In this document: positions 1 to 64,000 of the stretch, piece after piece
How the letters are laid out: every line of letters starts with the position of its first letter
How positions within the stretch are numbered: the stretch's first letter is position 1
Source of the DNA: Candidatus Thorarchaeota archaeon
GTDB lineage: Archaea > Asgardarchaeota > Thorarchaeia > Thorarchaeales > Thorarchaeaceae
Reading direction: 5' to 3'
Assembly: GCA_046482545.1 (NCBI GenBank)
Contig: JAWOEX010000032.1
Coordinates: 193,903-257,902, forward strand
Length of the DNA stretch: 64,000 nt
The notes under the pieces: generated by a model
What the model was told of the DNA's origin: nothing
The model's database searches: none
The model's input: the letters and a program-made list of their open reading frames with translations, nothing else
Made by a program: the position numbers and the translations under genes

Positions 1-2
1 TG

Positions 3-611
3 ACTGCGTTCGAGAGTGTGCTTGAAGGTGACGAGTGGAAATCCACGGATTTCTCCCCATTTCAAGCTGGTTTCAGGAATATCGTAGGTCGTATACCTGC
101 CAAAGTGTGTTTGGCCGGCCATGGTGGTACTGGAAAAACAACTCTTCTTGAGCTTGCTACCCTCCCCTCACGCGGACCTCCACAGGACTACGTACCAACA
201 TTTTTCGGCGATAAAGCCCTTCTAAAGGCCGATTTTGATCCTTATGTGTTCAGTGTGTTTGATCTTGGAGGACAGGACAGATTTGTCCAAGAATGGGGAA
301 AAATAATCCGGGCTGGTAGCATGGTCGTATTGGTTACGGATTCAACTCCCGATAATATGAAATGGACAATGCGAGTAGCATTTCCCGTATTGAAGAACGA
401 GTTGCCTTATGCACGCATGATTGCAATAGCAAACAAGCAGGATTTGAAGGGAGCTCTCTCTCCCCAAGAAGTATCACGGAGACTAGGTGTTCCGGCTTAC
501 GGAATGCAAGCAAATCAACGCGATTTCAGGCAAAGATGGCTTTCTCTTCTCAAGAGTCTTGCCTTTGAAGAGATTGACTTTGCAATAGTTTCGGATGTTA
601 TAACCGAGTAG
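3..611 (+). CDS. Small GTPase, Arf/Rab-like (5'-partial; frame open to window edge)
   Basis: G1 GHGGTGKT, G2 YVPT, G3 DLGGQ, G4 NKQD; no in-frame stop upstream of the annotated GTG at 18. Confidence 0.9.
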   Translation, partial: TAFESVLEGDEWKSTDFSPFQAGFRNIVGRIPAKVCLAGHGGTGKTTLLELATLPSRGPPQDYVPTFFGDKALLKADFDPYVFSVFDLGGQDRFVQEWGKIIRAGSMVVLVTDSTPDNMKWTMRVAFPVLKNELPYARMIAIANKQDLKGALSPQEVSRRLGVPAYGMQANQRDFRQRWLSLLKSLAFEEIDFAIVSDVITE

Positions 612-625
612 GAGACTAGGAAAAC

Positions 626-1183
626 ATGAGCAAGAAAATGAAAAGTGTCATTGATGAAGAAGAGCGCAAGAGGCTAATTGAAGAGATTGGCCGAATGAAA
701 GACACTCTTGATAGCTTCAAGTATGGATTGAACTTTGAAGATTTTGCTGATCAGATTTTCAAAACTGTAAATCGCCAGACAGCAGCCATCAATACACTGG
801 ACCGACGCATGAACGAGATTCTTACAAGGATGGAAAGACTGGAAGAGCGATTTGATGAAGGAATACGCGTTACTGTCTCAGGTGTGTCTGAGGACGAGAT
901 TGGGGATACTGGGGGGAGACCAGAGGTGAAAGTCGAGAAGACTATGACAACAACCTCTCAGGAGGAACCAGAAATCGAGGGGTCTGATGCCGAGCTGAAA
1001 CAGAAGGCAAAAAAGATTGAGACAAAAATTAATCGCCTTTTTGAAAGAGAAAATGCTCTCTCTGAGATGGCTATGAATGATCCAGCTGGTGCTGAGGAAT
1101 ATGAAAAGAAAGCAAGAGTAGCTCGGCAGATGCGCCAAGATTTGGAAGAGAAACTTGATGTAATCAAACAGAAATTAGAATAG
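626..1183 (+). CDS. Hypothetical coiled-coil/helical protein
   Basis: 185-aa E/K/R-rich ORF with heptad segments, GGAG-like RBS, 14 bp after GTPase. Confidence 0.75.
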   Translation: MSKKMKSVIDEEERKRLIEEIGRMKDTLDSFKYGLNFEDFADQIFKTVNRQTAAINTLDRRMNEILTRMERLEERFDEGIRVTVSGVSEDEIGDTGGRPEVKVEKTMTTTSQEEPEIEGSDAELKQKAKKIETKINRLFERENALSEMAMNDPAGAEEYEKKARVARQMRQDLEEKLDVIKQKLE

Positions 1184-1187
1184 TGTA

Positions 1188-1601
1188 ATGGCGGAGATAA
1201 GAATGGGGATTCTTGATTGGTTGAAACGCAAACTCAAGAGAACGGAAAAGAAACCGGAGAAAGGAGAAATACGGAAGAAATCTAAAACAGCTAAGCCAGA
1301 GAAGGTTGAATCCAAAAAAACAGCTACGGATTTTCCCTCTTCGACAGAGGGTGTCTCTGTGGAAAGGCGGGAACAAGTGGGGTCATTAGTTGTTGAATAT
1401 GAGCGCTTGGTTGAGCGACGTCAGCAACTGCAGGCTGAGCGCGGAGAACTAACAGAGAAGCTCGAGCGTGGTGAGCTTTCGTCTACCGAATTTAGGAAAG
1501 CATTGATGTCCAAGATTCAGGAGGCCTCGACCGTCTCAGACAAGATAAAGAAGACTTCATCAAAACTAACAGAACTCGGTTATCGTGGAGTGCTGCGCTG
1601 A
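1188..1601 (+). CDS. Hypothetical protein: N-terminal amphipathic helix plus helical hairpin
   Basis: MGILDWLKRKLKR start, K/E linker, hairpin with LERGELSSTEF turn; operonic spacing. Confidence 0.7.
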   Translation: MAEIRMGILDWLKRKLKRTEKKPEKGEIRKKSKTAKPEKVESKKTATDFPSSTEGVSVERREQVGSLVVEYERLVERRQQLQAERGELTEKLERGELSSTEFRKALMSKIQEASTVSDKIKKTSSKLTELGYRGVLR

Positions 1602-1614
1602 GGGGTGACAGGAA

Positions 1615-3069
1615 TTGGCTGATCGCGATGATGAATCCCCAGAAGACTCGGCAGAAGAAATCGAGAAGAAAACTACGGAACTATTGAAGGGAGCGACGGG
1701 AGAATCCACTTCTTCGAGTGATGAGCGAGATGCAAAACAAACCTTTTCTACTGAGGAAATCTCGCAGGCGACAGATGAATCAGCTGCAGGCCAAGTCGGA
1801 GAAACTTTCGCGCGTATCCAGATTCGTATGGAGGACATACTCGCCTCTGTTGAAGATGCTGCCCAGTCAGTTGAACCTAGTATTGATGAGAAAGTTAGCG
1901 AAGTCCTAGAGATACTTAGCAAGCGTCTAAGGGGCGCAGGATTGGGTGTTTTTGCTACGAGTGCTGTAAGCATAGTCCGCGAAGAAGTTGAGAAAGGATT
2001 GTCGGGATCAGCCACTATGAATCCCATCTACCGTTCGGTTAGCGAAGGGAAGAGCGAGGTCAGGGATATTGTAACGAAAGCGAGCCGTGGAGCGACTCGT
2101 GCTATTGGTCGTTCTACAGGAGAGCTGCAGGGGAAGCTCTTCCAGATGTACACACGAGTTCAAGAGTTAGAAACGAATACTGAAGACTTGAGGGCCCAGA
2201 TTAGGAGATGGAGATCTCGCGCCAATGAATTAGAAGATTTGGCCCAATCAAAAGACGAGTCTCTTAGCCGGTACGAATTGCGCGTTTCTCAGATGAAAGA
2301 GGATCAGGCTGAACTGAATACCAAGCTAGAAGAGAAGGACCAAGAGATTTCTACGTTACGCGGACAGCTCAGTGAGGCGAAATCTCAGATTGAACAGAAA
2401 GACGCCCTTATTGCATCCCTAGATTCCGCGGAAGAGATGGTTGAAGACTATGAAGAGAAAATGAACGAGTTATCAACGATTAAAGGTCAGCTAGCTGAAT
2501 ACGAAGAGACACTTTCTCAGAAGGAAGAACGGATTGAGACTCTTGAGACAGAATTGACAGGTCTTAGAGAAGAAAACGCCAGACTCAATAATACAGTAGA
2601 GAATCTCAGTGAAGAAATCGCCTCTGTGCGTGGCAAGTCAAAAAGCCGGAAATCAGAAGTCGAATCTCTACAAGAACAACTTGAAGAACTCAGGGCTCGC
2701 TGGGAAATGCTCTATCAAGTAGCAGAAGAGGAACCTGACTTCAAAGCCTATTTCCTCATAGCTGACAAGGAGCACACCTGGTTACCCTTGACACATCTAT
2801 CGAAAGCCTTAGGTATTCCCACAGTCAAGCTTCGCCGTGATTTGCAGCGATTTGTCAATGTGGGCCTAATTGAACTGGAAGGGAATAAAGTCAGACCTCG
2901 CAAACTTTCAGAAGTCGCTGAGGAAATTGCTGGAACCAAGAAGAAGGTATTCGAAGACACACAGGAATCCATTATTGGAGATATTTCAGAAGCCAACGAA
3001 GACGAAAATAGCGACGAATCTGTATCATCTAGTAAAGAAGTCACAAGTGACCACACTGAATCATCTTAA
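1615..3069 (+). CDS. Long coiled-coil protein with C-terminal winged-helix domain
   Basis: About 200 aa of heptad repeats followed by LPLTHLSKALGIPTVKLRRDLQRFVNVGLIELEGNKV (wHTH pattern) and an acidic tail. Confidence 0.75.
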   Translation: MADRDDESPEDSAEEIEKKTTELLKGATGESTSSSDERDAKQTFSTEEISQATDESAAGQVGETFARIQIRMEDILASVEDAAQSVEPSIDEKVSEVLEILSKRLRGAGLGVFATSAVSIVREEVEKGLSGSATMNPIYRSVSEGKSEVRDIVTKASRGATRAIGRSTGELQGKLFQMYTRVQELETNTEDLRAQIRRWRSRANELEDLAQSKDESLSRYELRVSQMKEDQAELNTKLEEKDQEISTLRGQLSEAKSQIEQKDALIASLDSAEEMVEDYEEKMNELSTIKGQLAEYEETLSQKEERIETLETELTGLREENARLNNTVENLSEEIASVRGKSKSRKSEVESLQEQLEELRARWEMLYQVAEEEPDFKAYFLIADKEHTWLPLTHLSKALGIPTVKLRRDLQRFVNVGLIELEGNKVRPRKLSEVAEEIAGTKKKVFEDTQESIIGDISEANEDENSDESVSSSKEVTSDHTESS

Positions 3070-3071
3070 CA

Positions 3072-3431
3072 TTGGAGGTGACATCTGATTTGGCCCGAAC
3101 ACTTGAAGAAGTAATGAGATTCCTACAGAATTATACGGTGGCATGGCACCACTGGCTGATACTGCTGTCCCTTCTGAAAACAGGGGGATCAGCTACAAAG
3201 AAACAGATCTTTCCCGTATTCAAGAAGGAGGGGTTTTCTACTCATGCAATCGAAGGCATATTCGAACGAGACTTGGAAGACCTTGGTGAGGCGGTCGAAG
3301 TTCAAGGCGGCATCGATGAGCTCTGCGATAGTAGTATGATTTACCTTACAAATGATAAGAAATTCAGGACTTTCCTCAAGAAGAATCTCAAAACAGTTGT
3401 AAGAATGCTTAAGCAAAGAAAAACGAAATAG
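3072..3431 (+). CDS. Hypothetical protein, possible winged-helix fold
   Basis: 119-aa ORF 2 bp after upstream gene; ILLSLLKTGGSATKKQI resembles a wHTH start. Confidence 0.65.
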   Translation: MEVTSDLARTLEEVMRFLQNYTVAWHHWLILLSLLKTGGSATKKQIFPVFKKEGFSTHAIEGIFERDLEDLGEAVEVQGGIDELCDSSMIYLTNDKKFRTFLKKNLKTVVRMLKQRKTK

Positions 3432-3477
3432 AGAATAGAGCAGTTGTTACACTGCTGCAAACAAGGGGATTGGAAAA

Positions 3478-3798
3478 TTGAGAATTAAGGGGTCAATATG
3501 TCCAACTTGCGATTATGCGGTGGTTCCCCCTCGTCGTATATGCCCAAAGTGTGGGATAGGAAATACTCAGATGAACCAAGCATCTTTTTCAAATATAGGA
3601 ACTATCGAGTCCTTTACGATGTCGAGAATGCCCCCTGATGGTTTTGGTGATGCGCTGTTTCTTGCGCTCGTAAGACTCAAGGAGGGCCCATTGGTACTAT
3701 GTTCAGCGAGTAGTGATTACTCGGATCATATTGAGATCGGTTCTAAAGTAAGGGTTGAGAAGAACAAGGAAGGACTCTTAACCTTCCGTCCAACCTAA
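3478..3798 (+). CDS. DUF35 family Zn-ribbon/OB-fold protein
   Basis: CPTC...PPRRICPKC, G.I.SFT, ALVRL.EG, IG.KV; adjacent to acyl-CoA dehydrogenase. Confidence 0.85.
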   Translation: MRIKGSICPTCDYAVVPPRRICPKCGIGNTQMNQASFSNIGTIESFTMSRMPPDGFGDALFLALVRLKEGPLVLCSASSDYSDHIEIGSKVRVEKNKEGLLTFRPT

Positions 3799-3894
3799 GT
3801 TAGCCCTCATTCATGCCCCTCATCATTCCATAAACCCCCCATTCCCAGTTATTGATTTAAGGCACCACTTCTTTTTCAGACACGGTTATGCAAA

Positions 3895-5064
3895 ATGGGT
3901 ATCCATCTTAGCAATGTACTCTGGACGGAGGACGAACGTGATTTTCGACAAGAAGTAAGAAGCTTCTGTGAGAGAGAAATATCTCCGCGAGCAGATGAAC
4001 TTGATGAAGGACCCTTTCCCAATGACTTGATACACAAACTGGGGAAAAGGGGATACATGGGCGTTCACCACGCAGAAGAGGTTGGCGGTACGGACAAGGG
4101 GCTTTCGTATGAGGTTATCGTTGCTGAGGAGATTTCAGCAGCGAACGCAGGCGTAGATATGGCGCGCATGGCTTCTACCACCTTGTATGGCATGCCTATA
4201 GCTCGCTTTGGAACCGAAGAGCAGAAAAAGAAGTACTTAGTACCGGTTGTCGCTGGCAAGAAGATTGGATGTATAGGAATTACAGAACCAAATGTCGGCT
4301 CTGACGCTGCTGGTATGGAAACGCAGGCAGAGAAAGATGGTGATGAATGGATTATCAACGGGGAAAAGCGGTACATCACAAATGGCAGTCAGGCCGATTA
4401 CATGTGTTGTTTCGCTATAACGGATCCCTCGGTTCATCCTAAGAAGGGAATGTCAGCTTTTATTGTGGATACTTCGACTGAAGGTTTTGAGGTAGTTAGT
4501 GATCACGATCTTATGGGTATGAAATCTGCCAGGGTCTCTCACCTGAAGCTAGATAATGTCAGAGTGGAACCTGGCTTGATGTTGGGTGAACCTGGGCAAG
4601 GATTCACCATCCTCATGGACGAGTTGGATAGTGAGCGTACAGCTATTGCCGGTGAAGCTATCGGTTATGGAAGAACACCGTACGAGGTCGCAGTCAGATA
4701 CTCCGATGAGCGAGAGCAGTTCGGGAGGAAGATTAGACAGTTTGAGGGAGTCAGTTTCAAGATTGCTGACATGGCAATGAAGCTTGAAGCAGGCAGGGCT
4801 TTGACCCTGACCGCTGCGCGAATGTACGACCAAGGTATGAAGATTACAAAGGAGGCAGCCATAGCGAAACTGTATACTACGGAGGCTGCAATAGAGATAA
4901 CCAATACTGCCCTACAGGTCTTGGGAGGAGCAGGGTACACCACGGATTATCCTGTGGAGCGGTTCCTAAGAGACGCTAGGCTTATGACAATAGGCGGTGG
5001 CACTGCGGAAATCTTGCGTTTTCTGATACAGCGAGAGGTTTACAGGGAGATTCTTGATGAGTAG
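3895..5064 (+). CDS. Acyl-CoA dehydrogenase
   Basis: ITEPNVGSD, INGEKRYITNG, R.QFGR.I..F, LGGAGY....PVER.LRDAR...IGGGT. Confidence 0.95.
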   Translation: MGIHLSNVLWTEDERDFRQEVRSFCEREISPRADELDEGPFPNDLIHKLGKRGYMGVHHAEEVGGTDKGLSYEVIVAEEISAANAGVDMARMASTTLYGMPIARFGTEEQKKKYLVPVVAGKKIGCIGITEPNVGSDAAGMETQAEKDGDEWIINGEKRYITNGSQADYMCCFAITDPSVHPKKGMSAFIVDTSTEGFEVVSDHDLMGMKSARVSHLKLDNVRVEPGLMLGEPGQGFTILMDELDSERTAIAGEAIGYGRTPYEVAVRYSDEREQFGRKIRQFEGVSFKIADMAMKLEAGRALTLTAARMYDQGMKITKEAAIAKLYTTEAAIEITNTALQVLGGAGYTTDYPVERFLRDARLMTIGGGTAEILRFLIQREVYREILDE

Positions 5065-5139
5065 ATTGAGCTCCCCCACCTGCTAACAACGATAAAGGTA
5101 TTTGAGGATGAGCTGATACTCTGTGATGATTCTGAGAGA

Positions 5140-5706
5140 ATGGAGAAGAAATCGATGGTAAAGATAGAGTACATAATGGTTTACACTCGGGCAGGGTTAC
5201 CAATCTACAGTAAGTGTTTCGGCAGTTTCTGTAAGACATCCATGAAGGACCCAGAGCTTTTGACTGGTTTCCTATCAGCATTAGAGACAATTCCAACCAC
5301 CATATCCGAAGATTTGACCCTAGATGCTGTAAAGATGGGGCCCACAGATATGCGCTTCACAAAAACCACTCCCGAAGGTCATTCTATAGTTGTTGGCTTG
5401 TCCAAGGACAGAGAGGATGTTGCCCAAAGTGTTTTCGATGCTGTCCAGGAGACCTTGCATCAAGAGCAATTCGCAGATGTTGATTGGACTGCCGTAACTC
5501 GAGGCAATATGAATAGATTTGAAGAAGAGCTTGTGAGATCAAGAATACCGGAAGCGATGCACGAATACGGCGGCTTTGAAGATAAGTGCCCCCTTGAGGA
5601 TCAGTGTCCCATGCATACCAATGCTAAAATGTCTCGTAAACAGAGAATTTGGGGTGCTATCAAGGATAAATATCAGGCGCTGAAGAAAAGAATGGCCGGC
5701 GAGTAA
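5140..5706 (+). CDS. Longin-like domain protein with Cys/His-containing tail
   Basis: IEYIMVYTRAGLPIYS...DPELLTGFLSAL is the typical longin beta1-beta2-alpha1 pattern. Confidence 0.65.
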   Translation: MEKKSMVKIEYIMVYTRAGLPIYSKCFGSFCKTSMKDPELLTGFLSALETIPTTISEDLTLDAVKMGPTDMRFTKTTPEGHSIVVGLSKDREDVAQSVFDAVQETLHQEQFADVDWTAVTRGNMNRFEEELVRSRIPEAMHEYGGFEDKCPLEDQCPMHTNAKMSRKQRIWGAIKDKYQALKKRMAGE

Positions 5707-5724
5707 CCGGCCCTCTAATCTTCT

Positions 5725-7497
5725 CTACTCTACAGAGAATGCAGTAATTCGATACTGCTCTCCAACGATATTGATGGTCGCTACAAAGGAGTCACCCACA
5801 TCGGCATTGAGCAAAGCATACCACGAGTCCAGGTCCATCCAGTCTTTCGTCCCCTCTATCCATGCATATGTCGAATTGCTTGTACCGAGTACAATATGTG
5901 TATCGCCATCTTGGACGTATTCTGTCTTGTTCACCACAGAGGCTGTCAAGTTGAATATCCCTAGTGATTCTTCTTCGACGGATCCTCCCATGACCTCGAT
6001 ATAGCCTTCCCTTGCCGCTCTAACTAATCCTTCTCCTATTGTTGACCCCCCTGAGTGATGAAGGTATGACTTGGTTTCTTCCGCCGCATCAACCAACGCC
6101 AATGCCTGGAGTCTGATATCAGAAATCTCCCATTCGTCATCATCATAATATCCATCCGCCCAGTAGATTGGGCAATACCAAGCATATCGGGTTTCAGTTT
6201 CATTGATTTCAACCGGATATATCAGAGGCATGGCACCGAAATAATTCCCTGATGATACCTCCGGCAGGCTTTTGATGATTTCATTAACCGCTGCTACTCC
6301 GCTTATGAAACTCTCTTCACGCAAATCGTGCAGAACGATTCCATCAGATGTTGCTCTGAATACACCACTCAAAGTAAGATCAGAGGCACTCGGTGGATTT
6401 ACCGCTACAAAGCCTTCTACTCTACTCGTAGAAGGGTTGACTATATAGCGTGTATCTTCTGTCATTTCCAGCCTATCATTTGACGGTGGTATAGTCCAGA
6501 GGAATCCACCTGCAAACAAATCAAAACCCTCTCCTCGTCTGTAACCTCCCCATCTACCTATCTGTCTCTCAAGCCACTCTTCACTATAAGCTTGGGTGAT
6601 CCAGTCGGGGGTTTCTTCAACCGATGGGTAAGAGACTACTGTACCATTTTCAAAGTAGAGCTTGGGACCCAAGGGTCGTTCCACGAAGTCCCATCCGAGT
6701 ACTGTTCTTGTCTGAATGTACACAAGATCACCGTTCGGCGACCACGTTGGATAGGAGTATTCGAAAGCCTGTGTCATATCGTTAAGATAGTTACCGAATC
6801 GAATAGCCTTGTCCCAGAACAATCCCTCTCCCACAGGAAGGGTGACATCAGTAATAACTTCAACTTCGGATGGGTTGTTGGCATCAACCACTATAAGTGC
6901 CTTAATCTGGTTCTCGGCCAAGACATTCGTAGGAACAACCACGCATACCCATACCAAACGCCCGTCTTTAGTCGTGATATGGGATGCTGAGATCTCAACC
7001 TCTGAACCAATTGTAGCTAGATATTGACTTGCCACAAATCTTGCATATTGGCTTGTCACAAGGCGGACCATGTTATCTGGTATGGGGTCTGAAAACAGGG
7101 GCTCGTCAGTCTCGACAATCAACTCATTGAAGGATTTCGCGTTGGACACATCTGAAGTCCATGAGATGGCTCCAGCAAATGCTGGAGTGACCATGAGAAA
7201 GATGAATGAAGCACAGATGATGGGAGACCTACCCTGTTCAATCATGTACTTGATGTTTTGAGGGCGGAGACCGCTGGAAACCAAGAAGAGAAGGCTAATA
7301 CTTGGAATAAGAAACAGCACTGCCCAAGGTAAGATAAGTTGCAGGAATAAAGTGGCTATTATCCACGCAAAGAAGCCCCATATAACCCGGAGCGGGAGCC
7401 ATCGTATTAGCATACGGAATTGGAACATCTGTCTGCTAAGTGATAGCGGAATTGCATGGACGATTATTGAAATCAGCAAAAAGACCATAATGTTCAT
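5725..7497 (-). CDS. Membrane-anchored hypothetical protein with large beta-rich extracellular domain
   Basis: 590 aa; 3-4 N-terminal hydrophobic segments, then an acidic beta-rich soluble region. Confidence 0.75.
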   Translation of the reverse strand: MNIMVFLLISIIVHAIPLSLSRQMFQFRMLIRWLPLRVIWGFFAWIIATLFLQLILPWAVLFLIPSISLLFLVSSGLRPQNIKYMIEQGRSPIICASFIFLMVTPAFAGAISWTSDVSNAKSFNELIVETDEPLFSDPIPDNMVRLVTSQYARFVASQYLATIGSEVEISASHITTKDGRLVWVCVVVPTNVLAENQIKALIVVDANNPSEVEVITDVTLPVGEGLFWDKAIRFGNYLNDMTQAFEYSYPTWSPNGDLVYIQTRTVLGWDFVERPLGPKLYFENGTVVSYPSVEETPDWITQAYSEEWLERQIGRWGGYRRGEGFDLFAGGFLWTIPPSNDRLEMTEDTRYIVNPSTSRVEGFVAVNPPSASDLTLSGVFRATSDGIVLHDLREESFISGVAAVNEIIKSLPEVSSGNYFGAMPLIYPVEINETETRYAWYCPIYWADGYYDDDEWEISDIRLQALALVDAAEETKSYLHHSGGSTIGEGLVRAAREGYIEVMGGSVEEESLGIFNLTASVVNKTEYVQDGDTHIVLGTSNSTYAWIEGTKDWMDLDSWYALLNADVGDSFVATINIVGEQYRITAFSVE

Positions 7498-7588
7498 GAA
7501 AGTGTCGCCTCAGTGACGCTCTTTTCCTGAGATAGCAATATATCTGCTTATAGTATTTTCTTGGCAAGTTAACACTGATACTCAGAAT

Positions 7589-7933
7589 TCAGTAGTTGCC
7601 AAGCCATCCCAAATCATTGTCCCTATCATCCAAAAGATTGACCAAGGTATCGATTCTTTTCCCGTCTACGTACCGGTTCTTGCATCGAATTGTAAATGCT
7701 CTCTCACATTTCTTGCATTTGACAAGCCAATCTTCTACCACTATCTCAATATTGCTGCCAGTGATATCTTCTGGCTCCTTGCTCACTTCTAGCAATTCGA
7801 GTTCGTCTCCATTACAGGCATAGGTGCATTCTTTGAGCGGGATAGCTTCCATACCCCGACGACCTAACGGTACGAATACTTCATCAGGAAGCTCATCTAG
7901 AGAGCGATCTTCTTCACCCATATGTACAACCAC
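7589..7933 (-). CDS. Small Zn-ribbon-like hypothetical protein
   Basis: CxxxC and CxxC pairs in a 114-aa acidic ORF. Confidence 0.7.
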   Translation of the reverse strand: MVVHMGEEDRSLDELPDEVFVPLGRRGMEAIPLKECTYACNGDELELLEVSKEPEDITGSNIEIVVEDWLVKCKKCERAFTIRCKNRYVDGKRIDTLVNLLDDRDNDLGWLGNY

Positions 7934-7985
7934 TTGCGGTAATTCACCAGTACGGATAAATGAACTGGTCGGTACTCACTGATAC

Positions 7986-8903
7986 ATGCGACTCATGAGT
8001 TACTCCCTTAATGGTGTGTCTTCTATAGGACTGGAATTAAATGCGGGCATTCTCAATTTACCTGAAATCGCTTCCAGATTTGGCAGAGAGTATCAGCTTA
8101 CCGAAAAAGGCTTCCCGCGTGATATGATGAAACTTCTTCAGTCGGAATCCGGAATAGATATGGCTGACGAACTAGAGAAGAAATACAATGAACTCTCTGA
8201 AGACGAGAAACTCAATCTGATTTCTCGAGACCACATCAATTACGAGGCTCCGATTCATCGACCAGGAAAGATTGTTGCCCTTGGTCTCAACTACAAGGAT
8301 CATATTCGGGAGACAGGAAGGCAGGTTCCAGACTTCCCGGTAATATTCGCCAAATTTCCGTCTAGTGTTGTGAATCCGAACGAGGAGATTCCTATACCTC
8401 AAGTGACAGATCAGCTGGATTGGGAGGTTGAGCTGGGGGTAATAATTGGTAAGAACTGCAAAAATGTGACCGAAGATAATGCATTGGACTATGTTGCTGG
8501 ATATACGATAATCAACGATCTTAGTGCACGCGACCTACAGCATGATGACGGACAATGGGTTCGCGGAAAATCCTTGGATGGTCTCTGTCCGATGGGGCCA
8601 TGCATTGTCACAGTGGATGAACTTGGTTCAGCTGATGACCTTAAGATGTATACCAAGGTCAATGGTGTGACTAAGCAAGATTCAACAACTGGTAACTTAT
8701 TATTTGGAGTTCAAGAGATTGTATCATACTTATCGAAATCCTTCACTCTTGAGCCCGGAGATGTAATTGCCACCGGAACACCTTCCGGCGTGGGCTTCGC
8801 AAGGGACCCGCCTGAATTCCTAAATCCAGGAGATGAAATGGAGCTCTACATCGAAGGCATTGGCACACTCACAAACAAGATAGTTGAGAAGGAAGAGACG
8901 TGA
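7986..8903 (+). CDS. Fumarylacetoacetate hydrolase (FAH) family protein
   Basis: KIVALGLNY..H, DWEVEL, NDLSARD.Q, W..GKS, GDVIATGTP.GVG. Confidence 0.95.
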   Translation: MRLMSYSLNGVSSIGLELNAGILNLPEIASRFGREYQLTEKGFPRDMMKLLQSESGIDMADELEKKYNELSEDEKLNLISRDHINYEAPIHRPGKIVALGLNYKDHIRETGRQVPDFPVIFAKFPSSVVNPNEEIPIPQVTDQLDWEVELGVIIGKNCKNVTEDNALDYVAGYTIINDLSARDLQHDDGQWVRGKSLDGLCPMGPCIVTVDELGSADDLKMYTKVNGVTKQDSTTGNLLFGVQEIVSYLSKSFTLEPGDVIATGTPSGVGFARDPPEFLNPGDEMELYIEGIGTLTNKIVEKEET

Positions 8904-8977
8904 GAATTCAGCTGCAGTAGATGATGAACTACAGGGTGCCACTGCTCTCTACTCTCATTGTTTCGAGAATAGGCAAG

Positions 8978-9028
8978 TTTTACAAAAATCCTAAAAAGTC
9001 AGAGTGGAAAAGTGTAAAATATCTGCAA
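8978..9028 (+). repeat. Isolated left-end motif of the dispersed IS-like repeat (copy D)
   Basis: TTTTACAAAAATCCTAAAAAGTCAGAGTGGAAAAGTGTAAAATATCTGCAA closely matches 10074-10123 and 17024-17074. Confidence 0.75.
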
Positions 9029-9565
9029 AACACTACATTGACACGCCCAAGAACGCGAATTAGTGGCCAAGACATTTCTTGGTCACTTCGTTCTCCTTTT
9101 TTCTAATTCAGCCAGAACTTGAAATGAGTATGTATCTTGCAGGATTAGTTTTCCAAATCCTTATCACGTTTGTAACGCATATGATGAAGCATGGATACTG
9201 CTGATCGAGACACAAGCTTCGACGATGTTCTAGCTGAGGCTGCGAAAACAGGAACGAGACTGCGGTTTTACAGTCACAGTATGGCCATACTTGCCAAAGG
9301 TCTTGTTGCATTCATTGGCAAGAATAGGAATAAAACATAAAGAAAAGGGACCCCCATTTGAGTTTCTGCGCAAGGATTGCATAGTCAAAATCCAAATGCT
9401 AGGTGAGCAAGAAGTCATTTGCTGAAAGCCGTACGGTTGAATCGACTAACGCGAAACAAGAAGATATTCCTGCGCTTCAACTCCTATCCATTGACGCTAT
9501 TCCTATTCCTACATTCTTATGTATTGCAAAAATACCAAATGCACTATCGCACCCTCGGTGACATT

Positions 9566-9994
9566 ATGGATATGACCATTCTCAGAGAACTGCTTGATAA
9601 GCTGCATATTGGAATCGTGCTTGTGGGTAATGATGATAAGATTCTCGCTTTCAACAAGATGGCAGGAGAGATGCTACAGCAAGATCCTGAGGATAGAATT
9701 GGAACCTCTATCTTCAGATGTCATGGTGAACCCTCAGAAGAACCAGTAAGAAAGATGCTAAATGATATGAGAAATGGGAGGATGGAAAGCTATGAGGGGT
9801 GGGTCAATTTCCAAGGAAGAATACTGTTTGAGTACATTTATCCACTACCGGGTCCGGATGGTGAATGTCATCTCGTTGTCGAAGAACTCCACGATGCTGC
9901 GGAAAAAGTGGAGTATCTCAAGAGCATAGGAGAATGGGAATTAATTCATGTATCAGGAGTAGGCGAAAAAGCCCCTAGGCCCCCAGAAAGATGA
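9566..9994 (+). CDS. Stand-alone PAS domain protein
   Basis: ILRELLDKLHIGIVLV...ILAFNKMA..ML......IG.SI..CH PAS pattern; ATG at 9566 preceded by GGTGA. Confidence 0.8.
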   Translation: MDMTILRELLDKLHIGIVLVGNDDKILAFNKMAGEMLQQDPEDRIGTSIFRCHGEPSEEPVRKMLNDMRNGRMESYEGWVNFQGRILFEYIYPLPGPDGECHLVVEELHDAAEKVEYLKSIGEWELIHVSGVGEKAPRPPER

Positions 9995-10042
9995 ATTTTT
10001 TTCCAAGAATCATAAGAAAGGATGTTGAACTGTCATTGACAA

Positions 10043-10623
10043 TTCTAGCAATCAATTCAAGAGCTTTGTAAATCTTACAAAATCCTAAATGAATCAGCAC
10101 AGTAAAGTGTAAAATATCTGCAAGATGTCCTGTATGCCTTCTTATGACCAAAGATGAGGGAAGTTAATTAGGCCGAGTACGGGAGTCCGGTCTAGTAGGA
10201 CTAGGGCAGTGGGCCACTCCCCCTGGGGAGAAGCGCCCAGCCCCGAAGGCTGTGAGGAAGACCCCGTCTTCTAAGCAGAAGTCCTTACTCTCCGAACGAG
10301 GGGCCCCATCAGGCCCTGGAGAGTCCGCGGCTGTTCACCTCGTCTGTAATGGACCTCCTCAGCGGTGGTGACAATGTTGAGGTCGGTGATCATGACCACG
10401 CCGTGGCAAAAACTGTGGAAGGACTCGCTGTCGCCGGAGTGATGACCCGGGATGACGACAGGAGACGGAAGCCAGGATCGCGGGAGGAATCCTATTCCGG
10501 TGAACGCGGACAAAGCCCCTGCTGACTCAAGGGCCCATTGGGTAGCCTTGGGGGTGGTGACGCTGGCAGGGGAAGGGTGGAACACAGAAGTTTCACGCAG
10601 TTGCTACAACTGTAAGAAACAGG
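10043..10623. mobile_element. Non-autonomous IS-derived element/MITE (copy A)
   Basis: Shares the left motif, an internal block and a 50-nt identical terminus (10571-10620 = 17244-17293) with copy C; GC-rich interior; ends GAAACAGG then TTAT. Confidence 0.7.
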
Positions 10624-12922
10624 TTATCGAGAATAATACCTTGACCCTATCATCCTTCTCGAAGCGTTTCCGTATGCTACCGACATTCGGCGAGTGTTGG
10701 TTATGGGTATAGATTTCGCCGTTAACGGAGGTCTCTTGAATACTCCACTCCTCGCTGAAGTAGAAGTAGATCCCCTCTGCATGATTCGTGGCTTTAGAAA
10801 CCACTAAAGTCAGCTCATTTGAGTCAGCGTCCCACTTCTCGCTTTGAATATCACAGGCTCCTTGAGTGAAGTGCATGCTAGTCGCCAATAGAGACGGTCT
10901 ATCTTGTGCTGGCTTTATGCTGTATAGTCTACAGGTATGCGGCTTGAGACTGGACACGCTGATTTTGTCTTCGACTTCTTCGACGTATTTCTCGTCCCAG
11001 AAACCGAATACATGGTGGGAGACTCCTTCTTCAAGGCCAAGATCTGTAAGATACACCTCAAGGTCAATAGGCTCCTCGCCAAGATTGAACAGCCCTACAA
11101 CAACCCACTCGCTGGTTTTGTTTTTAACAGGAAGAAAGAAAATATTGGGTTCTGGTTTAATCAGAGTATCCGGGGATAGGGCTCCCTCTGGATACACTGG
11201 AAGCAGCTTGTCTACAAGTCGAAGCCTCTCTTCGGAGACTTCCATCATCCGGTCGCTTAGAAGGAATGCCCCTCCACTAAGGGCAACAATTGATGCCCAG
11301 AGTCGTACCTCTTCAAGAGAGAGTTCGTTGTCTTCTTGCCGAACTAGCAAGCAGTCAGGATCGTTTATCCACCACCTATTGTGCAAAGGCGCCCTCGTTA
11401 TGGTATTCACAGCGCATTCGTACACCCCGCCACCCCAATCAAGTCTCCAAGATGTGGCAATGTCTGTTCCAATTCGCATCGCATTTGTGATTCCAATGCA
11501 CGGTCCCAGAGGGGCACCGCATCCGAGGATTAGAGAGTCTCCAACACTTTCGCGCACAGCTTCAATTCCGTTTCGGAAAGCTTGAGCACGTGTAACTGTT
11601 TCATCAAATCTTTTTGCTTCTTCTGTGGCATGATAGAGGAAATCAATCTTGAAGTACTCAAATCCTAAGGATTTCAGATGTTTGAACAATGATTTGATAT
11701 GCTTGATTACGGCTGGATTTGAAAGGTCCAGCGCGTAATAGCTCCCAAGCCATAGCGGATTGTCATCGATTACTTTTGGCTCACCTTTCTTGGACGCAAG
11801 AAACCAGTCTGGATGCTGTTTGAAAAGGTCAGAATGCTCTGTAGCAATGAATGGTGCTGTCCAAATGCCTGCTTTGAAGCCTTTCTTCTCAATTTCTTCC
11901 TTCAGATAGTCCAAGCCATTTGGAAACCTATCGTTTGGTTGCCAATCTCCCACTGTTTTCTGGTACCCGTCATCAATTTGAATCCACTTTACGTAATCCG
12001 GGAATCTTTCTTTCAGGAATTGTGTGTTTTCCAGAATCTCCCCCTCTTCTGGCATGGTGTAATAGAAATACCATGAACACCATCCTACGGGTATTTCATC
12101 GCACAAGACGGCATTCATCCGTCTAGCTGCAAGATCAGCATATTCCTGAAGGGATGCCAAGCCATCGGCTTTGATGATGACGACCAGTTCCTCTGAGACA
12201 ACCGCCTCGTCTGGAATCAATAGTGTACTATCGAGCTCACATGTTGCTGCCAGTCTCTCCAGCTGCTGTCTTCCGGCGTCAAATGAGATATTTGTCAGTT
12301 GTCTATCCATTGTACAGAATCCGATAAGGATGTTCGATTTATCGCTCCGATTTGTGAGAACGGAGTAGAAGTGACTGATATTCGACCCTTCTTGTAGTGG
12401 CTGAGCTCGGCTGAGCTCCCAAGAATGAAAACCATTTTGGAAGTATCTTAAATCTAACAAATCCACCCCTGTCAGGATTGTAGAAGATGTCCATAAGGGT
12501 GAAATCGAATCGAGTTCTAAATGCTTGCCAGATTTGTTGATTAGCTGCACCGTGAATGTAAATCCGCTTAGGCCATTAGATGCAATTACTTTGAAGCGCA
12601 CCTCGTGTGACTGGACTGGATCCTGAAGAGAAAGAATGAGTACCCTATCTGCTTGACTCTGATTCTTTATGGTAAGTGTATCCATAGAGACGTATTTGAG
12701 TTGAGAGGAATTGATTATTCTCCCTTTCGTTGATATTTGAAATTGACCTTCTCGTAGATATTCTTCTCCCATGGGATTAAGAAGACTGAATGAACCGTTC
12801 TCTATATCCCATTCGAAAGCCATGTGTTGAGTACTTAGAGAAACCTTATGCTCAGATAAATCGACGCTGCTCCACTTCTCAGGGTCCAAGTGCTCTACTC
12901 CTTCAAACTGTGTTGAATACAC
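10604..12922 (-). CDS. Alpha-galactosidase, glycoside hydrolase family 36
   Basis: GWCSWY, IQIDDGY, FKIDF (nucleophile Asp), MRIG.D (acid/base), NDPDCL. Confidence 0.9.
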   Translation of the reverse strand: MYSTQFEGVEHLDPEKWSSVDLSEHKVSLSTQHMAFEWDIENGSFSLLNPMGEEYLREGQFQISTKGRIINSSQLKYVSMDTLTIKNQSQADRVLILSLQDPVQSHEVRFKVIASNGLSGFTFTVQLINKSGKHLELDSISPLWTSSTILTGVDLLDLRYFQNGFHSWELSRAQPLQEGSNISHFYSVLTNRSDKSNILIGFCTMDRQLTNISFDAGRQQLERLAATCELDSTLLIPDEAVVSEELVVIIKADGLASLQEYADLAARRMNAVLCDEIPVGWCSWYFYYTMPEEGEILENTQFLKERFPDYVKWIQIDDGYQKTVGDWQPNDRFPNGLDYLKEEIEKKGFKAGIWTAPFIATEHSDLFKQHPDWFLASKKGEPKVIDDNPLWLGSYYALDLSNPAVIKHIKSLFKHLKSLGFEYFKIDFLYHATEEAKRFDETVTRAQAFRNGIEAVRESVGDSLILGCGAPLGPCIGITNAMRIGTDIATSWRLDWGGGVYECAVNTITRAPLHNRWWINDPDCLLVRQEDNELSLEEVRLWASIVALSGGAFLLSDRMMEVSEERLRLVDKLLPVYPEGALSPDTLIKPEPNIFFLPVKNKTSEWVVVGLFNLGEEPIDLEVYLTDLGLEEGVSHHVFGFWDEKYVEEVEDKISVSSLKPHTCRLYSIKPAQDRPSLLATSMHFTQGACDIQSEKWDADSNELTLVVSKATNHAEGIYFYFSEEWSIQETSVNGEIYTHNQHSPNVGSIRKRFEKDDRVKVLFSITCFLQL

Positions 12923-12955
12923 TCCCTGATATGCTTTGCTTGAGAGTACTGATTA

Positions 12956-13528
12956 CTAGTCAGCGTATTTGTCACTCTCTATCTGTGCGGCCTTGTTCCT
13001 TGCTTTTTCTGCTTCATCATATTCGAAGAGCCGCTTGTGTGCTAGGGCTAGTAGCTCCCAGACTTCTTTGTCGTCAGGTTTCATATCTAAATAATGCTGA
13101 CAGTACTCCTTTACCTTTTCCCAGTTATCCTTCCTTTCGTAGCACCGGGCTCCATAGTAAAGGGCTCTCTTGTGGTCCATACCCGGTTCAAGAAGGTCAT
13201 TCAATTCCTGCAGAGCCTCATCCCACTCCTCCCTTTCATAATGAACCATTGCCTTATCGAACTGAATCTCCATCTCCTGATATTGCGGCATTCTCCTGAA
13301 TAGTGTAGTGATCATCCCAGATGTCACACAGCACACCAGTACTGTAGCTACTGTAACACTGACTCCCAGCAGGATTCCGGCATTGGGCAGTATGTCCCCT
13401 AGAAATCCTTGACCTACGAGCCACGCCAGCGTGATACCACCAATGAAAATCCCTGCAGCCACTAACAAAGAATAGCGTGTCCAGTTCTGATCCAGAAACC
13501 CTTCATTGCTGTTTTCCAAATTGCACAC
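12956..13528 (-). CDS. Membrane protein with C-terminal TPR repeats
   Basis: Two TM segments followed by TPR-like helices (ALYYGARCYE, VWELLALAH). Confidence 0.8.
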   Translation of the reverse strand: MCNLENSNEGFLDQNWTRYSLLVAAGIFIGGITLAWLVGQGFLGDILPNAGILLGVSVTVATVLVCCVTSGMITTLFRRMPQYQEMEIQFDKAMVHYEREEWDEALQELNDLLEPGMDHKRALYYGARCYERKDNWEKVKEYCQHYLDMKPDDKEVWELLALAHKRLFEYDEAEKARNKAAQIESDKYAD

Positions 13529-13583
13529 CTACCGGAATTCCACTCCCGCTGTTAATATAGTTTTGAACTGAGTGTATCGTTTT

Positions 13584-14243
13584 CTAGTCATTTTCATTAA
13601 TGCTGTTATCAGGATTGTTGAGGAGATCTGAATCCTTCTTTTCTTGTTCATATTTCTCATGGTCCTGTTCGGCTTTTAGCCTGTCTTTAGCGACGGCAAG
13701 CCACTGATTGACATGTGAAGAAAGTGATGGGTCTAGCTCCAAGGCCATTTCAGCATAAGCGATTGCGTGCTCATTCTCACGTTCAATGAAATGGGCATTG
13801 GCCTTGTTATAGAGTGCTTCAGCATAGTTAGGCCGAAGAGCAACAGCCTTGGTATATGCTTCAATTGCTTTCTGCCCCTCAGTCAATCTTGAGTAAGTAT
13901 TGCCTAGGTTATTCCAGGCTTCGGCATCTTCTGTATCCAACTCCAAGGCCTTTTCATAGCATTCCTTGGCCTTCTTGAAATCACCGAGCTCATATAGCAC
14001 GTTTCCCTTGTTAAACCAGATTTCAAACACCTGATTGTCAATTGCAAGAGCTTCATCATAGGCTTCCTCTGCTTCATCAAGCTTACCTGCTCTCGCAAGG
14101 GCAATACCTAGGTTGTACCAGCCCTCTAAGGAATCTGGATGCTTTCCAACCAGCTCTTTCAAAAAATCAATCGCTTTCTTGTATACGCCTGAATTGATGA
14201 GTCTGATAGCCTCTGCTATTGAATCCGCTACTTCTTCACTCAT
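13584..14243 (-). CDS. TPR repeat protein
   Basis: Canonical TPR units WYNLG, WFNKG, AWNNLG, ALYNKA. Confidence 0.92.
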   Translation of the reverse strand: MSEEVADSIAEAIRLINSGVYKKAIDFLKELVGKHPDSLEGWYNLGIALARAGKLDEAEEAYDEALAIDNQVFEIWFNKGNVLYELGDFKKAKECYEKALELDTEDAEAWNNLGNTYSRLTEGQKAIEAYTKAVALRPNYAEALYNKANAHFIERENEHAIAYAEMALELDPSLSSHVNQWLAVAKDRLKAEQDHEKYEQEKKDSDLLNNPDNSINEND

Positions 14244-14293
14244 GCAGTATCACATCTGCTTCAATCAGTTAAAGCCTGTGCTTTGAATTCCTT

Positions 14294-14722
14294 TCACTCG
14301 GGACTGCTGGTTGTTTGACGTCCGATAATGCTTAGTATGATGCCAATCCAGCCAATTGACTGTGCAATCAATAGAAGAAAATCAACGAGAATGCCCAACC
14401 CAGAGAAGTAGACTGTCTTGCCCAATTCGATAATGAGTCCTATCAATCCCAATCCGGCTGCAATGCCAATGATGAACTTGCCTGTACCAACTCTTGCTGT
14501 CGTAAGAAGATAGCTGCCAATGATTACTCCGATACCGCCAAGACCAGCTATGAAGGTTAACACAAAAAGGAGGATATCCACGACCCATACTATATTCTGC
14601 AATTCTGGTATGGTATGGAGTTCTTCCAGCATACCGAAGTAACCTATGCTACCGGTAGCACTTGTGATGATAAGCAACAATCCACCAAGAAGACATAGAA
14701 CAAATGATTTCTTGTTTTCCAT
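14294..14722 (-). CDS. Small Gly-rich integral membrane protein
   Basis: 142 aa, about 4 hydrophobic segments. Confidence 0.75.
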   Translation of the reverse strand: MENKKSFVLCLLGGLLLIITSATGSIGYFGMLEELHTIPELQNIVWVVDILLFVLTFIAGLGGIGVIIGSYLLTTARVGTGKFIIGIAAGLGLIGLIIELGKTVYFSGLGILVDFLLLIAQSIGWIGIILSIIGRQTTSSPE

Positions 14723-14789
14723 GAGAATACCTTATCTATATTCCATTAAACGGCCCTTTATGTATTCCCCTTCTCTACCGAGCAGAATG

Positions 14790-15635
14790 CTATTGCAGTT
14801 CTATTGCAACTGGTCGTCGTCTACGGAAGATGCTTACCGTTTCATATCCGCTCTCTCTAAGTATTTTCAATGCTTTGTGAATCTCGTAGCCAACGTGTTG
14901 TGGTAAATGAGCATCTGAGCCAACTATTACGATTTCCACTCCCTCATCGTGTAGGCATTGTATGAACTCTTTCGTGGGCATAGTATCGTCAAGACCCGTC
15001 CTAAATGAAGATGTGTTAATCTCAAAACCGACATTTGCTTTGTACATGGTACTGGCAATCTCAGAGACATACTGTTTCCACAGGGTGCGCACTTCTTCTC
15101 CGTAGAATCGTTCTCCATACCGCCGATAGATGTCGATATGAGCGATGGCATCGAAAAAGCCTGATCTGATGCAATCGACCAGTCTCCCGTAATATAGTTC
15201 ACCCAGTTCATCGACCTTGTATTTGCTAAAGATTCCTGTAGCCTCATCTTCAAGGGATAATGCTTTGTGTTCTAACAGATGAGTTGCGCCTAAGACATAA
15301 TCCCAGTCAAACGTGTGAAAATCCTGAGGCAGATTGCTTTCAAACCCCGAATAGTAGTCTATCTCGACGCCTAGACGAACTTCCAATCCCTTTTCTTGGT
15401 AAATTTGAGCTGCTTCATTGATAGTCTCTACATATGATCCAAGCCAAGCGTTCTCCGTTGTTGATATCTCATCATTGCCAACTCTTACAACTCCATCGTT
15501 TCTGAATGGATCTGTATCAACATGAGTCGTAAAGCATATGTGGTGAAGTCCTTTTCCCACCGCAGCATCACAGAATTCATCAACGGAACCTTTTGCATCA
15601 ATGGAAAAGTTCGGGTGGATATGATAATCGAGCAT
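14790..15635 (-). CDS. PHP-family histidinol-phosphatase-like (HisJ/HisK family)
   Basis: DYHIH, TTH, GVEID, GATH, AHID, EINTS, GSDAH metal motifs. Confidence 0.88.
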   Translation of the reverse strand: MLDYHIHPNFSIDAKGSVDEFCDAAVGKGLHHICFTTHVDTDPFRNDGVVRVGNDEISTTENAWLGSYVETINEAAQIYQEKGLEVRLGVEIDYYSGFESNLPQDFHTFDWDYVLGATHLLEHKALSLEDEATGIFSKYKVDELGELYYGRLVDCIRSGFFDAIAHIDIYRRYGERFYGEEVRTLWKQYVSEIASTMYKANVGFEINTSSFRTGLDDTMPTKEFIQCLHDEGVEIVIVGSDAHLPQHVGYEIHKALKILRESGYETVSIFRRRRPVAIELQ

Positions 15636-15641
15636 ATATAA

Positions 15642-15856
15642 CCTGTTTCTCGCTGTTGAGTGAACCTAGCTGAATAAAACTTCTGTGTTCCACCCTTCCT
15701 CAGCCAGTGTCGCCGCCCCCAAGGTACCCGTACCCCTTCGAGCTAGCACTGGCTTTGCCCATATTTACTGGAATTGGATTCCTCCTGCGGTCCTGGCTTC
15801 TGTTTCCTGTCGTTATCCTGCGTCATCACTCCCGGCGACAGTGAGTTCTTCCACGG
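15642..15856 (-). mobile_element. Inverted partial copy of the IS-derived repeat (copy B)
   Basis: Reverse complement aligns to about 10414-10623, including GGAAGGGTGGAACACAGAAGTTT and GAAACAGG-TTAT end. Confidence 0.7.
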
Positions 15857-15885
15857 AGGGAGCATGATTACCCATTTCAGCCCTG

Positions 15886-16827
15886 CTACCGTTGCAATCG
15901 CTTGAATACTTCATTGGCTATGAATACCTCTGTTCCAGCCAATCCTACCGAACAGAAGAGTGTAATATCTTGGTCGGATTCACGTCCCGGTATTTTGCCT
16001 GTTACAATGTTGCAAAGTTTCAGGATTCTTTTTCGGTGTTCAGTATTAGATAGGAAGTACGGCCTTGTATAGTTACCATAGCTATCCATTTGGGCTATCG
16101 AATCAGTAACAATGACTTGGCTCTTATTGGCGACTCCAACCTCTATCTCATTCGTGCCAGCCAAGTTCGGACCGAGTGTTGTCACGTGCATTCCTGGTTC
16201 TAGTAACTCAGAATCGTATACTGGCGTCTTGCTGCGGGTAGCTGAAATTACTATATCTGCACCAGTAATTGCGTCATCAGGAGATTCTACCGGTTTTACT
16301 GTTAGATTCAATTTCTGACTCATCTCCTCAGCGAAAGCTTCTCTGTGAGCCTCGGTTGGGCTGTAAACACGAACTTCCTTGAGATTTCGAACGATGTTGG
16401 TAGCTTCGAGTTGCGATCTTGCCTGGGTCCCTGAACCAATCATGGCGAGAGTATCTGAGTCTGGTCTGGATAGATACTTAATCGCAACGCCACCAATCCC
16501 TCCAGTGCGAATCACTCCCACTCTAGTACCACAAATAACTCCTTTTAGTACTCCACTGTCCCCATCATAACAAACTACCAGCTGAGTATGCCCGGGTTCA
16601 TCTTTGGGAAAGGTTTCGTATATCCGAAACCCGGCTGCCTTTTCTCTCCCTGTTGAGGCTCCTACAGTAAATACAAGGGAACCTTTACCCGCTTCAACCG
16701 TGAAACGTGGTGGTGCATTGAGAGTTCCCTTGCCATGTTCGGTCATTGCGTCTTCCATCTTGGTGACTGCATCTTGCATATCGAGAACTTTGTCAACCTG
16801 TTCGTCGTCAATAACTGGGAATTTCAT
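15886..16827 (-). CDS. Ornithine cyclodeaminase/mu-crystallin family imine reductase
   Basis: RTG, IGSGTQARSQL, ADIVISAT, GRES..DITLF.SVGLA. Confidence 0.9.
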   Translation of the reverse strand: MKFPVIDDEQVDKVLDMQDAVTKMEDAMTEHGKGTLNAPPRFTVEAGKGSLVFTVGASTGREKAAGFRIYETFPKDEPGHTQLVVCYDGDSGVLKGVICGTRVGVIRTGGIGGVAIKYLSRPDSDTLAMIGSGTQARSQLEATNIVRNLKEVRVYSPTEAHREAFAEEMSQKLNLTVKPVESPDDAITGADIVISATRSKTPVYDSELLEPGMHVTTLGPNLAGTNEIEVGVANKSQVIVTDSIAQMDSYGNYTRPYFLSNTEHRKRILKLCNIVTGKIPGRESDQDITLFCSVGLAGTEVFIANEVFKRLQR

Positions 16828-16994
16828 AGAAATAAATTGGAGTTTTATATGTTATAATTATAGTGGGTAAAAATATTCTATATAGCTCCCAAAAATCAAA
16901 ATCATCTCTCCTTTATAATGGCAACTTTCATTGTGAACTGCTCGCCAAAGTTAATTATCTACAATGCATCTTAATATGAGATTACTCAGAGTGG

Positions 16995-17296
16995 TTCTAG
17001 GTCAATTCAGGAGTAATCAAAATCTTACAGAATCCTAAAAAAATCAGAGTAGAAAAGTGTAAAATATTTGTAAGATTTCCCGTAAGGTTTCTTATCACCC
17101 ACACGGGGGAGTTTATGAGGCCCAGTACAGGACCACGGTTCAGTAGGACTAGGCAAGTGGGCTAGTATTATACACGACGGGCGCGGCCGAAGCCCCTGCT
17201 GACTCAAGGGCCTACGGGTACCTTGGGAGGCGACGCTGGCAGAGGAAGGGTGGAACACAGAAGTTTCACGCAGTTGCTACAACTGTAAGAAACGGG
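16995..17296. mobile_element. Shorter internally deleted copy of the IS-derived repeat (copy C)
   Basis: Left motif 17024-17074; block 17119-17162 similar to 10171-10214; terminus identical to copy A; ends GAAACGGG then TTAT. Confidence 0.7.
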
Positions 17297-18487
17297 TTAT
17301 CTGGAATCAGTGAGAAGGAATGCTACAAGCGAAGCAAGAGATATTGTTATCGTGAGGAACCAAATAGCCATTGAGAGTCCCCATATATCTCCTATGAATC
17401 CGAAAATCGTGGGTGAAATCGCACCAGGAATAGATCCAACAGAAAACAGGAGTCCAAACGCAATACCCGATTGCTCTTTTGGGCTCATTTCGGTAAGATA
17501 TGCTGTTGCTGTTGGCTCTCCTAAGAAGAAGAAAAAGCCTAACACTATCAGAATAATAATCAACGATAACCGGCCGACTGTAAAGCTGAGCAGAGCAATC
17601 GCAAACGCTGAAACGACTGTAGAAATCACCATGAAATCTGTACGGCGACCTGTTCTATCCGAGAGTGGTCCCGCAACAAGTTCTCCAGCGACACCTGAGA
17701 TGAGCATTAGGCTTGTTAATGCGCCGGCTAGTACGGGTTCATATGCATGGCTATCCACCAGATACAGTGGCATCATCAGAGTTATGGATCTGAATGACAT
17801 CCCCTTGAGACCCATATACACAATACCCAAGACGAAGTTTCTTTTCCATTGTGTAGATTCAGTCCTTTCACGACTTGTTTTCTCTGTTGCAACAGGACAT
17901 CTAGTAGAGTATCTTATCAGCATCGCTACTGGAAAAAATGAAACTATTCCTATTAGACCAAGTAAAACAAGGGATTGGCGCCACCCGCCAAAAACTAGAA
18001 GCAATATGACACCAAGCATCGGCACCAATGCCATTCCTAATAATCCACCAACTGCCTGGATGCTAGTAGACTTAGCCCTGCTGCTTAGAGGGAATCTCTC
18101 AGCTAGTGTGGGAAACGCACTAGGGTGGTACCCCGATGCTGCAACACCAAGCAAAGCTTGCGAAATAATCAGAAGCCAGAAACCCTCAGAGCAGCTGACC
18201 AGCAAGATACCAAAGGCCATAGAAATAACAGTTGTAGGTATGAATATCTCCCGCCATCCTTTGTCTCCAAGATATCCTACTCCCATATGAGACAGGTTCA
18301 TCGTCAAAATCAAAGCTGATGTTACCATTCCCGTCTGAGTAAGAGTTAGAGATAGTTCTTGCCTTATCAGGGGAAGAAATGGTGAAAGCACGCCTGTATA
18401 AACATGGTTAAAAAAATGGGCTATTATACAGGCAATTAGGACAGCATACGACGCTTTGGTGGCCTTATCTAATTTCACCACTTCCAC
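17297..18487 (-). CDS. MFS transporter
   Basis: About 12 TM segments; motif A GYLGDKG / GPLSDRTGRR. Confidence 0.9.
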   Translation of the reverse strand: MEVVKLDKATKASYAVLIACIIAHFFNHVYTGVLSPFLPLIRQELSLTLTQTGMVTSALILTMNLSHMGVGYLGDKGWREIFIPTTVISMAFGILLVSCSEGFWLLIISQALLGVAASGYHPSAFPTLAERFPLSSRAKSTSIQAVGGLLGMALVPMLGVILLLVFGGWRQSLVLLGLIGIVSFFPVAMLIRYSTRCPVATEKTSRERTESTQWKRNFVLGIVYMGLKGMSFRSITLMMPLYLVDSHAYEPVLAGALTSLMLISGVAGELVAGPLSDRTGRRTDFMVISTVVSAFAIALLSFTVGRLSLIIILIVLGFFFFLGEPTATAYLTEMSPKEQSGIAFGLLFSVGSIPGAISPTIFGFIGDIWGLSMAIWFLTITISLASLVAFLLTDSR

Positions 18488-18722
18488 TTAGAATATTTTA
18501 TCTCTGTCCCATATGCTACCGAAATAAACATACTGCTATCCTAGATTGGAGATGCCAATATGATGTATAGTCACCTTTAAATTTTGGTCGAATATTAAAT
18601 AATATCGGGCACAACATAAAATTGAGTGCGGTTTATTTTAATATTAAGATAATCGCTGTTCCCTCAGAGTCTTCACTTTCAGGGGTCCGCAGAATGCCCG
18701 AAAATGAACCTTGGTGAGACAT

Positions 18723-19916
18723 ATGAAAGACAAGGGTTACCCTAGAGAATTTTATTACTTAGTGGCCTCTTCTTTCATGATATATCTTGCTTTGGAGAGC
18801 ACACGCCCTATTCTGCCTCTTCATATCACTGAAAAGGGAGCATCAGCCTTTGAACTAGGTATCGTAATCGGAATCTTCTCAATTTGCACTATGATTGCGA
18901 AAATGCCGCTCGGTAAGGTTACCGAACTTATGAAGCGCAAATATGTGTTGATTTTTGCTGCTGTGGGTCAAAGCACTAGCCAGCTTCTATATTCTATCGC
19001 TCCATCTCCTGAGTGGTTCTATCCAATACGAATTCTACATGCGGTGACCATGGCCCCCCTATTTCCTGTTGCATTTACAATCTCACAAGAAATGGCTCCA
19101 AGCAATAGGAGTGGTGATGCCACTGGAAAAATCACAGCGGCATATGGATTAGGAACTATGGTTGGTCCTTTTCTTTGCAGCTTTCTGCTGTCATTTATGG
19201 ACTATGACCAGCTTTTCCAAGCGGTTGCTATTTTTCCTATATTGGGGTTGTTTCTTCTTTTTGGCAGGGGGGAAGAGAAACAGGTGGCTAGGACCTCTGG
19301 TATTACAGAAGGCTCAAGCGACTCATTTTTGAATCATCTTCGACAATCAAGAAATCTGAAGGTTCTAGCGTATCTACGTTTTTCACATTCATTGGCCTAC
19401 GCTTTCTTTCTTACTTTCTTTGTAATCTACGCTGAAAATACACTAGCTATTGCACCTGCTTTAATTGCATTTCTTTTCGGAGTAAAAGGAACTGCTGACC
19501 TTATGTTACGAATTCCTGCTGGGAAGATGGGGGATCGTTGGAACTACAAATGGATGCTGGCTACCGCTTTCGCCGCGCTTTCCTTGTTCTATCTACTGAT
19601 TTCAGAAGCAGAGAAGATTCCTTTGCTGATAGGTCTTATGGTTCTTCTTGGACTTGCTATTAGCTTGAGGGTCGTGTCAGAATATGTCGTGCTTTCCGAG
19701 TCTTCTTCTCCTAAGACACGTAACATGGCAGCTTCTTATCTTTCTACGGTATTCTATGTGGGTTCAAGCTGTGGGGCAATTCTGGCAGGTGTACTGGCAA
19801 GTTATCTACCTATTCCAATTATCTTCAAGGGTGCGTCTGTGCTTCTTGCAACAGGATTGATTGGTGTTGTGTTTCTTAAGCGACCTGACAAGTCTTGGAA
19901 TGCAGACAACTCGTGA
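18723..19916 (+). CDS. MFS transporter
   Basis: About 12 TM segments; PAGKMGDRW motif-A variant. Confidence 0.88.
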   Translation: MKDKGYPREFYYLVASSFMIYLALESTRPILPLHITEKGASAFELGIVIGIFSICTMIAKMPLGKVTELMKRKYVLIFAAVGQSTSQLLYSIAPSPEWFYPIRILHAVTMAPLFPVAFTISQEMAPSNRSGDATGKITAAYGLGTMVGPFLCSFLLSFMDYDQLFQAVAIFPILGLFLLFGRGEEKQVARTSGITEGSSDSFLNHLRQSRNLKVLAYLRFSHSLAYAFFLTFFVIYAENTLAIAPALIAFLFGVKGTADLMLRIPAGKMGDRWNYKWMLATAFAALSLFYLLISEAEKIPLLIGLMVLLGLAISLRVVSEYVVLSESSSPKTRNMAASYLSTVFYVGSSCGAILAGVLASYLPIPIIFKGASVLLATGLIGVVFLKRPDKSWNADNS

Positions 19917-20025
19917 TGCTTATATTATGATTTCAGATATTATTTGGGTTAATATAATAAAAAAATCCAGAAAAAGAGAAAGAAAGAAATAATCCCATTA
20001 GCACTAAAGTGATGGGTGCCTAAAT

Positions 20026-21447
20026 TTGAATATTCTTGATGAAGTCTATTCCTATATTGATGATAATATTGGTCAGCATATGGATAGGCTCAGCAATTTT
20101 GTGAAGAAACCTGCAGTCTCAGTAGAGCAATATGGAACCAAGGAATGTGCAGAATCGATACGTGACTGGATGAGAAAGCTAGATTTTGAAAATGTAACTC
20201 TATTCGAGGGGAATGGAAATCCTACTGTTTTTGGAAAATACAGGGAAACCTCCTCTGATAAGAAAACACTATTGCTTTTTGGTAGCTATGATTCAAATCC
20301 CGTTGAAGAAGATCAGTGGTCATTTCCGCCGTATGAAGGACAAATCGTGGAAAAGGAAACGTTGGGGAAATGCATGGTTGGCAGGGGGGTGAACAATAAG
20401 ATGAAGTTCACCGCCATGCTCAACGCTATAGAAGCTCTTACAGAAGTTACCGACGCACTTCCTGTTAACCTCCTCATGGTTCTCGATGGGGAGGAAGAAA
20501 TGTTTAGTCCCTCATTGCCATCATTCGTTTCAACTTATCAAGACGAATTAATGAAAGCAGATGCCCTGTATATGCCATTTGGTTCTCAGAATTCTCGTGG
20601 AGTTGCAAGAGTGCAACTAGGGTACAAGGGCATTGCATATATTGAATTAGAATCTTCCGGAGGAAGTTGGGGAAGGGGACCTAGTAATTTTGAGATTCAC
20701 AGCATGCATCGACCGGTCGTTGATAATCCAGCAATACGCCTTGTCAAAGCCCTATCAACTATGATATCTGATGATGGTAATGAAGTACTGATTGATGGAT
20801 TCGATGAGGACATAAAAGAATTGGATGAACCATTTTTAGATCTGGTTGACAAACTGGCGCAGGATTTCAACGTGGAAGGATACAAGGAAGGATTAGGGGT
20901 ACAAAATCTTATCGGAAAAGATGAGAAACCTCGTGATGTGTTGGAACGACTCTTTTCTACTGCCCAAATAAATATAGACGGTATATGGGGAGGGTACACC
21001 GGTCCGGGAGCTGAGGCAGTAATACCTCCTAAGGCTCATGCTAAACTGGAGGTTCGACTTATTCCGAATCAACAGTCTGACAAGGTTATACAATGTATGG
21101 AGGATCATTTGACGCATCATGGATATTCTGATATCACTATCGAGAAGTTGGCAGGGGTAGAATATTGTCTTAGCAGCATTGAGGAAAGAATAGCTCAGTC
21201 ACTCATTAACGCCTATCGAGACATTGGAGCTGAAGCACAAATCTGGCCTAGCTCAATAGCGACCATACCAATCTATCTATTCAATAGAGAACCTCTAGGC
21301 ATACCATTTGCTACTGGATGTGTTGGATATGGCGGTCACAGTCATGGTCCTGACGAGTATGCAGTCATTGAAGGAAAAGGAAAAATCGAAGGCCTAGCTG
21401 GATATGAGAAGCTAATTTCTTCCGTAATACTCGAATATGCAAGGTAA
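20026..21447 (+). CDS. M20/M25/M40 family peptidase-like hydrolase (dipeptidase subgroup, altered ligands)
   Basis: LPVNL...DGEEE, LG.KG, VIP..A.AK...RL.P.Q, SHGPDE. Confidence 0.88.
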   Translation: MNILDEVYSYIDDNIGQHMDRLSNFVKKPAVSVEQYGTKECAESIRDWMRKLDFENVTLFEGNGNPTVFGKYRETSSDKKTLLLFGSYDSNPVEEDQWSFPPYEGQIVEKETLGKCMVGRGVNNKMKFTAMLNAIEALTEVTDALPVNLLMVLDGEEEMFSPSLPSFVSTYQDELMKADALYMPFGSQNSRGVARVQLGYKGIAYIELESSGGSWGRGPSNFEIHSMHRPVVDNPAIRLVKALSTMISDDGNEVLIDGFDEDIKELDEPFLDLVDKLAQDFNVEGYKEGLGVQNLIGKDEKPRDVLERLFSTAQINIDGIWGGYTGPGAEAVIPPKAHAKLEVRLIPNQQSDKVIQCMEDHLTHHGYSDITIEKLAGVEYCLSSIEERIAQSLINAYRDIGAEAQIWPSSIATIPIYLFNREPLGIPFATGCVGYGGHSHGPDEYAVIEGKGKIEGLAGYEKLISSVILEYAR

Positions 21448-21503
21448 TGGTGAGACTCGAAATCTATTCTCAAAAAAAAAAAAGGAGGAAAAAGGGAGAA
21501 AAT

Positions 21504-21905
21504 CTAGGGATATTCTCCCTTCTTCAGTAGGGTGACTAGCCTTCCTGAACCACTCACAACTCTTTGGGAGTGAGGAACGCCTTTCGGTACGAAGACAGTT
21601 ACAGGCGACTCCACGCTGTAAGTTTCGTCCTCGAACACGAATTCTATTGATAGCGGATCAGTGCCCTTGGGTCCGCTCAGGAACACAAAGACCTGATCGA
21701 CATCATGAGTATGCAACTCGACATAAGAATCGGCGTTCTCCGGTACATTGCTTATACGCCGAGTCGTAATCCTCAAATCTGCCCCAGAAAAGTGCTTGTT
21801 GTCCAATAGGACGTAGGACAGACCTGTCTTCTCCATCTCCTCCTTGTCATGGTGTGCGATATCCTCACTCGGTCTTGGTTTAAGGAAATTGTCTTCATAT
21901 TTCAT
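21504..21905 (-). CDS. Cupin domain protein
   Basis: HTHDVDQ and VFVPKGVPH cupin motifs. Confidence 0.85.
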   Translation of the reverse strand: MKYEDNFLKPRPSEDIAHHDKEEMEKTGLSYVLLDNKHFSGADLRITTRRISNVPENADSYVELHTHDVDQVFVFLSGPKGTDPLSIEFVFEDETYSVESPVTVFVPKGVPHSQRVVSGSGRLVTLLKKGEYP

Positions 21906-21919
21906 TCAATCACCGTCGG

Positions 21920-23089
21920 TTACAAGGTCAAGTCACGATGGAGGTTTGGAGTAAACACTTCATGACCATCTGAAGTAACTCTGACAACATCTTCTACATT
22001 GAATCCCCCTACGCCAACCCAGTAGTATGGCACTTCAATACTAAGCACCATATCCTCTTTGATGACGGAGTCATTATCAGCAGCGACCAGGGGTTCCTCT
22101 TCCGTGATTAGACCGAGTCCATGTCCAAAATGCCCTCTCAGAAAGTCAGGATCTCCCATTTCTCTCACGGTACTCAGGCCAGTTTCATACAACCTAGAGA
22201 ATTTGACTCCTGGTTCAATCATGTCCACTATTCTGCTTTGGGCTTCCCTAAGCGCTGCATATACCTTCTTGGCTTTATCAGATGGTTTGCCAAGGACGCG
22301 TGTCCGTGCAAAATCACAACGGTAACCTTTGTAGATGGCACCCCCATCAAATCTCATGATACCTCCTTCTTTCAGCTTGTGTTCGAGTGGCCATCCTCTA
22401 CGTACTGTAGCTGAATGCTTGCCAATGGTGAGATTCTGATGAATCAATCCTTTGTCAATGTAACCTCCCTCGTCCAGGATAGCACGTTGAAATGCTCCCA
22501 AGAAATCAGCTTCAGTGGCTCCTTCCTTAGCTACTGAGAAAGCTGCGTCAAATCCTTTCTCTGAGATTTCACAAGCCCGTCTTATCCGGTCGATTTCCTC
22601 TTGTACCTTTATCGCCCTGATGTCAAGAAATGTTTTTGATGAGTCTACGAGCTCTACATCAGGCAGCTTGGTAGTGATTTCTTTGTAGTCTTTTATCGGT
22701 AAGACTTTCTCTTCAATACCTATAGTTGCCTTCTCCAAACCCTTCTCTTCGACGATTGAAGCGAGAGCTGAAACAGGGTTCTCATAGACATCAATATCGT
22801 CATGATTATCACGCCGGAAATAGGCCCAAGTTCTGGTATACCTCTGATCTTCTATTGTAGAGACCTTTTTGGCTAAATCGGCATCCAACACGGTTGTAGA
22901 AAGGGTTGGCTCCCCATCAAGAGGCACTAATGCAAATGACCCAAAACCACTGCTGAATCCACGGAATCGGTCAACAAATGGAATATACAGGTCGCTTGCG
23001 TAGAAGAAATTCTCTGGTGAGGAAGCAAGTAGTGCATCAAGTCCTCTTTCTTCCATTATTTCTTTCGCTCTTTTGAAATTCATTGGCAT
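21920..23089 (-). CDS. M24 family Xaa-Pro peptidase/creatinase-like hydrolase
   Basis: Creatinase N-domain; D...YKGYRCDFAR, GHGLG, E.P, VED. Confidence 0.9.
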   Translation of the reverse strand: MPMNFKRAKEIMEERGLDALLASSPENFFYASDLYIPFVDRFRGFSSGFGSFALVPLDGEPTLSTTVLDADLAKKVSTIEDQRYTRTWAYFRRDNHDDIDVYENPVSALASIVEEKGLEKATIGIEEKVLPIKDYKEITTKLPDVELVDSSKTFLDIRAIKVQEEIDRIRRACEISEKGFDAAFSVAKEGATEADFLGAFQRAILDEGGYIDKGLIHQNLTIGKHSATVRRGWPLEHKLKEGGIMRFDGGAIYKGYRCDFARTRVLGKPSDKAKKVYAALREAQSRIVDMIEPGVKFSRLYETGLSTVREMGDPDFLRGHFGHGLGLITEEEPLVAADNDSVIKEDMVLSIEVPYYWVGVGGFNVEDVVRVTSDGHEVFTPNLHRDLTL

Positions 23090-23126
23090 ATTTCTTTTCT
23101 CCTTTAGTCTATTTTCCATTTACTAA

Positions 23127-24200
23127 CTAAACTACATAATGATCATTTGGGTACTCGTCCAAGTATCTACTTCTTCTATCAACTATGACTGTAGCTACAT
23201 TCTTTCCAGGACCCAACTCTTCGGCAATTTTCAGTGCCGCATAGACGTTTGCACCCGAGGACATACCGCAATAGATTCCCTCCTCTTGGCACAAGCGATT
23301 TGCCATATTTCTCGCATCGTCATCGGTCACTTCAAACCACTTGTCGGGATAGCCCATTTTGTAGATCCTTTCGACTATCGAATCCTCCGTGTCCCATTTC
23401 TTGAGACCCAACAAGTCTACAATTTTCATCCTGATTGGAGGCCGCCCCATTTCTTCGACACTTGTGGCTATGTCTGCACTAATGTCTACCAAACTTGTTC
23501 CACCTGCTGGGACGACACCATAGGTATATGGCTCTACACCGTGTTCCTTGAGTGCCAGTGTTACCCCTAGAAACGTGGCTCCAGAACCAATAGAGGCTCC
23601 CCAAGCGTCGATGTTCCCATCAAGTTGGCTATACAGCTCATGTCCCATTTTTTCCTGACCATGGACATTAGCCATGTTATAGATTTGATCAACCCAGACC
23701 ACATCCTCGTTTTCTTGTTCCAGTTGATACATGTGGTTTTTTCCGCCTAGTATAACAGCATATCTCTTCTCTTTCTCTGTATCTAATTTGTCGAAGACCT
23801 CGTCGCAGGGAAGGGGGCACTCGTAAACATCAGCCCCGTAAGCATCAACGATTTTCAATCTGACACTTTTACCCTTATCTTCAGAATGGAGAAAATGAGA
23901 ATAGGAACAGAGTTTGATATTATATCCCTTCAAAGCAGAGACAAATGCCAAAGCAGGAGCTGTATTTCCCGCTGATGCATCACAAACTGTCCCTCCTTCT
24001 TTGAGCTGCTTTCCATTCCAAGTATCACCTCTCTCGGCAGCTTCTACCATGGAAAGCGCCATCCTGTCTTTGTAACTTCCGCTGGGATTTAGATGTTCTA
24101 ATTTCACAAAGATATTAGCATCAACATCTTTCCCGACTCTGTTGAGTTTCAACAGAGGTGTGTCCCCGATTACCTCAAGCATGCTATTGGCATAATCCAT
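23127..24200 (-). CDS. PLP-dependent cysteine synthase family protein (divergent)
   Basis: IGDTPL, KLEHLNPSGSYKDR, SAGNT, GSGATFLG, EEGI.CG.SSGAN. Confidence 0.88.
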   Translation of the reverse strand: MDYANSMLEVIGDTPLLKLNRVGKDVDANIFVKLEHLNPSGSYKDRMALSMVEAAERGDTWNGKQLKEGGTVCDASAGNTAPALAFVSALKGYNIKLCSYSHFLHSEDKGKSVRLKIVDAYGADVYECPLPCDEVFDKLDTEKEKRYAVILGGKNHMYQLEQENEDVVWVDQIYNMANVHGQEKMGHELYSQLDGNIDAWGASIGSGATFLGVTLALKEHGVEPYTYGVVPAGGTSLVDISADIATSVEEMGRPPIRMKIVDLLGLKKWDTEDSIVERIYKMGYPDKWFEVTDDDARNMANRLCQEEGIYCGMSSGANVYAALKIAEELGPGKNVATVIVDRRSRYLDEYPNDHYVV

Positions 24201-24225
24201 TTGACTTACCTCTCATCTAACTTTC

Positions 24226-25692
24226 TTAATTCCCACTCCATTTTTCTCCCCATTCAGTTATGACCTCCATGGTCAACACCAAGGCTCTAACTGCCAATCT
24301 CATCCGGTCTTCAATTAAACTCCCTTCAGAATCCAAGTTCTCTTGACCCATTACAATGAAAACATTACCATCATAACATAAGGGGGGTCTGATTCCTGTG
24401 TGTGGCATCCCGACTTGTATCAGATTCGTGCTAGCGTACATGTCCTCAATGCTGAAAATTGGGATACCAAACTCATCCTCGGTCCAAGTCTTGATGTAAT
24501 TGACTTCTACTGCAGCCCCATTCTTTGATTTTGTTATCTCAAACCCATTTTCTGGCAAAACTTCAGAACGTGTGAATTCTTCCTTTACTATGTCATATGC
24601 CCGATCTACATTGTCAAGTATACGACCGGGGTGCTCCTTGAGCCTTTTCAACGCAGCAATAGTACCAACAAGAGCTTCTTTTCCAGGGTCGAAAGTGACA
24701 TATGCTGCCTTACCAAAAGTGGAAGTTGTTCCTGCTCTTGCACCATGTACGCCCATTGCTCTCCTTATAGGAAGCATAGCATCTTCCTTTCCAAGAACAA
24801 GTCCGCAAGTAGGACCTTGTGCAGCCTTGTCCATACTATACATCATTACGTCTGCGAAATTCTCCCTAGGGTCTGTACCGATGAATGGCAAACCTCTTGC
24901 ATTATCGCATATATACGGCACATTGTATTCTTGTGCAAGTTTTCCTATTTGCTTCTGTAACTCTGGAGTTCCATTTTCGTCTTTCACACCGTATCCGTAT
25001 CCGTGGGTATCATATCCAAGAGAGCTGAAGCCGGCCAGTTTCTCACGATGTCTTTCTGCTACTTCTGTAATTGTATCAATAGAATCAGATGGATTCACGT
25101 CAGTAAGCATAGGGATTGGGAAGTACTTTATCCCGTGAGATGGATACTCTGCCCCCTCAAGTGGGACAATAACTGTTTCGAGATTGTTTAGTCTCTTGCC
25201 CTGTAGACCGAGTTCTCCTGCCGTGACTCCTCTATCGGCTAGAAGGTCCTTATATTTCGGTGGGAAGGGCCTACCGTAACCACCATGATGATGCAGATGT
25301 CTCTCATAGGGGGTGATATATGCGGCTTGATAGTTGTCACCTCTTCCTAACAATGGAGGTGAAATTAGGGAATCAAATGACACCCATAGAGCAGCTTCCG
25401 CTGTACTAACCACCGTGGCATCATATTGGTCCCCGTATACATCCTTGACCAAGGTCCTAACTTGATCAACCAGAGATGCATTTGATATCACTTCATGACT
25501 TGCAGAATCCATAGATTCGGTTACTTCTTCAGGTATAGTAGGTGGTGTTCCTGAACCACCTCCAAGACCCAAATTACCCCTGAGATCTTCTGGGACTTCT
25601 AAGCCCTCTGCTTTTTGTCGAATATCACTAAAAATTTCATGAGTATTTTCCTTGAGTTTCTGATAAAGTCTAAATTTGTACTGTTTTTTCAT
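24226..25692 (-). CDS. PLP-dependent enzyme, SelA/DgaE-like fold type I, function unknown
   Basis: DNA...P, YSMDKAAQGPTCGLVLGK resembles the SelA-family PLP-lysine motif. Confidence 0.7.
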   Translation of the reverse strand: MKKQYKFRLYQKLKENTHEIFSDIRQKAEGLEVPEDLRGNLGLGGGSGTPPTIPEEVTESMDSASHEVISNASLVDQVRTLVKDVYGDQYDATVVSTAEAALWVSFDSLISPPLLGRGDNYQAAYITPYERHLHHHGGYGRPFPPKYKDLLADRGVTAGELGLQGKRLNNLETVIVPLEGAEYPSHGIKYFPIPMLTDVNPSDSIDTITEVAERHREKLAGFSSLGYDTHGYGYGVKDENGTPELQKQIGKLAQEYNVPYICDNARGLPFIGTDPRENFADVMMYSMDKAAQGPTCGLVLGKEDAMLPIRRAMGVHGARAGTTSTFGKAAYVTFDPGKEALVGTIAALKRLKEHPGRILDNVDRAYDIVKEEFTRSEVLPENGFEITKSKNGAAVEVNYIKTWTEDEFGIPIFSIEDMYASTNLIQVGMPHTGIRPPLCYDGNVFIVMGQENLDSEGSLIEDRMRLAVRALVLTMEVITEWGEKWSGN

Positions 25693-25780
25693 AACAGAAC
25701 CACATTTTTAATTCTCTGGCCCCTTCTACGAGGGCGACCTTTATATACCCTACGCTTATTAATAATAAAACTGACCGAAA

Positions 25781-26764
25781 ATGAAGCACATCTCTAATTT
25801 TTCTGGAATATTAGAAAAAAGAGACTCTAAAATAATGGGTTGGCTTCCTGTATCGACTCGTTCTGACGGAAGCAGATTGGGAATTCCTGTCACTGTAATT
25901 GCGGGGAAAAAACCCGGACCAACTTTGTTGATTGAATCTACTTGTCACGGGGATGAGACTGAGGGTTCACTGGCTGCAGTGGAGACTATTAGAGAGATAT
26001 CCCCTGCTGAAGTAAGAGGAACGCTTGTAGTCGTGCCGGTTTTGAATGTAAGAGCATACGAGTCTGGTACCAGAGGAAATCCGGATGAACGATACAACTA
26101 TGACATGAATAGGTTATTTCCCGGAGATGCGAAAGGTTCAGTATCACAGAGATTCATTCATGCCTACGTCGAAGAGCTGCTAAGTAGGGTAGACTATGCT
26201 GTATCTTTGCATGGTGGGGGTAAATTGTTCTACCTAAGTAATCGGCTTATGGTCAGTACTGATCCCGGCTCAATAGAATTGGCGAAAGCTATCGGTCCAG
26301 AATGGCCGTTCCTACATGAGAGTGAGCATCCTGGAACTCTCATGACTGAATGTGCGAATCGAGATATTCCATGTGTTACAGCTGAGCTTGGTGGATCTAG
26401 TAATCGAATGCCTGATGCTATTATGAAAAATGTTGGTGCATTTAAAAAAGCGATAAGAAATGTAATGAAGCATCTAGAAATGCTAGACGGTGAGGCTCAA
26501 TATGCTGAAGAATGGGGAATCCTCAAGGGAACCAACGTCCGGTGTACTTATGGCGGTTTGATGATACCAACGGAGAAATGTAGAATCAAGCAGGAGGTAA
26601 AAAAGGGAGATCATCTCGTCACCATAGTAGACCTGTTTGGCGAGGAACTGGATCGAATACGTGCTCCGCAAGATGGAATGGTTTTGGGCGTTCCAGTGCT
26701 GCCATTGGCGTATCCTGGCAATAATATTCTAACAATTGCCAAGGTTACCGAAACGATAAGGTGA
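25781..26764 (+). CDS. Succinylglutamate desuccinylase/aspartoacylase (AstE/AspA, M14-like) family
   Basis: HGDE, DMNRLFPG, SLHGG, AELGG, C-terminal barrel-sandwich domain. Confidence 0.9.
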   Translation: MKHISNFSGILEKRDSKIMGWLPVSTRSDGSRLGIPVTVIAGKKPGPTLLIESTCHGDETEGSLAAVETIREISPAEVRGTLVVVPVLNVRAYESGTRGNPDERYNYDMNRLFPGDAKGSVSQRFIHAYVEELLSRVDYAVSLHGGGKLFYLSNRLMVSTDPGSIELAKAIGPEWPFLHESEHPGTLMTECANRDIPCVTAELGGSSNRMPDAIMKNVGAFKKAIRNVMKHLEMLDGEAQYAEEWGILKGTNVRCTYGGLMIPTEKCRIKQEVKKGDHLVTIVDLFGEELDRIRAPQDGMVLGVPVLPLAYPGNNILTIAKVTETIR

Positions 26765-26786
26765 GTTTCAGCTGAGGCGCGAGACT

Positions 26787-27644
26787 ATGAAGCTTCAGAT
26801 AACACTTACAGTACCAGAGGCAAAACAAATAATCGCCAAAGCGATTGCAGAAAGAGCGGATGTAAAGAACGCTTTGAACAACGGACAGGTTCTGCTTAAG
26901 GGGGGGACAACTGTTTCAGCCATTTCAGAAGAACTCGTAGGCGAGAAGTTGAGAATTGGGGGAAGAATCACTTCAAACGGTACCAAGAATGCTCTTGAGA
27001 AGCATAATCAATCCCATTCTTTACTCATATCTCAAGGTAAAGTAAGGAATGCGGATAACAAGATTGAACAGATTACCGGTGATATGCAGAGGAGCGACGT
27101 AATCATTACTAGCGCAAACGCTCTAGATGCTGACGGAAACGCAGCAATGATGGCTGCAGCCCCTCTCGGACACAAGGCTGGAAAGGCCATCTCGGGATTT
27201 GCCAGTCAAGGATGCAAGGTTATTGTAGCCGTGGGATTAGAGAAACTGATTCCTGGCAGTATACGACAGGCTGTACTTTCTGCCGGCCGAGAATCCATCG
27301 ACAAGGCTCTGGGCTCTGCGGTTGGCCTAATTCCAATAATCGGCGAAGTATTTACCGAAAAAGAAGCGGTTATGAGTCTGGCAGATGTAAAAGCCACCGT
27401 CATATCGTCGGGAGGGATATACGGCGCAGAGGGCGCTACTACAATGGTAGTGAGTGGCCAGAAAGAGGATGTTGAAACAATCTATCAACTTGTTTTAGAA
27501 ATCAAAGGTACCGAGACGAGCGGCACTCCAGAAAGTTTGATTGAATGTAGAAGAGGTTGCCCTCAATGCAAGAGACACTTGGCATGTGTATACAAGCTTG
27601 GTTATCTGGAAGAAGATGAAATCGGAGATAGATACGAGACATAG
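26787..27644 (+). CDS. Conserved hypothetical protein with C-terminal Cys cluster
   Basis: 285 aa; GANA-like SANALD, GLEKLIP, SGG..GAEG; CRRGCPQCKRHLAC. Confidence 0.75.
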   Translation: MKLQITLTVPEAKQIIAKAIAERADVKNALNNGQVLLKGGTTVSAISEELVGEKLRIGGRITSNGTKNALEKHNQSHSLLISQGKVRNADNKIEQITGDMQRSDVIITSANALDADGNAAMMAAAPLGHKAGKAISGFASQGCKVIVAVGLEKLIPGSIRQAVLSAGRESIDKALGSAVGLIPIIGEVFTEKEAVMSLADVKATVISSGGIYGAEGATTMVVSGQKEDVETIYQLVLEIKGTETSGTPESLIECRRGCPQCKRHLACVYKLGYLEEDEIGDRYET

Positions 27645-27688
27645 CTGATAATCAGCAAGGAGAAAACAAAACGAAAGGAGTCAAGAAT

Positions 27689-28018
27689 ATGAGTAAAGAA
27701 TTCGAAACACCATTTGAAACGTTTGATATTATAGCTGAAGTGAAATCTGTTCAAGGACTTGAAGGCGGAGATACTGGCGGAAAGGGCCCTTGCAGATACT
27801 ATGAACCCGGAGATAAGATTGTCTTCAGGGAAGGGCGCATTGAAGGAACGATTTGCTATAGCGCTTTAGCCTCGATGATGTACAAGATTCTCGCGATGCG
27901 TCTAGGGTTCACATACCCTTGGGCCAAGGATGGTGTTGTTGAACACGCGTGTCCTGATGCAGCCCGACCGGTGGTATTCAAGGTGTATAGGGCTGAGGGA
28001 GAATCAGGTGACAGTTGA
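27689..28018 (+). CDS. TIGR04076 family protein
   Basis: C..Y..GD, IC..A, CPD...PVVF pattern; strong AGGAG RBS. Confidence 0.8.
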   Translation: MSKEFETPFETFDIIAEVKSVQGLEGGDTGGKGPCRYYEPGDKIVFREGRIEGTICYSALASMMYKILAMRLGFTYPWAKDGVVEHACPDAARPVVFKVYRAEGESGDS

Positions 28019-28055
28019 AATTAAAATCGATATATAGAATAGGTGGTCTATTGAA

Positions 28056-29417
28056 TTGTCAACTGCAAGTCAAAAACTGGCGAAATGGGTTTCTGAGCTG
28101 GAGTACAAGAACATTCCAAAAGAGATTATCAAATCTGCCAAAAACGATGTCCTAGACATGTTTGGTTGTGGACTTTTTGGGTCTACAAAGCCATGGGTAA
28201 AAGTGTCTACTGACCTAGTGAAAGAATGGGGTGGAAAAGACGAAGCAACACTCTGGGGGCACGATGTAATGGTGCCATGCGTTAACGCTGTCTTGGCAAA
28301 TGCTCACGCTATCAACGCCTTTGAGTTTGACGACACCTATTTTCCGTGGGGAATTCATCCTGGAGCGTTAGTTGTAACATCAGCGCTGGCTGCGGCGGAG
28401 ATGGCGGGTGAGATTACAGGAAAGAAGTTTGTAGAAGCTGTTGTAGCGGGGCATGAGGTTTCTGCACGGGTTAGATGTGGACTGGGCTGGTCTGTCCTTC
28501 ATGGACGCAATAGTACAGCCTTGTGTTCAACATTTGGGGCAGCAGCAGCTTCAGGTAAGATCCTGAACCTTGACGAATCTGAGATAACGAACGCGTTCGG
28601 CATTTGTGGACCCTATGTTGGTGGATTGCTTACATATGGTTTCAAAGCAATGGCCAAACGGATTGTAAATGGTAGGTCGGCACAAGGAGGAATTATGGCT
28701 GCATTACTGGCTCGTAATGGTTTTACAGGCTACCAAGACATTCTAGAATCAGAACAGGGCGGATTCTGTGAATCCCATTCATCGGATCCAGATATTGAAA
28801 GGATAACACAAGGTCTTGGTAACAAGTTCGAAATGACCAAACTTGCTTTGAAGAAATATCCCACATGTACAAGTTTCCACGCAGCGCTTGATGCGTTGTC
28901 TGAAATTGTAGATGAAAACGATTTGGATACAGATGGAATCGAGAAAGTAATAATCAGAACAACTCGTGGAGCGCTGAAGAACAATGTTGGCACAGATTAT
29001 GATAACATCTCATCAGCTCAAATGAGCATGGAGTACTCTGTTGCAGCCAAAATAGTGGATGGCGAGGTTGGCATAAATCAGTTTACTCCAGCAAGAATCG
29101 AGGACCTAACACTAAGAGAGATGGCTGGAAAAGTGGAGACTGTAATTGACCCTGAGCTGGATGCACTTGGCTTGGATCACCGTTTTGCTGCTCAAGCAAT
29201 AGTCTTGCTCGATGACAAGACTCGATTTGAAAGTGACTATGTACACAACCCCAAGAGAATGACGACAGACGGTGTAGAAAGTAAGTTTATCACATTAGCT
29301 AATACGGCTGTAAATGAAGAGCAAGGAAGAGAAATAGTAGAATCTGTTAATAGCATCGAGAAGATGCGTGATGTTTCTAATCTTGCAGATTTACTTACAT
29401 TCCGAGCTGAAGAATAA
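28056..29417 (+). CDS. MmgE/PrpD family protein
   Basis: EFDDT...IHPG, A...GFTG...LE..GF, KKYPTC...H. Confidence 0.92.
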   Translation: MSTASQKLAKWVSELEYKNIPKEIIKSAKNDVLDMFGCGLFGSTKPWVKVSTDLVKEWGGKDEATLWGHDVMVPCVNAVLANAHAINAFEFDDTYFPWGIHPGALVVTSALAAAEMAGEITGKKFVEAVVAGHEVSARVRCGLGWSVLHGRNSTALCSTFGAAAASGKILNLDESEITNAFGICGPYVGGLLTYGFKAMAKRIVNGRSAQGGIMAALLARNGFTGYQDILESEQGGFCESHSSDPDIERITQGLGNKFEMTKLALKKYPTCTSFHAALDALSEIVDENDLDTDGIEKVIIRTTRGALKNNVGTDYDNISSAQMSMEYSVAAKIVDGEVGINQFTPARIEDLTLREMAGKVETVIDPELDALGLDHRFAAQAIVLLDDKTRFESDYVHNPKRMTTDGVESKFITLANTAVNEEQGREIVESVNSIEKMRDVSNLADLLTFRAEE

Positions 29418-29443
29418 TGAAGATTTTTGAATATGCGGATTAG

Positions 29444-30535
29444 GTGATGACTTTGAAGAAAGAAGATATCAATAATGCGGGTTCAGGTAAACATGGTGAT
29501 TATGTAGTGCTAGCTCATACAGACTACTTGATTGACGTAGCTGAGAGACGCAGTAGGGGCGAGACGGAGGTTATGAAAAGACGCCACCTCCCCACCTTGA
29601 GAGCCGGAGGAGTCGATCTAATATGCGATCACGTTGGTGGAGACACAAGGATGTTTTCCACTTTCCCGCTTAGCAGGTTGGCCAAGGATACCGACAAGCT
29701 GGGTACTGCTCTAAATGGTGTCGACTGCATGTTAGAGGAAACCAAAGAAAGTAGTGACAATTTGATGATTGTCAGAACGATTGATGAAGCTGAACAAGCA
29801 AAATCTACAGATAAGCTTGGAATAATCCTTTGTCTTCAAGGTGGAGGTCCAATCAGGCAAGACCTTGGTCTGCTTAGGGTGTTCTATCGACTAGGTATCA
29901 GATGCATCCATCTCACGGCGAATGTTAGAAACCAGTTATCTGATAGTTGCATGGATAGAGACCCGGGCGGACTCACCCAATTTGGGCTAGAAGTGGTCAG
30001 AGAGATGAATAGGCTTGGAATCGTTATTGACGTTGCTCAACTGTCGCCGAAGGGTTGTCATGATGTCCTTGAGGAATCAACAGATCCCATAATCGCGTCG
30101 AATTCTAATGCAAGATCCCTTTGTGATCATCCGCGAAATCTTGATGACGATGTTATCAAACGAATCGGTGAAAAAGGAGGCGTCATAGGGGTACACTGTT
30201 TACCTGCTCTCATTTGTGAAGACAAAAAAGCGTCCTTGTCAAATCTGATTGAACATATTGACTACATCGTAGATTTAACGGGACCGGAACATGTGGGTAT
30301 TGGTCCCGATCTCCTAGAAAACTGGCCAGAAGAGAGATACAACTGTGTATGGGGCGCAGGCCAAGATTTGGGTGGCAAATATATCACATTCAAATATCCC
30401 ACAGGTCTTGAAAGCATAGCTGAAATCCCCAATATCTCTGTTGCTCTATCTGAAAATGGCTATTCAGATAAAGAAATTGCCGGAATCATGGGTGGAAATC
30501 TGATGAGAGTTTTCAAGGCCGTCTGGAACAGCTAA
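29444..30535 (+). CDS. M19 membrane dipeptidase family protein (altered ligands)
   Basis: HTD, LGIR...LT....N, GLT.FG...V.EMN.LG..ID, HPRN..D, HVGIGPD, GGN.MRV. Confidence 0.88.
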   Translation: MMTLKKEDINNAGSGKHGDYVVLAHTDYLIDVAERRSRGETEVMKRRHLPTLRAGGVDLICDHVGGDTRMFSTFPLSRLAKDTDKLGTALNGVDCMLEETKESSDNLMIVRTIDEAEQAKSTDKLGIILCLQGGGPIRQDLGLLRVFYRLGIRCIHLTANVRNQLSDSCMDRDPGGLTQFGLEVVREMNRLGIVIDVAQLSPKGCHDVLEESTDPIIASNSNARSLCDHPRNLDDDVIKRIGEKGGVIGVHCLPALICEDKKASLSNLIEHIDYIVDLTGPEHVGIGPDLLENWPEERYNCVWGAGQDLGGKYITFKYPTGLESIAEIPNISVALSENGYSDKEIAGIMGGNLMRVFKAVWNS

Positions 30536-30636
30536 CAGATTTCGTCCGTGTCTGCTCCCTCCTAAATATAGTATACCCGATTTTGTAGCCCGGGCGGAAT
30601 TGAGAGACATTGAATAATCCGAGTAACAAGAATAGA

Positions 30637-31599
30637 TTAGTCCAATGCACCCCTGATTCTCGGATGCTCTTCTCTGAATCGCAGATCGATAAACGAATTA
30701 AGTTCACCCGGTTCAGGCTTACTATATCTTGGTTCAAGAACGGTTTTGAAATCCCATCCCTCACCATCAATAGGCCGCATCTGGATGAGACCTACACCGA
30801 ATTGCTTCGCTTCTCGCAGGATGTTCTCTGCAATGTGACCATTCTTTTCGAATCCTTTATCTTTGATCCATTCAAAGACCAAGTAGGATCTGTGGCTGTA
30901 CAGGCTCTGTGAGGCTGCTTCATACAGAGCGGTAAATCCTATGTCACTATGTTTCTTGACATCTATTGTTACCAGTTCGAGATGATTCCCTGGAACAAAA
31001 TCGTATTTCATAATGGTAAGAATCGATATATCGGGAACAGTCAGTAAACGACTTCTTTTCGCTTGAGTGGCCGTAATTTCTGAAACATATAGATTAGGTG
31101 GTGAAGGTTCATAATTAGGTCTCCATTTACTATCGAAGTAATCCTTTACAGGCCCGTAGAGCTCGCTGACGTGATTTACCCCGAGCTCACCACGTTCTTC
31201 GGGTTTTCTTTGTTGAGTTAAACCGGCCACCCTAGCCGATCGGCCATATCTTCCCTTTCCTGCGATTATTCTTCCCTCGTCAATTAATTCCTTCTGGATT
31301 TCGGAAAATTCCTCTGGAGATAAATCGAGAGATTCGTATATCTTATGATTTGATATGAACGAGCCGTCTTTTGGCAGCTTCGATAGAACCTGTTGCTTAG
31401 CTGTTCCGACTCTTCTAATAGGTCCACCCCGTCCACGACCAATCTTCGCCAATCCCTTTCTGACAATTTCCTTTTTTGCTCTAGAATACTCTGGATCATT
31501 CAGCCCAGACAGTTTTCTTAGAGTGCTGTCTGTTATATATTCAAGGTCTTTTGGCAAATGCTTTTCCAGTGTCTGCGCGTTTTCTGATAAATTCTCCAT
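30637..31599 (-). CDS. Putative PD-(D/E)xK nuclease with two N-terminal wHTH-like repeats
   Basis: Two repeats ending GRGRGG / GKGRYG; PDI...ELVTIDVKK; EA.SQ...SH.SYLV. Confidence 0.6.
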   Translation of the reverse strand: MENLSENAQTLEKHLPKDLEYITDSTLRKLSGLNDPEYSRAKKEIVRKGLAKIGRGRGGPIRRVGTAKQQVLSKLPKDGSFISNHKIYESLDLSPEEFSEIQKELIDEGRIIAGKGRYGRSARVAGLTQQRKPEERGELGVNHVSELYGPVKDYFDSKWRPNYEPSPPNLYVSEITATQAKRSRLLTVPDISILTIMKYDFVPGNHLELVTIDVKKHSDIGFTALYEAASQSLYSHRSYLVFEWIKDKGFEKNGHIAENILREAKQFGVGLIQMRPIDGEGWDFKTVLEPRYSKPEPGELNSFIDLRFREEHPRIRGALD

Positions 31600-31875
31600 A
31601 AGGACCCAACCTACTTGTAGGAGAATTTCCTTATTTGAAGGACATAAACCTTTTCTTTTTTAGAATTTCAGGCTCTTAAAGAAATTGGGAGACAATCCAG
31701 AAAAGAATGGCCAGCTACTATTCACTCGCTTAAAATGAATGGAGATATTGATTTTGAGAATCGTATGGCCCGTCGAAACTGATAAACAGATGATTACAGC
31801 TCGGAACTGATAACGGAACGGCCAAGAAGGTTACCTATAGTGAGATTTATCAATATTGAGAAATGGGACCTCTCT

Positions 31876-33000
31876 ATGACGCCTCATCTGGATGAAGATT
31901 TGGTTAGAGAACTATGGCCTACACTCTCTTCTATTACGTATCTCAACACAGCATCAACGGGTGTTCCTTCAGTACCAGTCGCGGAAGCCATTGACCGTCT
32001 TGTGAAGAACAGAAGCGAAGCAAACTGGACTAGTGAAGATACACAGCAGCTTCATGATGCAGTGAAGGCCAAATTGTCTATGCTAATTGGAGGATCTGCT
32101 TTCGAATACGCCTTTGTTCCTAGTACTTCAGCAGCACTCAACGCTTTCGGGCATTCCATTGAGTACCCGGCTGGATCTAATATAGTAATTTGCGATCTAG
32201 AGTTTCCGTCCAATTACATTCCATGGCAGAACATAGCTTCTCGATACAATGTGGAGCTGAGAATAGCGAAATCTAGGAATGGAGCTGCTCCGGCTGAGGA
32301 GTTCAGAAAACTCATTGATTCCAATACAAGAGTTGTTGCGGTGAGTCATACCCAGTTCGGCAGTGGTTATCGAAGTGATTTGCGCCCTCTTGCAAAGGCA
32401 GTTCACTCTAATGACGGCTTTCTAGTCGCAGACATTATACAATCCGTGGGTTGGGCTGATATCAATCTAGACGAAGCTAAGGTGGATTTCGCCGCTGGTC
32501 AAGCCACAAAATGGATTGCAGGACCTATCGGAGCTGGTTATGCATATATTCGGAATGAGACCATGCAATATTTGAATCCTATTTTTCTCGGCTGGCGTAG
32601 TGTGAAGAGACATCGTGATTTCACTTATGCAGAACGTCAGCCAAAAGAGGATGCCAGTATGTTTGAATGGGGATCTCCCCCGCTCATTGCTTACGCCGGG
32701 TTTTCAGCAGCTCTCGATGTTCTACTTAACATACCTGCAAAGACAAGAGAAGAAACTGCGTTAGATAATGCTTCCTATTTGAAGGAACAGCTCAACAAAA
32801 AGGATATCAGTTTCTATGATTTTGACGATGAACACGACTCCCCCATCGTATCGTGTCAACCATCAAATCTCAAGAACCTTCAAAACGAGCTTAAAAAAGA
32901 GGGAATTTTCTGTTCTGTGAGACACGGGCGCCTTCGAGTGTCTCCTCATTTCTACAACACCCACCACGACATAGATAGATTAGTCCACCATCTGGAATAA
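31876..33000 (+). CDS. Aminotransferase class V / cysteine desulfurase-like PLP enzyme
   Basis: YLNTAS, EFPSN..PW, DIIQS.G, KWIAGP.G.G, RVSPHFYN. Confidence 0.9.
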   Translation: MTPHLDEDLVRELWPTLSSITYLNTASTGVPSVPVAEAIDRLVKNRSEANWTSEDTQQLHDAVKAKLSMLIGGSAFEYAFVPSTSAALNAFGHSIEYPAGSNIVICDLEFPSNYIPWQNIASRYNVELRIAKSRNGAAPAEEFRKLIDSNTRVVAVSHTQFGSGYRSDLRPLAKAVHSNDGFLVADIIQSVGWADINLDEAKVDFAAGQATKWIAGPIGAGYAYIRNETMQYLNPIFLGWRSVKRHRDFTYAERQPKEDASMFEWGSPPLIAYAGFSAALDVLLNIPAKTREETALDNASYLKEQLNKKDISFYDFDDEHDSPIVSCQPSNLKNLQNELKKEGIFCSVRHGRLRVSPHFYNTHHDIDRLVHHLE

Positions 33001-33497
33001 CATAGAAACATCTTCTTTAGGATCATGAAGTTGCATCTCTGTCATAAAGAGAAGAATTCAGAAAAACCGCAACCAAGGTTAAACCCAATGAATTATTGAA
33101 AATTAAACCCCTCAGCTTCTAGTTCTGATTATCTTCACCATTTTGGTTTTCGGCCGCTTTGAGCCATATACATTATTGGTTACTCTCGCGTCTTGAGGTT
33201 GTTCAAATGAGTTGATACATTCATTTAAATTCGAATGAATAAACTCTTCTCCGTAAAGAATTCAGTCCTCACTTAATGACTATGACGCTATTGAATGTAC
33301 CCCTCAACACTTTTTGGTGGTTGTGTGTTCACCATACCCCTAAACCCTAGAGGATGGTTGGAATGTTGTGAAGACAATAAGAACTATCATTCTGGAAGAG
33401 AGATCCGAAATGCAACTCCCCTTATCTCATGACAGCGAGGAGATGTTACCAGCGATAACAGAAATAAATGCTGGTTTCTTGTATTGTCTCCTTTGGG

Positions 33498-34628
33498 TTA
33501 AAGACTGAACTTGGAGTAATTTCTTTCACAGGGATTTCCCTTTGATATCCAGAACTCACCAGTACTGGGCGAAAGTACCACATTTGTCATTGTACGGGTA
33601 TCCGTTCCATGTCTACAAATTGACTTGACTCCATCTGGAGGCTTATCTCCGTGTTTGTGATCGCTCATAATATCAATAGCCTTTTCAGGATCGATATCTC
33701 CATAATTGCCTTTCAGCAATTCTACAAGCCTTTCATATCTTGCAAAGGAAGATGGATATTGATCTCGATTGCTGGGACCAAAATGTCTCATCTCTAAATT
33801 ATGATAATGATTCGTTGAGCCAAGAAAATGGTCTTTAGTTTGAACAAACAAGGTACGATTTGTAGAAAAGCTAATTCTTGCCATGTTTCCGTCTCTGTCT
33901 ACAACATCCACATTTTCACCGGCATGGGACCACCTCGGGATACTGTTTACTAGATTCAAGAACTCCTCCACGGTAGCACATTCTTCAAGTCCAATTCGTG
34001 TAATCGTCAATGGCGGAAATCCAAAACCTGCTCCCTCCAATTGACGAATTCCTGATCCCACAAAGGTCAGCCCTTCTTCATTGAAACCTATAACGGAGGG
34101 CCTTCCAAGGTTTCCAGCTAATCCTCTCCCAATAAAGCGATATTTCCCCTTGGCTTCCACCCGAAATGTATGCCCGATATTCTTGTTTCTCATTTTCTGT
34201 GGCCAGTCACTGTTCTGACTGGCAATCACATAGTTTCCGTCTGTTGCTTCTCCTGCAGCTACAAAAGAGGAGCATTCAGGAAACGAATGAGAGACAGTAT
34301 CTCGAATCTCCCAGAAAAAGAGTACGGCTAGAGCAGTTTCATATTTAATTCCGGCTCCTTCTGCAATCCCTCTAGTCTCTTCAAGTATTTGGGGGAAGCG
34401 CCTTCCGATGAGATCTTCATAATCGGAAGCAATGTTTTCGGCCTGATTTGGCGAGATACCCAGTTCATTCATATCATTTTGCACAAATGGTACAACTGTA
34501 TCTAGTATTACGCCAGCTAACTGTTGTCCATGTTGCACACCAATTTCGTAGTGGTTCCCTTGAAGATTCACAATTTCAGGTGTTATTATTTCTTGTCTCC
34601 ATTTTTCTATAAACAAAAACCAGTACAT
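33498..34628 (-). CDS. Peptidase C45 family Ntn-hydrolase (type a)
   Basis: YEIG.QHG, EE..GIA.GA, nucleophile ECSSF, QNSDW, GFNE.G, TNH, SICRH, G.PC. Confidence 0.88.
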   Translation of the reverse strand: MYWFLFIEKWRQEIITPEIVNLQGNHYEIGVQHGQQLAGVILDTVVPFVQNDMNELGISPNQAENIASDYEDLIGRRFPQILEETRGIAEGAGIKYETALAVLFFWEIRDTVSHSFPECSSFVAAGEATDGNYVIASQNSDWPQKMRNKNIGHTFRVEAKGKYRFIGRGLAGNLGRPSVIGFNEEGLTFVGSGIRQLEGAGFGFPPLTITRIGLEECATVEEFLNLVNSIPRWSHAGENVDVVDRDGNMARISFSTNRTLFVQTKDHFLGSTNHYHNLEMRHFGPSNRDQYPSSFARYERLVELLKGNYGDIDPEKAIDIMSDHKHGDKPPDGVKSICRHGTDTRTMTNVVLSPSTGEFWISKGNPCERNYSKFSL

Positions 34629-34658
34629 AACTTTTTGGAATATTGTTATTCTCTACAA

Positions 34659-35765
34659 TTAAAACTGAAAACACGAATATTCATTCTTGCATGGTGTTCC
34701 TCTAGTCAAGAATAATCGACTATTTGTCAAATCCATAATGATGGATGCGTTTGTTTGTATCTGGTGAAAGGCTGTATTTTCAGGTGAGGGATGCCTGCAA
34801 ATAGAATGTGGAAAATCAAAGTGGTCTCTGAACATCTCTTTCACAGTGTCTACAGTAATGCTTCCATTTTTCTTCTGTAGGAGCTTTGATGATCGATGCT
34901 TGCGAATTATACTATTCGGAGATTTATTGACCTTCAAATCCTGAATATTTGGCTTTTGAGTCACAAAATGGTTGGAGTGTGTTAATATGCCCTCCTGTGG
35001 CATTAGAAAACTCACCTCGTGAGGTGCTGTTTCTATATCAACCGCTTCCCCTTGAGAATGAGCGAGAAGGTAGTTATGAGATGAACATCTTCTAGCGGAT
35101 GTGATGGCTCGGATTGCATCGGACAATGTCATTGCGTTTAATGCCCCTCTCTTGAGAATCATATGCGGTATGCCTTTCCAGTTCCAATTGTTTGACAAAA
35201 GGGAGTTCCCGCATAACGAAATCCCCTCTGAGTTGAATCCATTTCCTCCTATTGTTCCAGCATCGCAAAATTGGACTATTCGGGGGCCTTGTTCTTGGTC
35301 TATTTTCAGAAGAACTGATACGTCTTGGAAGACTTCATTCCAGTCATCATTCTGGCCAACAATTGTTTTACTTTTGAGACTCGATTCTGGAGTAATAGCT
35401 ACTGCTGTACAGCCTGACCAGACACCATCCACATTTAAGCTGAAGAATTCATATATAACGTTGAGCAAAAGGATTTCATCAAAGGATCTCTCAGCGCCTT
35501 CGGCAATGCCGTCTAGTTCTTCCACAATTTGAGGGTCATATTGTCTAATGGAAGAAAGAAAGATTTTTGCTTTCTTCAGAACGTCTGACCAAGTGACGTT
35601 AAAGAAAATATTGCTCTTAATTATATTACGCAAAATATCAATGCGGCGATTTATTAAATCACGACACTTTGTACCGTATTCAAAGCCTCTCTCAGTGGAG
35701 TTGCCTTGGATTTCTATGAGAGGGAAAGGGTGATTTACTTGGTCTATAAATGACACCTTCTTCAA
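34659..35765 (-). CDS. Peptidase C45 family Ntn-hydrolase (type b)
   Basis: GCTA, GQNDDW, GFNS.G, HSNHF, SICRH, GTPC. Confidence 0.88.
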   Translation of the reverse strand: MKKVSFIDQVNHPFPLIEIQGNSTERGFEYGTKCRDLINRRIDILRNIIKSNIFFNVTWSDVLKKAKIFLSSIRQYDPQIVEELDGIAEGAERSFDEILLLNVIYEFFSLNVDGVWSGCTAVAITPESSLKSKTIVGQNDDWNEVFQDVSVLLKIDQEQGPRIVQFCDAGTIGGNGFNSEGISLCGNSLLSNNWNWKGIPHMILKRGALNAMTLSDAIRAITSARRCSSHNYLLAHSQGEAVDIETAPHEVSFLMPQEGILTHSNHFVTQKPNIQDLKVNKSPNSIIRKHRSSKLLQKKNGSITVDTVKEMFRDHFDFPHSICRHPSPENTAFHQIQTNASIIMDLTNSRLFLTRGTPCKNEYSCFQF

Positions 35766-35788
35766 TTGATTAGATGCATTCTCTTTTG

Positions 35789-36113
35789 TTATGCAGATGT
35801 TTGACCAAAAAGAACCTCATCTTCAAGTTTGGTATCAGTGGAGATTACGGTTCTATCAGCAGAAACAAGAAGGTAATTTGCCACAACCTCCTGATTACCC
35901 CTTACTAGGAGATTAAGATGATTAGGGGAATGAACGTCGCTGAAGCCGGCCACAGTTCCGATTTTTCTCTTAGCAATTTGAACCGGCTCTCCAACTACTA
36001 CAATCCCGCCTTGACGCACTTCAAAGAACCCCACATACAGGACGGATTCAATTGTTTCACCGGGAGTGGCGTCTTGGTCATCCGTGATTGTTAGTTCTAC
36101 GATGCTATACTTA
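35789..36113 (-). pseudogene. 5'-truncated DUF6917-like gene
   Basis: From KYSIVEL onward it matches 49446..49940; the N-terminus of the ORF call is out-of-frame dppC sequence. Confidence 0.7.
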
Positions 36114-36505
36114 GAATAGCTGTGGCTATACTGACTGCCACAAGAACTATCAACATACTGAAACAGATAGGATAAACTTGACAAAACACAATGTAAAAAT
36201 CGTTTGCTCCCAATGAAGCTTTTGCCTCTATGAACTTTTCTTCTGAAATAGATGCTGCTGTGTTCACGTTTCGGTAAAACTTTGGAGACAACCCGATTGC
36301 TACTGCAATGGCTGTCTATAACACTCCACTACCCAATGTTACAGCAACAAGCAATGCAGTTAGGAAAGCAGAGAAGGAGTGGAGATCATCCATACGGCGG
36401 GTTATAGCGCTATCAAGTTTGCCGCCAAAATATCCTATAATAACACCCAAGGTCGATCCAACAGCTACGGCTATAAGAACAGATAATAGGCCGACGGAGA
36501 ACGGT
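36105..36505 (-). pseudogene. ABC permease (DppC paralog) fragment
   Basis: Translates GLLSVLIAVAVGSTLGVIIGYFGG...AFLTALLVAVTLGSGVL*TAIAVAIGLSPKFYR...SIATAILSI, colinear with 40300..41235; stop at 36316-36318. Confidence 0.85.
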
Positions 36506-36530
36506 AAATCCCCGTGTAAGAGGTGTTTGG

Positions 36531-37820
36531 TTGCCTAATGAGAATAAAGAACACTGGACGAACAGAAATAGGATTTCTTCAGCCCGACATTACCGATTCC
36601 CTTCTTTAGTGATATCCAAGGCAGAAGATGCTTATCTTATAGATACTGAAGGAACGCGTTATCTTGATTTTACATCTGGCGGCCAGACTGCTAATCTTGG
36701 TCATGGAACAGATAGTATTATTTCTGCAGTTAAAGCGCAGATGGATGAGACCGGTCTTGCATCTCTTGGTTGGACACTCAATGACACGAGAATCCGAACT
36801 GCAGAGAAACTGCGTGAGATTGCCCCTGGAAACCTTTCAGATGGTAAAGTTGGTTTTTCAAATACCGGCTCTGATGCTACAGAACTTTCCATGCGATTAG
36901 CTAAAGACTACACTTCCAGATCCTTAATTCTGTGTACGTTCGGATGTTTTCACGGCCAGACATCACTCGGTGCATTGTCTCTTAATACGAGTCCCCATGG
37001 TAGGAAATACGGTTTTCCACTGCTTCCAGGGATTCTATATGTGCCATATCCTTATTGCTATCGATGTCCCTTTGGACAGACATATCCTGATTGCGATTTT
37101 GAGTGCGTTGATTTTGTGGAGTATCAGTTTGAGACGAAAGTCATCCCTCCCGAAAGAGTCGCGGCTTTCTTTCTAGAGTTGGTTCAAGTACATGGAGGGG
37201 TAATTCCACTACCTGATGGATATTTGGAGAGAATTCGTCAACTTTGCAAAGAGGAAGGCATCCTACTCGTAGTTGATGAAGTGACAACCGGTTTTGGAAG
37301 AACTGGAAAGATGTTTGCTACGGAACACTGGGATGTGGATGTGGACATGCTCTATATGGCAAAGCCTATTGCTGCTGGCTTATCTATGGCGGCAATAATT
37401 GCTGAATCAAGTGTAATGACCAATTTCCGAGGGGGCGGAACATTCTCAGGTAATCCTGTAGCATGTGCTGCTAGTTTGGCGAATATTTCTGCTATCCAAG
37501 AAGAAGATGTATTAGCTCATGCTCAGCAGATGGGGATGTATCTTGTAGAACAGCTACAACAAATTAGGGTGAGACACCCGATAATCGGAGACATAAGAGG
37601 GCTTGGCCCACTGGTTGGGGTCGAACTGGTAGAAGACCGCAGGTTGAAAACTCCTGCTTCGGAAGAAACGAAGAAAGTAATCCGGAAGTCAGCTGAACGA
37701 GGATTACTATTCTTTCCAGCTGGTGTATATCAGAATGTTCTACGCTTGTGCCCCCCTCTTACAATACAGACAAAGGAGATAGATGCGGCCGTTGAGATTC
37801 TTGACGAAGCGCTTCCCTAA
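36531..37820 (+). CDS. Class III aminotransferase (GabT/ArgD-like)
   Basis: YLDF, NTGSDA, FHG.T, DEVTTGFGRTG, AK.IA.G, GTFSGNP. Confidence 0.93.
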   Translation: MPNENKEHWTNRNRISSARHYRFPSLVISKAEDAYLIDTEGTRYLDFTSGGQTANLGHGTDSIISAVKAQMDETGLASLGWTLNDTRIRTAEKLREIAPGNLSDGKVGFSNTGSDATELSMRLAKDYTSRSLILCTFGCFHGQTSLGALSLNTSPHGRKYGFPLLPGILYVPYPYCYRCPFGQTYPDCDFECVDFVEYQFETKVIPPERVAAFFLELVQVHGGVIPLPDGYLERIRQLCKEEGILLVVDEVTTGFGRTGKMFATEHWDVDVDMLYMAKPIAAGLSMAAIIAESSVMTNFRGGGTFSGNPVACAASLANISAIQEEDVLAHAQQMGMYLVEQLQQIRVRHPIIGDIRGLGPLVGVELVEDRRLKTPASEETKKVIRKSAERGLLFFPAGVYQNVLRLCPPLTIQTKEIDAAVEILDEALP

Positions 37821-37891
37821 ATCTCCGTTCTGTAAATTACTTATATTGGGAGGCAGTTACGTAGATTTTAGCCGAGTGAAGAAAATTCATG

Positions 37892-38887
37892 GAATCTATG
37901 TGAAAAGTCGAGGAAGTAATTAAATGATATGTGACCATACCGACTGAATCACATGATTCATGACTTACTACATCTCACACGAGACAGTCAGGTCTCGCCA
38001 CCTTCAGTTCTTGGTCGATGAGCTTATCAAGCTTAGTACTATGGTCTTTACCAGTTCTTCCACTTTCAGGAGCCCTCCTGACTTCCCCCTCCCTGCTCTC
38101 TTTGTCCACCTTAACTCAAGTTCGGTTCAAGGCTCAGCCTAAGGGCTTCATGGCACAGCTCACGTTCACCCGGTTCCTCCTTAAACGCCAGGATTCCTCA
38201 ACAGCTCCCAACCATTCCCTGCTCAAACCTGCTCTGAGACGATTGGATACCAAGTCCCTCCACGGGATGTACAGACTCGTAACTCGTAGGCGCCCCTCTC
38301 CTAGGAATATCAAAGTGGACAATACCGGATTTTCTCATACTACTGGACGAGAGCGGATCTCCCTGCGATTCAAGGAGACGCTGAAACGGCGATTCACAGC
38401 CCTCCACTCACCGGCGGACACGGACACCCTATGGGTTCATGCTGTCCGAGTGCGAGCACGACCGGGTGGTGATGCGAAGGAGCTGGTTTCCCTCTTGAGA
38501 CCCGTGCCGTATCAGACTATTGAGAGTGACTATGGTGACAAGAGGCACATCTCCTGGAAGAATGTCCAGTTTATCCATGACTGGGGAGCGCATCCCACTC
38601 TTGGACCAAAAAGGAGGTTGAAGGTCCAGTCCCGGGGCTATCGAGGCTACAAGGATCTTATAGGAAAGTATCTGATAAATCTCGGGGAATGGAAACGATA
38701 CCATGATTATGGAGGAGGAGTCTTCTGGAGACCGTGTTCAGCATGCTGAAACTGTGGTCCACCGGGAGTCTGAGGTCGAGAAGGAGTGGAAAACGACAGA
38801 GAGAAATGTTGGTCAAGGTCATCTTGCATAATATGGACCGACTGAATTACCTTGAGTGTGACGGAAGGTCACTTTTCGCACAGAGCC
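37892..38887 (+). mobile_element. IS5-family insertion sequence, degenerate, frameshifted transposase
   Basis: Imperfect TIRs GAATCTATGTGAAAAGT / reverse complement GGCTCTGTGCGAAAAGT (13/17); DNTGFS, D.DY, frameshifted RSLLETVFSMLK...QREMLVKVILHN. Confidence 0.85.
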
Positions 38888-39289
38888 AATGAAAAGTTAG
38901 AGAGCGGGAAATCACAGGAGATGTAGGACATTGTACCATAACTTCTGAGAAGCCTCCATGTATTCATGCACAGCTTTGCCTGAAATCCTCAAGTGCCTGT
39001 CAAACGGCGCAAAGCAATTTGGGAATTAGTCTCTGTCGATTTGAAAAACTACTATATAGATAATGGAATATCAATATCTTGGTCTTATCAATGACACCCG
39101 TAGGTCTTCCCTAATTTCAATGTTGAAAAAAATAATCTGCGATATTATCGAGTACTGCTAGGATATTAAGCATAATCTTCTTATTTAAGGCGATATTTTG
39201 ATTTGCCTGATAAAATGTTTACAAGTATTCGTTAAAAGTAAGGGTTTTATAGTGATATTAATTACGGGGGTTTAGTACTGAGGACCAAA

Positions 39290-40300
39290 GTGATGGGTTT
39301 CAAAAGATACGTTGGAAAGCGCCTGGTAACTATGGTGTTTGTCGTTCTTTTCATGATGACGTTCATATTCTTGGTGATTAACGTCATCCCTGGAGATCCA
39401 GTTTTGAATATGGTGGGTGAAGATGCGCCTCAGGAGGTAGTTGAGGCAATTCGTCGCGATTTGGGTTTGGATGCACCATTGCACATTCAGTACTTCGACT
39501 ATCTTACCGGCCTTCTGAGAGGTGACTTTGGCAGGTCATTTGTTCTTGGAGAGGATGTTTCCGTATTGATTTGGCAACGTGCTGGTGTCACCATTCAGTT
39601 GGCTATTTTGGCATGGATATTCTCAGTTGCAATAGGTATCTTGGTCGGAAGGCGTAATGCCAGGCTAGAAGGAACAACTGAAGATCATGTAACCCGATTA
39701 ACAACTCTTTTCTTTTATGCTATTCCATCCTATGTTCTAGGTATTCTTGCTCAGCTTGTATTCGGTGTGTATTTGGGTGTTTTACCCATTTTCGGCACCA
39801 GTAGTCCCGGTGTAAGGCCTCCTAAAATCACTGGAATGATACTCATCGATGCATTGATTACGCTTGATTTTGGTGCTTTCATCAATGCTTTCATGCATTT
39901 TCTGTTGCCGTCCTTGGTATTAGCATCTGGTTACGCAGCAGTGACCATAAGACTGACACGGTCTGAAACCATCCAAGCCATGAAGCGGAGTTATTGCCTT
40001 CTAGCAGAAGCAAAGGGTATTAGCCAGAAGGAAGTTGTGAATAGACATGCATTCAGAAATGCACTTCTTCCAGTGGTGACTCTCACGGCTATGCAGGCGG
40101 GGGCCCTATTGACTGGCTCAGTATTGATTGAGGCTATATTCTCTCTCAATGGACTTGGTAATTTACTTTTTACCGCCGCTTCAATGAGAGATTACATACT
40201 TACTCAGGGTGTTGTTACACTATTTGTCGTGATTAATGCGGTAGTGGGGCTTTTCATTGATATTTCGTATTACTATCTTGACCCGAGAATGAGATTCTAA
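39290..40300 (+). CDS. dppB: Peptide/nickel ABC transporter permease (DppB/OppB)
   Basis: PGDP, GLD.PL..QY, GDFG.S, AKG......HAFRNALLP. Confidence 0.92.
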   Translation: MMGFKRYVGKRLVTMVFVVLFMMTFIFLVINVIPGDPVLNMVGEDAPQEVVEAIRRDLGLDAPLHIQYFDYLTGLLRGDFGRSFVLGEDVSVLIWQRAGVTIQLAILAWIFSVAIGILVGRRNARLEGTTEDHVTRLTTLFFYAIPSYVLGILAQLVFGVYLGVLPIFGTSSPGVRPPKITGMILIDALITLDFGAFINAFMHFLLPSLVLASGYAAVTIRLTRSETIQAMKRSYCLLAEAKGISQKEVVNRHAFRNALLPVVTLTAMQAGALLTGSVLIEAIFSLNGLGNLLFTAASMRDYILTQGVVTLFVVINAVVGLFIDISYYYLDPRMRF

Positions 40301-41235
40301 TGGAGCTTGTGAGGACAATTACAATGCGAAAACATATCAACCGGGTTCGAAAAACCATTAAAAAATACTCTATTGAGTTTCTCAAGTATCTAAAGGAAAG
40401 CAAGCTATGGTCGTTGCCGAGAGTTGAACAAATTTCTTTCCTCCTCGGTGGGGGACTAGTACTTTCGATAGTCCTTCTTGCGGTTTTTGCGGATATTCTT
40501 GCACCATACCGTCCGACATTAATCAATCCTGACGTTAGATTCCAGCCTCCTAGCTTTCAGTATCCTTTGGGTACTGATTCATTAGGTAGAGATGTATGGA
40601 GTAGACTCGTCTATGGTGCTAGAATATCTCTCATTGTTGGATTGATATCGGTGTTGATTTCAGCCGGCATCGGAGCTATTCTAGGGGTTCTCACAGGTTA
40701 CTTCGGTGGATGGCTTGACCGAATTATAACTCTCCCCATGGATGGTCTCTACGCATTTCCGGCCTTCCTCACTGCCCTACTGATTTCAGTAGCTCTAGGT
40801 AGAGGAGCGCTATATACTGCGATAGCTGTTGCTATCGGTCTTCTCCCCAGATTCTACAGAACCATCAGGAGTGCAGCAGCATCTATTTCAGAAGAAGAGT
40901 TCATAGAGGCCGAAGTTTCGCTAGGTGCCAGTGACTTGTATATCGTTTTTCGTCATGTGCTGCCTCTAACCTTTTCTGTATTTGTTGTTGTATTCACAAT
41001 CAGTATAGCCACAGCTATTCTAAGTATAGCTGGTCTTGGATTCCTAGGCCTTGGTGTACCACCCCCCACACCTGAATGGGGTACAGATTTGGCTGGTGGC
41101 CGTCCAAATATACTGAAAGGCATATGGTGGACCACTATAGGTCCTTCTATATTTATCTTCATTGCATGCTTGGGCTTCAGCTTGCTAGGTGACGGGCTTA
41201 ACAAAATCCTTGGAACTTCATTGGAGGAGATTTAG
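40300..41235 (+). CDS. dppC: Peptide/nickel ABC transporter permease (DppC/OppC)
   Basis: LGTD.LGRD..SR..YGAR.SL, EAA-like loop, LGFLGLG..PP.PEWG. Confidence 0.92.
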   Translation: MELVRTITMRKHINRVRKTIKKYSIEFLKYLKESKLWSLPRVEQISFLLGGGLVLSIVLLAVFADILAPYRPTLINPDVRFQPPSFQYPLGTDSLGRDVWSRLVYGARISLIVGLISVLISAGIGAILGVLTGYFGGWLDRIITLPMDGLYAFPAFLTALLISVALGRGALYTAIAVAIGLLPRFYRTIRSAAASISEEEFIEAEVSLGASDLYIVFRHVLPLTFSVFVVVFTISIATAILSIAGLGFLGLGVPPPTPEWGTDLAGGRPNILKGIWWTTIGPSIFIFIACLGFSLLGDGLNKILGTSLEEI

Positions 41236-41239
41236 AGCA

Positions 41240-42211
41240 ATGAGTGAGATTCTGACTGTAAATGGCATCAAGACTCGCTACTATACTGCATCTGGGGAAG
41301 TAAAGGCCGTAGACGGATGTGACATTAAGATGAGAAAGAATGAAACTCTGGGATTAGCTGGCGAGTCTGGATGCGGTAAGACTACTCTGGCAATGTCGAT
41401 TCTACAGCTCATCCGTCCCCCACATAAGGTAATTGAAGGCTCAGTCATATACAAAGGCGTAGACTTGATGACTCTCAACCATAATGAGTTAATGAAGTAT
41501 CGTTGGAATGATATCTCACTCGTTCTGCAACAAGCTATGAATGCTCTGAACCCTATGTATAGAATATCCGACCAGATGATTGAGCCTCTCATTAAGAATA
41601 ATGGTTTTAATAAAAAAGAAGCATTAGAGAAAGCTAAGGATCTTCTTGAGTTGACCGGTGTTGATCCAGTAAGGATTTCCAGCTACCCACACGAGCTAAG
41701 CGGCGGAATGAAGCAGAGAGCCCTCATTGCTCTTTCCTTAATTGCTGACCCTAGTATTCTTATTTTGGATGAACCCACTACAGCACTCGACGTAGTGGTG
41801 CAACATTCAATTCTCAGCCTAATCGACGAATTGAAGGAGCAGCTGGGTCTGTCGGTTTTGTGGATCACTCACGACCTTGCAGTTTTATCTGAAATATGTG
41901 AGCGTATTGCAATCATGTATGCCGGACGAATCGTGGAAGTCGGGTATAGCGAGGATCTTGTCCTTGACCCCAAACATCCTTATACTAGAGGCTTACTTGA
42001 ATCCTTTCCTACTATAGACCAACCAGACAAGGAGTTAACTGCGATTCCTGGAGTTCCCCCAAATCTTGTTAATCCGCCAGCTGGTTGCCCTTTTCATCCT
42101 AGATGCAAGTACGCTACTGATGATTGTTTGAAGATTAAACCAGCCGGAGCACCTATTGAAGGACATAAGGATTCCTATATTGAATGTCACAACTGGAGAG
42201 ATGTGGAATAG
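41240..42211 (+). CDS. dppD: Peptide ABC transporter ATP-binding protein (DppD)
   Basis: GESGCGKT, LSGGMKQR, DEPTTALD, HPYT, C-terminal Cys cluster. Confidence 0.93.
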   Translation: MSEILTVNGIKTRYYTASGEVKAVDGCDIKMRKNETLGLAGESGCGKTTLAMSILQLIRPPHKVIEGSVIYKGVDLMTLNHNELMKYRWNDISLVLQQAMNALNPMYRISDQMIEPLIKNNGFNKKEALEKAKDLLELTGVDPVRISSYPHELSGGMKQRALIALSLIADPSILILDEPTTALDVVVQHSILSLIDELKEQLGLSVLWITHDLAVLSEICERIAIMYAGRIVEVGYSEDLVLDPKHPYTRGLLESFPTIDQPDKELTAIPGVPPNLVNPPAGCPFHPRCKYATDDCLKIKPAGAPIEGHKDSYIECHNWRDVE

Positions 42212-42212
42212 T

Positions 42213-43238
42213 ATGTCAACAGATAGTAAGACTATACCAGCTATAATCAAAGTTGTCGATTTGAAAAAATGGTTTCCTATTGATAAGGGTTTCATTGCGA
42301 CATTATCTAAAGAACCTCAAAAATACGTCAAGGCTGTGGATGGAGTTGACTTTGTAATTGAGAAGGGTGATGTAATTGGGCTGGTAGGAGAAAGTGGTTG
42401 TGGTAAGACGACTCTTGGAAAGGTCTTAATCCGACTTCTTGAACCCACGGAAGGGATTCTTGAGTTTATGGGCGAAGAGATCACTAATTTAGATAGATCT
42501 CAGATGAAACCATTTCGACGTGACATGCAGATAGTCTATCAAGACCCCTTCTCGAGCTTACCGGCTAGGCTAACAGTAAAGGAAATATTGATGGAACCAC
42601 TTAAGATTCACAAGATGTTGGGGTCAAGACAAGAAAGAACTGAGAAGATTTGTAGTCTACTGGAGGATGTTGGTCTTGTCCCTGTTGAACAATTCCTAGA
42701 AAAACATCCAAATGAGATTAGTGGTGGTCAAAGGCAAAGAGTTAGCGTCGCGCGAGCACTTGCATTAAAACCCAAGTTCTTAGTCGCGGATGAACCTGTT
42801 TCTATGCTTGACCTCTCAGTTAGAGCTGGAGTTCTCAATCTGCTTAGAGATTTACAGGAACATCATAATCTCACTATGCTCCTAATAACTCATGATTTAG
42901 CAAGCGCACGATATATGTGCAATCATATATGTATAATGTACCTCGGAATAATAGTTGAAAAGGGTTTAGCGGAGGATGTGCTCAGAGAGCCATTGCATCC
43001 TTACACGAGGCTCCTCAAAGCTGCATTACCAACGTTGGATCCGAGAACAAGGCATCATCTTGAGCCTTTACCCTCTGAAGATCAGATTCCAAGTTCAGTC
43101 GATATTCCATCGGGTTGTAGATTCAATAATCGGTGCATCTATTGTCGAGATATATGCAAGACAGAGGAACCTCAATTGAGACAAGTTGGGAATAGACAAG
43201 TTGCATGTCATGGAGTAGGAAACTGGATTGATAGCTAG
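42213..43238 (+). CDS. dppF: Peptide ABC transporter ATP-binding protein (DppF)
   Basis: GESGCGKT, ISGGQRQR, DEPVSMLD, HPYT, GCRF..RC...VACH. Confidence 0.93.
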   Translation: MSTDSKTIPAIIKVVDLKKWFPIDKGFIATLSKEPQKYVKAVDGVDFVIEKGDVIGLVGESGCGKTTLGKVLIRLLEPTEGILEFMGEEITNLDRSQMKPFRRDMQIVYQDPFSSLPARLTVKEILMEPLKIHKMLGSRQERTEKICSLLEDVGLVPVEQFLEKHPNEISGGQRQRVSVARALALKPKFLVADEPVSMLDLSVRAGVLNLLRDLQEHHNLTMLLITHDLASARYMCNHICIMYLGIIVEKGLAEDVLREPLHPYTRLLKAALPTLDPRTRHHLEPLPSEDQIPSSVDIPSGCRFNNRCIYCRDICKTEEPQLRQVGNRQVACHGVGNWIDS

Positions 43239-43661
43239 TATCTAAAACGGGAACTCCTAGTTAAATGTATATTTCTCCCATGTCACCGAATTCTGTGTCA
43301 TTAATTAACCTCTCCTGATATAGAAATTAGTTGTATCGCGGTATCAAATTGACGATTGATAATAACTGCAGAATGAGCGGATAAACTGATGAGCAAGAAC
43401 AAAGACAGGCACTAATCCAGTTACTTGTTTTTACAATCAAAGTCACAAACAGAGGGTTGAAGGCGTATCTTGTTTAAGTGATAGTCCGGACCAAGAAGGG
43501 ACTGGCGCTTGTGTGGAAAAGATTACAGGGTAAAGCGTCGTTCATGGTATCTATAGTCGAGAGCTGGTTGAACGAAGGAGGAGAAGACATGTGAGCCAGC
43601 CTAGAACAGAGAAAAGCAAATATAACGGATAATCGCACATAGTCTTGGAGAATTGACTTAC

Positions 43662-44765
43662 ATGACAAAGAAAATGATTCGATTGAGCGGAAATCACTAT
43701 GAAATAGGCTTTCAACACGGAACTCAACTAAACAATGTTATTACGAATACTGTAGTTCCTTTTGTAAGAGAAGAAATAAACGATCACGGTATATCAGCAG
43801 ATGACATAGGGGATATAACAAGAAGATATGAAACTTTGCTTGAGAAGGCCTTCCCTGAGATCATAGATGAAACTAGGGGAATTGCAGATGGTGCAGAATT
43901 GGATTATCAGACAGCTCTACTTGTTCTCTTGTTTTGGGAGGTCAGAGATACTGCATCGCACGAAAATCATTCATTACCTGATTCCGATTGTTCTTCGTTC
44001 GTGGCGGCGGGTGATGCTACAGATGGAGATATTCATCTTGCGACACAAAACTCCGATTGGCCACTTAGAATGCATGGTAAGAATTTGCCGCAGGTTTTCC
44101 ATATCAGTCCTGAAGACCGATATCGTTTCATTGGCAGGGGATTGGCCGGTAATCTTGGTCGCCCATCTGTTGTGGGTTTCAACGAAGAGGGACTTGCATT
44201 TGTTGGATCTGGTATAGTTCAAACTAAGGGTGCTGACTTTGGTTTTCCCCCTCTCACAATAACTAGGATTGGTCTTGAAACTTGCAGTACCGTCGATGAG
44301 TTTGTTGAACTGGTAAGAAAAATACCCTCTTGGGGTCACGCTGGTGAAAATGTAGATGTCGTTGATAAAAATGGAAATATGGTAAGAGTGTCTTTCTCAA
44401 CTAAAAGAGTGTGTACAGTTCAGACGAAAAACCACTTTCTAGTTTCAACAAATCACTACCATAACTCGGAGATGAGTCACTTTGGGCCAGAGAAAAAGGA
44501 GGACTACATATCGACATTTACAAGATACGAACGATTAGTCGAGCTTGTTTGGGAGAATTATGGTGAAATAAACCGAGACGTGGCAGAATCAATTATGTCA
44601 GATCACAAGTATGGAAATCGACCACCGGAAGGTAACAAGTCAATCTGCCGACATGGGCCGCTCAATGAGACCCTGTGCAACATGCTCTCATTGCCAAGCA
44701 AAAAGGAGTTCTGGATCTCTGATGGAACTCCCTGTGAGGGAGATTATTTGAAATATCGACTTTGA
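43662..44765 (+). CDS. Peptidase C45 family Ntn-hydrolase (type a)
   Basis: DCSSF nucleophile, QNSDW, GRGLAGNLGRPSVVGFNE shared with 33498 and 47159 paralogs. Confidence 0.88.
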   Translation: MTKKMIRLSGNHYEIGFQHGTQLNNVITNTVVPFVREEINDHGISADDIGDITRRYETLLEKAFPEIIDETRGIADGAELDYQTALLVLLFWEVRDTASHENHSLPDSDCSSFVAAGDATDGDIHLATQNSDWPLRMHGKNLPQVFHISPEDRYRFIGRGLAGNLGRPSVVGFNEEGLAFVGSGIVQTKGADFGFPPLTITRIGLETCSTVDEFVELVRKIPSWGHAGENVDVVDKNGNMVRVSFSTKRVCTVQTKNHFLVSTNHYHNSEMSHFGPEKKEDYISTFTRYERLVELVWENYGEINRDVAESIMSDHKYGNRPPEGNKSICRHGPLNETLCNMLSLPSKKEFWISDGTPCEGDYLKYRL

Positions 44766-44804
44766 GTGATACGGATTCCATTGATAGAAAGAATGGTACT
44801 ATAT

Positions 44805-45128
44805 GACTCTGTAAAATAATATCGGGTGCATATCCAGCTATCAAACCGAAGAGGCATCCGCGACTCGTATCCTGGGGACACGGAGGGTACGAGCGGTTGC
44901 TGCGAAAGTAGAAAGCGAATCCGGATGAGTAGAAACCGACGCATCAGTACGGACAGCGAAGCCTTGCAGAGACCGTGTTCAGCATGCTGAAGGTGAGATT
45001 CGGAGGGAGTCTGAGTTCACGCGGCTACAGGGAACGACGGAGATAGCTATTACTCAAGGTCGTGTTGCACAACATCGAGCGGCTTAACTTCCTAGAGTGT
45101 GACCGGAGGTGATTTTTCACACAGGGAC
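44805..45128 (+). mobile_element. Internally deleted IS5 derivative (MITE-like)
   Basis: Ends GACTCTGTAAAA / TTTTCACACAGGGAC, ATAT on both flanks, retains transposase 3' part (ETVFSMLK...KVVLHN) homologous to 38640-38870. Confidence 0.82.
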
Positions 45129-45233
45129 ATATTTTACAATAGTTTTTTATATCCCCGCCCGAATAATAAAATAATTGACGATAATCTTATGGCATCATAA
45201 GAAATATCGTACACATTTGCAAAAAAAAAGAAA

Positions 45234-46874
45234 ATGGAAATGAAAGTAATGGAACGGAGTAATTTGATTATTGCTGCTCTGCTTATAGTGGTAATTGTCC
45301 AGAGTGCAGCCTTAGTTTATCTTTGGCAAGTACCTCCCGGTGTTCCTGATGAGGAGCGGGAAACTCTGACAATAGGCTCTATATCTGAAGTAGGTAGAGA
45401 CCATCATCCACAAGTAGTTAAGGGTGGCGATAATGACATAACTCACCAGATTTATGAAGGTTTACTTGGGTATAAATATGGTGAAACATTCGAAATGGAG
45501 CCCCTTCTTGCTACAGACTTAGGAGAAGTATCTGAGGATGGGCTGGAATACACCTTTTCCCTTCGGGAAGGGATCAAGTTCCATGATGGAACGGACTTCA
45601 ATGCTACTGCAGTTAAACATCATTTTGATTTGATGTTCGAACTCCAACAAGGCATGACATATATATTTCATCAGGAGCTTCTCAACAGAACTGAGGTTGT
45701 TGACGAGTACACAGTACGTTTCTATCTCAATTACGCCAATACTGCATTTAGATACATGCTGTGTCATATCTCAGCAATGATTCCAAGTCCGACTTCTACA
45801 GAGGCCGGACTCGCTGAAGGTGATGTTGATACATATAAAGCTGGCACTGGTCCGTACACATTTACTTCTAAGGTTATCGACAATAAGGTAATTTTAGATG
45901 CAAACGAAGACTGGTGGCGTATTGACGAGTTCGAACAAGAGGTGTTGCAGATTGATAGATTGCAGTTTCTGATGATTGGCGACGCTTCGACCCTGAGGTC
46001 AGCAGTTGAAACTGGGGTTGTCGATTTGACTACAGGATCCTTGAATGAAGCTGATTACCCTGACCTGAGGGAAAATGAGGACTTGCAAACCTTCGATGTA
46101 ACCAGTGCTTCATCAGTGCGTTGGTTGACCTTCAATATGAATTCCACACTTCATGATGTCTTCCCACAAGATAAGAGAATGCGTCAGGCATTTGCATACG
46201 CAATAAACTATGATGTAATCATAGATACTGTTTACGAAGGTGATGCAGAAAGGTTGGATAGCTATCTACCACCCGAGTATGATGGCTACATCCCCGCTGC
46301 CGAGGACTATACCTATGATCCAGATGCGGCTTTATCTCTAATTGATGAAGCTGGATTTGAAACTCCGGTGGAGATAACTATCCACTCGTCCGGCAGCTAT
46401 ACACCTAGAGAAACCGAAATGCTAGAGGTCATTGAAGAATATGCCTTGGCTGCAGGATTTGATGTCACGATCGATATCCAAGAAATCGGAGTGTACAGAC
46501 AACAATACAGGGAAACAGATAACCAAGAGATTACTCTATGGCGGTGGAGAGCAGACTATCCGGCAGCCGATAATTATAATGTTCCATTTATCTCTTCTTA
46601 TGGATATGGAACTGGATACTGCAAAGTCGAAGATGGTGATATGTCTGTGCTCTATCCGGAAGTGGATGACCTTGTTATGGAGGCTGCAGGAACTACGAAC
46701 GAGACTCGCTATATCGAGATCGTTGAAGAACTTCAAGAGATTTGGGCTGAGTGGCTTCCGAACATCTTTGTCTATAGACCAAAGTGGTACCAGTTTGGAG
46801 ATGCCGCTTTAGAAGGCGTCTGGTTTGGAGGCCTTCAGTGGGACATGCAGTTCTACAAAGCCTCATTTGCGTAG
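45234..46874 (+). CDS. ABC transporter substrate-binding protein, family 5 (DppA/OppA-like)
   Basis: N-terminal TM anchor; IYEGL, P.LA, YTF.LR.G.KFHDG..F.A..VK, GTGPY, RQA..YAIN. Confidence 0.92.
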   Translation: MEMKVMERSNLIIAALLIVVIVQSAALVYLWQVPPGVPDEERETLTIGSISEVGRDHHPQVVKGGDNDITHQIYEGLLGYKYGETFEMEPLLATDLGEVSEDGLEYTFSLREGIKFHDGTDFNATAVKHHFDLMFELQQGMTYIFHQELLNRTEVVDEYTVRFYLNYANTAFRYMLCHISAMIPSPTSTEAGLAEGDVDTYKAGTGPYTFTSKVIDNKVILDANEDWWRIDEFEQEVLQIDRLQFLMIGDASTLRSAVETGVVDLTTGSLNEADYPDLRENEDLQTFDVTSASSVRWLTFNMNSTLHDVFPQDKRMRQAFAYAINYDVIIDTVYEGDAERLDSYLPPEYDGYIPAAEDYTYDPDAALSLIDEAGFETPVEITIHSSGSYTPRETEMLEVIEEYALAAGFDVTIDIQEIGVYRQQYRETDNQEITLWRWRADYPAADNYNVPFISSYGYGTGYCKVEDGDMSVLYPEVDDLVMEAAGTTNETRYIEIVEELQEIWAEWLPNIFVYRPKWYQFGDAALEGVWFGGLQWDMQFYKASFA

Positions 46875-46894
46875 AAAAGCAGATTTCAACCTGA

Positions 46895-46926
46895 GGCGCC
46901 TTTAAAGGCGCCACTTCGTTTTTTTT
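46895..46926 (+). terminator. Hairpin plus T-run terminator-like element
   Basis: Perfect palindrome GGCGCCTTTAAAGGCGCC then ACTTCGTTTTTTTT, 20 bp after the binding-protein gene. Confidence 0.6.
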
Positions 46927-47158
46927 AATTATATTAATGATTTTGGATGGTGTGATATACCGATGAAGATATGGGCTCAAAGAGGATTCAATTGGTGTGA
47001 AGGAAAACATGGTATACGCTAACACAACATAAGTCAAATTATACCGTGTGGTAGAATTACAGGCAATACTTACATTGGTGTATTTAGATAAGTCACGCTA
47101 CATCAGTTTGATTAGTGGTGTTTAATCTATAATTTACTCATACAATACTTGTGCATGC

Positions 47159-48244
47159 TTACAAAGTAAACTTGGAGTATTCCGTCGAGCATGGAGATCC
47201 ATCTGCAACCCAACACTCCTTTCGTTCAGGAACAAGTATTATATTACTACGAGTTTGGACTTCCTTGCCGTGTCTACAGATGGACTTTGCACCATCTGGT
47301 GGGGTATTCCCATAGCTATGGTCACTCATTATCTGCTTAGTTCTCTCAACATCAATTTTTCCATGGCTATCAGTAAGCAGTTTGACTAGCGTCTCATATC
47401 GAGTATATGACGACGGATAGACCTCTCTAGACATAGGTCCGAGGTATCTCATCTCATCATTGTGATAATGATTGGTTGAAACGATAAAGTGATTTCGTGC
47501 CTGGGTGACGAATATCTTGTTTGTGGAAAAGCCGATTCTCGCAATGTTGCCATCCTTGTCGAGTATATCAACATTTTCTCCGGCATGTGACCATTGGGGA
47601 ACTCGCCTGACAAAATCAATAAATTCATCTACTGTACTATGTTTTTCCAACCCAATTCTAGTAGCTGTTAAAGGAGGAAAGCCAAACCCAGAATTCCTCA
47701 TCTGCCTTATGCCTGAGCCCACAAAAGCTAACCCCTTTTCATTGAAGCCAACTACTGAAGGTCGCCCAAGATTTCCCGCCAGTCCACGTCCCATGAAGCT
47801 ATAACGCCCTTTTGGACTTATATGGAATGTTAAGCCAATTGGTTTGTTGGTCATTTCGGATGACCAGTCCGAGTTCTGAGTTGCAATCTGAATCCCATTT
47901 CTAGTTGCATCTCCAGTAGCTACAAAAGACGAACACTCTGGGAATGCATCTCTTACCGTATCTTTGACCTCCCAGTAAAACAGGACTAGAAGAGCTGTAT
48001 CATAATCAATATCCGCCCCATCACCTATACCCTTAGTTTCATCCAGGATTTCCGGATGGGTCTCTGATAGGAGATTCCGGTATTCTGCGATAATCCTACC
48101 GACGGCATTATCAGAAATTCTAAGCCGTTCCATGTCTTTTCTAACAAAAGGAATCACACTCTTTCTTATTATTGATGCAAGTTTCTTTCCATGTTGCAAT
48201 CCTATTTCATAATGTGAACCCTGTAAACGAACCATTTTACTCAT
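47159..48244 (-). CDS. Peptidase C45 family Ntn-hydrolase (type a)
   Basis: ECSSF, QNSDW, TNHYHN, SICRHG, GSPC. Confidence 0.88.
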   Translation of the reverse strand: MSKMVRLQGSHYEIGLQHGKKLASIIRKSVIPFVRKDMERLRISDNAVGRIIAEYRNLLSETHPEILDETKGIGDGADIDYDTALLVLFYWEVKDTVRDAFPECSSFVATGDATRNGIQIATQNSDWSSEMTNKPIGLTFHISPKGRYSFMGRGLAGNLGRPSVVGFNEKGLAFVGSGIRQMRNSGFGFPPLTATRIGLEKHSTVDEFIDFVRRVPQWSHAGENVDILDKDGNIARIGFSTNKIFVTQARNHFIVSTNHYHNDEMRYLGPMSREVYPSSYTRYETLVKLLTDSHGKIDVERTKQIMSDHSYGNTPPDGAKSICRHGKEVQTRSNIILVPERKECWVADGSPCSTEYSKFTL

Positions 48245-48320
48245 TGTCTATATTATCCCTATATGTTTTATTGTTTTTTTTTTAACCTTCTGAATTTGTG
48301 TTGATTCTCTAGTCTCACTC

Positions 48321-49415
48321 TTATGAGCTCCATATGTCTACTTCCTCGTAGCCACCCAAACATGGGGGACCGTGCGATATAATCATCTTGGAATTGGTCA
48401 TATCGATGATCATGGAGGCATTCGTTTGCATCTGATGGAGTTTATGACGTTCTAAATCAGGATGACGGCAAATCGAATGTGGTTTGCTGAAATGGTCCGT
48501 GAACATCCTTCTGAATGTATCCACAGAAACTGACCCAGTTTCACCAGATAATATCTTATCAGCGCGATGCTTTCGAATCAGTGTATTAGGTGAACGAGAG
48601 ACTTTATTGTCAGTTATCTCAGAATTAGTAACTACAAAATGGTTAGTATGTGTCAAAAAGCCTCTATCCGGAAATATGAAGTTTGCCGTATAAGGAGTAG
48701 TTTCAATGTCAATACACTCGCCGTCGATGTGTGTAATGAGGTAGTTGTGCGAAGAGCACCTTTTAGCAGATGATACTGCCCTTATGGCATTTGAGAAATT
48801 AGTACTATTTAGGATACCTCGTTTAAGGATTAGATGTGGAACACCATTCACAGACCAACCGCTGGATTGCAATGAGTTGGCACAAAGCCCGATGCCGGCT
48901 GAGTTAATACCATTTCCACCAACAGTCCCTGCCTCTGTGAATTGCAGAATATCTGGCCCTGATTTCTGCTCTATCCTCAGCAAAATGGAGGCTTTTTGAA
49001 AGATTTCATTCCAGTCATCATTTTGACCAATGATTGTATTTTTTTCTTTAGTTATTTCGGGAAGAGCTGAGGCCGTCGTACATCCATTCCACACGCCGTC
49101 CACTTTCAGGCTGAAGAATTCATAAACTGCATTCAAAAAGACAATGACATCATACGTTCTATCTGCACCAACGGCAATACCTCGCATTTCCTCTACTATA
49201 TGAGGAGCATATTTCTCGATGTAATGGTGATATCCTTTTGCCTTTTCTATCGCTTTCTCCCAAGAAACTCCAAAATAATCTTGAGAATCAAAAAGAGATC
49301 GTAGGGTACTCATCCTTAAATCAATCAGAGATTTGCACTTCTCGCCATATTCATGTCCCTTATTGAATGCATCGCCTTGGATAGTTATGAGAGGGAATTC
49401 TTTTTTCATTTTCAT
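48321..49415 (-). CDS. Peptidase C45 family Ntn-hydrolase (type b)
   Basis: GCTT, GQNDDW, HTNHF, SICRH, GPPC; close paralog of 34659..35765. Confidence 0.88.
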   Translation of the reverse strand: MKMKKEFPLITIQGDAFNKGHEYGEKCKSLIDLRMSTLRSLFDSQDYFGVSWEKAIEKAKGYHHYIEKYAPHIVEEMRGIAVGADRTYDVIVFLNAVYEFFSLKVDGVWNGCTTASALPEITKEKNTIIGQNDDWNEIFQKASILLRIEQKSGPDILQFTEAGTVGGNGINSAGIGLCANSLQSSGWSVNGVPHLILKRGILNSTNFSNAIRAVSSAKRCSSHNYLITHIDGECIDIETTPYTANFIFPDRGFLTHTNHFVVTNSEITDNKVSRSPNTLIRKHRADKILSGETGSVSVDTFRRMFTDHFSKPHSICRHPDLERHKLHQMQTNASMIIDMTNSKMIISHGPPCLGGYEEVDIWSS

Positions 49416-49445
49416 ATCCCTTAGGTGTTAATCAATTCCTATGCA

Positions 49446-49940
49446 TTAGGTGGCAGCATCTTTACCGAAGATCACATCGTCGTTCAGTTTGATATCGAGC
49501 GTTACAACAGTACCATCCATTGCTGATTCCATGATGTGCTTGTATTGACCACCTTCTCCAGACACCAAAATGTTGAGATGGTTTGGCTCATGTATATCAC
49601 TAAAGCCTACAACCTTACCTATTTCTGTGCTTCCGATATCTACAGGCTGTCCTACGACTATGATTCCTCCTGTCACTACCTCGAGGAATCCCAGATACAG
49701 AACAGAGTCTACAGTGTTGCCCGGTACGACACCATTTTGGTTAGTGAAGGTGATTTCTGCAATAGAATGCCTTGGAAAGGACCTACTTCTCGGAAAAATG
49801 AGCTCAGTTCCTCTTCCAAGTAATCTGAGACCCGAAACTGCTATGATCTTTCCAACGACACTCCTCTTTGCTGAGCTTGGCCAGTGGTCGGGAATTTTGT
49901 TGTTTTCATATGGTTCATCACTCAATTTTTCATCCCTCAT
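49446..49940 (-). CDS. DUF6917-like hypothetical beta-barrel protein
   Basis: LI.PRSR, V.YLGF.EV..GG....G, G...GF...H.PNHLNI. Confidence 0.7.
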   Translation of the reverse strand: MRDEKLSDEPYENNKIPDHWPSSAKRSVVGKIIAVSGLRLLGRGTELIFPRSRSFPRHSIAEITFTNQNGVVPGNTVDSVLYLGFLEVVTGGIIVVGQPVDIGSTEIGKVVGFSDIHEPNHLNILVSGEGGQYKHIMESAMDGTVVTLDIKLNDDVIFGKDAAT

Positions 49941-50254
49941 TTGTTATATCAGCTCTCTTCTATTCAGCACACATGACATCATATTAATCGCTTGAGCTTG
50001 AGTCTGTCACGCCAATTTTGCTTACTACTACACTCTGTCAATGTAGTATATTGTAATTAAATTTCGCTTATTTTCCATGTATATTTCTTTTGGTTATATT
50101 GTTATGCAGTTTTACATTCTGTTCCGAAATTATTTTTTTCCAGAACATAAAAATCTAATGAATATAGCTACTTCAAATATTCAAGTGTTGATACTCCATT
50201 GGAAGAGCCAAATCAAGAAGTGTTTGGCCTATAGCTACGCCCAGTACCAAAAAC

Positions 50255-50660
50255 CTTACACAGAGTTGGAATAATCACATCATCGAAGGTTTCTCTAGTT
50301 TTTTGTAATTTCGCGTGTTGTTCTTCAAGTAATACATAAAGCATATCAGGCACATGCGAAATGGTTTTCTGATAGCTCTGTTTTGTTCGATCAATCTTCT
50401 CGATTAGCCCGGCTACTCTTGTTGCAAATTGCTGGTTATAGTCCTCTTCAGCGTAGTCTCGTTCAGATATTCCTTGAACACCCGCTTGAGGTCGGAAAAC
50501 ATTGGAGTGTAACCGATAGGGAAACGAATCGCATTAGCTTCATTATGGATTCTTAAATCCATCCATGGCAACCATATCTGCTTGTCATCTTTCCCATTGG
50601 ATACTGAATGTTTTCATCCATAAGAAAGTAGTTTACCCCGAAAACCTTGGAGCTGTTGTA
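50255..50660 (-). pseudogene. pckG: C-terminal fragment of GTP-dependent PEP carboxykinase
   Basis: With frameshifts reads KVFGVNYFL.DEN...DK.IWL.WMDLRIH....IGY.P...DLKRVFKEYL..DY.EEDY..QF..RV..LIEKIDR, matching the archaeal-type PEPCK C-terminus as recalled. Confidence 0.8.
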
Positions 50661-50674
50661 CCATGTTCTACAAA

Positions 50675-50750
50675 CTCAAGGTTATCCTACATAATATGGG
50701 TTGACTTAACTACTTCGAGTGTGCCAAGAGGTGATTTTTTACACAGAGTC
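50675..50750 (+). mobile_element. Right-end fragment of the same IS5 element
   Basis: LKVILHNMG*LNYFEC..R* followed by TIR TTTTACACAGAGTC. Confidence 0.8.
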
Positions 50751-50831
50751 AAATTCATGAATAAATATAAAAATAGGATGAAAATCTTCGTAGTGTCAAA
50801 GAATAAATAAAAAAGACGAGGTAAATTAATA

Positions 50832-51623
50832 TTGACGACACCGAAGACAATAGGATTAATAGGTTTTGGCAGAATAGGGTCATATGTGTTCTCTAGAATA
50901 CAGGAATTGGAGGAGCTGGACGTAGGCTTTATCTTTGAGCCGGATGACAGTAAGACGGCTTCAATTAACCGACAATTAGTGCTGGATGACATTAGCGAAA
51001 TCTTTTCGAGAAATGTGGACCTAGTTTTGGAAGCTGCGAACTTTCAAGTGGTCGAAGATTATGCTGAGAAAGTGCTTGAAACGAATGATATGCTAATATT
51101 ATCTCTTACTGCTCTTGCAGACAAAGATTTGGCTGGCAAACTTGCGCGGACATGTCGGAACAACCAAACAAGAGTATACGTCCCACATGGGGCTGTCTTG
51201 GGTATGGATGGTCTTCAGGATGCAAGGAATCTTCTCACAGACGTTGAGATTGTAACTAGAAAGAATCCAACAAATATCGATTTCAGTTTCACAGATGAAT
51301 TTGACAAAGGAAATATTACCAAGGAGACTGTTCTCTATAATGGACCCACACGCGGAGTATGCAGCTTATTTCCTAGGAATGTGAATGCCCATGCTGTGGT
51401 TGCTTTAGCCGGTATTGGGTTTGACCGTACGAAATCAGTATTAATCGCAGACCCTGAGTCCGATGCTGCAAAACACCACATAACAGCGAAAGGCAAAGCT
51501 ACGCAGCTTGAAATCAAGAGATCATCAGCAATCAAAGGAGTCACTGGCGAGTATACTCTAGCTTCGGTCTTTGGATCGATTAGACGGGCTGCTACCAATC
51601 AATATGGGTTCAATATTATGTAA
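50832..51623 (+). CDS. Aspartate dehydrogenase-like protein (NadX/DUF108 family)
   Basis: IGFGRIG, DLVLEAA, VP.GA..G.D, TRKNP, LY.G..R.....FP.NVN, ALAG.G, LIADP. Confidence 0.85.
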   Translation: MTTPKTIGLIGFGRIGSYVFSRIQELEELDVGFIFEPDDSKTASINRQLVLDDISEIFSRNVDLVLEAANFQVVEDYAEKVLETNDMLILSLTALADKDLAGKLARTCRNNQTRVYVPHGAVLGMDGLQDARNLLTDVEIVTRKNPTNIDFSFTDEFDKGNITKETVLYNGPTRGVCSLFPRNVNAHAVVALAGIGFDRTKSVLIADPESDAAKHHITAKGKATQLEIKRSSAIKGVTGEYTLASVFGSIRRAATNQYGFNIM

Positions 51624-51688
51624 AATCCCACAATAAAATAGGTAGCTTGAAATATCTGGCTTTATTCGCTAAAAACAGGTTATTATTT

Positions 51689-53044
51689 ATGCCTACTCTT
51701 ATTGAAAACTTGGGCGATTTCGTATATAATCTTTCTTTTGAATCACTTCCACAAGAAGTTACAGAGACAATAAAGACCTCAATTCTCCATCATCTGCATA
51801 CTGGGTTCTCTGGTGTCGGAGAACGTGAATCACAGATAGCACGATCGTTGCTGAAGGAGTACTTCTCAGATAATGGTTGTTGCACCGTGTTGGGCGAAGA
51901 GCAAAAGTTCTCTATTACGCCGGCCGTTTTTGCCAATGCTGTTATGATGCACAGTGTCCAACAAGAGGATACATACAAGGGTCTACATCCCGGTCCCCAT
52001 ACTATACCAAGTGCACTTGCGCTTGCAGAATCCGACTCTCTAGCTGGTAAAGATATTTTGACTGCAATTGCAGCAGGGTACGAAGTGAATTTGCATGTGG
52101 GAACGCGATTTGCCAAGTTTACAAGTCCTAGGGGATGGAGAGGCACAACCATATTTGGAGTTCTTGGATCTGCTGCGACTTCAGCACATTTGCTGGCTTT
52201 AGACTCTGATGAGACAATCGGTGCTTTGGCAAATGCCATCAACTATGCGTCAGGCCTTATGCAGTGTTGGCTTGAAGGTACTTCCGAGTGGCTATTTACA
52301 AGTGGACTCGCGGCCAAGAATGGAGTGATTGCAGCCCTTTTGGCTCAGAAGGGAACAGAAGGGGCAAGAGAGTCCTTTGAGGGGGATCGGGGCTACATTA
52401 AAACTTACTGCGGTATTGATTCTCAAGAATCAGCGGTTGACGATATCATTGCCGACATCGGAAATAGTCTTGGAAAAGACTATGTTACACCTCATATTCT
52501 TTTCAAACCGCATGCAGTCATAACGACAATATTACCGGTGATTCACAATGTGATATCTCTAGTGCGACAGGATGATATTGCACCCGGAAATGTGGAGGAA
52601 CTGAGGATAACAGCAGGTTCCAGAGTGACGGATGGAGCCCTCGCGGACAGTATTCTTGATTTTGGCCCATATACTACCAAGACCCAAGCATTCAAGTCTC
52701 TTCCCTGTGCTGCTGGAATTGCAGTTAATTTCAGGGAAGTATCTGCTGACACGGCTGGTCATTTTTCCGATTCAAAGGTAGCCAATATCGCCAATAGAGT
52801 CTCGGTCGAAGAAGATAGTTCTGCTGAAGGATTCTATAACACAGTTGACATAATAACCGCAGACGGCGAAAAGCATCAAATTGAAGGAGATATCTTTCCC
52901 ACAGTGACTCGGACGGAAGCCAAGGTAAATTTGGAAAAATCAGCAGGCAAGTATCTTTCCCCCGAAGCTGTTGAAGATATCATCCGGATTATTGAGGATT
53001 TTGAAGAATACTCTGCCGAGGATCTTAAACTAACGCCAAGCTAG
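51689..53044 (+). CDS. MmgE/PrpD family protein (divergent)
   Basis: EDT...LHPG, A.AAGYEV, G.AA.NG..AA.LA..G..G....FEG..G, FKP. Confidence 0.88.
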   Translation: MPTLIENLGDFVYNLSFESLPQEVTETIKTSILHHLHTGFSGVGERESQIARSLLKEYFSDNGCCTVLGEEQKFSITPAVFANAVMMHSVQQEDTYKGLHPGPHTIPSALALAESDSLAGKDILTAIAAGYEVNLHVGTRFAKFTSPRGWRGTTIFGVLGSAATSAHLLALDSDETIGALANAINYASGLMQCWLEGTSEWLFTSGLAAKNGVIAALLAQKGTEGARESFEGDRGYIKTYCGIDSQESAVDDIIADIGNSLGKDYVTPHILFKPHAVITTILPVIHNVISLVRQDDIAPGNVEELRITAGSRVTDGALADSILDFGPYTTKTQAFKSLPCAAGIAVNFREVSADTAGHFSDSKVANIANRVSVEEDSSAEGFYNTVDIITADGEKHQIEGDIFPTVTRTEAKVNLEKSAGKYLSPEAVEDIIRIIEDFEEYSAEDLKLTPS

Positions 53045-53254
53045 TCCGCTTTGTTTTGGCTTTCTGAAGAAATCTAAATCACCTGGAGGTCCTAGCTTGA
53101 ATTTTAGCTGGTGGCCCGAGAAAGTCTCGCACCACCAGCACATCCGGTTTCGACTCGGTGTTTTTTTTGTGCATGACTCTTCACAGGGGGCCTTTTAAAT
53201 ATGAAAGACAAAGCAATCAAGGTGTTTCTCACCACACCTTAAAGGTCTTGAACA

Positions 53255-55219
53255 TCATGTTTGATGTGTAATCCAAGAGACGATACCAAGTGCGAGCAGG
53301 CCGTTATCGGAAGACTGGTATTGCCCCGCTAGAGCCCAATTGTCGATGAAGAAGTTGCTGCCCGTAACCACTAACCTACCGTTTGAACCCATCTCCCGTA
53401 CTCCTAGTACTGTACTTCTGCGATAACTAGCCAATATATTGTCTTCCGTAGGAGTATTGATTCTGGCTCCCTCATAGTCAAAGCTAGTAACGTCAGTGGT
53501 AATGGGGTGGTTTTCGATCCTGGTAACAAGCGCGGTTTCCTCAGAATGTTCAATTGCAGAAAAGCTGAGACTGAAGCCAGTCCAGTTCAAGAATTCATTT
53601 ACCGATTTCACATCGGTACTTGAGTTTGACAGCGAGGCGACAAATATACCGCCTCCTGAGTTAACATAGTTCTCATAGGCTTCTATTTCACCGTCAGTAA
53701 ATTGAAGTGAAAACGGTTGAGGGTCAGCGGGAATTGTACGGTTCACGTCCCAAACACATGGATCTAGCACAAGTACACCATCGAACAGCCCCAAGTAATC
53801 TTCATTCAGGTTTGATGGATTTCTAATCTCTTGAACCGAAAAACCGTTTGAAGTAAGTTCAATATAAAGTTCTTTGAACTGGCCGTAGTATGTATCTATA
53901 TCCCAAGCGCTGTGGGATATATCAAATGCTACTCGAGCTAATGGCTCACCTGCAGAGAATGATAAGATGAGAGTGGAAGATCCGAACTCAGTAGAATTGA
54001 ACATGATTTCGGCAGAGTACGTCGTGTCTCCCGATTCGGGAACGCAGATTGAAATCGGAATAAGGCCAGTCTGATTGATTGTTACTTGAGGGTCTATTTC
54101 GAAGACGTCGGGTGAGTTTGATATTTCAGTAACATCATACGTCGTCTTCTCGCCATTGAAAAGCTGTATGTTGAATGTGTAGTTATCACCGAAGAAAAGC
54201 TTCTCGAAATTGAGCGGAAGTGTGCTCGGGTGAGTGAAGGATATCTCTGGAATCCCTCCGTTATTGCTTTGCTCGGATATGAGGTTTATCGATTCATCAA
54301 GATTCAACTTCCCTGCGCCGACGATATAACTGGGATAGTCCATCGAATCAGCGCCAGCGAGGAGTGCAGTAGTGATTGAACCTGGGGTATACTTGATATC
54401 TGATTCACAACAATATGCTATAAGTTCTGAAACGGCTGCAGCAACTCTTGGAGCGGCGAAACTAGTTCCATAATACTTTGACTGCCCAGACTGAACAAAT
54501 CCTGCAGCTAATATATCCGGTTTCATATTTCGGCTGTAGGTCGGTCCGAGACTGGTATAGTCATCTGGAATGTCATTTTCGTCCAGAGCTCCAACTGCAA
54601 TGCAGTATGGAAAGACACTTGGTGAAGATATGCTTGTTCCGGCGATACCATCTTGTCCTTCATTTCCAGCAGCTCCAATGACAATGGCACCCTGCCTGAA
54701 TGCTTTCTCAACAGCTTCTTCCAATGGATCTCCATATGCCGGAGTAGAACCAAGACTCAGGTTAATAACCGTACAGTTCTGTTTCAATGACCATTCTATC
54801 GCCGCAATGATTCCCAGAACTGTTGCAGAACCACTGCTACCTATTACCTTGGCATTTATGATTTCTGCATTCCTGCTGTTTTCTGCTATCATCCCTGCAA
54901 CTAATGTGCCATGGGCGACATCGCTTGGTTTTGCATCGCCAACTGTACTGTCTGTTGAATCGTATCCATACTGGGTTGAAACGAAGCTTTTCTGAGGACC
55001 AATCCTGCCTTGAAGATCTAGCGTCTGATCTATCCCCGTGTCTAAAACAGCAACTCGAATATTTTGCCCCTCTGATGGGATGTCAGGAAGTATTCCGGAA
55101 AGCAAAACTATGGTAACAGGAAGAACGATGAGAATGATGATAACCGCTCCTATGAGCTTCTTGGTATCGGTCTTCTGTTCGTTTCTGGTTGGTTGTTCTG
55201 GATCCCAGTAATAATGCAT
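53255..55219 (-). CDS. Membrane-anchored S8 subtilase with C-terminal GATase-like domain (Site-1 protease-like)
   Basis: Triad VAVLDTG / HGTLVAG / GTSFAAP, oxyanion AAGNEG; N-terminal TM; C-terminal FD.SH...GGG.F...GRLVV.G domain. Confidence 0.88.
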   Translation of the reverse strand: MHYYWDPEQPTRNEQKTDTKKLIGAVIIILIVLPVTIVLLSGILPDIPSEGQNIRVAVLDTGIDQTLDLQGRIGPQKSFVSTQYGYDSTDSTVGDAKPSDVAHGTLVAGMIAENSRNAEIINAKVIGSSGSATVLGIIAAIEWSLKQNCTVINLSLGSTPAYGDPLEEAVEKAFRQGAIVIGAAGNEGQDGIAGTSISSPSVFPYCIAVGALDENDIPDDYTSLGPTYSRNMKPDILAAGFVQSGQSKYYGTSFAAPRVAAAVSELIAYCCESDIKYTPGSITTALLAGADSMDYPSYIVGAGKLNLDESINLISEQSNNGGIPEISFTHPSTLPLNFEKLFFGDNYTFNIQLFNGEKTTYDVTEISNSPDVFEIDPQVTINQTGLIPISICVPESGDTTYSAEIMFNSTEFGSSTLILSFSAGEPLARVAFDISHSAWDIDTYYGQFKELYIELTSNGFSVQEIRNPSNLNEDYLGLFDGVLVLDPCVWDVNRTIPADPQPFSLQFTDGEIEAYENYVNSGGGIFVASLSNSSTDVKSVNEFLNWTGFSLSFSAIEHSEETALVTRIENHPITTDVTSFDYEGARINTPTEDNILASYRRSTVLGVREMGSNGRLVVTGSNFFIDNWALAGQYQSSDNGLLALGIVSWITHQT

Positions 55220-55333
55220 CTGTTGTTCCTCGGGTATAATCGGCGTGTAACTTATCGATGGAGAACCAGCACTTGAAGATATCGAATACGCGACGGGTTA
55301 ACGACAAATCAATTTAAGTAATATTCTTTAATC

Positions 55334-58294
55334 TTGAAAAATGCAACAGATGAGGGACCATTAGTGACTCAACAGCAAATTACACAAGAAGAAACCGAGC
55401 TTGAGCATGCTCCCTCTATGGAATTGACTGATGTTCTGGGTGCGCTTTCTGTTGATTGGAAAGAAGGGCTTTCCAGCCAGCAGGTGAAAGAACGTCAAAG
55501 CCACTATGGTCCAAACGCAATTCCCAAAGCGAAGGGCTCCTTCTGGAAGGTCTACATTGCCCCTCTTCTGAATTGGCTGATTAATATATACATCTTAAGC
55601 TCGATTGCTCTAATTTTTCTGGCTTACGCCTTTCCTTCCGACCAGAATCAGCTTGCTCAAGCCGTAGTCTGGCTTTCTATTGTATTTGTGAATTGTCTAG
55701 TTGCGGTATTTCAACAGTTCCGTGCGCAAAAGAAATTGGAAGCTTTAGAGAAACTATCTGTTGGTGACGCGCGAGTTAGGCGGAACGGAAATGAATTGAC
55801 TATCCCTCCTGACGAGATTGTACCTGGTGATATTCTCATTATCAACCAGGGAGACAAAATTCCTGCAGACGGTCGGATTATTCAGTCATCGAATTTCTCT
55901 GCTAATGAGGCATCTCTAACAGGAGAAAGCGTCCCGGTTGAGAAAAGTGAAGATGTGGAGGTTGAACCAGGGGCTTCAATTCCTGAAATGAAGAACATGA
56001 CATTCTTCGGTACGTATGCTGCTACGGGTACAGCTGAAGCCGTGACAATCACAACTGGCGGAGACACCCAAATCGGCAGGATACAGGGTACGTTAGAAGA
56101 ACTAAACACGGGTGATATTCCTCTAAGAAGAAAGGTAAACAAACTTGCCAAGTATCTAGGAATGGCTGCAATAGCCCTTCTGAGTGTTTCATTCTTCTGG
56201 CAAATATTGGTCAAACCTGTAATTGTTGGGAATGAGCTACTACTGACGCTTACTGCTATTTCACATCAACTTACCGAGGGCATTACGAAAGCTATGACAA
56301 TCATGCCCATCAACATTCCTCTATTGACCACTATCGTTCTTCTTACCGGTGTCTTGGCAATGGCAAAGAAGGGCGTGATTATCCGGGACCTTTCTGCAGT
56401 AGAAAGCCTTGGAAGAGTCAGTGTTATCTGTTCTGACAAGACTGGGACAATGACCCGTAATCAGATGGCTGTAAGACTGTGCTGGGATACGGAAAGATTC
56501 TTCTCTATCAGTGGAACTGGCTACGATCCAGAGGGTACGATATACGAAGCTATTGGTAAGCCCGACCTTGGCGATTCTGATTCTATTGTTTCTACCGAAA
56601 TCACCGATTTACGGAATCATCCCAACCTTCGTCAGCTCCTTCTCTGTGCAGGTTTGAATAATGATGCAGAACTCGTAAAGAAGGAAGTAGTTGAAGGTCA
56701 ATTTATCTGGACGCCTATAGGGGATCCTACAGATGCTGCACTTTTGGCATTCTTCAGAAAGACCGAGCTTGATGAAGCCAATGTCTCGAACCAGTTCGAA
56801 ACTGTGGAGGAGCATCCCTTCGATTCGGAACTGAAAAGGATGTCCAAGATATTCAAAAAGGATGGTCAGCTTATCTCGTTTGTGAAGGGTGCTTCTGAGG
56901 TTCTTTTGCCCCGGTGTGTTGAAATTGGTGGGGGCAACCCTCGCAAGATGACAAAGAGGGACGTTTCAGAAATCGAGGAGCTTACTCATGATTACGCATC
57001 CCGTGGATACAGAGTGATATCATTAGCTTGTCGCGAATTGGATTCACTTCCTAAAGAAAACCGCAGGATGAAAGCAGAAAATGACCTTGTCTACTTAGGT
57101 TTTGTTTGCATTGTTGATCCTCCCCGGGAAGGTGTTAGAGATGCGGTTACTCAATGCCACAGTGCTGGCATCAATGTGGTCATGATTACAGGTGACAGTA
57201 TAGAAACAGCTAAGACCATCGCATCAGAACTCGGTATTCACAATGAGAATTCTCTTGCTTTTGAAGGCAAGGACATACCTGAGCTAAGCGACGAGGATTT
57301 CTCGAAAACGAATGTCTTTGCACGAGTAGACCCTGAGCATAAGCAAATCATAGTTGAGCGATACCAAGATCAGGAAAAAGTTGTTGCGATGACAGGTGAT
57401 GGTGTCAACGATTCCTTGGCTCTCGCCATGAGCGATGCTGGAATTGCTATGGGCATCACGGGAACTGACGTCGCAAAGGAAGCTGCAGACTTAGTAATCA
57501 CCGACGATAGCTTCCCATCGATTGTGACGGGTGTACATGAAGGAAGAGGCTTGTTTAACAAGATCCGATATATGATTTACTTTTATATCGCAATAAACCT
57601 CTTCGAAAGCATTCTCTTCTTTGGTGCCCTTTTCGTTCTACCTGAAGGTATCATCATCTTGGCAGTCTGGCAAAGCCTGTACCTTGTTGTAACGACCCAT
57701 TCCTTCCCTGGTTTAGCGCTTGTGTTTGACAAGACTTCACCGAAAGCAATGACCGAGAAACCTCGAGACAGCCAAGACATCATCACCCCTCCGCTTGCAA
57801 AATACATGGCAATAAATGTCGTGCTCATGGTTGTTGGTGCTGCGATAGTATACGCTCTTACACTTACAGGCTGGGGTGGAATCGTTGGAGTATACTCTGA
57901 GAACCTCACTGGCGCTTATCCTACCCTTATGCCATTCCAAGAGGAATTGCCGATACAGGCAGCCAAGGCAACCGTGATGATGTTGACAGTGATTCTCTTG
58001 GTAGAGAGCACCCTTTCTCTCATAATACGTAGAATAAACATGCCCCTCGCTGATAGTATTCGTGAACCTGGTATCGAGAGATTCGCGGTACTGTTAGGAC
58101 TTATCTACTTGGGACATCTGATTCTCATGTATGTCCCGCTTGCACAACTCATCTTGGGGTCGGTCGGGTTAAATTTCTACTTTGTTCCACTAACACTATT
58201 CGACTGGTTGATTTGTATCATCTTCTCTCTTCCAGCGATACTGGGTATGGAGTTGTACAAGTGGTACCTCGATAGCAAGGGTGTGACACTTTAG
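55334..58294 (+). CDS. P-type ATPase, P2-like scaffold with atypical membrane sites
   Basis: TGES, DKTGT, GDPTD, KGA.E, DPPR, ITGD, FARV.P, TGDGVND; M4 PINIP. Confidence 0.92.
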   Translation: MKNATDEGPLVTQQQITQEETELEHAPSMELTDVLGALSVDWKEGLSSQQVKERQSHYGPNAIPKAKGSFWKVYIAPLLNWLINIYILSSIALIFLAYAFPSDQNQLAQAVVWLSIVFVNCLVAVFQQFRAQKKLEALEKLSVGDARVRRNGNELTIPPDEIVPGDILIINQGDKIPADGRIIQSSNFSANEASLTGESVPVEKSEDVEVEPGASIPEMKNMTFFGTYAATGTAEAVTITTGGDTQIGRIQGTLEELNTGDIPLRRKVNKLAKYLGMAAIALLSVSFFWQILVKPVIVGNELLLTLTAISHQLTEGITKAMTIMPINIPLLTTIVLLTGVLAMAKKGVIIRDLSAVESLGRVSVICSDKTGTMTRNQMAVRLCWDTERFFSISGTGYDPEGTIYEAIGKPDLGDSDSIVSTEITDLRNHPNLRQLLLCAGLNNDAELVKKEVVEGQFIWTPIGDPTDAALLAFFRKTELDEANVSNQFETVEEHPFDSELKRMSKIFKKDGQLISFVKGASEVLLPRCVEIGGGNPRKMTKRDVSEIEELTHDYASRGYRVISLACRELDSLPKENRRMKAENDLVYLGFVCIVDPPREGVRDAVTQCHSAGINVVMITGDSIETAKTIASELGIHNENSLAFEGKDIPELSDEDFSKTNVFARVDPEHKQIIVERYQDQEKVVAMTGDGVNDSLALAMSDAGIAMGITGTDVAKEAADLVITDDSFPSIVTGVHEGRGLFNKIRYMIYFYIAINLFESILFFGALFVLPEGIIILAVWQSLYLVVTTHSFPGLALVFDKTSPKAMTEKPRDSQDIITPPLAKYMAINVVLMVVGAAIVYALTLTGWGGIVGVYSENLTGAYPTLMPFQEELPIQAAKATVMMLTVILLVESTLSLIIRRINMPLADSIREPGIERFAVLLGLIYLGHLILMYVPLAQLILGSVGLNFYFVPLTLFDWLICIIFSLPAILGMELYKWYLDSKGVTL

Positions 58295-58370
58295 GTTAGG
58301 AACCTGTATCACGAAGTATCAATGGACTACCAAAAGAACTATCTAAATAACTGGATGAATCAGAAGTAAA

Positions 58371-59231
58371 TTGGTGTATGCATTGGCTCGAATGACTACT
58401 CATCGGTTCAAACGCTTGAAAGAGAAGGGAAAGAAGATTGTGATGTTGACTGCTTACGATGCACCCACTGCTAAAATCCTCAGCGATTCTGGAGTCGATG
58501 CTATCTTGGTGGGTGACTCGGTAGGCAACTCGTTGCTAGGTTATGAAAGCACTGTTCCCGTGACCTTGGATGATGTGATACACCATACTGCCGCAGTATC
58601 TCGAGCCAAACCACAGAGCCTCATTATTGGCGATATGCCATTTATGTCCTATAAGGTAAGCATTGAGCAAGCTCTCGAAAACTGCGCAAGGATGCTACAG
58701 GAAGGCGGTGCTGAGGCGGTGAAACTCGAAGGCGGGAGCAGTGTTGCACCAACAGTTAAAGCTGTGGTTGATGCTGGTATTCCTGTGATGGCCCATATTG
58801 GCTTGACTCCACAGTCTATATACGAGCTGGGTGGCTATCGGGTTCAAGGCCGAACTGCAGAAGCAGCAGAAGAGATGATTGAACATGCTAAGAAGCTAGA
58901 AGAAGCCGGAGCATTCTCTCTTGTGATTGAACTGGTACCTTCTGAGACGGCTAAGGTCGTCACTGACGCTGTTGATATTCCCACAATTGGCATTGGAGCG
59001 GGTCCCCATTGTGATGGCCAAGTTCTGGTGATATGGGACATGCTTGGTTTGTTTGAAGAGTTCAAACCAAAGTTCGTGAAAAGATACGCTAATGTGCGTA
59101 AACTGATGGTAGATGCTGTCAACGAGTACTCGAAAGAGGTCAGAGAAGGAAAGTTCCCTGACCCTGAGCACTCCTTTGAGATGTCGGAAGAAGAGAGTGG
59201 CCGTCTCTACGGAAGAACTGACTATTCCTAA
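58371..59231 (+). CDS. panB: 3-methyl-2-oxobutanoate hydroxymethyltransferase
   Basis: MLTAYD, LVGDS, DMPF.SY, VKLEGG, HIGLTPQ, IGIGAG..CDGQVLV. Confidence 0.96.
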   Translation: MVYALARMTTHRFKRLKEKGKKIVMLTAYDAPTAKILSDSGVDAILVGDSVGNSLLGYESTVPVTLDDVIHHTAAVSRAKPQSLIIGDMPFMSYKVSIEQALENCARMLQEGGAEAVKLEGGSSVAPTVKAVVDAGIPVMAHIGLTPQSIYELGGYRVQGRTAEAAEEMIEHAKKLEEAGAFSLVIELVPSETAKVVTDAVDIPTIGIGAGPHCDGQVLVIWDMLGLFEEFKPKFVKRYANVRKLMVDAVNEYSKEVREGKFPDPEHSFEMSEEESGRLYGRTDYS

Positions 59232-59452
59232 TTGTGAGCCTCTTGCTTTTTCTTTGATATCATCTCATTGAGATCTTTTACTAGTTCATTAGGCGGTATA
59301 CCGTGAGTATTGGCACCCTGTTCTATCGATTCGAATCTGGCTATTCCACAACCTATACAGTGAAGCCCCCATTCGAGAAATTTCTCGGCCGTCTCCGGCC
59401 ACCGCTGTACGACTTCTGATATTTTCATGTCTTTGGTAATTGTTTGAGTCAT
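59228..59452 (-). CDS. DUF1858 domain protein
   Basis: ITKDM.I.E....P.....F...GLHCIGC.....E..EQ....HG. Confidence 0.9.
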   Translation of the reverse strand: MTQTITKDMKISEVVQRWPETAEKFLEWGLHCIGCGIARFESIEQGANTHGIPPNELVKDLNEMISKKKQEAHN

Positions 59453-59509
59453 TATCTCTAACCCTTGTCAAGGTCTCATTAACAATAGTTAAAAACCTTT
59501 ACATGTCGG

Positions 59510-60490
59510 TCAGAGGTTGATTAGGTGTCCCACACTACCATCAGTATATGCGTCGGGCATCTTCTCAAACATACGCCTTTCACCACTGGACCCGGTACAG
59601 TGAGTTGGGACCAGAAGTGACGGCTTCATAGAGGAAAGGTCCTCAATGGTTTGCTCTATGAGTTCCCCTGTTTCGTCCTCAACCAAGTGGAAGCCACCTA
59701 TGATGGCAAAAATGCTGTCGGAAACAGCCAGTCTCTTGGCTTCCAAAGTTGTGTTGACGATTCCTGCATGTCCGCAACCTGTCATTACTACTAGCCCAGT
59801 ACGGTCTGACTTGGCTATGAGACATCTATCATCGAGTATCTGCTCATCCTCCTGCCACTCGCCTTCAATTAGCGCCATATGGCCTGGGAATCCCTTCTCG
59901 TAGCTGGTCTGGCGTGGGATTTCACCGCTGACAACTAGAAGGCCGTCTGCTAGTGTAACAGCCTCTCTAGTAATAACAGGTTTTCCTCCTGCACTCTTTA
60001 TCTCTTCTACTGTTGGAATAGAATCCAGTTTACGAAGTTCCCCTGTTTGTTCGTTTCTGATTGCCCGCTCGTGAAACATATCTGGGTGTAGATATACGGG
60101 TACCTCGGGCTTCCGTACATTGTTGAGAGCCCAAATCAGGCCGCCTGTGTGATCCCAATGGCCATGAGAGACTACAACCGAGTCGATAGATTCTAGGTCT
60201 AATCCCAGAACCTGTACGTTATGAGCAAACAGCTGGTCCGAGAGACCTGTATCATAGAGCACAGAGTACTTTCTGTCTTCTCCATAGGCTGTAACAAGCA
60301 TAGATATGCCGTGACCGCCCCACACATACTTGGGGTCGTGTTTTTCTCTATTGACCCAGCTAGGAGCTGGCCTGATGAGATTGCTTCTCGGTTTTGAAGC
60401 CCAGTTTACTGGATTATCAACAACCATTACGACTTCTAACTTACTCAGATTGGTAATTGTATTCATGGTTGCATCGACCACATGATTCAT
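59510..60490 (-). CDS. MBL-fold metallo-hydrolase (MJ0448/pterin-related subgroup)
   Basis: HG.S, YDTG, SHGHWDHTGG, GCGHAG, GGFH, P.HCTG. Confidence 0.88.
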   Translation of the reverse strand: MNHVVDATMNTITNLSKLEVVMVVDNPVNWASKPRSNLIRPAPSWVNREKHDPKYVWGGHGISMLVTAYGEDRKYSVLYDTGLSDQLFAHNVQVLGLDLESIDSVVVSHGHWDHTGGLIWALNNVRKPEVPVYLHPDMFHERAIRNEQTGELRKLDSIPTVEEIKSAGGKPVITREAVTLADGLLVVSGEIPRQTSYEKGFPGHMALIEGEWQEDEQILDDRCLIAKSDRTGLVVMTGCGHAGIVNTTLEAKRLAVSDSIFAIIGGFHLVEDETGELIEQTIEDLSSMKPSLLVPTHCTGSSGERRMFEKMPDAYTDGSVGHLINL

Positions 60491-60620
60491 CACCCACACC
60501 CAATAAAGACAGTTTCGATTGAGGGCAAGGAATGCACCACACTCCTGCAAAGGGTAGCAGGTTGCTTCAGCTAATTATTGTTTCATACTGCTTTTGGAAC
60601 TATCATCCGAGTGAGAAAGA

Positions 60621-61934
60621 TTAGGCGGCTCTAAGGTATTCCTCAATTTCCCAAGAGGTAATTCTATCCTCGCCCCCTAACTCTATTCGTTTCTTGTATC
60701 TTTCCCACTCACTGGACCTGAGCTCAATTATCATGTCAACTAGCTGGTGGCCCAATGCTTCTTTCAGGAGTCGATCCTTTTTCAATTCAGCTAGAGCGTT
60801 CGGTAGACTGGTCGGTAGTAAATCGGTTGTAGATTCTCCTTCAAACAGGTTGTCACAAGTGGGTTCAGGTGGTTCGATGTGTTCTTGGATTCCGTGAATT
60901 CCAGCCGCCAACATTGCAGCAAAAGCTAGGTACGGACTGCATGAAGGGTCGGGGCATCGACACTCTATCCTTGCATCTTCCTGGACGCCACTGGTTGCGG
61001 GTATCCTAATCATTCCCGTTCTGTTTTGTGGTCCCCATGCTATTCTTGTTGGGGCTTCGTATCCTGGTCGCAAACGTTTGAAGGAGTTCACTGTTGGAGC
61101 CAGAATGGCAGTCAAGGCTGGTGCATGCCTTAGAAGCCCTCCAATATAGTATCTGGCAATCCTTGATAGCCCCTTGCCAGCCCCATCTGCAAACAGGTTA
61201 GTCGATTGAGTTCTGTCCCAAAGGCTTTGATGTATATGGAATCCACTGCCGTTCTGTCTTTGGAATGGTTTTGGCATGAAAGTTGCAACAAGTCCTTGCT
61301 TGTGAGCCATTTCTGCAACTGCTAGCTTTGTTAACATGATATCATCGGCAGTTGTCGAAGCGTTGTTGTACCTGATACCTATCTCGTGTTGTCCTTCAGC
61401 GACTTCATGATGATGGGCGGTGGTTTCTATTCCCATGGAAGTGAGTGCTCTAATGACCTTTCTTCGGAAATACAGTCCGTTATCTGCGGGTATTACTGAG
61501 AAATAACCACCATTGTCAGCTGGGGATATGCTTGCTTCCTCATCTTCATTGACTAGGAAGAACTCCAATTCGCAACCAACGAACAAATACAACCCCTCCT
61601 CTTCAGCCTTTTTTACCACGCCCTCAAGGATTCCCTGAGGATCGCATGGATGTCGTTGTTTTGGTGTCTTGTATACTGAACAGGGTACGACAACAACCTC
61701 ATTATCCCATGGTGGTTGCACTCGTCGCTCTGATGAAGGCACTAACAACAAATCACTAGAGTTGACTCGAGCATATCCGGGAACCGAAGACCCATCGAAG
61801 AAAATACCGTATTCATTGAGTTCATTCATTCGGTCATAGGTGATTTCTATCATTCGTGTGCTTCCGAGTGGTGAAGTGAATAACAAGCGAATGAACTCTG
61901 GTGTGTTGTCTGCTCTTGATTTTATGTTTAACAA
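60621..61934 (-). CDS. glnA: Glutamine synthetase type I
   Basis: FDGSS, ELEFF, HHEV..GQHEI, FMPKP, NGSG.H.HQSL, RL.PGYEAP, NR...IRIP, RIE.R.PD. Confidence 0.9.
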   Translation of the reverse strand: MLNIKSRADNTPEFIRLLFTSPLGSTRMIEITYDRMNELNEYGIFFDGSSVPGYARVNSSDLLLVPSSERRVQPPWDNEVVVVPCSVYKTPKQRHPCDPQGILEGVVKKAEEEGLYLFVGCELEFFLVNEDEEASISPADNGGYFSVIPADNGLYFRRKVIRALTSMGIETTAHHHEVAEGQHEIGIRYNNASTTADDIMLTKLAVAEMAHKQGLVATFMPKPFQRQNGSGFHIHQSLWDRTQSTNLFADGAGKGLSRIARYYIGGLLRHAPALTAILAPTVNSFKRLRPGYEAPTRIAWGPQNRTGMIRIPATSGVQEDARIECRCPDPSCSPYLAFAAMLAAGIHGIQEHIEPPEPTCDNLFEGESTTDLLPTSLPNALAELKKDRLLKEALGHQLVDMIIELRSSEWERYKKRIELGGEDRITSWEIEEYLRAA

Positions 61935-62004
61935 CCTCCGGTATTTTCACTCTTGCCTCAGCAATACATGGAAAAATCCTCTATGTGAATAGGCCTTATT
62001 TTCG

Positions 62005-62083
62005 GCGGTGCAGACCTCAGGATAGGGCAACGCTGGAGAGGCAGGACAGGAGTTTTCCTTGAGGTATATTTGGCCTGCACCGC
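62005..62083 (-). promoter_or_regulatory. Structured element in the glnA 5' leader
   Basis: 9-bp stem GCGGTGCAG/CTGCACCGC plus inner stem ACCTCA(A)GGA/TCCTGAGGT; TATA-like TTTATA on minus strand at 62115-62120. Confidence 0.5.
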
Positions 62084-62173
62084 TCACTAATTTCAGGTAA
62101 GTCATGAGTTGTTGTATAAATATTTCGTCATCAAACCGAAATTGTTTTCAATTTATTCAGTCAAATACTTCAT

Positions 62174-62698
62174 ATGACCGAAAAAAATTCAGTCAAATTG
62201 GATGAGAAAGATATTACAATTCTGAGCTTACTACAGGAAGATAGCAGTAGGACAATTGCCAATATTGCAGAAGAAGTAGGTCTTGGAATTTCCACTACCC
62301 ACAACAGAAAGAAAGCCCTTGAGGAGGATGGTGTGATTAAGGGTTATCATGCCGAACTTGATGGCGATAAACTGGGTCGTTCCACAGTTGCGTTCATACT
62401 CACCACAGTCAGATATCGAGTCCCGGGCCAACCCGAAGTATTGTCGCAAAGGAAGTTTTGTGATGATATCAAGCAACATCATCTGGTCCAAGAGGTACAT
62501 GTCATCAGTGGGGAATACGATGTTCTGTTGAAGCTGAGGGCACGGGATGTAGAAGAGGTCAATGACTTTGTGGTGGATTTCCTCCGTCAAATCCCTGCAG
62601 TAGATCGGACACTTACTATGTTTGTAATGGAGGAATTCCTCTCTACACTAGCAATTCGAGGTTTGGCACAGTCCCAAACTCAACTAGAAGTAGAATAA
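62174..62698 (+). CDS. Lrp/AsnC family transcriptional regulator
   Basis: LDEKD..IL..LQ.D.......IA..VG......H.R...LE..GVI.GY; SGEYD.L.K RAM domain. Confidence 0.93.
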   Translation: MTEKNSVKLDEKDITILSLLQEDSSRTIANIAEEVGLGISTTHNRKKALEEDGVIKGYHAELDGDKLGRSTVAFILTTVRYRVPGQPEVLSQRKFCDDIKQHHLVQEVHVISGEYDVLLKLRARDVEEVNDFVVDFLRQIPAVDRTLTMFVMEEFLSTLAIRGLAQSQTQLEVE

Positions 62699-62840
62699 CG
62701 CTTTCAAATGGGGGATTCCAATCCTCAGCAACGACCACAGCAGGTCAGTAGTGGTGTTTCCTGAAAAAGAGAAGATGCCTACCTAGATTCTTGCTTGATC
62801 AGCTTGGTTCCTGAATCCCCTCTAACTCGAAGAGAATGGC

Positions 62841-63998
62841 TCATTCATCAATACTGGGAAAATAGACCCGAAATTCAGCCCCTTTGGAATGGTCTGTTGG
62901 AACCCTGTCCTTTACGTGAACATAGCCACCGTATTTTTCAGCTATCTGTTTTGCTTGATGCAGGCCGATACCCCCGTATCTTCTGCTCGAATCAAACATC
63001 TCTTCCTTTCTCCTGTCTGAGAGTCCCGTTCCATTGTCGCTGACTGAAAGCTCGAATCCGTTGATGTCCTCGAAAAGATTAATCCAGACTCTTTTCGTTG
63101 AATTGGGATTCTTTTGTACGGCGTTTTCTATGAGATTCATAATCAAGTACTCAAGATACTGATCGGCAGCAATGATTGCTTCTTGGGTTTCAATTTGGAT
63201 TTCGAATTCTGCATCTCTGAAACGTGCTTTGCATTGTTCTATCACCTTAGCAACTGCATGGTCTAGTCTTCTTGGTCTAAGTCGGCTATTGCGCAGACCT
63301 TCCGTTGATTTTACTTTGTCTACTAAACGTGATATTCTTCGCACACTTTCTTTTAATGTGTTTAGCGCGGCTTCAGTTGTTTCCTCGTCTTCGGAGGACT
63401 CTAACATATCCACTCCTATTCTCATCCCTTGGAGGTGATTTCTGATATCATGTCCAAGCAGATCGAGATACAGATATGCTGCTTCCTCAGCTCTCTTGAG
63501 TTGAGTAATTTCGCTGAGTGTCCATACACGGCCAATCAAGTTCTCTTCTTTCGTTATCGGGGCAGTATACCATTCAAACGCTCTTCCATCTCGAAATTCG
63601 AGAATTCCCGAATCTCTCTCGATGGTGGTATTAATGCTTTCAAGGGTTTCAATAAACTCATCAGGTTGCTTCAGCAGAGATTTCCATTCCTTAAACATAT
63701 CAGATATACTCATCACACTCATCTTTGTTGGATTGACACTGCATACTTCAGCGAATCTGTTGTTCCAGTACATTGGATAGCCGGAATCATCTACTACCAA
63801 TATACCGTCATTAATAGTCTCAACTGTAGCTGTATACAATTCTTCTACAGTTTCAAGAGCCCTTCTCGCTTCTACGCGTTTGGTAATCTCTTTTACAGAT
63901 GCAATTATATCCGTACCGTTTTCATGAAGAGAAATTTTCGCTGAGAACCATATGTCCCTACCATCAATCTCAATCTTGTAATTAATGATTTCACTCTC
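62841..63998 (-). CDS. PAS-domain sensor histidine kinase (5'-partial)
   Basis: PAS/PAC, HDIRNHL H-box, NLIENA N-box, DNGTG, GGIGL; frame open to window end. Confidence 0.92.
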   Translation of the reverse strand, partial: ESEIINYKIEIDGRDIWFSAKISLHENGTDIIASVKEITKRVEARRALETVEELYTATVETINDGILVVDDSGYPMYWNNRFAEVCSVNPTKMSVMSISDMFKEWKSLLKQPDEFIETLESINTTIERDSGILEFRDGRAFEWYTAPITKEENLIGRVWTLSEITQLKRAEEAAYLYLDLLGHDIRNHLQGMRIGVDMLESSEDEETTEAALNTLKESVRRISRLVDKVKSTEGLRNSRLRPRRLDHAVAKVIEQCKARFRDAEFEIQIETQEAIIAADQYLEYLIMNLIENAVQKNPNSTKRVWINLFEDINGFELSVSDNGTGLSDRRKEEMFDSSRRYGGIGLHQAKQIAEKYGGYVHVKDRVPTDHSKGAEFRVYFPSIDE

Positions 63999-64000
63999 TC

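Follow-up and report, generated by a model that had tools for sequence, protein, structure and literature searches.

A conserved Thorarchaeaceae gene cluster around a longin-fused Arf-like GTPase, and its candidate partners

The actinobacterial conservon consists of a sensor kinase, a roadblock protein, a DUF742 winged-helix (wH) protein and a small GTPase, and in Myxococcus the GTPase has coiled-coil effectors and adhesion complexes of the cell surface as its partners. The proteins NPRL2/3 carry wH domains behind their longin domain, and SRβ has a membrane span. In Asgard archaea, longin-fused Arf-like GTPases are already known (Klinger et al. 2016, through PMC4917890; PMC11914678; PMC10933270), and these papers cover the proteins themselves, not their partners. 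GP-motif longins have been reported in Asgard archaea (PMC12290439) and NPRL2-like proteins in Thor MAGs (10.1101/2020.10.19.343400), and no convincing GAP or GEF has been found for Asgard Arf proteins (PMC11914678). In MK-D1, GTPase genes generally do not share operons with genes for longin or roadblock proteins (PMC10933270). The longin-fused GTPase gene analysed here, g1, by contrast sits in a conserved cluster that includes a longin gene. It has been asked whether operons will reveal the targets of Asgard GTPases (PMC4917890), and this cluster bears on the question of what the numerous small GTPases of these archaea act on. None of the papers searched describes it, and as far as they go the cluster is a new form of longin/roadblock-GTPase modules.

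Gene organization of the cluster

The cluster opens the window, that is, the whole 64,000-nucleotide stretch of Thorarchaeota DNA that was analysed, and comprises five co-directional open reading frames (Table 1). Re-reading of these ORFs returned the same intergenic gaps of 14, 4, 13 and 2 nt as the original prediction of five closely packed genes, and SD-like motifs precede the short gaps. The first gene is truncated by the window edge; the complete gene (L001:11730-12611) starts 273 nt upstream. Judged from the alignment, the start of g3 is probably the conserved MG at 1203, because MG is the start in all relatives and a public record contains, letter for letter, the form starting at M6; the gap between g2 and g3 would therefore be 19 nt. 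The start of g5 is probably 3090, preceded by GGAGGTGA.

Table 1. Features of the cluster in window coordinates
Gene	Product	Position	Strand	Basis
g1	293-aa fusion of a longin domain and an Arf-like small GTPase, present in the window as its 3' two thirds	3..611 (gene start G000:C22:193632)	+	Pfam, PDB profiles, VIA
g2	185-aa acidic helical protein, accessory member	626..1183	+	14-orthologue alignment
g3	132-137-aa basic hairpin protein, core member	1188..1601 (likely start 1203)	+	Alignment including other Asgard families
g4	484-aa acidic coiled-coil-like protein with C-terminal wH-like domain, accessory	1615..3069	+	12-orthologue alignment
g5	113-119-aa winged-helix protein	3072..3431 (likely start 3090)	+	AF2 + VIA

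Upstream of g1, on the same strand and past a 228-nt spacer (about 17 nt in one relative), lie the genes of a 2403-aa surface protein, hereafter the giant, and of a 403-aa longin and wH protein, up403, on the side on which the operon had been said to continue. RNA-library contigs from two studies (identity of at least 99%) span the junctions g1|g2, g2|g3 and g3|g4; such libraries may include DNA, and a two-gene contig is not proof of a single transcript. Their coverage is absent 3' of L001:15255 and across 11207-11407, and gives no evidence of a transcript end. No histidine or other sensor kinase was found among the ORFs read in the cluster and no ESCRT gene among those read around it. The Pfam and NCBIfam searches matched none of the g1 partners to an enzyme family, in agreement with the earlier statement that these partners lack enzymatic motifs.

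The longin-bearing GTPase and its upstream partners

The first gene had been called an Arf/Rab-like GTPase, and our searches place it with Arf. The part of g1 inside the window matches Pfam Arf (PF00025) at E 4.9e-12 (46.1 bits; cut-off, 22.3), and the top chains of the PDB profile search all belong to the Arf family (8oun, 6.8e-13; Arf1, 1.7e-11). The motifs G1 (GHGGTGKT), G3 (DLGGQ) and G4 (NKQD) are intact and invariant across 15 orthologues, which share 74-95% identity (58% for the sister family). Orthologues of g1 are labelled 'ADP-ribosylation factor-like protein' in public records. Residues 1-123 (about 120 aa) have a longin fold, with VIA Z-scores of 13.1 to VAMP7 (rmsd 2.3 Å over 113 residues) and 12.7 to SRX; the top 50 VIA matches are longin/roadblock without exception, and the order of strands and helices, β-β-α-β-β-β-α(-α), is that of solved longins. 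In the AF2 model of g1, for which 15 close orthologues were aligned, the G domain came out poorly (mean pLDDT 59.8), and the N-domain alone was used; its confidence is moderate (pLDDT 36-86 per ten-residue block, below 50 for residues 31-52). The N-terminus of g1 is a longin domain, not the amphipathic membrane-binding helix of Arf.

The presence of SRX among the best structural matches of this domain (Z 12.7, 12.6, 10.6 and 9.0), together with the grouping of SRβ with the Arf family (10.1101/2024.02.28.582541), could be taken to mean that g1 is a one-chain counterpart of SRX-SRβ in the SRP receptor of eukaryotes and, together with its partners, aids the targeting or export of the adjoining giant, a protein of 2403 aa with an N-terminal hydrophobic leader. 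However, the SRX matches are tied with the longins of VAMP7, Sec22 and TRAPP, g1 has no membrane span, in contrast to SRβ, and a short form of the locus, described below, retains the core without the giant gene. Such a biogenesis helper, which would also assign the wH proteins no role, is in our judgement very improbable.

The second longin protein, up403, consists by sequence of a longin domain followed by two wH domains and begins with the longin-type pattern strand-(R/K)WD(D/N)xxG(P/T/A). In the alignment of its family W26, D27 and G31 are invariant, the Gly is followed by Pro in Thorarchaeaceae alone and by Thr or Ala elsewhere, and a loop that reads HLKGL in Thorarchaeaceae is missing in other families. 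No invariant Arg that might act as an arginine finger occurs at residues 17-130 of the alignment, and neither up403 (Pfam, E up to 1) nor any of 13 family members (E up to 0.05) matched NPR2, folliculin or DENN. As the invariant Arg is absent and the Pro of the GP motif is confined to Thorarchaeaceae, GAP activity of up403 is unsupported.

Beyond its leader, the giant carries one membrane span, at the C-terminal end, and an acidic cytoplasmic tail of 150-310 aa, with 35-40% Asp+Glu in the tails compared. The tail contains a helix-hairpin-helix domain (HHH_5, 5.6e-12), which is also compatible with nucleic-acid binding. Giant membrane-anchored proteins adjoin up403-like genes in families f1, f2, f13 and f9, in three gene orders, and the giants of different families are weakly alike (E 2e-5).

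Helical and winged-helix partners

The helical hairpins predicted earlier for g2 and g3 are read from the alignments and from an outside model, the quality of which is modest. Across its 14 aligned orthologues g2 begins with a conserved helical domain and ends in a helix-NDP-helix hairpin, the acidic linker between the two being variable, and family profile searches gave no family above cut-off. An assignment to BLOC-1/BORC (Snapin/Pallidin, PF14712) was considered, with 6 of the 14 orthologues matching (best E 8.3e-6), and rejected when it failed a control: the model also fires in 7 of 14 control genomes, where the best matches are other long coiled-coil proteins. The alignment of g3, which takes in four sequences of other Asgard families, begins with MG-[IL]-[FL]-D-x-W and a polybasic stretch, runs on through a linker that varies and closes with a helical hairpin whose turn holds an invariant Gly (pI of g3, 9.9). 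The Atlas search with g3 returned nothing but hypothetical proteins of Thorarchaeota and helical hairpins of a generic kind (TM up to 0.5), and a SHOCT assignment was dropped, 3 of 14 members matching at about 0.01, under threshold. An N-terminal amphipathic helix was likewise rejected; its hydrophobic moment is reached by a fraction of 0.03-0.43 of shuffled sequences, so membrane binding by this segment is a guess. That the hairpins of g2 and g3 descend from one ancestor found no support (hhalign probability, 3%).

From N- to C-terminus, g4 comprises an acidic N-terminus, a helical domain with an invariant GLGVF, a coiled-coil-like middle of about 190 aa, a conserved RW..LYQVAE.EP.F.AYF junction, a basic wH-like domain (pI 9.0) and an acidic tail. 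It matches coiled-coil families and no others, which upholds the first half of the earlier description as a coiled coil ending in a wHTH; the wH-like end is suggested by weak matches, to TrmB (0.14) and, in the protein of a relative, to HVO_A0114 (1.8e-4) and HTH_69 (1.4e-3). Shorter homologues of g4 are present in Asgard families f13 and f8. Two assignments were rejected: SMC/Rad50 scored 23-43 bits against cut-offs of 300-1000, in the coiled-coil parts only and with no Walker motifs, and for a golgin-type tether coiled-coil families were matched but no GRIP, GRAB or similar GTPase-binding end domain, the end domain being wH-like.

The wHTH-like call for g5 was corroborated by the AF2 model (mean pLDDT 88.8, pTM 0.82), with the topology α1-β1-α2-α3-β2-wing-β3 flanked by an additional helix on the N-terminal side and, at the C-terminus, a long basic one, and by VIA, whose best 50 matches are all wH domains (Z 6.0-7.9). 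The top Foldseek match is also a wH domain (E 0.065), with nothing at E 0.001 or below; the PDB sequence profile gave nothing below E 0.16, Pfam and NCBIfam gave no match, and Atlas gave leads under 0.9 only. The protein occurs in 21 of 24 Thorarchaeaceae genomes and was found only in this family and its sister family (12 matches in 1.84 billion representatives). Three proteins of 1,658-2,814 aa that match the g5 profile in repeats were set aside as spurious, the one read being an RTX-like repeat protein. A shared ancestry of the g5 and g4 wH domains was not supported either (hhalign probability, 0.2%). Compared with the ESCRT-II/CdvB adaptors, g5 has a single wH domain, with no EAP30/Vps25-type Pfam match and none among the fold matches listed.

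These features bear on the original prediction of a membrane-remodelling or tethering system, in which g1 would act as an Arf/Arl-like GTPase on a membrane, g4 as a golgin-like tether and the wH domains as ESCRT-II-like adaptors. The Arf-like nature of g1, the length and coiled-coil character of g4, the hydrophobic and polybasic N-terminus of g3, and the resemblance of the g1 longin to those of SNAREs, SRX, TRAPP and adaptors are all compatible with it. However, the longin of g1 occupies the place of Arf's membrane-binding helix, none of the partners matched the GRIP, GRAB, BAR, ESCRT or SNARE families, and the Snapin/Pallidin-type matches of g2 did not survive their control. ESCRT, golgin and SMC features did not turn up, the SMC/Rad50 matches of g4 reflecting coiled-coil composition, and a tether gives no reason to expect a link to one particular surface protein. 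We consider it improbable.

The wH domains could instead carry signals to DNA, with the giant as receptor, the longins and g1 as a switch as in conservons, and up403, g4 and g5 as regulators of transcription. The wH domains of up403 are ArsR/TrmB-like, matching ArsR/HlyU structures (E 7e-5), and its family members match TrmB, HTH_5 and HTH_20 (E down to 4e-9); in another family, the longin and double-wH protein of the module comes close to DUF742 (26.7 bits, cut-off 27). Among the folds nearest to g5 are many regulators that act as dimers (ArsR, MarR, HxlR and PadR types), the third helix and wing of g4 are basic, as in DNA binders, and the tail of the giant carries its HHH_5 domain. On the other hand, the cluster has no histidine kinase, the third helix and wing of g5 are acidic or neutral in model and sequence rather than basic, and the third helix of g4 differs between families. 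The spacer upstream of g1 contains no inverted repeat and is itself not conserved, and the operator search upstream of up403 gave an 11-nt palindrome and nothing else. Signalling to DNA, which would leave the coiled coil of g4 and the association of g2 and g4 with the giant unexplained, is possible but rather doubtful.

Core genes, accessories and a proposed switch module

The order giant-g1-g2-g3-g4-g5 is kept in 14 of the 16 Thorarchaeaceae loci first examined, from different genera, in about 24 of 40 further loci, and partly in the sister family. In loci of families f13, f15, f8, f19 and f7 the genes resembling up403 and g1 are immediate neighbours, and adjacency by coordinates extends to some 25 genomes, f12 among them; at least six other families of Asgard archaea share this pairing. 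In f13, f19 and f7 a g3-like gene comes next after that of the GTPase, and a paralogous triad lies on contig C20 of the window's own genome. Within Thorarchaeaceae the module occurs in three states: full, core only (up403-g1-g3-g5) and none. The 13 short-form loci lack the giant, g2 and g4, which requires three separate deletions, and in three short-form genomes searched genome-wide no orthologue of g2, g4 or the giant was found. Well-supported branches of the g1 tree force at least three changes of state, and the giant, g2 and g4 vanish as a set three times or more. Of 27 sampled Thorarchaeaceae genomes, 9 are without up403 and g1 orthologues, and g5 is missing as well from the three of these nine that were searched for it. 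Conserved order, joint loss and RNA contigs over three junctions agree with the earlier proposal that the genes form one unit. These results showed that g2 and g4 are accessories, present only where the giant is encoded beside the module, and that the core consists of up403, g1 and g3, with g5 added in Thorarchaeaceae and the sister family.

The evidence points to a longin-regulated GTPase switch whose best-conserved partner, up403, lies outside the window, and to the giant as the protein that the coiled-coil genes go with. With a probability of roughly 45%, we propose that the five genes form the downstream half of a switch module that is based on a small GTPase and widespread in Asgard archaea, and that g2 and g4 are scaffold accessories linked to the giant. 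In this switch module, the longin domains of up403 and g1 would pair as a platform and, in the manner of known longin/roadblock regulators, set the nucleotide state of g1, and g3 may keep the complex on an anionic surface, for which the inner membrane face is the likeliest candidate. With GTP bound, g1 would then engage g2 and g4 to form an elongated scaffold beneath the membrane, which could bind the acidic tail of the giant through basic surfaces of the g4 wH domain, the C-terminal helix of g5 and g3; this coupling might position, cluster or help deploy the giant. The wH domains would serve mainly as protein adaptors, against which stand the ordinary ArsR/TrmB-type sequence of those in up403 and the basic helix 3 and wing of that in g4. 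Since the core persists without the giant in the short form, the giant cannot be its sole target.

As a speculative extension that we hold to be unlikely, such loci might be cargo-dedicated Arf-like GTPase machines, each with a longin and wH regulator, a small membrane adaptor and its own g2/g4 scaffold gripping the tail of one giant, and might represent a prokaryotic forerunner, at the plasma membrane, of eukaryotic cargo-coupled GTPase/adaptor traffic. In any case the cluster supplies candidates around an Asgard GTPase, namely a longin and wH regulator, a small adaptor, two coiled-coil effectors and the giant as likely client, and its three natural states predict who binds whom. All the proteins are of a size, or can be trimmed to one, that suits expression, pull-downs, GTPase assays and structural studies.

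Compared with known systems, the cluster resembles Arf/Arl-golgin tethers and ESCRT-II in placing an Arf-like GTPase by a long coiled coil, with wH domains that may be protein adaptors, and differs from them in having no GRIP/GRAB or ESCRT-II signal, a single rather than tandem wH domain in g5 and no ESCRT genes nearby. With SRα(SRX)-SRβ it shares the combination of a longin and an Arf-family GTPase, here beside the gene of a secreted or membrane giant, whereas g1 is one chain without a membrane span and matches SRX no better than other longins. Like MglA-MglB and the conservons, it is a prokaryotic cluster that combines a small GTPase with a wH protein and a regulator of the roadblock/longin fold; unlike in them, the GTPase is Arf-like and not MglA-like, there is no kinase, the regulator fold is fused to both the GTPase and the wH domains, and the DUF742 of conservons is met as a weak, sub-cut-off match in a relative's protein only. 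Unlike the GAP-type longins, up403 shows no NPR2, folliculin or DENN match and no invariant Arg. With C9orf72-SMCR8, folliculin-FNIP and the NPRL2/NPRL3 pair of GATOR1, however, up403 shares a longin-type start; wH domains follow its longin, as in NPRL2/3, and its pairing with a longin-bearing GTPase fits a longin-longin platform.

Organization and transcription of the cluster

In the 3.05-Mb assembly that holds the window (G000:C22:193903-257902), the sequence confirmed the five co-directional open reading frames (g1 to g5) of the original prediction with their gaps of 14, 4, 13 and 2 nt, apart from g1, which extends beyond the window edge. The expectation that the cluster continues upstream was also borne out, as two further genes on the same strand were found there, encoding a 403-aa protein (up403) and a giant surface protein whose start overlaps the up403 stop. 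Judging from sequence comparison, translation of g3 most likely begins at the sixth codon, because an MG start occurs there in every relative and an identical form exists in a public record. The start of g5 is most likely the later one, preceded by GGAGGTGA, and the spacing remains tight with either set of starts. Salt-lake metatranscriptome contigs from two studies (at least 99% match) together cover g1 through the 5′ end of g5 and cross the junctions g1/g2, g2/g3 and g3/g4, which fits, though it does not prove, co-transcription.

Coordinates of the cluster genes, their neighbours and related loci (window positions unless a contig, C, or locus, L, is named; L001 is the stretch of the window's contig that includes the upstream part)
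Feature	Position	Strand	Remarks
g1, longin-Arf-like GTPase	3-611; full gene L001:11730-12611	+	293 aa; 5′ end outside window
g2, coiled coil	626-1183	+	185 aa
g3, hairpin	1188-1601	+	likeliest start 1203
g4, coiled coil	1615-3069	+	484 aa
g5, winged helix	3072-3431	+	likeliest start 3090
Giant surface protein	L001:4290-11501, upstream of window	as g1	2403 aa; many N-x-[ST] sites
188-aa protein	5140-5706	+
590-aa protein	5725-7497	-
590-aa homologue, sister family	L024:6916-8397		45% identical
510-aa protein, sister family	L024:4420-5952
Rab-like GTPase, Atabeyarchaeia (in L071 with a second longin-GTPase)	L071:6132-7935; L070:5180-5731		181-183 aa (Rab-like); 338 aa (longin-GTPase)
303-aa protein, family f8	L076:7542-8453
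Paralogous triad, same genome	C20:73448-77253		374-aa longin-wH, 291-aa longin-GTPase, 231-aa acidic hairpin protein
g1 orthologue, low-coverage MAG	L029:2792-3670
Copy of the giant's end motif	L028:6469-6612

Beyond g5 lies the gene of a 188-aa protein whose start is longin/roadblock-like (VKIEYIMVYTRAGLPIY) and which has two pairs of Cys and a basic helix at the C-terminus. It gave no match in Pfam or NCBIfam, and at least five further Thorarchaeaceae loci keep its gene 3′ of one for an acyl-CoA dehydrogenase. The following 590-aa membrane-anchored protein, likewise without a family match, has a sister-family homologue that directly adjoins the GTPase cluster, the intervening genes being different; it may be an additional conserved neighbour of the module.

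Domain composition of the encoded proteins

The results showed that g1 joins an intact Arf-like G domain to a longin domain. Residues ~125-290 matched Pfam Arf (E 4.9e-12, above the cut-off), the PDB matches were Arf-family chains only (8oun, 6.8e-13; Arf1, 1.7e-11), and GHGGTGKT, DLGGQ and NKQD are invariant in the alignment of orthologues, which public records name 'ADP-ribosylation factor-like protein' or 'GTP-binding protein'. Structure comparison of the N-domain of an AF2 model, mediocre as a whole, assigned residues 1-123 to the longin fold; this domain aligned to the VAMP7 longin (Z 13.1, rmsd 2.3 Å over 113 residues), to the SRX domain of SRα (Z 12.7) and to Sec22, TRAPP and adaptor longins, and all of its 50 best chains were longin or roadblock. 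With SRX among these matches, an SRX-SRβ-like biogenesis helper serving the giant protein was weighed, and is very improbable. Across genera, g1 orthologues are far more conserved (74-95% identity) than their partners (36-84%). The orthologue of one low-coverage MAG carries an in-frame stop at codon 58, a Y in all others, so that it is a pseudogene or else contains a sequencing error.

Alignment showed that g2 (pI 5.0) has a conserved helical domain at the N-terminus, joined by an acidic linker to a helix-NDP-helix end. In g3 (pI 9.9), a conserved MG-[IL]-[FL]-D-x-W plus polybasic start is followed by a variable linker and then by a hairpin in which a Gly is invariant. For g4 (pI 4.6), predicted to be a coiled coil ending in a wHTH, the analysis gave the following order: an acidic N-terminus and a helical domain with invariant GLGVF lead into a ~190-residue middle that matched coiled-coil families only, after which come a conserved junction, a basic winged-helix (wH)-like domain and an acidic tail. 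The confident model of g5 (pLDDT 88.8, pTM 0.82) agreed with the predicted wHTH-like fold, to which g5 adds one more helix at the N-terminus and a long, basic helix at the C-terminus; neither its third helix nor its wing is basic, both being acidic or neutral. Via this model, all 50 best matches among known structures were wH domains with Z at most 7.9, and therefore no one wH family is indicated. The g5 family is tiny, with 12 matches in 1.84 billion representatives.

Upstream, up403 combines a longin-type start (LAVLRWDDELGP) with two wH domains. Its own Pfam matches fall just below the curated cut-offs (HTH_20, 26.3 bits versus 27; HTH_5, 21.1 versus 22), its relatives match TrmB down to 4e-9, and its PDB profile reached ArsR/HlyU at 7e-5. 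Such resemblance of the wH domains to ordinary regulators by sequence, together with a related longin-wH protein that touches DUF742, speaks for a conservon-like pathway with DNA as the endpoint, which we consider unlikely. No arginine is invariant in the longin part of the up403 family alignment, so that a GAP role is unsupported. The giant protein has a hydrophobic leader, carries Ig-like and prealbumin-like repeats, and shows a single membrane span towards the C-terminus, followed by an acidic tail of 291 aa that includes an HHH_5 domain. In about half of the orthologues the sequence closes with a conserved motif, K-[KR]-E-L-I-E-x-L-P...L-S-K-K-E-L-E-A-L; one relative (L028) has a copy of this motif in a stretch of its own downstream of g5.

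Core and accessory genes

Comparison of the Asgard families (f numbers) showed that up403 is the most faithful neighbour of g1, followed by the small basic hairpin protein g3. In loci of f13 (one belonging to Ca. Atabeyarchaeum deiterrae), f15, f8, f19 and f7, genes resembling up403 and g1 stand directly side by side, and by coordinates this adjacency occurs in ~25 genomes, f12 included. A g3-like gene lies 3′ of the GTPase gene in f13, f19 and f7, and a short g4-like gene (coiled coil and wH) downstream in f13 and f8. In four families, a giant membrane-anchored protein gene stands beside the up403-like gene, in three different orders (up403-giant-g1 in f1, giant-up403 in f2, giant-up403-g1 in f13 and GTPase-giant-up403 in f9).

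Paralogous copies were observed in the same genome, namely a triad and a looser pair on contig C26. The triad faces, on the opposite strand, a 319-aa Lys-rich protein whose two helix-hairpin-helix pairs resemble those of the giant's tail. In Atabeyarchaeia, a Rab-like GTPase flanks the module, and L071 has an additional 338-aa longin-GTPase with a C-terminal coiled coil. The f8 module includes, between its g2/g3-like and g4-like genes, a 303-aa protein with a longin and two wH domains (near-threshold DUF742, 26.7 bits; faint NPR2, E 0.012), and the sister family carries, between g4 and g5, the gene of a 510-aa protein whose start is longin-like (GIALCSWNEKEGL) and which matched no family.

Within Thorarchaeaceae, 40 loci were compared. 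The long form (giant-g1-g2-g3-g4-g5) was found in ~24 of them, preceded by up403 wherever the stretch examined extends far enough, and the short form (up403-g1-g3-g5) in 13, with unchanged flanking genes; a single locus retains g4 and lacks the giant and g2. Since g4 occurs in the sister family and Atabeyarchaeia, and g2 in the sister family, the long form is older and the short forms therefore represent losses. Conversion requires three separate deletions, and the short form occupies at least three well-supported places on the g1 tree. Whole-genome searches of three short-form genomes (81-92% complete) yielded no orthologue of g2, g4 or the giant. Furthermore, in nine of 27 sampled Thorarchaeaceae genomes up403 and g1 were matched at paralogue level only, and g5 was not found in the three of these genomes that were searched for it. 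This long/short/absent pattern indicates that the core (up403, g1, g3, g5) and the accessories (giant, g2, g4) each act as a unit, the coiled-coil proteins going together with the giant surface protein. To this extent the earlier interpretation of a membrane-remodelling or tethering system is supported, as the genes do behave as units; a remodelling or tethering machine as such, however, is improbable.

Proposed mechanism and relation to known systems

We propose, at a probability of roughly 45%, that the cluster encodes a GTPase switch with a membrane-anchored scaffold coupled to the giant's acidic tail. In this model, up403 and g1 would pair longin to longin and thereby control the GTPase; the known longin/roadblock regulators all function as such platforms (PMC12290439, PMC3747258). 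The complex might be tethered to the membrane by g3, g2 and g4 would make up an elongated scaffold, and the basic surfaces of the g4 wH domain, the g5 helix and g3 may contact the acidic tail.

Longin-Arf-like fusions in Asgard archaea (PMC4917890, PMC11914678), NPRL2-like longin proteins in Thorarchaeota MAGs (10.1101/2020.10.19.343400) and GP-motif longins (PMC12290439) were already known. A full-text literature search returned no description of the cluster, its core/accessory split or the link to a giant surface protein. The cluster provides testable partners for Asgard small GTPases, and it is a previously undescribed variant among the longin/roadblock-GTPase modules.

What the first reader, a model, noticed from the sequence alone, without database searches (positions are those of the whole stretch)
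55334..58294. P2-like ATPase that has lost the canonical cation site: M4 PINIP instead of PEGLP, M6 Asp replaced by His
Seen: all cytoplasmic catalytic motifs are intact (TGES, DKTGT at D368, TGDGVND), but M4 reads MPINIP (56306-56320) and M6 reads LYLVVTTHSFPGLAL (His789); M5 N..E and an M8 Glu remain. Established: SERCA-type pumps need the PEGLP Glu and the M6 N..TD for Ca site II; Ile at the M4 position is typical of P4 lipid flippases (PISL, with DGET) and of P3A proton pumps (PIAMP, which require the M6 Asp). This protein fits none of these. Inference: an uncharacterised P-type subfamily with a new substrate, possibly lipid or an organic solute. That would matter in an Asgard archaeon because P4 flippases are regarded as eukaryote-specific.
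Basis: partly seen in the sequence, partly recalled or inferred. Interest (0 to 1): 0.85.

Follow-up and report, generated by a model that had tools for sequence, protein, structure and literature searches.

The report
Asgard P-type pump, rebuilt ion site
This is an intact ATP-driven membrane pump from an old branch of the calcium-pump family, found only in Asgard archaea among everything searched; one calcium site is erased and the other is rebuilt around two glutamates, two asparagines and a histidine, so it probably pumps a small cation other than calcium, and nothing marks it as a lipid flippase.

Summary
ORF 55334-58294 (+) encodes a complete P2-type ATPase with TGES, DKTGT and TGDGVND intact. 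M4 reads PINIP and M6 reads TTHS, with His789 at the SERCA D800 position. The M5 N..E and the M8 Glu are kept.

This is not strain decay:
- All 120 nearest homologs (61-88% identity) carry the same motifs.
- About 38 deeper clusters keep P-x-N-x-P, the M5 Glu and the M6 His.
- Canonical PEGLP/NLVTD pumps begin abruptly below that group.

The clade is monophyletic (SH-aLRT 100). It is sister to the sampled prokaryotic P2A Ca2+ pumps and separate from P3A/P3B. A family-level match occurs in 282 of 400 Asgard species genomes and in 0 of 502 genomes of two other archaeal phyla. This genome also keeps a canonical PEGLP pump and four P1B metal pumps.

The flippase reading is not supported:
- The A-domain motif is TGES, not DGET.
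- The fold is SERCA/SPCA-like.
- The P4 profile scores no better than it does for ordinary Ca2+ pumps.
- No conserved partner gene was found.

The best reading is a single-site cation pump with new specificity; the ion is unknown. I found no description of this clade in the held literature. The scan has reached the same reading before on other genomes (e1-5448297, e1-5383781).

The parts
55334..58294 (+). Coding sequence of the P-type ATPase (986 codons from TTG 55334; probable true start GTG 55364, giving 976 aa)
   Evidence: ORF list and translation. Full P2 domain set in Pfam: Cation_ATPase_N, E1-E2_ATPase, Cation_ATPase, Hydrolase, Cation_ATPase_C. Start site. AlphaFold2 model pLDDT 90.4, pTM 0.86.
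55919..55930 (+). TGES (A-domain dephosphorylation loop), residues 196-199
   Evidence: The Gly-Glu of the loop (G197, E198) is invariant and T196 nearly so in 29 deep family representatives; most representatives read TGES. P4 flippases have DGET here (established knowledge).
56306..56320 (+). M4 motif PINIP, residues 325-329: I326 at the SERCA E309 position, N327 at the G310 position
   Evidence: Alignments to LMCA1 and SPCA1. MPINIPLL in 121 of 121 close sequences. P-[IVFWL]-N-[ILF]-P in most of about 38 deep clusters. In the model the helix is broken at 324-326.
56435..56449 (+). DKTGT phosphorylation motif, Asp368
   Evidence: D368, K369, G371 and T372 are invariant in the family and in ordinary P2A pumps; T370 is nearly invariant.
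57392..57412 (+). TGDGVND hinge motif, residues 687-693
57596..57610 (+). M5 NLFES: N755 (= SERCA N768) and E758 (= SERCA E771)
   Evidence: SERCA alignment. E758 is invariant in 29 deep representatives.
57692..57703 (+). M6 TTHS: T788 (= SERCA T799) and H789 at the SERCA D800 position; V785 (57686-57688) sits at the N796 position
   Evidence: Alignments. His in 28 of 29 deep representatives against Asp in 47 of 50 ordinary P2A pumps.
58004..58006 (+). M8 Glu891 (= SERCA E908)
   Evidence: SERCA alignment. Nearly invariant in the family, while the sampled prokaryotic P2A pumps mostly have Gln there.
55305..55363 (+). AT-rich upstream stretch with a TATA-like TTTAAGTAATAT (55313-55324) and a GAGGG (55352-55356) before the GTG at 55364. 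A possible promoter and ribosome site, read by eye only
   Evidence: Sequence; not tested.

Best explanation
The gene encodes a working P-type ATPase of the P2 lineage. It belongs to an old clade found only in Asgard archaea among the genomes and proteins searched.

Shown:
- Every residue of the Post-Albers catalytic machinery is intact: TGES, DKTGT with Asp368, TGDGVND, and the N, P and A domains.
- The predicted fold is that of SERCA/SPCA with ten membrane helices and an unwound M4.
- Site II of the Ca2+ pumps is erased (E309->Ile, N796->Val, D800->His).
- The site I ligands are kept (N755, E758, T788, E891).
- Two residues specific to the clade, Asn327 in M4 and His789 in M6, are fixed beside them.

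Inferred:
- The pump binds one small cation from the cytoplasm at this rebuilt single site in E1.
- It is phosphorylated on Asp368, releases the ion outside in E2P, and is reset by protons or by protonated His789 pairing with the glutamates. His789 would then act as a built-in counter-ion, as Lys or Arg does in ZntA, KdpB and plant H+ pumps.

The transported ion is probably not Ca2+, because the same genome keeps a canonical PEGLP/NLVTD pump. My split within this explanation:
- A borderline divalent metal (Mn2+, Fe2+, Co2+, Ni2+ or Zn2+) with His as a ligand: about 0.3.
- H+ or a monovalent cation (Na+, K+, NH4+) with His as gate or counter-ion: about 0.3.
- Mg2+ or another ion: about 0.1.
For: - Intact motifs and domain set.
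- High-confidence model with M4 broken at 324-326.
- All 50 best structural matches are SERCA, SPCA1, LMCA1, Na,K- or H,K-ATPases.
- Residue equivalences from alignments to solved pumps.
- The rebuilt site is under strong selection. It is identical in 120 homologs at 61-88% identity. It is kept in about 38 clusters down to 33-50% identity, with an abrupt switch to PEGLP/NLVTD below 481 bits. It is kept in both members of old tandem pairs that are only 42-45% identical.
- E758 is invariant; H789 and E891 are nearly invariant.
- N327 and H789 are among only eight positions that separate the clade from ordinary P2A pumps.
- The clade is monophyletic (SH-aLRT 100) and sister to the sampled P2A pumps (94). 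P3A+P3B form a separate clade (95). The outgroup is P1B.
- The own genome also holds one canonical PEGLP pump and four P1B pumps, so Ca2+ export is already covered.
- Pieces identical to the gene occur in salt-lake metatranscriptome contigs of two studies.
Against: - No experiment exists and the ion is not identified.
- His as a metal ligand is an argument from coordination chemistry, and the genome already has four P1B metal pumps.
- A pump that uses only site I has no characterised precedent among P2 pumps, to my knowledge.
- No metal-sensing regulator or other informative neighbour is conserved.
- One sub-lineage (P0144) lacks both Asn327 and the His, and two more representatives (P0128, P0155) replace the Asn, so these residues are not absolutely required.
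- I could not measure distances in the model because no coordinates are returned.
- RNA contigs cannot exclude DNA carry-over in the libraries.
Confidence: 0.7

Rival explanations
1. It is a transporter of a lipid or an organic solute, an Asgard counterpart of P4 flippases or P5 pumps. The Ile of PINIP would serve as a hydrophobic gate, as in PISL.
For: - There is a hydrophobic residue (I, V, F, W or L) at the E309 position throughout the clade, as in P4 (PISL) and P3A pumps. My own P3A references read PVAMP and PVAQP.
- A polar residue follows it, like the Ser of PISL.
- P4 profile scores are marginally higher for three family members (97-126 bits; two others score 86 and 89) than for ordinary P2A pumps (63-93).
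Against: - TGES, not DGET.
- The P4 profile is far below its cut-off of 431 bits. The P5 profile gives 214-240 bits against 197-261 for ordinary P2A pumps.
- No P4 or P5 structure appears among the 50 best fold matches.
- The clade is sister to P2A in the tree.
- The acidic residues E758 (invariant) and E891 (nearly invariant) sit in the site. As I recall, P4 pumps have Lys in M5 and Asn in M6 there.
- No CDC50 homolog is found in the genome, though that search had no positive control. No conserved partner gene was found.
Confidence: 0.08
2. It is still a Ca2+ pump (or a Mg2+ pump) that binds the ion at a variant single site built on site I, and is a functional paralog of the canonical pump.
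For: - Four of the five site I ligands of SERCA are kept.
- The nearest relatives by sequence, fold and tree are Ca2+ pumps.
- Public annotation calls members Ca2+-transporting ATPases.
Against: - D800 bridges both Ca2+ sites in SERCA, and its replacement abolishes Ca2+ binding (established knowledge). Here it is His in 28 of 29 deep representatives.
- Site II is used by every known single-site Ca2+ pump (PMCA, SPCA, LMCA1). Here it is the site that is erased.
- His is a poor ligand for Ca2+ or Mg2+.
- The genome keeps a canonical PEGLP/NLVTD pump. Asgard families without this clade still have canonical pumps.
- The annotations are automatic.
Confidence: 0.12
3. A variant of the best explanation on ion identity: it is an electrogenic H+ pump or a monovalent-cation (Na+, K+, NH4+) pump. 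The Glu-His-Glu cluster would carry the proton or bind the ion, and protonated His would be the built-in counter-ion. Functionally this would converge on P3A or P2D pumps.
For: - The M4 motif lacks Glu and has a hydrophobic gate, as in P3A pumps.
- The pKa of His suits proton transfer (established chemistry).
- Family members score relatively better on the IID and IIIA profiles, as a fraction of their P2A score, than ordinary P2A pumps do: about 0.75-0.89 and 0.66-0.76 against 0.70-0.75 and 0.54-0.63.
- The strain occurs in salt-lake and microbial-mat samples.
Against: - The IIIA profile gives 311-375 bits against a cut-off of 615, and the IID profile 369-418 against 645.
- P3A+P3B form a separate clade.
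- The P3A essentials, the M6 Asp and the M5 Arg, are absent.
- The relative profile scores rise for all non-P2A models alike, so they carry no specific signal.
Confidence: 0.25
4. It no longer transports anything: a decaying or regulatory ATPase.
For: Loss of the classical ligands E309, N796 and D800.
Against: - The open frame and all catalytic motifs are intact.
- The new site residues are conserved over deep divergence and in both copies of old duplicates.
- The gene is present in 282 of 400 Asgard species genomes.
Confidence: 0.03

Closest known systems
Prokaryotic P2A Ca2+-ATPases (Listeria LMCA1, PDB 6zhf/6zhh/9euq) and eukaryotic SERCA / SPCA1
   Same: - Best sequence matches among solved structures (387 bits for LMCA1, about 340 for SERCA and SPCA).
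- Best fold matches (TM 0.68-0.80).
- Same domain order, ten helices, TGES/DKTGT/TGDGVND, M5 N..E.
- Sister clade in the tree.
   Different: - M4 PEGLP -> PINIP.
- M6 N..TD -> V..TH.
- M8 Glu is kept where the sampled prokaryotic P2A pumps mostly have Gln.
- M1 Gln -> Pro77.
- Equivalog profiles give 413-453 bits against cut-offs of 703-798.
- Site II is lost and site I kept, the opposite of LMCA1, SPCA and PMCA.
P3A plasma-membrane H+-ATPases (plant AHA2, fungal Pma1; prokaryotic members L121, L122)
   Same: M4 has no Glu but a hydrophobic residue after the Pro (PIAMP in plants from memory; PVAMP and PVAQP in my references). A single protonatable site is conceivable.
   Different: - No M6 Asp and no M5 Arg.
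- TIGR01647 gives 321 bits against a cut-off of 615.
- P3A+P3B form a separate clade with support 95.
P4 lipid flippases (ATP8A1, Drs2p)
   Same: Ile at the E309 position, followed by a small polar residue (PISL against PINI).
   Different: - TGES instead of DGET.
- Acidic residues are kept in M5 and M8.
- TIGR01652 gives 97 bits against a cut-off of 431.
- Not among the 50 best fold matches.
- No CDC50 partner found.
P1B-4 metal pumps (Co2+/Zn2+/Fe2+; M6 motif HEGT), compared from memory
   Same: A His in the M6 helix, at or next to the position where Zn2+ pumps (ZntA) have the metal-binding Asp. The Asp-to-His switch goes with a change of metal.
   Different: The scaffold is quite different: 6-8 helices and an M4 SPC/CPC motif. 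TIGR01525 gives 237 bits against a cut-off of 346. The resemblance is a lead only and was not tested here.

Membership tests
P-type ATPase superfamily (HAD-IC, TIGR01494) | DKTGT phosphorylation site, TGES-type A-domain loop, GDGxND hinge; profile score over the cut-off | tested here: met
   All motifs present. TIGR01494 gives 268.7 bits against a cut-off of 62.3. Pfam E1-E2_ATPase, Hydrolase and Cation_ATPase match.
P2 lineage (type II architecture) | Cation_ATPase_N and Cation_ATPase_C domains, ten helices, closest to P2 pumps by fold and tree | tested here: met
   Pfam; helices in the model; fold matches. The clade groups with P2A rather than P3 (SH-aLRT 94). No eukaryotic P2B-D references could be included.
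P2A Ca2+-ATPase (SERCA / PMR1 / LMCA1 type) | Equivalog profile over the cut-off | tested here: not met
   TIGR01116 gives 413 bits against 703.4. TIGR01522 gives 453 against 798.3. Ordinary prokaryotic P2A pumps score 650-733.
P2A Ca2+-ATPase (SERCA / PMR1 / LMCA1 type) | Site II ligands: M4 PEGLP Glu, M6 Asn and Asp | tested here: not met
   E309->I326, N796->V785, D800->H789, fixed across the clade.
P3A H+-ATPase | Profile over the cut-off; M6 Asp (AHA2 D684) and M5 Arg | tested here: not met
   TIGR01647 gives 321.6 bits against 615.5. M6 has His and M5 has no Arg. P3 forms a separate clade.
P3B Mg2+-ATPase (MgtA) | Profile over the cut-off; M4 PEMLP | tested here: not met
   TIGR01524 gives 297 bits against 610.75. 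True MgtA references read TPEMLP and form a separate clade.
P4 lipid flippase | Profile over the cut-off; DGET in the A domain; PISL in M4; CDC50 subunit | tested here: not met
   TIGR01652 gives 97 bits against 431.25. The loop is TGES and M4 is PINIP. There is no CDC50 match in the own genome, but that search had no positive control.
P5 ATPase (ATP13A1/2) | Profile over the cut-off; M4 PP(E/A)LP | tested here: not met
   TIGR01657 gives 214 bits against 618.25, within the range of ordinary P2A pumps. M4 is MPINIP.
P1B heavy-metal ATPase | M4 CPx/SPC motif; profile over the cut-off | tested here: not met
   TIGR01525 gives 236.8 bits against 346.25. The four true P1B pumps of this genome have CPC or CPH and serve as the outgroup.
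Asgard PxNxP/His clade (defined here) | M4 P-x-N-x-P without Glu, M5 N..E, M6 His at the D800 position, M8 Glu; at least about 1000 bits on the clade profile A1 | tested here: met
   The window protein scores 1302 bits. Ordinary P2A pumps score at most 892 bits.

The most novel reading that the evidence does not exclude
The clade is an independent Asgard invention of a P-type pump for a substrate that is not a simple hard cation. It could be a lipid head group, a polyamine or another organic cation, admitted past the Ile gate and held by Asn327, His789 and the glutamates. This would parallel the rise of P4 and P5 pumps in eukaryotes.
Probability: 0.08. Interest if true: 0.85.

Novelty: new variant of a known kind. 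Interest (0 to 1): 0.5.

Why it matters
P-type ATPases are sorted into a handful of subfamilies by their ion-site residues, and each new site has meant a new substrate.

This clade is as deep as the whole sampled prokaryotic P2A group. It was found only in Asgard archaea among everything searched, and it is present in about 70% of Asgard species genomes.

Its arrangement has no characterised precedent that I know of or could find in the held literature. Site II is erased, site I is kept, and a His replaces the Asp that all P2 and P3A pumps share.

Identifying the ion would add a specificity class to a textbook family. It would also say something about the ion or metal economy of the closest archaeal relatives of eukaryotes. 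On that evidence it does not bear on the origin of eukaryotic flippases.

Tried and rejected
- **Related loci.** The search for related loci on genome contigs with the clade alignment chose the generic DKTGT and GDGVND patterns. It returned only ordinary P2 pumps at 31-36% identity, so the scan was wasted for taxonomy.
- **First Asgard tally.** The result, 379 of 400 at E <= 1e-150, is withdrawn. A local test showed that canonical PEGLP pumps reach 730-892 bits on the clade profile. I reran at 1e-290 and confirmed by eye that five near-complete genomes of 'negative' families hold only PE(G/A/S)LP pumps.
- **Tree model.** The mixture-model tree did not finish in time. The tree reported uses LG+G4 with a short search and SH-aLRT support only.
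- **P2C references.** A search for TIGR01106 in five genomes found nothing.
- **Gene neighbourhood.** No partner is conserved beyond the Thor-like clade. The panB-DUF1858-MBL-glnA-lrp block downstream is plain synteny.
- **Literature.** Searches on Asgard plus P-type ATPase, FUPA, the motif string, and P4-ATPase plus Asgard found no description. One Asgard transporter survey files the Asgard P2 pumps as putative Ca2+-ATPases (PMC7997004).
- **RNA contigs.** They show identical pieces in RNA libraries but cannot show a transcript start, strand or level. A contig beginning exactly at 55364 is not evidence of a start.
- **CDC50.** The search found nothing but had no positive control.
- **Model geometry.** The structure model returns no coordinates, so site geometry and cavity size could not be measured.
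- **Protein atlas.** It added only that the protein's own cluster is mostly Promethearchaeota.
Full report
**What is there.** The window carries an open frame at 55334-58294 on the + strand (986 codons, TTG).
- Pfam finds the complete type II architecture: Cation_ATPase_N, E1-E2_ATPase, Cation_ATPase, Hydrolase, Cation_ATPase_C.
- The likely start is the GTG at 55364. Close homologs begin there, a database record of this protein starts at residue 11, and a GAGGG lies 8-12 nt upstream.
- Salt-lake metatranscriptome contigs from two studies hold pieces identical to the gene. This is compatible with transcription but does not prove it.

**Residue equivalences.** HMMER alignments to solved pumps fix the positions.
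- Against LMCA1 and SPCA1, IPE(A/G)L aligns with MPINI, and N..(N/M)D with V..TH.
- Against SERCA1/2 the C-terminal half aligns through M10.
- The result is E309->I326, G310->N327, N768=N755, E771=E758, N796->V785, T799=T788, D800->H789, E908=E891.
- Site II of SERCA (E309, N796, D800) is therefore gone. Site I (N768, E771, T799, E908) is kept except for the shared Asp, which is His.

**Not decay.**
- All 120 nearest homologs (61-88% identity, from Thor-, Loki-, Hod- and Promethearchaeota-labelled MAGs) read MPINIPLL and TTH(S/T)FPGL.
- An exhaustive search of 1.84 billion cluster representatives gives a graded series of about 38 clusters (945 down to 481 bits, 33-60% identity).
- That series keeps P-[IVFWL]-N-[ILF]-P, the M5 Glu and the M6 His. 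It then switches sharply to PEGLP / N..E / NLVTD pumps.
- In an alignment of 29 deep representatives, E758 is invariant and H789 and E891 are nearly so.
- Only eight positions separate the clade from ordinary P2A pumps. They include N327, H789 and Pro77, which replaces a Gln in M1.
- In one large Asgard family two copies lie in tandem. They are only 42-45% identical, and both keep the site.
- Three representatives (P0128, P0144, P0155) replace the Asn, and P0144 also lacks the His. These residues are therefore not absolutely required.

**Place in the superfamily.**
- Every NCBIfam subfamily model is far below its cut-off. The order is PMR1 453, SERCA 413, IID 406, IIB 385, IIC 357, IIIA 322, IIIB 297, P5 214, P4 97 bits.
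- Four other clade members and three ordinary P2A pumps served as a baseline. The clade has no special affinity for the P4 or P5 models.
- The AlphaFold2 model is confident (pLDDT 90.4, pTM 0.86). M4 is unwound at 324-326.
- Its 50 best PDB neighbours are all SERCA, SPCA1, LMCA1, Na,K- or H,K-ATPases.
- The tree used 29 clade members, 32 ordinary P2A representatives, the genome's own PEGLP pump, two P3A, three MgtA and two MgtA-like pumps, with four P1B pumps as outgroup.
- It makes the clade monophyletic (SH-aLRT 100) and sister to the P2A group (94). P3A+P3B form a separate clade (95).
- Limits: LG+G4, a short search, and no eukaryotic references.

**Distribution.**
- Of the 30 representative clusters looked up, nine carry organism names. 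Eight of these are Asgard names: Odin, Hel and Promethearchaeota. The close homologs are labelled Thor, Loki and Hod.
- The ninth is labelled Korarchaeota, but an Arf-family GTPase lies two genes away, so it is probably mislabelled.
- Canonical pumps reach up to 892 bits on the clade profile, while clade members score at least 1046. I therefore counted only matches at E <= 1e-290.
- That count is 282 of 400 Asgard species genomes, 69 of 90 high-quality ones, and 63 of 85 genera. Whole families are without it.
- Five near-complete genomes of such families hold only PE(G/A/S)LP pumps.
- The same profile, at E <= 1e-280, found nothing in 301 and 201 genomes of two other archaeal phyla.
- The clade is old, apparently Asgard-restricted and common, but not universal.

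**Context.**
- The own genome (98.9% complete) has six P-type ATPases: this one, one canonical PEGLP/NLVTD pump, and four P1B pumps (three CPC, one CPH).
- Neighbours in the window are a divergent S8 subtilase, then panB, an MBL-fold protein, glutamine synthetase and an Lrp/AsnC regulator.
- The downstream block is syntenic in relatives at 62-87% identity. It is absent around deeper members, which have unrelated neighbours.
- No beta-subunit-like gene or CDC50-like gene was found (that search had no positive control).

**Mechanism.**
- Shown: an intact catalytic engine and a conserved, rebuilt membrane site.
- Inferred: one cation binds at a site made of E758, E891, N755, T788, H789 and N327, with M4 backbone carbonyls. 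Ile326 takes the gating position of E309, as the hydrophobic residue does in P3A and P4 pumps.
- Protonated His789 may pair with the glutamates after release and trigger dephosphorylation. The built-in Lys or Arg does this in ZntA, KdpB and AHA2 (established knowledge, not tested here).
- His with two carboxylates favours borderline divalent metals. His could equally serve in proton transfer. I cannot separate these readings with the tools at hand.
- Ca2+ is unlikely, because the bridging Asp is gone and a canonical pump is retained.
- A lipid or organic substrate is not excluded, but no tested feature supports it.

**Comparison and verdict.**
- The closest known pumps are prokaryotic P2A Ca2+ pumps such as LMCA1. 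This protein works on the same cycle, but it fails their defining tests (profile cut-offs, PEGLP, N..D).
- It is best described as a new variant within the P2 lineage with unknown ion specificity.
- I found no paper describing it. An Asgard transporter survey lists the Asgard P2 pumps as putative Ca2+-ATPases (PMC7997004). A 2023 review of open questions in the family does not mention Asgard pumps (PMC10654040).
- Earlier agents of this scan reached the same reading on other genomes.

Noticed in passing
window 53255-55219 (-) and 55334 (+): A 654-aa S8 subtilase lies head-to-head with the ATPase, 115-145 bp apart. The pairing is kept in an 87%-identical relative (L117) but not in a 62%-identical one (L120), where a flavodoxin/ferredoxin gene sits upstream.
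   Followed up: partly
window 58371-62698; L117, L120: The downstream block panB - DUF1858 - MBL-fold - glutamine synthetase - Lrp/AsnC is syntenic across relatives down to 62% identity of the ATPase, but absent around deeper clade members.
   Followed up: partly
window 58368: One salt-lake RNA contig (X3, 1122 nt) carries 22 A's directly before position 58368, three bases ahead of the TTG of panB. It may be a library artefact, or a hint of a leaderless panB transcript separate from the ATPase.
   Followed up: no
window 47159-49415 (-): Two adjacent paralogous genes (361 and 364 aa) match the acyl-CoA:6-aminopenicillanic-acid acyltransferase family (PF03417).
   Followed up: no
window 50832-53044 (+): An aspartate dehydrogenase-like gene is followed directly by an MmgE/PrpD-family gene.
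   Followed up: no
L136-L139 (G172:C69, G225:C24, G149:C12, G266:C50): In one large Asgard family, two members of the clade lie in tandem at only 42-45% identity. Both have the rebuilt site but differ in their M5/M6 flanks (FEGIVQ / LSITLHTFPGL against IMEAxIF / IFGxVHSLPSL). This suggests an old split of function.
   Followed up: partly
L134 (JABAHQ010001742.1), L135: A clade member is deposited under the name Candidatus Korarchaeota, but an Arf/Ras-family small GTPase lies two genes downstream. The record is probably an Asgard contig that was mislabelled or mis-binned.
   Followed up: partly
L123, L126 (cyanobacterial genomes G403, G404): MgtA-like P3 pumps whose M4 reads TPQLLP, with Gln where MgtA has the Glu of PEMLP. 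They form a tight sister group to true MgtA in the tree.
   Followed up: no
P0001 residues 855-859 (window 57896-57910): Asn857 in the M7-M8 outer loop is conserved in 90% of deep clade members and sits in an N-L-T sequon in this protein. It may be a glycosylation site.
   Followed up: no
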